Assembly (NCBI GenBank): GCA_049424145.1
Contig: JBMSSC010000061.1
Span: forward strand, 1-15,342
Source: Bdellovibrionia bacterium
GTDB lineage: Bacteria; Bdellovibrionota; UBA1018
DNA length: 15,342 nt
Direction: 5' to 3'
The notes beneath the pieces are model-generated. The model ran no database searches, was not told where the DNA came from, and saw only the letters and a list, made by a program, of their open reading frames with translations. Position 1 is the stretch's first letter. Each line of letters starts with the position of its first letter. The translations under genes and the position numbers were made by a program. Shown here piece after piece: positions 1 to 15,342 of the stretch.

Positions 1-39
1 TCTGATCTGTTCAAGAATATTTGCCAGAAGGCGGCTTGA
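1..39 (+). CDS. 3' end of a truncated ORF (...SDLFKNICQKAA*), possibly TnpB or a TnpB derivative
   Basis: Frame 1 is open from base 1 to TGA at 37-39, directly upstream of the IS200/IS605-like right end. Only 12 codons are visible, so identity rests on context alone. Confidence 0.3.
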   Translation, partial: SDLFKNICQKAA

Positions 40-209
40 ACGTGAAAGAGAAGACTGGAGTCCAAAATTTAGACTGTCTCTCGGAGACACTGTCGAACTG
101 CGGTGGGTAATGACCATAGCGGTGTAACTCCTGAAAGTTTGTTCAGGAGCGATTCGGACATGAATCGCCTTCGGGGAATCTTCGGCGTTCACGCCGGAGA
201 GGATGTCAA
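1..209 (+). mobile_element. Right (3') end of an IS200/IS605-family element, truncated at the window edge
   Basis: GGAATC-TTCGGCG-TTCA-CGCCGGA-GAGGATGTCAA at 175-209: GAAT (176-179), a 9-bp subterminal hairpin (179-187/192-200) and terminal TCAA (206-209). This matches the IS608-type right-end layout (guide GAAT, cleavage site TCAA). Confidence 0.75.
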
Positions 210-230
210 CCATGGACGCTAACTTTAGCA
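40..230 (+). ncRNA. Putative TnpB omegaRNA/reRNA (scaffold ending at 209, guide about 210-229)
   Basis: Serial hairpins TGTCTC/GAGACA (75-89), CTCCTGAA/TTCAGGAG (128-149), GCGATTC/GAATCGC (149-168) and the right-end hairpin (179-200). In TnpB systems the omegaRNA is read across the right end into flanking DNA. The 5' boundary is uncertain. Confidence 0.6.
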
Positions 231-335
231 GAGATTTTTTTTTACCGAAGAAAAAGATGAACCGATGGGGAAAACGGGCCACCCTAAGCCAACCTGGGGT
301 TTGAGCAGCAACTCGAGAGAAAAAATCGGATGCAG

Positions 336-377
336 AAAAAAAACCGGGGTGAAATCGGTTGCCCCGAGATCACCCCG
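336..377 (-). terminator. Intrinsic terminator of the foldase gene
   Basis: Minus-strand stem CGGGGTGA/TCACCCCG with inner TCGG/CCGA pairing, followed by 8 U, about 35 nt downstream of the stop at 411. Confidence 0.85.
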
Positions 378-410
378 AACGAAGGAAAATAAGTTCCTCT
401 TAAAAATCGA

Positions 411-1244
411 CTACAGCTTTTCTACGGCTTCTGCATTCACACGAATGGAAGCTTGAGATCGAAGCTGCTCCGTGTAATCGCGCACGAGCTCATTTCGAAG
501 CGCATCTCGGACATAAAGTTCCACTTCAGCAAACTCAAGGGGTTTACCTGGCTTTTTATCCAGCACCTTAATGATGTGGTAACCATACAAGGTTTTCACT
601 GGCCCTGTGACTTTCCCGTTTGGAGTTAAAAAAGCAGCATCCGTGAACTCGGCCACCAGCTTGTCATGACCCACGTAGCCCAGATCTCCTTGATTGGACT
701 TCACGCTCGGGTCTTTTGAATGCTTCTTGGCGAGCTCCATGAAATTTCCAGGATTATCCTGTGCCATCTTTTTTACCAGATTGGCTTCTTTTTCGTCTGA
801 AACTAAAATGTGCTGCACATGCACCTGAGTCGTGCTGTAGCGATCACGATGCAACTCATAGTACTTTTTTAAACTCTCAGGCGTGATCTTCGAGGCCAAT
901 TTCCGCTCTAATAAGCGATTGACCATGGCTTGCTTTTCAAAAACAGAAATCAGATCTCTAAAATCGGCGTCTTCATCGAGCTTAAGCTTCTTGCCTTCTT
1001 GAGCCAAGATCTCTTGATCAATCAGCGCCTGAAGGGCTTTTTTTCGAAACTGAGTGTCTTTTAAAAGATTCGATTTTTGACCTTCGTTTAAGTTGCTGAG
1101 CGAAAGGGTGAGATCCCGATCTGAGATCTTTCGGTCATTCACCACGGCTAGCTCTTTTGAATAGGCCTGAGGCGCTCCCAAAGAAGAAAGAACGCTCAAC
1201 GCCAAGATTGTACTTAAAACTTTGCAATTTTTTTTATTTGCCAC
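411..1244 (-). CDS. PpiC/parvulin-type peptidyl-prolyl cis-trans isomerase (PrsA/SurA-like exported foldase)
   Basis: Parvulin motifs HVQHILV, FMELAKKHSKDP, GDLGY and GPVKTLYGYHIIKV; N-terminal LAVVND; signal peptide ending near AYS. Start moved from TTG 1274 to GTG 1244, which follows a GGGGG SD-like run. Confidence 0.92.
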   Translation of the reverse strand: MANKKNCKVLSTILALSVLSSLGAPQAYSKELAVVNDRKISDRDLTLSLSNLNEGQKSNLLKDTQFRKKALQALIDQEILAQEGKKLKLDEDADFRDLISVFEKQAMVNRLLERKLASKITPESLKKYYELHRDRYSTTQVHVQHILVSDEKEANLVKKMAQDNPGNFMELAKKHSKDPSVKSNQGDLGYVGHDKLVAEFTDAAFLTPNGKVTGPVKTLYGYHIIKVLDKKPGKPLEFAEVELYVRDALRNELVRDYTEQLRSQASIRVNAEAVEKL

Positions 1245-1320
1245 TTTTTTACCCCCTAGCTTTGTCAACCTCAAGATTCACTCTTGCACTATTTTGCTCA
1301 ACACACCGGACCGAACTCTG

Positions 1321-1350
1321 GACTGATCCAAACTCACGCCTGGATCAGTC
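1321..1350. repeat. Perfect 10-bp inverted repeat with 10-nt spacer
   Basis: GACTGATCCA-aactcacgcc-TGGATCAGTC, 1 nt after the stop of the QEGLA gene; no U-tract on either side. Confidence 0.8.
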
Positions 1351-1351
1351 G

Positions 1352-2644
1352 CTACAAATGATACCTAAATAATTTATCATAATGTTCTTGAACTCGCTTT
1401 AAATCTATCATGTTAAGAAAACTTGAAAAACCCATCCAAACAGATAGACCATTTAAGTCCTTAAACTGTGGCGGAAGGTAGCGCGGTGCGTTAATAATCC
1501 CTTCTTGATACTTTTGATACAGTAATGGGACGTCATCACAGTGCAACTTTCCAACAAATAAAAACGGTAACAACTGCGGCTGGCCCGCTCGAATAGCGGC
1601 CCGCATGAAGTTATAGTTTTCCACAAACCCCCGACAATAGGAAATATCTTTTGTAAAAGGAGCGCCTCCTTCTAACATTCCCCCCCGAAACACTCGCTTG
1701 ACGTTCGATAAGCAATCTTCCTCGGAGTACCCTTCCGTCCGATAAAACTCAAAGACCTCTACAAGATTCGCACCATCTTCGGCCTGATCAATGCCCAAAA
1801 TCCGGTCATTAATTTGACGCGCACGTTTGGGATAGGATCGAAAGGTAAAAATCTCCATGATCACAGCCAATCCCTCTTGAGTGGAGGCACACCGCGGGGG
1901 ACCTTTGGCAAGCCAGCGTGCGACCCGCTGTTGATTTCCATTCTGGGTCGTACCCACATGCACCCATCCTTCATGGACCTCTAAGATATCCACATCCCGG
2001 GAGGAAAACAGGGCGCTTTCTTTCACTTTCACCACATCACCCCCGGCAGAGGCATCGGCCAGAATTCCATCGGAGATCTTGGCCTCCACCGAAGAGTCAG
2101 AAAAGTAAGACCGAAAGCGTTCATTTAAGGTGGCCACCACGTCTTTTGCATCTAAGATTTCGGGGTACTCAACACCTAGCCCCTGGGCATCAATTTTTCC
2201 AAAAATCGAGTACAGCAGCTGTCCTAACTCTGAAATCTTACTCTTCTCATCAAAGAAGGAATCCTTCGGTGACCCATAGAGCTGAGCACTGTACTCCCAG
2301 AACCTCTTGGTACCCCGTGCTTTGAGCATTTCAACGACGTCGATGTATTGGAGCGCAATTTTTTTCAGTAAGTTTCCGATTTCATCGTCTTGGCCCAAAC
2401 TCAGGACAATATCGGCATGAATGGCCTTCAATTCCTCGATCTTTTTCTCAGGATCAAAGCCCATTCCGATCTGCTCATAGTAACCAGGGGTGACCTTGGG
2501 AATGGTTCGATAGTGACTTTTTTTAAACTCAAGCTCCCAGGAAGGATCCCACTTAATCGCCTCTAAAATGCGGATGGGTTTTTGGGCATCCACAATTTTC
2601 TGGGAAAGTCGGCGAATTTTCTCTTTATAGGGTGTCCAGACCAT
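1352..2644 (-). CDS. QEGLA-motif protein (flavohemoglobin expression-modulating / DUF1704 / MATCAP-like metallopeptidase)
   Basis: HEGWVH (HExxxH) zinc motif, TQEGLA motif, RVFRGG and FTKDISY; 430 aa. Confidence 0.9.
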   Translation of the reverse strand: MVWTPYKEKIRRLSQKIVDAQKPIRILEAIKWDPSWELEFKKSHYRTIPKVTPGYYEQIGMGFDPEKKIEELKAIHADIVLSLGQDDEIGNLLKKIALQYIDVVEMLKARGTKRFWEYSAQLYGSPKDSFFDEKSKISELGQLLYSIFGKIDAQGLGVEYPEILDAKDVVATLNERFRSYFSDSSVEAKISDGILADASAGGDVVKVKESALFSSRDVDILEVHEGWVHVGTTQNGNQQRVARWLAKGPPRCASTQEGLAVIMEIFTFRSYPKRARQINDRILGIDQAEDGANLVEVFEFYRTEGYSEEDCLSNVKRVFRGGMLEGGAPFTKDISYCRGFVENYNFMRAAIRAGQPQLLPFLFVGKLHCDDVPLLYQKYQEGIINAPRYLPPQFKDLNGLSVWMGFSSFLNMIDLKRVQEHYDKLFRYHL

Positions 2645-2746
2645 CGTCTTTCAATGGTAACTGATTTTTATACTTATTGTTTATAATAAATAAAAAGAAT
2701 CACGCTAACGCACTGCAAAACAATCTAAAACCTCAGGGTGAGGGAC

Positions 2747-2778
2747 AAAAAAAAAGCCACCCATGAGGGTGGCTTTTT
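2747..2778. terminator. Intrinsic terminator after rpsI (symmetric, potentially bidirectional)
   Basis: A9-GCCACCC-ATGA-GGGTGGC-T5, about 25 nt downstream of the rpsI stop. Confidence 0.92.
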
Positions 2779-2803
2779 CGATGCAATCAAAAGTGATTGA
2801 AAA

Positions 2804-3202
2804 TTAACGTTTCGAGTATTGGTAACGTCGACGAGCTCCAGCCAAGCCGTATTTTTTTCGCTCCACTTCACGGGAGTCACGGGTGAGATGGCCTGCTTTT
2901 TTCAGCACAGCTCGGAAGGCAGGATCGACTTCCAACAAAGCTCGGGAAATTCCGTGCTTGACGGCTCCAGCTTGGCCTGACAATCCACCTCCGTGAACGT
3001 TCACGGCAATGTCAAATCGACCGACTGAAGAGGTGAGCTCCAAAGGTTGCATGATCAACATCCGAGCTGTTGGACGAGGAAAGTACTCTTCAAAAGGTCT
3101 TCCATTCACACGAATGGTCCCTTCATCCCCAGCACGCTGGCGAATGTATACCCGCGCAATCGCGTTTTTCCGCTTGCCCACTTGATGTAGCTGCTTTTCC
3201 AT
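2804..3202 (-). CDS. rpsI: 30S ribosomal protein S9
   Basis: [43 protein letters not shown] and C-terminal QYSKR; AGGAG SD upstream. Confidence 0.99.
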
Positions 3203-3247
3203 TTCTAAACTTCTCCTTTGAAAACCTTTTCAGTCTCCCTAATGATC

Positions 3248-3760
3248 TTAGGAAGCGTTCTTCCTGGATTTTGAGATCACAGTGTTGCGTGTTGCGCCTG
3301 CTGGCAATTCAACAGGACCTTGTGCCTGATGGGGGTGCTCACTGCCGGCAAAAATCTTCAATTTCTTCATTTGATGTCGAGCTAAACTCGATTTATTGGT
3401 CATTCCCCAAACTGCTCGTCGCAGAATTTCTTCAGGATGACGCTGAAGCATTTCTTTAGCGGTCTTGGTCTTTAAACCCCCGACGTAACCGGTGTGATCC
3501 CGATACAATTTATCGTTCCACTTGTTTCGGGTAAAGACCACTTGGTCTGCATTGATCACCACGATGAAATCACCGGTGTCTGCGTGTTTCGTGTAAGTGG
3601 GTTTGTGTTTCCCAGTCACCACTCGTGCGATGAGAGTCGCAAGACGACCGACGACTTGGTCTCGAGCATCCACGACATACCATTTTGGGGCTTGAGGACC
3701 TTTCGTTTCAAAAAAGTGGGGACCAAACTGCTTCGCCTGATAAGACTTTTGCTGCAACAT
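3248..3760 (-). CDS. rplM: 50S ribosomal protein L13
   Basis: KWYVVDA, GRLAT, GKHKPTYT, DTGDFIVVINA and HTGYVGG; upstream of rpsI as in the canonical operon. Confidence 0.99.
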   Translation of the reverse strand: MLQQKSYQAKQFGPHFFETKGPQAPKWYVVDARDQVVGRLATLIARVVTGKHKPTYTKHADTGDFIVVINADQVVFTRNKWNDKLYRDHTGYVGGLKTKTAKEMLQRHPEEILRRAVWGMTNKSSLARHQMKKLKIFAGSEHPHQAQGPVELPAGATRNTVISKSRKNAS

Positions 3761-3769
3761 AGGGAGATG

Positions 3770-3798
3770 GAATTACAGGAGCCCAGGATTGAAGTCAA
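3770..3798 (-). promoter_or_regulatory. Putative sigma70-type promoter of rplM-rpsI
   Basis: TTGACT-N17-TAATTC (or N15-TGTAAT), ending 9 nt before the ATG; no SD in between (CATCTCCCT). Confidence 0.45.
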
Positions 3799-3841
3799 CC
3801 GCTATTTCGATTATTATTCAAAAATAGGGCGTATAAAAAAA

Positions 3842-4813
3842 ATGAAAAAAACTCAGCCAACCCGCTCTCAGTCTTATCGGCCTGCCAATCCTCTTCAGAT
3901 GCCTCGGTTCGGGGGGATCTGCACGTTTAGCAGACTTCCCTATGTTCCGAACATTGCAGGGGAAAAAATCGATGTCGCCATCTTAGGCATTCCCTTTGAT
4001 GGAGGCACCACGTTTCGCCCCGGGGCGCGCTTTGGCCCACGAGCCTTAAGAGAAGCCTCTGTGCTCTGCCGAAACTTTAACCCCGATTTAAACATCGACG
4101 TCTACGAAAAACTTCAAGTCATCGATGCAGGTGACGTGGCGGTCAACCCCTTAAATCTTGCCACGACGTCCACGCGAATTCAAAAGAAGATCTCCGAGCT
4201 CCATCAGGCTGGCGCTCGCGTCATTAGTTTAGGAGGGGATCACTCCATTCTTCTGGCTTGCTTAAGAGCCGTGCATCAACGATTTGGGGAGTTCACTCTC
4301 ATTCACTTTGATGCCCATACCGACACAGCCGATCAGGCCTGGGGAGAAAAATACCACCACGGCACTCCGATTCGTCGGGCCATTGAAGAGGGCCTGATCC
4401 AAGGACCCAGGATTTTTCAAATCGGGATTCGTGGTCCCTTAAGCGCTTCGGATCAAAACGAATACCTGAGGGAGCAAAAAATCCAAGTCTTAGACATGGA
4501 GTCCTTTCATCAGCCTGAGAAAAGAGATCGCTTCTTTTCAAAAATCCTCAAAACCGCAGGCCAAAAGCCCTGTTACTTGACCTTTGATATTGATGGCATT
4601 GATCCGGCCTATGCCCCAGGCACCGGCACCCCCGTCGTAGGAGGTCTCACTAGCCTCGAGGCCCTGCAATGCGTTAGAAAGCTCCGTGGGATCCACCTGG
4701 TGGGAGCGGACTTGGTGGAGGTTTCTCCTCCTTATGATCAGTCTGAGCTCACCTCGTTACTCGGATCCGCTTTAGTTTTTGAGTTTTTAAGCCTGATGGC
4801 TTTAAAAAAATAA
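3842..4813 (+). CDS. speB: Agmatinase (ureohydrolase/arginase family)
   Basis: PRFGGICTF, RPGARFGP, GGDHS, DAHTD, HGTP, DIDGIDP, PGTG and VEVSP. Start placed at ATG 3842 (MKKTQ) because the ORF-track extension to 3494 overlaps rplM antisense. The exact guanidino substrate cannot be proven from motifs. Confidence 0.88.
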   Translation: MKKTQPTRSQSYRPANPLQMPRFGGICTFSRLPYVPNIAGEKIDVAILGIPFDGGTTFRPGARFGPRALREASVLCRNFNPDLNIDVYEKLQVIDAGDVAVNPLNLATTSTRIQKKISELHQAGARVISLGGDHSILLACLRAVHQRFGEFTLIHFDAHTDTADQAWGEKYHHGTPIRRAIEEGLIQGPRIFQIGIRGPLSASDQNEYLREQKIQVLDMESFHQPEKRDRFFSKILKTAGQKPCYLTFDIDGIDPAYAPGTGTPVVGGLTSLEALQCVRKLRGIHLVGADLVEVSPPYDQSELTSLLGSALVFEFLSLMALKK

Positions 4814-4834
4814 TAAGCTCGACTCAAAGGCAGC

Positions 4835-5539
4835 CTAGCGGCGTGGACCAAAAAGCAGCGTTCCAACGCGAATGTGGGTTGCTCCTTCCTCAATGGCCAT
4901 CCCAAAGTCCTGAGACATTCCCATGGAGAGCCCCCCATGCGTCTTTGACTGAAGCTGACGCTCCAGGCTGAACAGCTTTTGAAATGAGCCCCGGGGATCT
5001 TTCTCAAGATGAGGAATGCACATCAATCCCAGACACTGAAGCTCAGGCTGAGCTTGAAGCGTTTCAGCTAAAGGCAGGAGCTGTTGAGGCAATACACCTG
5101 ATTTCGTAGGCTCTTCATCGATATTCACCTCAATGAACACCTGCAACTGCCCCAAGCGTCCGGATTGCCGCCAATTTCGTGCCAATTCGCAGCCGAGCTT
5201 CACTGAATCCACAGCATGCACACTGAACACCCAGGGAATCAGACGCTTGACTTTATTGGTCTGCAAATGACCTATCATATGCCACCGAATCCCCGTAAAG
5301 CCTCGGCTCTCGAGATCCTCTGCCTTGGCCACCAGCTCTTGAACATAATTCTCACCAAAATCCCGATGTCCAAGGCGATACAAAGCCTCAATTTGATCCA
5401 CAGGCTGGTTTTTACTCACCGCAACCAAGACGACGGAGGCCTGAGGACTTTTTGAGAGTTTCAGCCTCTCGGCCATCTCCTTTTGAACCCAGCCATAACG
5501 AGTTGGCAAATCCCCTGAAATTAAAGTGCCCGATTGCAT
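4835..5539 (-). CDS. yggS: PLP homeostasis protein YggS/PLPBP
   Basis: LVAVSK (PLP lysine), FGENYVQE, WHMIGHLQTNK, GLMCIP, LSMGMSQD and GATHIRVGT; overlaps the maf 3' end by 19 nt. Confidence 0.97.
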   Translation of the reverse strand: MQSGTLISGDLPTRYGWVQKEMAERLKLSKSPQASVVLVAVSKNQPVDQIEALYRLGHRDFGENYVQELVAKAEDLESRGFTGIRWHMIGHLQTNKVKRLIPWVFSVHAVDSVKLGCELARNWRQSGRLGQLQVFIEVNIDEEPTKSGVLPQQLLPLAETLQAQPELQCLGLMCIPHLEKDPRGSFQKLFSLERQLQSKTHGGLSMGMSQDFGMAIEEGATHIRVGTLLFGPRR

Positions 5540-6153
5540 GAAAACACCCTCACGTCAAATTTCTCCAAATCAACAACCAATTCGGTCAGAGGAAGACCCA
5601 CCACATTTGTGTAACTGCCCTCAAGGCGCTCAATTAAAGCAGCTCCCCGACCTTGAACGGCATAAGCCCCTGCTTTATCCATTGACTCGCCCATGGCCAG
5701 GTAGCCCTGAATCAAATCCAGCGACAGGGGCCTCATCTTGACCTTGGAAATGACGGCTCTTAAGCACTTTTTTCTCTTTTTTGTCCCAAAACTGAGCAGA
5801 CAATAGCCAGTCAGCACCGAGTGCCACTTCCCACTTAAGCGCTCCAACATCTGCTGGGCATCCAGCTGATCCTTGGGTTTTCCCAAAATCCTCTGACCAC
5901 CCGGAGCCACCACAACTGTGTCGGCAGCCAGAATGACACCCCGATCATATTTTTGAGCGGCTCGGGAACACGCAGACTCCGCCTTTTCAAAAGCCAAACG
6001 CTGAACCAACAACAGAGCCTTCTCACCCGGTCTGATTTTTTCATCCGTCAGCGGAGGCTCCAAGTAACAAAGAAGGCCTATTTGTTTCAATAAATCGAGT
6101 CGTCTAGGAGAAGTCGAGGCTAAAACGATGGGCAAACCCAGTTCATTGCGCAT
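5521..6153 (-). CDS. maf: Maf-family nucleoside triphosphate pyrophosphatase (YhdE-like, dTTP/UTP)
   Basis: LASTSPRR, AADTVV, ILGKP, DKAGAYAVQG and NVVGLP; the R/T/Q signature residues fit the YhdE subfamily. Confidence 0.95.
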   Translation of the reverse strand: MRNELGLPIVLASTSPRRLDLLKQIGLLCYLEPPLTDEKIRPGEKALLLVQRLAFEKAESACSRAAQKYDRGVILAADTVVVAPGGQRILGKPKDQLDAQQMLERLSGKWHSVLTGYCLLSFGTKKRKKCLRAVISKVKMRPLSLDLIQGYLAMGESMDKAGAYAVQGRGAALIERLEGSYTNVVGLPLTELVVDLEKFDVRVFSCNRAL

Positions 6154-6203
6154 ATGACTTCCTACCAGAGTTTTTTAAAAAAAAAATCCCTCTCCAGTCA
6201 GCG

Positions 6204-7178
6204 CTAAAAATAAAACTGTGAAGCTAAAAAGCGAAACTGATTCCGAAAGTCACGGTAGCTTTGAAATTTTCTAAAGAAGACCACCACTTCAGTTTTCACC
6301 TGGTTCTCGCTGATGAACAAAAAACTCGAACCCGTGCGAAACACACTGCCTAACCCCACACCTGCTCCAGCTTGAGACGCCTTCACTTTATATTCTTCTT
6401 GGTGATAGGCCTTGGCGATGTGAGAAAAAAGTCGAGCTTTGTCTAGGCTTCCAAAAAAATCCACCACCGAGAGAGTCAAAAGCTCGCCATCATACGCCAC
6501 ATGGAGCTCGACTGCGGACTGGCCCTCCAGAGCAAAAGAAGTGGAACGAGGAGTGGTCGCATAAATTTGCTTCCCTAAGGCATCCACCGGGGCATCAAAA
6601 ATAGCATTCATCAAGACCTCGTCGACGGCTGAAACAATGGTCATGGCCATGCGACTTTGAAATTTAGCTGCAGCCAAAAAATTCCGGACGGCATCGACAG
6701 CTGCATTTTTTTGAGTGGACTGAGAGAGCTTGATCACCTGCACCTTTGCCCCAGCTTTAAGAAACCGAGGCAGGCCGAAGGCTCGTTCCGCTTGCATCGC
6801 TTGAACGATTCTCCCGTACTGTTCTCCTGACTTTTTTACTTCGCCGTAGTTTCTCATCATGAAATTGGAGAACAGTGGGCTTTGAACCAAATACGGATAC
6901 TCCTCAATTTCCTGAGTGCAGATGAAATGAAAGGAAAGTGAGGCAATCCGATCAGAAAAAATACCAATCTGGGCTTGAACGGCGTCCTCTAAGGCCTGAT
7001 AGGCGGCTTGGCTCGGGATATCCACAAAAACACAGACCACCTCTTCTTGAGCCATCCACTTCACGCCGTCATCCATCTTCTGGGCAACTTTTAGAGTTAG
7101 CCCTGCCGTCATGGCCACTTCAGAGGCAAACTGTTGATCTTCGGCATGCTCGGAGATGAGCAATAGCGTTTTAGCCAC
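6204..7178 (-). CDS. Degenerate receiver domain fused to a GHKL (SpoIIAB/RsbW-like) ATPase/serine kinase
   Basis: N-terminal LLLISEH...VFVD53 receiver-like pattern; C-terminal N-box DEVLMNA, G1-like VVDFFG and G2 GAGVGL; no H-box seen. GTG start with GAGG SD, 11 nt after the STAS-like gene. Confidence 0.7.
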   Translation of the reverse strand: MAKTLLLISEHAEDQQFASEVAMTAGLTLKVAQKMDDGVKWMAQEEVVCVFVDIPSQAAYQALEDAVQAQIGIFSDRIASLSFHFICTQEIEEYPYLVQSPLFSNFMMRNYGEVKKSGEQYGRIVQAMQAERAFGLPRFLKAGAKVQVIKLSQSTQKNAAVDAVRNFLAAAKFQSRMAMTIVSAVDEVLMNAIFDAPVDALGKQIYATTPRSTSFALEGQSAVELHVAYDGELLTLSVVDFFGSLDKARLFSHIAKAYHQEEYKVKASQAGAGVGLGSVFRTGSSFLFISENQVKTEVVVFFRKFQSYRDFRNQFRFLASQFYF

Positions 7179-7189
7179 GGAACCTCACT

Positions 7190-7654
7190 TTATCGAGAAA
7201 GAAACTCAAAATACTCTTCAGGAATATCATCAAACTCAGCATCGCCTCCGCACTTATTGCACTTTAAAAGGGGGATCTTAAACTTCATTTTTTTAATGTC
7301 TTCGCACCTAAAAAGCCCCAATAATTCGGCCTGGCAATTTCTGCAATTAAAAGGAACAAAAATCGACTCCACCAATCCATTACCGCTGAAGTTCGAAATC
7401 AAATTCAGTTGCTCCACGATCGGAGGAGAACACTCAAAAAATCGAAGCTTTGTTCCCTTACTCTGGCAACTTTGAAAGTACTTAATCCAACTTTTAACAC
7501 CTACGGAATTAATCCGACTGATTTCTTTACAATAAAGGTCCATGTTTTGAGGGGGAACGCCGATCTCCTTCTCAAAAACCACATTTTCCTCAATGGACCC
7601 GATCAGCCGAACCACTAGCGTATCGCCTTTTTTTTCTTTAATTACATTAAACAC
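7190..7654 (-). CDS. STAS-like (anti-anti-sigma-like) protein with C-terminal CxxC...CxxC zinc ribbon, copy A
   Basis: LVVRLIGSIEE and RINSVGV (cf. SpoIIAA FMDSSG); CRNC and CNKC. Likely start GTG 7654 (GGAG SD, aligns with the paralog); ORF track gives 7666. Confidence 0.75.
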   Translation of the reverse strand: MFNVIKEKKGDTLVVRLIGSIEENVVFEKEIGVPPQNMDLYCKEISRINSVGVKSWIKYFQSCQSKGTKLRFFECSPPIVEQLNLISNFSGNGLVESIFVPFNCRNCQAELLGLFRCEDIKKMKFKIPLLKCNKCGGDAEFDDIPEEYFEFLSR

Positions 7655-7728
7655 AACGTGCTCCATTTTGAAAAATTTTTCCTAAAATTATAATTTAATT
7701 ATATTTAATATTAAAAACACCAATCAAC

Positions 7729-8199
7729 TTATTTTTTTCTAAAAAGGAAACTAAAGTATTTTTCAGGTACATCATCAAACTCCGCCTCCCCAGAACATTT
7801 TTTACATTTCATCTTAGGAATTTTTGAACCACTTTTTTGAATTTCATTGGATTGAAATAAAGCTAAAAACTCGGCGTGGCATTTCTTACAAACGAAAGGA
7901 ACAAAAAGAGACTCCACTGTTCCATGACTGATAAAATTAGAAATCAAATTCATCTGATCCACGACGCTCGGGGAGCACTCAAAAAATCGAAGCCTTGTTT
8001 TTGTACTTTGGCATTTTTGAAAGTACTTAATCCAGCTTCGAACTCCATCAGAATTGATTCGAGACACTTCTTTGCAGTAAATATCCAGCGCCGCAGGAGG
8101 AGAACCTAATTCACGCTCAAACCCTGCATTTTCCTCAATCGCTCCAATGAGTCGAACCACCAGGGTATCACCCTGCTGCTTTTTTATGATCTGAAGCAC
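7729..8199 (-). CDS. STAS-like protein with C-terminal zinc ribbon, copy B
   Basis: Gapless paralog of copy A (99/154 identical by hand count); RINSDGV, CKKC twice. GTG start at 8199 or 8202 after AGAGGGGG. Confidence 0.75.
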   Translation of the reverse strand: MLQIIKKQQGDTLVVRLIGAIEENAGFERELGSPPAALDIYCKEVSRINSDGVRSWIKYFQKCQSTKTRLRFFECSPSVVDQMNLISNFISHGTVESLFVPFVCKKCHAEFLALFQSNEIQKSGSKIPKMKCKKCSGEAEFDDVPEKYFSFLFRKK

Positions 8200-8215
8200 C
8201 ACTTCCCCCTCTTTT

Positions 8216-8247
8216 AAAAAAGCTCCCCTCGAACCGAAGAGCAGCTC
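8216..8247 (-). terminator. Terminator/attenuator-like hairpin directly upstream of the STAS-B SD
   Basis: Minus strand GAGCU-G-CUCUUCG-GUU-CGAGGGG-AGCU then UUUUU; its G-U pairs form only on the minus strand. Confidence 0.55.
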
Positions 8248-8258
8248 GTCGCACGATC

Positions 8259-8286
8259 ATTTTAATTCTATCTTAAGAAATGTGAA
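8259..8286 (-). promoter_or_regulatory. Putative sigma70 promoter for the STAS/kinase operon
   Basis: TTCACA-N16-TAAAAT with an AT-rich UP-like tract upstream; chance matches are common in AT-rich DNA. Confidence 0.45.
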
Positions 8287-8356
8287 TATTATTTAAAAAA
8301 ATAAAATAAAAGGGAGGATAGACTACAGAAAATCTTGACTAAAAGGGTCTAAAAAC

Positions 8357-8563
8357 TCAGCGAAGCGAGCGATCGGAACGATCCGAGAGCGGCTCTTCTA
8401 ACTTCCCCTGAGAGGAATTCTCCCAACCCTTACCTTCTAAACCGTTTTTGAAAGCCCCTAAGCCTTTACCTAAAGCATGGCCCAACTCAGGAAGCCTTCG
8501 ATGCCCGAAAAGTAAAACCACAAGAGAAACGATCAATAAATGACCTAGACTTAAGCCGAACAT
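8357..8563 (-). CDS. tatA: Twin-arginine translocase TatA/TatE subunit
   Basis: N-terminal TM helix, LLFG hinge, RLPELGHALGKGLGAFK amphipathic helix and charged tail; AGGA 7 nt upstream. Confidence 0.93.
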   Translation of the reverse strand: MFGLSLGHLLIVSLVVLLFGHRRLPELGHALGKGLGAFKNGLEGKGWENSSQGKLEEPLSDRSDRSLR

Positions 8564-8674
8564 ACTCGTGTCCTACCTGAATTAAGGATTGGCGTCAAAT
8601 CCGATTCTGAGCTAGGCTCTCCCTGAATTTTTGACTGTTTGAATTGTTGACCCAAGAAAGCGGACCCTGACACC

Positions 8675-9391
8675 ATGAAACCCATCGAACTTCTTTGTAC
8701 CGTGACCTCCTTTAAAACCATCACTCCCACTGTATTTGAGCTGGGATTTCAAGCGAGCCCCTCTTTTTCGTTTCAAGCAGGACAGTTCATCAGCGTGATC
8801 ATTCCAGGAGCGGGACCTAAGGGTCGAGATCTCAGGCGTGCTTACTCTATTGCCTCTTCTGCTGAAGCCAACTCCATTGAATTATGCATCAAACTAGTTG
8901 AAGGCGGCCCAGGCACTCAGTACCTCTTTCAACTCAGGCCTGAGGACACGTTTAAAGCCATCGGTCCCTATGGGGATTTCACTTATCAAACCCCAAAAAC
9001 CAAACAGGCCTGCTTCATTGCAACGGGTACGGGCATTGCTCCGTTTCGGTCCATGGTTCTTTCACAAGCCTACCAAGCACAACCCCCGCTTCGGGCGATT
9101 TGCCTCTTAGGTGTAAGAACAGAGGACGAACTGCTTTACGCGGATGTTTTCAAAACAATTCCGAAGCTGACGTTTGTGGAAGCCGTTTCCCAGCCCCAGG
9201 CCAAGTGGAATGGGTTCAAAGGGCGCGTAACGGATTACCTTCGCAGCATGGCCCAGAGCGAATCTCAATGGGATTGGCTCAATACCGATTACTACCTCTG
9301 CGGTAATGGCTCTATGATTGCGGAAGTGAAAGCTTTTTTAGCTGAAAAAGGGGTCCCCAAAGAATCTATTCATCTAGAGAAGTACTACTGA
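8675..9391 (+). CDS. FNR-like FAD/NAD(P)-binding oxidoreductase without a 2Fe-2S domain
   Basis: FQAGQF, RRAYSIAS, GPYG, ATGTGIAPF, YYLCG and C-terminal EKYY. Confidence 0.92.
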   Translation: MKPIELLCTVTSFKTITPTVFELGFQASPSFSFQAGQFISVIIPGAGPKGRDLRRAYSIASSAEANSIELCIKLVEGGPGTQYLFQLRPEDTFKAIGPYGDFTYQTPKTKQACFIATGTGIAPFRSMVLSQAYQAQPPLRAICLLGVRTEDELLYADVFKTIPKLTFVEAVSQPQAKWNGFKGRVTDYLRSMAQSESQWDWLNTDYYLCGNGSMIAEVKAFLAEKGVPKESIHLEKYY

Positions 9392-9428
9392 GATCAGGAT
9401 CACCCATCAAGCGGCTTTCTCTCAGAGA

Positions 9429-12137
9429 TCACCCCACCTGCTTGAATCGAGGAGTTGAGGGTGCCGCGTATGCTGGGCCAGAGGAGGTCAGACGCTGAAG
9501 AATCTCCTCTAGATCTAAAGCACAAATGGTTTCCTCTTTGGAAATGTAGTTTCCTAAGATTCCAAACTCCTTCTTCAAAGGGACGATAGGAGGATGAGTC
9601 ACTTGGCGGATGTCCATGATCTTGCGAACGACAAAACCATAAAAATTCTTCCCGTGACTAAAAATAATCGTGCTCAGTTTCTCCCCGTATCGATTGAAAT
9701 CAGGTTGGCTCTGAAACAAGAACGCCTCTAAATCAATTAAAGTGAGGATCTGCCCCCGGTACGCCATCACTCGCTCGCCTGCCGAGGAGCGCACTTGAGC
9801 CAACTCGATTTCCTCAATCCGAAAAACGGAGGGCTGAGAAATCGCATAGTTTCCGCGCTGAAACAGCTCAAATAGAAGAACTGAACTTAAGGACTGGTGG
9901 TTTTTTTCCAAATCTTGGACCGGTTTCAACCGCCTTTCTGAAGCACTTTTTTGAACTGCACCTTTGACGGCAGCGTGATTCAGTAGTCCTTGGGGATCTA
10001 AAATCAAACCCACCGTTCCATCATCTAAAAACGTTGCGCCCTGATATAAATCCAGTGATTTCAGCCGACCCTGTAAGGCCTTAATCACCGTATCCTCGAC
10101 ATTCATCACCACATCCACCACCAGAGCTGCCGTTCTAGATCCCACCTGAACCACAATGAGATTCATCTCTTCATCCACCGCCAAATCGGTTTGGACCAAA
10201 CCTAAGAGTTTGGCTAAATGAATGATCGGCACCAATTGGTCCTCAAAAATGAGGGTCAATGAGCCCTGTAGAGGAAAAAGGAGATCACTTCGATTCGAAT
10301 CGGTGACTTTTAATACTCTAAGAATATCATCTTGCGGCAACCCAAACTCAAACCCTCCGGCCTCCACAAATAGACAGTTGGTGATTAACACCGACTTCAA
10401 CACCGGTAAGGTCAGGACAAACTTAGACCCTAGTCCTTTTTTAGAGAAAATCTTAATCTTTCCCCCTAGGCTTTGAACCTGGGACTTCACCATGGACATT
10501 CCCACTCCGCGACCTGAGATGTCCGTGACTTTTTCTGCAGTGGAAAATCCCGACTCAAAGATCATTCCATAGAGTTCATCAGGTAACAATCGTTCGGCTT
10601 CTTCACGAGTGTGAGAACCATTTTTTATCAGACGATTTTTAATAGCCTCTTCACTAATTCCTCGCCCATCATCTTCAATCTCAACAATCACCAGATCACT
10701 CTGGGTTTTTGCAGTAATCGTAATTTTCCCCGCACGATTTTTGCCCACTTGAACTCGATCCTCGGGCTTCTCAATGCCATGATCAATGCTGTTTCGAATG
10801 ATATGAATTAAACTATTGCTTAAAACCTCAGCAATTGCGGTATCGACTCGAAGCTCCTGACCTTCAATCAAAAGCTCCGCCTCTTTTCCCAAAAGTTTGG
10901 TCGTATCACGAATGGCTCGATTTAAAGGCCGTAAGATATTTTTTACTGAAACTTTTCTAATTTCCGTGATCTTCGACTGCACACTACTGTTGACGTGATG
11001 AAGCTCTTCTAGAAGCTCCACCAACATCACAACATCCTTATCCCCTGCGTACTGCTTTTCAATGGCTCGAACACATTTGTTCAGCATGTTGCGGATCACC
11101 GTCATCTCACCTGAGATTTGCATGAACTCATCCAATAAACTCACTGCAACCTTCAGCTCCGATGGTCCTTTCGTTTGATCTTTCTTTGCGCCTCCATCGG
11201 CAGGCTCCGCAACGGGGGCCGCGCTCTGTGCTTGAGGCTGATCAAATTTCTTTTTTGGTTCCAAAGACTTTCCTTCTAACGAAGGCTTCTCCGATTGAAC
11301 ATCGGACTCAAAAACCTCAGCAATTAAGCTCTCCACATCCTGCTGTTTGAAGCTTCCAGTTCTCATCTCCAGAAGAAGCTCTTTGAGCTGGTCTAAGCCT
11401 TTTAAGATGATCGATACTGTTCGTCCGTTTAACTCAATTTCTTTTCTCTGCGCTTTCTTTAAAATCTCTTCAAACTTGTGAGCAAAACGATTGAGCGTCT
11501 TGGGCTCAAAAAAACTACTGGCTCCTTTAATCGTATGAACGATCCCAAAACAAAGGTTAATGGCTTCCATATCTTCAGGATCTTGCTCCAAGCGCAGAGC
11601 TAAATCCTCTGCCTGCTCAAGATTCGATAGCGACTCTTCGATCACGGCTTTGAGAATCTCACGGTCCTCTTTGATGGAAAGAAGACGATCGATCACTCCT
11701 TTTTTAATAAACTCCAGGATCTGCGGCTCCGTTAAAGGATGAAGAAAAACGAACTTCTTCTCCAGATCCACCCCGTAAGACTGAAGCTCAGCAGGGCCCC
11801 GCTCTGCGCAGATCGCTAAAGGAAGCTGCGCCCCCATCTGCGCTCTGAAATCGAGTGCGTCTTTTTGATTCAAATTCCAGCCTTTTCCAATCAGCCACGC
11901 CCAGTCAATGACAACTCCCAGGATCATGCTCTGATGAAGCTGAATCCACTTGAGTCCCTCCTGCGGGTCGGCACAGAGAAACGGATGAACCCCTAGGGTG
12001 AGCAGAGTTCCCTCAAAGGTCTTTCGATCTTCTAAGGAATCACCCAAATAAACCATGTGATAAGGATCCGCACTCAGCGTCTTCTTCAGTTCCTCAAGAG
12101 AGATCTTCCAAGTGCTTGCCGAACCATTTTCAATCAT
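9429..12137 (-). CDS. cheA: CheA-type histidine kinase: REC-like, Hpt, dimerisation, HATPase, CheW, CheW
   Basis: Hpt VHTIKGAS, LLDEFMQISGEM, HIIRNSIDHGIE, EDDGRGI, GFSTAEKVTDISGRGVGM; two CheW-like repeats at the C-terminus; receiver-like N-terminus. Confidence 0.93.
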   Translation of the reverse strand: MIENGSASTWKISLEELKKTLSADPYHMVYLGDSLEDRKTFEGTLLTLGVHPFLCADPQEGLKWIQLHQSMILGVVIDWAWLIGKGWNLNQKDALDFRAQMGAQLPLAICAERGPAELQSYGVDLEKKFVFLHPLTEPQILEFIKKGVIDRLLSIKEDREILKAVIEESLSNLEQAEDLALRLEQDPEDMEAINLCFGIVHTIKGASSFFEPKTLNRFAHKFEEILKKAQRKEIELNGRTVSIILKGLDQLKELLLEMRTGSFKQQDVESLIAEVFESDVQSEKPSLEGKSLEPKKKFDQPQAQSAAPVAEPADGGAKKDQTKGPSELKVAVSLLDEFMQISGEMTVIRNMLNKCVRAIEKQYAGDKDVVMLVELLEELHHVNSSVQSKITEIRKVSVKNILRPLNRAIRDTTKLLGKEAELLIEGQELRVDTAIAEVLSNSLIHIIRNSIDHGIEKPEDRVQVGKNRAGKITITAKTQSDLVIVEIEDDGRGISEEAIKNRLIKNGSHTREEAERLLPDELYGMIFESGFSTAEKVTDISGRGVGMSMVKSQVQSLGGKIKIFSKKGLGSKFVLTLPVLKSVLITNCLFVEAGGFEFGLPQDDILRVLKVTDSNRSDLLFPLQGSLTLIFEDQLVPIIHLAKLLGLVQTDLAVDEEMNLIVVQVGSRTAALVVDVVMNVEDTVIKALQGRLKSLDLYQGATFLDDGTVGLILDPQGLLNHAAVKGAVQKSASERRLKPVQDLEKNHQSLSSVLLFELFQRGNYAISQPSVFRIEEIELAQVRSSAGERVMAYRGQILTLIDLEAFLFQSQPDFNRYGEKLSTIIFSHGKNFYGFVVRKIMDIRQVTHPPIVPLKKEFGILGNYISKEETICALDLEEILQRLTSSGPAYAAPSTPRFKQVG

Positions 12138-12164
12138 GAGTCTTCCGCCTTTTCCCCTTAGCCT

Positions 12165-12245
12165 GAGGATCGGGCCCCTGAGAAGAACGAAGGTTCTTCA
12201 CCGTCACCGCTGAGCTTAAGCTTGCTCAGTTCAAGGGCACTCCTC
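12165..12245 (-). ncRNA. Structured 5' leader of cheA (three-way junction, candidate cis-regulatory RNA)
   Basis: Helices GAGGA/UCCUC, GCCCUUGA/UCAGGGGC, CUGAGC/GCUCAG and GAAGAAC/GUUCUUC, paired by hand. Confidence 0.45.
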
Positions 12246-12253
12246 CACCTTCT

Positions 12254-12280
12254 TTATCGGATCAAAAACGGAATCAATTA
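12254..12280 (-). promoter_or_regulatory. Sigma28 (FliA)-type promoter of cheA
   Basis: TAAT-N15-TCCGATAA versus consensus TAAA-N15-GCCGATAA, upstream of a chemotaxis gene. Confidence 0.7.
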
Positions 12281-12551
12281 TAGGGGACTGCATTTAAAAC
12301 CCAGGCGGCGTTTCACTTTTCACCAGATCTATTTGATTTTATTACCTAATTTTTTATAACCAGCCCTGAAAAAACGGTGAGGATTTGCCCCCCCTCTGCT
12401 TGCCCTCTCACTTGGAGGAAGAGGGGTTCGACTGGATCGAGGCCCATCAACCGAGAAATTTTAGCCCAGTACGAACTTCGGTTCGGCAGATTTAACCTAT
12501 TTTTCTTTTTTCAAAAAGAACGGATACTAAAAAGGGAGACTAAGAATCCTT

Positions 12552-13481
12552 ATGAGCGCAACGGCATTTCAAAAAGGAAATCCAAGTTCGATTATCCCCA
12601 TTCATTCGAACCAGGCCCCTCCTCAGCCTTCATCACCCTATGATCCGGCCTTAAATACAAAACCCCTAACAGAGCCCTATCTCCCCGATTCTCGCTCACT
12701 ACCGCCGTCGCTCCCAGGCGTGAGCCATGAACTGGAGCGCTACTTTGCCGCAGCTAAACAGATCGAAGCTGCCTTCAATCATGAGCAAGTCCTAAATCGT
12801 CGCTACCAAGATGAGATCCGGGACCTACAGATTCAGTACTCACGCCTCGCTCAGGAGTCTGACACGCGAATTCGTGATCAACTCGTTCGCGAAGAACGAC
12901 TGAAGTCTCAACTCAGCACTCAAGCCATGACGTTTCAACAGTCTGAAAAAATCCTTCAAAATCAACTGAGCGATCTGTCCAGGCAAGTGGAAAAGCTGCG
13001 CGATGAGCGGAATAAAGCCGATTTAGAGGTAGAACTCACCAAAGCCAATCTTGATTACATGAAACAGAGGGAGGAAACCCTCACCATCAGCATTCAGAAT
13101 TTAAAAAACAATGAGAAAGCTCAAACCGAGACCCTCACCAAACTCACGCAACAAATCAAGGAGCTCACCTCCCAGGTCGATCGTTACAAAGCCTCTTGGC
13201 AGCAAGTCTCTGAGCTGGAGAAAAAAGCAAAGGCCGTGATTGAGGAGAACCCGAACTTAAAACAGACCATTGAAGAGCTCCGAGAATCCGTGAAGGCAGA
13301 AAAGCAGAAGTCAGAGCAGATCCAAGAGGTTCTAACCAAAGAGAGACGTGAAAAAAGAATTGCATTAAGCTGTCTTCATACGGCTGAGGCCAAGATCACG
13401 CAATTATCTTGGGAACTGGAGAACATGAAGAAAAACTATGAAAAAAGCATCGACGGATCGGTCTTTGAACTGACCCTCTAG
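12552..13481 (+). CDS. Hypothetical coiled-coil protein with Pro/Ser-rich N-terminus
   Basis: 309 aa; first ~55 residues Pro/Ser-rich, then ~240 residues of E/Q/K/L-rich heptad-like helix; GGGAG upstream. Confidence 0.85.
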   Translation: MSATAFQKGNPSSIIPIHSNQAPPQPSSPYDPALNTKPLTEPYLPDSRSLPPSLPGVSHELERYFAAAKQIEAAFNHEQVLNRRYQDEIRDLQIQYSRLAQESDTRIRDQLVREERLKSQLSTQAMTFQQSEKILQNQLSDLSRQVEKLRDERNKADLEVELTKANLDYMKQREETLTISIQNLKNNEKAQTETLTKLTQQIKELTSQVDRYKASWQQVSELEKKAKAVIEENPNLKQTIEELRESVKAEKQKSEQIQEVLTKERREKRIALSCLHTAEAKITQLSWELENMKKNYEKSIDGSVFELTL

Positions 13482-13543
13482 ATGAGCACTTCCCCGCTCG
13501 GATGAATTTAAACTTTTGGATCGAAAAAGAAGGAAAATCAATC

Positions 13544-14374
13544 ATGAGCCAAATCAGCGAAAACCCAATTCCAATCGAAGAAATCCTGATTCAAAAAAAC
13601 TGGGTCCGAGAAGCAGACCTCGCCCAAGTCTGGGTCGACCAACTGAGTCAACTCCCTCATGTGGGGCAAATCCTTTTTGACTTACAGCTCTTAAACCCGA
13701 CACAGCTCTTAGACGTATTGGAGCTACAATCCGCAGAGAGGATTAGTTTTCAGGAGGCTCTGGTTCAAAAAAACCTCTGGAATGAAGACATAGAAAAAAA
13801 AGTGACTCAAGTCCTGGAGGCGTCCGCGCGCCCCTTGCTCGATCTTTTGATCCAAAAAGGATTATTAAAACCCGAGTCCATCCCTCAAATCCTAGGTGAC
13901 ACTCACCAAACTACCCCAGCCGCCTCGGAATCTAAGACTCCACCCAATGGGACCCCCGTATTTTCTGCATTAGACGAAGAAAAAATCAAAAATGCACAAT
14001 TCCTATTCAGCACACTAAAGGCAGGTGTCGATGATGCGGACATGGCTCGTCCAATTTTAGATGAAATCCAAGTGGAGCTCCGAGCCTTAATGCCCATCCT
14101 GCTTTCCAGCGCCTCAAAATCGGTTCAAACACTCACCACCGAGTTTGAACAGTTCCTCGTTCAATGCAGGGAGCAAGTGAACCAAAGCCAACTCCAACTC
14201 GTACAGCCCACATCCGACCTGGGAGAGAAATTCTTTGGGCTGATCCTCGAGCTAAAAAAGTCCCTCAGCCCTGAGCAGGAGTTGGAAGCCACCCTTGCTC
14301 AAGCGCCCTATGCGGCTACTTGGGAGCTTTTGGTGAAAATCGTCAAAAGTTTTGCAAGCTCAGTGAAGCCCTAA
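13544..14374 (+). CDS. Hypothetical protein with degenerate MshEN-like repeats and a C-terminal Hpt-like helical bundle
   Basis: Repeats IEEILIQKNWV, VGQILFDLQLL...LLDVLELQ, FQEALVQKNLW and LLDLLIQKGLL. Start probably ATG 13544 (AAGGA upstream); ORF track gives 13502. Confidence 0.6.
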   Translation: MSQISENPIPIEEILIQKNWVREADLAQVWVDQLSQLPHVGQILFDLQLLNPTQLLDVLELQSAERISFQEALVQKNLWNEDIEKKVTQVLEASARPLLDLLIQKGLLKPESIPQILGDTHQTTPAASESKTPPNGTPVFSALDEEKIKNAQFLFSTLKAGVDDADMARPILDEIQVELRALMPILLSSASKSVQTLTTEFEQFLVQCREQVNQSQLQLVQPTSDLGEKFFGLILELKKSLSPEQELEATLAQAPYAATWELLVKIVKSFASSVKP

Positions 14375-14378
14375 CTCC

Positions 14379-15308
14379 ATGTCGCAGTCAAAAGCATTTC
14401 GGATTCTCATTCTGCCCTCAGGTGGCGCAACTGGAATCATTCCAGCAGCTCTTCTAGCAGCCTTGGAGCAAAAGACGGGTCGACCCACCCATCTGCTTTT
14501 TGATGAAATCTGGTGTTCTTCAATTGGATCCGTCATTGCAGCCCTCTTAACCCACCCCGGATTTAAACGCCATTCGCACTCGCCCCTGAGTGCAGAAGAG
14601 GTAACTCATTTTCTAATATCAATTTTCTCAAGCTGCAGGTCCGCCCTGAGGATCCGTGAAACCCTGCGCAGGGCTTGGCCCCATCTCGCAGATCCTCAGC
14701 TAAAAGACACCTTGATTCCAATGAAGATTCTAGCTGCAGAGGTAACCAAGCGATGGGGTCCCTGGCCCAAAGCCACCCAGCTTAAAACCTTTAGCACCCA
14801 GGAGACCCCACAAGTGAACCTACTGGATGCCGTTAGCGCCTCATGCACGGTATTCCCGTTTCACTGGAAACTCACACAGGTTCACTCCTTAACATCTCCT
14901 CATGGTTTGTACCTGGATGCGGGATGCGAGGTCTGCACGGAAAGTTGCATGAACCCCTTCGCAGTGTTTGGGCCTACTTTGGAAGCCAAGGCGCGGGAGC
15001 TCCCCATCTCCCTCTATTTTTTTAGTAACGGATGGGTAAGGTGGGATGAAACCCATAGACTCCACAGTGGGGCACACCCAGTTCGCCTTTTCAATCTTGA
15101 TACGTCGCTGGAGTCAATTTGGAAGAAGTGGAAGAAAACCACTCGATTAGGCCGAGTGATGAGGCCTGTGAATCACCCGCGTATCCTCCAGAACCTGACC
15201 GGAGCAGGAGCCCTACCCCCCTCGTTGCTCATCGAACACGCACAAGGACTCACAAGTGCCCAGGCTTTTCGTCAAGTCGTAGATTCCCTCTTATCCAATC
15301 CGCCGTAA
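14379..15308 (+). CDS. Patatin-like phospholipase family protein (divergent motifs)
   Basis: RILILPSGGATGI, LEQKTGRP..LLFDEI, CSSIGS, AVSASC and YLDAG; starts 4 nt after the upstream stop. Confidence 0.82.
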   Translation: MSQSKAFRILILPSGGATGIIPAALLAALEQKTGRPTHLLFDEIWCSSIGSVIAALLTHPGFKRHSHSPLSAEEVTHFLISIFSSCRSALRIRETLRRAWPHLADPQLKDTLIPMKILAAEVTKRWGPWPKATQLKTFSTQETPQVNLLDAVSASCTVFPFHWKLTQVHSLTSPHGLYLDAGCEVCTESCMNPFAVFGPTLEAKARELPISLYFFSNGWVRWDETHRLHSGAHPVRLFNLDTSLESIWKKWKKTTRLGRVMRPVNHPRILQNLTGAGALPPSLLIEHAQGLTSAQAFRQVVDSLLSNPP

Positions 15309-15330
15309 AACTCGCCCGTTCAGGGGCGAG
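15307..15330. terminator. Hairpin after the patatin stop (possible terminator; short U-tract only on the minus strand)
   Basis: AAAA-CTCGCCC-GTTCAG-GGGCGAG. Confidence 0.55.
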
Positions 15331-15342
15331 ATATAAGGCGTC

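Follow-up and report, generated by a model that had tools for sequence, protein, structure and literature searches.

Gene-less carriers of omegaRNA are already known among the IS200/IS605 elements. The accessible text of two reports describes protein-less, PATE-like elements with an omegaRNA in G. stearothermophilus (10.1101/2023.03.14.532601) and stand-alone omegaRNAs (PMC10691335). These resemble the element of this study in their IS605-type ends, the lack of a gene, the many copies, the omegaRNA at the right end and the need for TnpA and TnpB in trans. The same two sources, within that text, also describe restoration of IS605 elements by recombination after the empty site is cut, and PATEs that encode omegaRNAs for use in trans. 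Compared with the PATE-like elements, the present element has in addition about 250 nt of covarying structure and a boxA-like motif before a 60-nt core, and none of the tnpB elements searched showed this leader. The enlarged leader is what is new here. A literature search found no description of this leader RNA; figures and preprint supplements, which lay outside its scope, may show PATE RNAs with similar leaders.

The omegaRNA of ISDra2 TnpB is similar in that a pseudoknot beside the guide arises from pairing between the 3' end of the scaffold and the first-stem loop, and in its TCAA end and a right-end hairpin that doubles as an RNA stem (PMC10097598, accessible text). The pseudoknot loop is at -53 to -49 in the present element and at -106 to -102 in ISDra2. 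The 5' extension of the ISDra2 RNA is tnpB coding sequence and is dispensable, whereas in the present element it is non-coding and conserved (same text). Group A IStrons, i.e., CdISt1 and relatives, also have a long structured RNA between an IS605 left end and the omegaRNA, a T-rich target such as TTTAT, and ORF-less variants; they end in TCAG, and 58% sit in genes, according to the accessible part of PMC4227781.

The right end and its copies

The window, i.e., the whole stretch of DNA that was analysed, is 15,342 nt long and represents positions 1–15342 of contig JBMSSC010000061.1 (C61) in assembly GCA_049424145.1 (G000). Window position 1 is the first base of the contig and thus a contig break; the sequence to the left is unreadable in C61, and other copies were used instead. 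A previous reading made from the sequence alone had proposed an IS200/IS605 right end with a TnpB omegaRNA scaffold at positions 40–209. The hairpins named there are located by direct check at 75–89, 128–149, 149–168 and 179–200, and the short motifs at 169–174 (cUUCGg), 176–179 (GAAT), 157–161 (GACAT), 203–207 (ATGTC) and 206–209 (TCAA). The dense hairpin run is real: positions 40–209 fold at -62.1 kcal/mol (z = -3.4), a value equalled by 0 of 200 shuffled sequences. The start at position 40 was wrong, however, as helices at 9–41 and others beyond the contig start are part of the structure.

Right ends of the IS608 type have a GAAT guide and a TCAA cleavage site. A BLAST search of window positions 1–400 against G000 finds 16 further copies with 87–100% identity and four divergent ones. 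By motif count there are 17 young right ends in G000 (window copy included), and for 14 of these the contig ends no more than 252 bases away. These 17 near-identical ends share one boundary at TCAA 209, where similarity stops sharply, and the flanks differ in 17 of 17 cases, which bears out the assignment to an IS200/IS605 right end and the boundary proposed for it. TCAA was found by sequence in 16 of the 17 young copies, and 17 of 17 end in TCAA at the boundary. IS605-type subterminal hairpins are present at both element ends, and there are no terminal inverted repeats. Insertion is 3' of a fixed T-rich tetramer with no target duplication, and the 3' flank is variable. G000 has 29 left ends of two IS605 types, 24 after TTAT and three after TGAT; 20 of the 29 represent the ORF-less family and nine are of a tnpA-adjacent type. 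A search of the assembly for TTAT or TGAT followed by the 14-nt flank found no target elsewhere for any of the 17 guides.

The previous reading had placed a partner protein to the left of the window. The window copy would then be the right end of an ordinary tnpB element with its gene just beyond the contig start; the contig break does hide this copy's own left part, and positions 150–209 match tnpB 3' ends. A comparison with other copies argues strongly against such a gene. A complete copy, G000:C70:11455–11863, is 409 bp long, with about 230 bp of non-coding sequence between the left-end hairpin and the right end, and window positions 1–209 are 94–97% identical to copies with the non-coding left part. 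Copies on contigs C114 and C62 extend leftward into the same non-coding segment as C70, while contig-end copies that start at the left end enter the segment from the opposite side; the C168 copy begins at the left end and reaches a 17-base stretch that is identical to the window start. A single 202-nt contig from the likely source run covers the element middle at a depth of 64, compared with 6–7 for the flank contigs, and no joint is listed for it. A model of positions 1–149 gives no more than 9 bits on cognate tnpB loci, and at 26 loci with tnpB, iscB or tnpA genes its only match is a known copy end. The copies that continue leftward (C70, C114, C62, three in genome G086 and three in two phage contigs) show a non-coding segment and are all without tnpB; in those with an assembled left part, a left end lies about 100–200 bp off. 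A tnpB gene directly to the left is very improbable.

Complete ORF-less copies are the C70 copy, three copies in G086, and two long and one short copy in the phage contigs. The copies are multiple and dispersed, with no protein gene inside the element. Ends, copies and gene absence are directly supported. The window piece is almost certainly an ORF-less IS605 derivative. The entire element probably represents a non-autonomous, PATE-like IS200/IS605 element of about 409 bp, with a stand-alone TnpB guide RNA and an enlarged leader. The internal segment was also considered as decayed tnpA/tnpB coding sequence, and this was rejected: there is no codon-position bias, no family match and no model match on tnpA/tnpB loci. 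A short likeness to a tnpA stop region adjoins the left end, as seen by eye only. A minimal element of 87 bp, in which the left end is fused to the right-end hairpin via shared letters, is found at G000:C121:3466–3552 (L018).

The minus-strand frame (1–282 in the window, 137 codons across C70) might represent a small protein gene, as no stop interrupts it across the whole element, or most of it, in C70, C114 and two phage copies. Its dN/dS of 0.7–1.0 is like that of other frames, however, and stops or frameshifts are present in G086, C27, C2 and the short phage copy. There is no Pfam or NCBIfam match and one PHROG match with an E value of 0.24. The six matches among 5.8 billion protein clusters have 1–2 members each and are read as gene calls on further element copies. 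A gene on this strand is hardly credible, and the frame is no conserved protein.

The element was found in four of 116 genomes of the order, G000 included, all from one family and representing four genera, by DNA searches together with a covariance model built on its middle region. The three full copies in G086 are approximately 74% alike, and G009 has a short, truncated copy. The copy in G005 (G005:C4:714297–714752, L151) has a 197-bp insert between hairpin strands; this insert matches a host gene at a distance of 2 kb. A fragment of an IS110 transposase stands where the left end is expected, i.e., the left part has been replaced. A DNA search of 401 genomes of the phylum added one 30-base match and nothing more, and the middle-region model gave no match beyond G000 in a 150-genome phylum sample. 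An exact 17-base pattern matched 116 stretches of genome contigs, and none of the 80 examined resembled the element; metagenome pattern scans gave zero matches, and plasmid and phage BLAST gave end matches of 30–46 bases only. Four loci from a viral scan (L259, L263, L265 and L284) were chance matches and were dropped. Since many genomes are incomplete and repeats are often unassembled, absence here means not found in those searched.

Secondary structure of the enlarged RNA

A covarying structure of approximately 310 nt is present on the + strand. Window positions 1–149 belong to it, and its start is about 100 nt left of the window. The features are as follows, in window coordinates.

1..209, + strand: right-hand 209 bp of the ~409-bp ORF-less IS200/IS605 element (element positions 201–409; left 200 bp beyond the contig start); 95% identical to 201–409 of G000:C70:11455–11863
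-101 to -12, + strand: domain A
-12 to 64, + strand: domain B; 5' strand begins ~12 nt left of the window (RNAalifold, 11 copies)
1..64, + strand: leader domain B, 3' part, a long interrupted hairpin; stem 9–15/35–41, inner 23–25/30–32, outer helix with 52–56, closing helix to 59–64 (RNAalifold, 11 copies)
72..149, + strand: hairpins C, D and E
72..94, + strand: leader hairpin C (75–89 of the previous reading); two-sided change in 5/5 inner pairs
97..123, + strand: leader hairpin D, absent from the previous reading; 97–101/119–123, inner 106–108/113–115; two-sided change in 3/5 outer pairs
128..149, + strand: leader hairpin E; 96.7% paired, two-sided change in 2/8 pairs
150..209, + strand: TnpB omegaRNA-type core; stem 150–155/162–167, short stem 168–176, GAAT, right-end hairpin, pseudoknot strand, TCAA
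157..161, + strand: pseudoknot loop strand GACAT, partner 203–207
176..200, + strand: GAAT guide (176–179; role taken from the IS608 rule) and subterminal right-end hairpin (179–200) for Y1 TnpA; two-sided change in 6/9 hairpin pairs
203..209, + strand: pseudoknot 3' strand ATGTC and cleavage tetramer TCAA (boundary alignment; covariation)
210..229, + strand: flank, presumed guide of the window copy (~16–20 nt); differs in all 17 copies

The guide-adjacent, TnpB-type pseudoknot 157–161/203–207 was predicted previously and is upheld by covariation. A comparison of 15 copies shows 71 of 75 cells paired, with 15 cells changed on both sides; the variants include GACAT/ATGTC, GATGT/ACATC and GATAC/GTATC, among others. 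None of 500 shuffles was as high on percent paired or on covariation score, and 65 of 500 were as high on the number of pairs. An alternative pairing of 86–89 with 204–207, offered in the same reading, is rejected because only 33 of 44 cells are paired, compared with 53 of 55 for the loop version in the same 11 copies. The UUCG loop is not conserved, i.e., the same short stem bears different loops in other lineages.

Similar two-sided changes are found throughout the RNA. They occur in 17 of 39 pairs in region 97–209, and in seven of 18 pairs in domain A, a 90-nt hairpin domain to the left of domain B that is wholly missing in short copies. In domains B to E, taken from 14 nt left of the window to position 149 (165 columns), 94.6% of cells are paired and 19 of 49 pairs show two-sided change, with 0 of 500 shuffles as high. 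In each region the covariation score was reached by 0 of 500 shuffles, and slid controls fell to 28–61% paired; these values are to be read in the context of structures that were derived from the same sequences, and of copies that represent only about 6–8 related lineages. The covariation is directly supported and would be the same for RNA or single-stranded DNA. The pseudoknot has changed in step among lineages that are 70–80% alike and all without tnpB, which points to RNA selection after gene loss.

The leader of approximately 250 nt matches no family catalogued in Rfam. The search, with the HEARO model included, does give one weak match, to HgcC (positions 86–222, 23.5 bits against a gathering score of 50), and nothing at or above a gathering score. 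The likeness to HgcC (RF00062), and to the archaeal sotRNAs and PATE-derived RNAs, comes from the right-end hairpin and a GAGGA..GUCA tail (PMC4615843, accessible text); the upstream domains are unrelated.

The leader also contains short motifs that resemble P4, P7 and the S element of a group I core. As they are in the right order, the element was tested as a decayed IStron with a group I intron core as its leader. Helices like P4, P5 and P7 with a bulged A are predicted, and a motif chain built from true introns starts at the proposed register in six of nine copies. The tests themselves argue against an intron. The Rfam model RF00028 matches 18 of 20 phage control loci (38–104 bits) and no element copy, and an HMM of 19 intron cores, run without a positive control, shows no match on eight copies. 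Chain scores are 8–25 bits compared with 26–90 bits for 72 intron loci, and 0.4–62% of genome bins score as high; the element model in turn gives less than 8 bits on 41 intron loci. P3 shows no two-sided change, and its strands have other pairing partners. Flanks are in open frames for only five of 17 right ends and six of 20 left ends, compared with about 67% of random TTAT sites (1005/1468 and 966/1469), so there is no sign of splicing rescue. In comparison with the Group A IStrons, the element is thus without a group I intron by three tests, avoids open frames and terminates in TCAA and not in TCAG (PMC4227781, accessible part). Descent from an IStron is very unlikely. A loose group I motif descriptor was dropped after it had matched dozens of random sites.

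A second gene-less repeat family is present in G000. It is about 400 bp, ends in TTCA and has variable flanks, e.g., G000:C6:35676–36017 (L327), with further copies on C84, C47, C33, C26 and C94 and two more on C6. Its sequence shows TTGCCT-17-TAAAAG, a boxA-like motif, a domain A-like hairpin and then different domains, and it has a weak Rfam match to Transposase-2 (25 bits, E 0.065). Domain A-like hairpins are also found behind promoter-like sites near contig ends in two other genomes, G108:C281:11227–11306 (L314) and G088:C8:102204–102282 (L315). No IS605 left end was recognised at these two loci, and their downstream sequence is unlike both G000 families. Since domain A heads the second G000 family as well as the G108 and G088 loci, it looks like a shared module.

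The TnpB-type core and putative helper genes

Only positions 150–209 resemble the ends of tnpB elements. The same layout is found at tnpB 3' ends in G000, G005, G085 and G086. The tnpB genes of the bacterial family end in codons for LRFGRESL or LRVGRDSL, and this DNA forms a stem and pseudoknot loop like that at 150–167. In the tnpB-type ends, the stem and loop precede a second stem that is longer, then GGGAATC, the right-end hairpin and GGACGTCAA, and both pseudoknot strands have changed together; the ORF-less core is without the longer second stem. Since the last tnpB codons encode the 150–167-like stem, the scaffold in the parent element overlaps the gene end, as in ISDra2. The previous proposal of a scaffold wholly downstream of the stop codon is meaningless in an ORF-less element, and in the tnpB-bearing relatives the equivalent of 150–167 falls inside the last codons of the gene. 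The 60-nt core is about half of the 116-nt ISDra2 scaffold, and would be useful if active. An IscB/HEARO reading was rejected: G000 has no RRXRR match, there is no Rfam match, and three iscB loci gave no model match.

The leader was not found before intact tnpB genes, under strict filters, in 116 genomes of the order, 127 genomes of the class (domain A model) and 150 genomes of the phylum sample. In G000 there are five TnpB-domain matches, all broken or partial as assembled, three of which belong to a family with other ends, and there is no intact cognate tnpB in the assembly. The five Y1 tnpA matches are likewise each partial or broken as assembled, and four adjoin a similar left end. The two phage contigs show no TnpB-domain match. 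In addition, 12 near-identical right ends of the tnpB type lie at contig ends in G000, along with nine tnpA-type left ends after TTAT, several of these at contig breaks. The shortest G000 contig is 2028 bp, so a collapsed IS605 of less than 2 kb would be absent from the assembly. The contig-end fragments point to a second, companion IS605 of G000 as the putative helper, and we infer that it is intact.

A left end of this second, tnpA-type IS605, one of the nine, is in the window itself at 15295–15342, directly after TTAT, and is truncated where the contig stops; its body (tnpA, tnpB) was probably collapsed as a repeat and so left out of the assembly. At G000:C114:8178–8249 and G000:C168:4123–4177, tnpB-type right ends directly adjoin the left-end sequence of ORF-less copies, which suggests insertion of the companion IS605 into the left end of the mini-element. 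In G005 a cognate-type tnpB of a tnpA-tnpB element (G005:C1:324500–326200, L267) is interrupted a few dozen codons from its start. The long insert at this point contains a reverse-transcriptase ORF and is probably a group II intron. Contigs C157, C128 and C60 of G000 (L001–L003) carry a separate, broken TnpB family whose C-terminal tail is long and basic and whose right end differs from the TCAA type.

Promoter-like sites, the boxA-like motif and proposed function

Promoter-like sequences are found just inside the left end, as TTGACA/TTAACA-17-TATTTT in the G086 copies and TTGACA-17-TATT in the short copies. TGCTAAT is at the same register in C27, C2 and C48. The young G000 family has a weak promoter match only, and a scan finds none at the register in C70 and none in the window. 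A promoter-like site in C70 that overlaps window positions 1–20 is not conserved and was dismissed. Sequencing runs of RNA gave a 278-nt contig (X7) and a 151-nt contig (X20) inside the element; these carry no strand or end information and may be DNA. The match of a further run, X4, is confined to the flank.

A boxA-like motif, GATCTTTGAAA/GTTCTTTGAAA, opens domain A at 7–10 nt after the promoter register. It is found behind the promoter-like site in G086, the young G000 family and the long phage copies; it is degenerate in C27, C48 and C130, gone together with domain A in the short copies, and predicted to be paired. The rRNA leaders and spacers of G005, a related genome, carry GATCTTTGACAA; the rRNA operon of G000 is unassembled. 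The B. subtilis boxA, which binds NusB, is AUGAUCUUUGAAA, and the likeness to an rRNA-leader boxA consists of GAUCUUUGAAA/GUUCUUUGAAA a few bases after the promoter, where the rrn leaders of the related genome carry GAUCUUUGACAA (PMC13753749, accessible text). Only the motif is common, however. An rRNA leader as the source of domain A was rejected: the domain A model has no real match in two G005 rRNA operons, with a best score of 15.6 bits on the opposite strand. The motif was noticed after the fact, and the chances that it is functional appear even.

It is also conceivable that only the DNA ends matter, i.e., that the folds are relics, structures of the single-stranded DNA intermediate or a decoy for TnpA, and that TnpB ignores the RNA. 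No intact cognate tnpB is assembled, the contigs from RNA runs do not prove transcription, and a decoy role has been proposed for archaeal PATE RNAs (PMC4615843, accessible text). On the other hand, TnpB reads the pseudoknot as a feature of the RNA (PMC10097598, accessible text), this pseudoknot covaries among gene-less lineages, and a promoter register is kept before the structure. An element of DNA ends alone is considered improbable.

The features described are consistent instead with an element whose RNA is used by TnpB in trans, which is judged reasonably likely. Mobilisation, transcription, TnpB use and boxA function are inferred steps in the following model. Y1 TnpA made elsewhere, most likely by the companion IS605, would excise and insert the mini-element as single-stranded DNA. 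A promoter just inside the left end would drive transcription across TCAA and on into the flank, to give an RNA of about 330 nt. The last 60 nt, with about 16–20 nt of flank, would load TnpB in trans, most likely from the second IS605, which has the same TTAT target. The TnpB complex may then cut the empty site after excision, and recombination would restore the element. The leader of about 250 nt, opening with the boxA-like motif, may replace the translated tnpB mRNA and guard the RNA from termination and decay before TnpB loading.

This addresses a general question, i.e., how a guide RNA that is not translated can be produced and persist when it has no tnpB mRNA of its own; here a conserved, covarying leader replaces the gene. 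If the leader raises guide levels, this would explain the persistence of mini-elements, and it would represent a natural expression cassette for compact TnpB editors. If it does nothing, the element is an ordinary PATE.

The enlarged RNA could, beyond a protective leader, serve a different partner, such as another RNA-guided protein, or have an activity of its own in self-processing or protein recruitment. This would fit a structure of about 250 nt that has no counterpart in tnpB elements or match in Rfam, is kept in four genera and in phages and shows invariant paired and unpaired motifs; domain A in addition stands at the head of the gene-less TTCA family of G000 and of two loci from other genera. 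However, the 3' core clearly belongs to the TnpB type, and the hosts are rich in TnpB-type elements with the same target. Short copies do without domain A, and the 87-bp copy consists of ends only. No nuclease gene was seen beside any element copy, and no candidate partner gene recurs. A different partner or separate activity is therefore unlikely.

An extended form of this reading also has only a small chance of being correct. The leader would be an RNA module in its own right, common to unrelated gene-less IS605 families, that recruits host rRNA antitermination through boxA and has domains that bind a partner or process the RNA. The elements would then form a phage-carried, family-wide pool of enlarged guides for an RNA-guided protein, TnpB-like or not, whose gene lies elsewhere. 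This would parallel the transition from omegaRNA to a tracr-like RNA that is expressed separately.

Elsewhere in the window, positions 7190–7666 and 7729–8202 contain two neighbouring minus-strand genes, paralogues of about 157 aa in which CxxC pairs are seen by eye close to the C-terminus. The two genes adjoin a 324-aa gene with a kinase-like tail and look like a local duplication in a signalling cluster.
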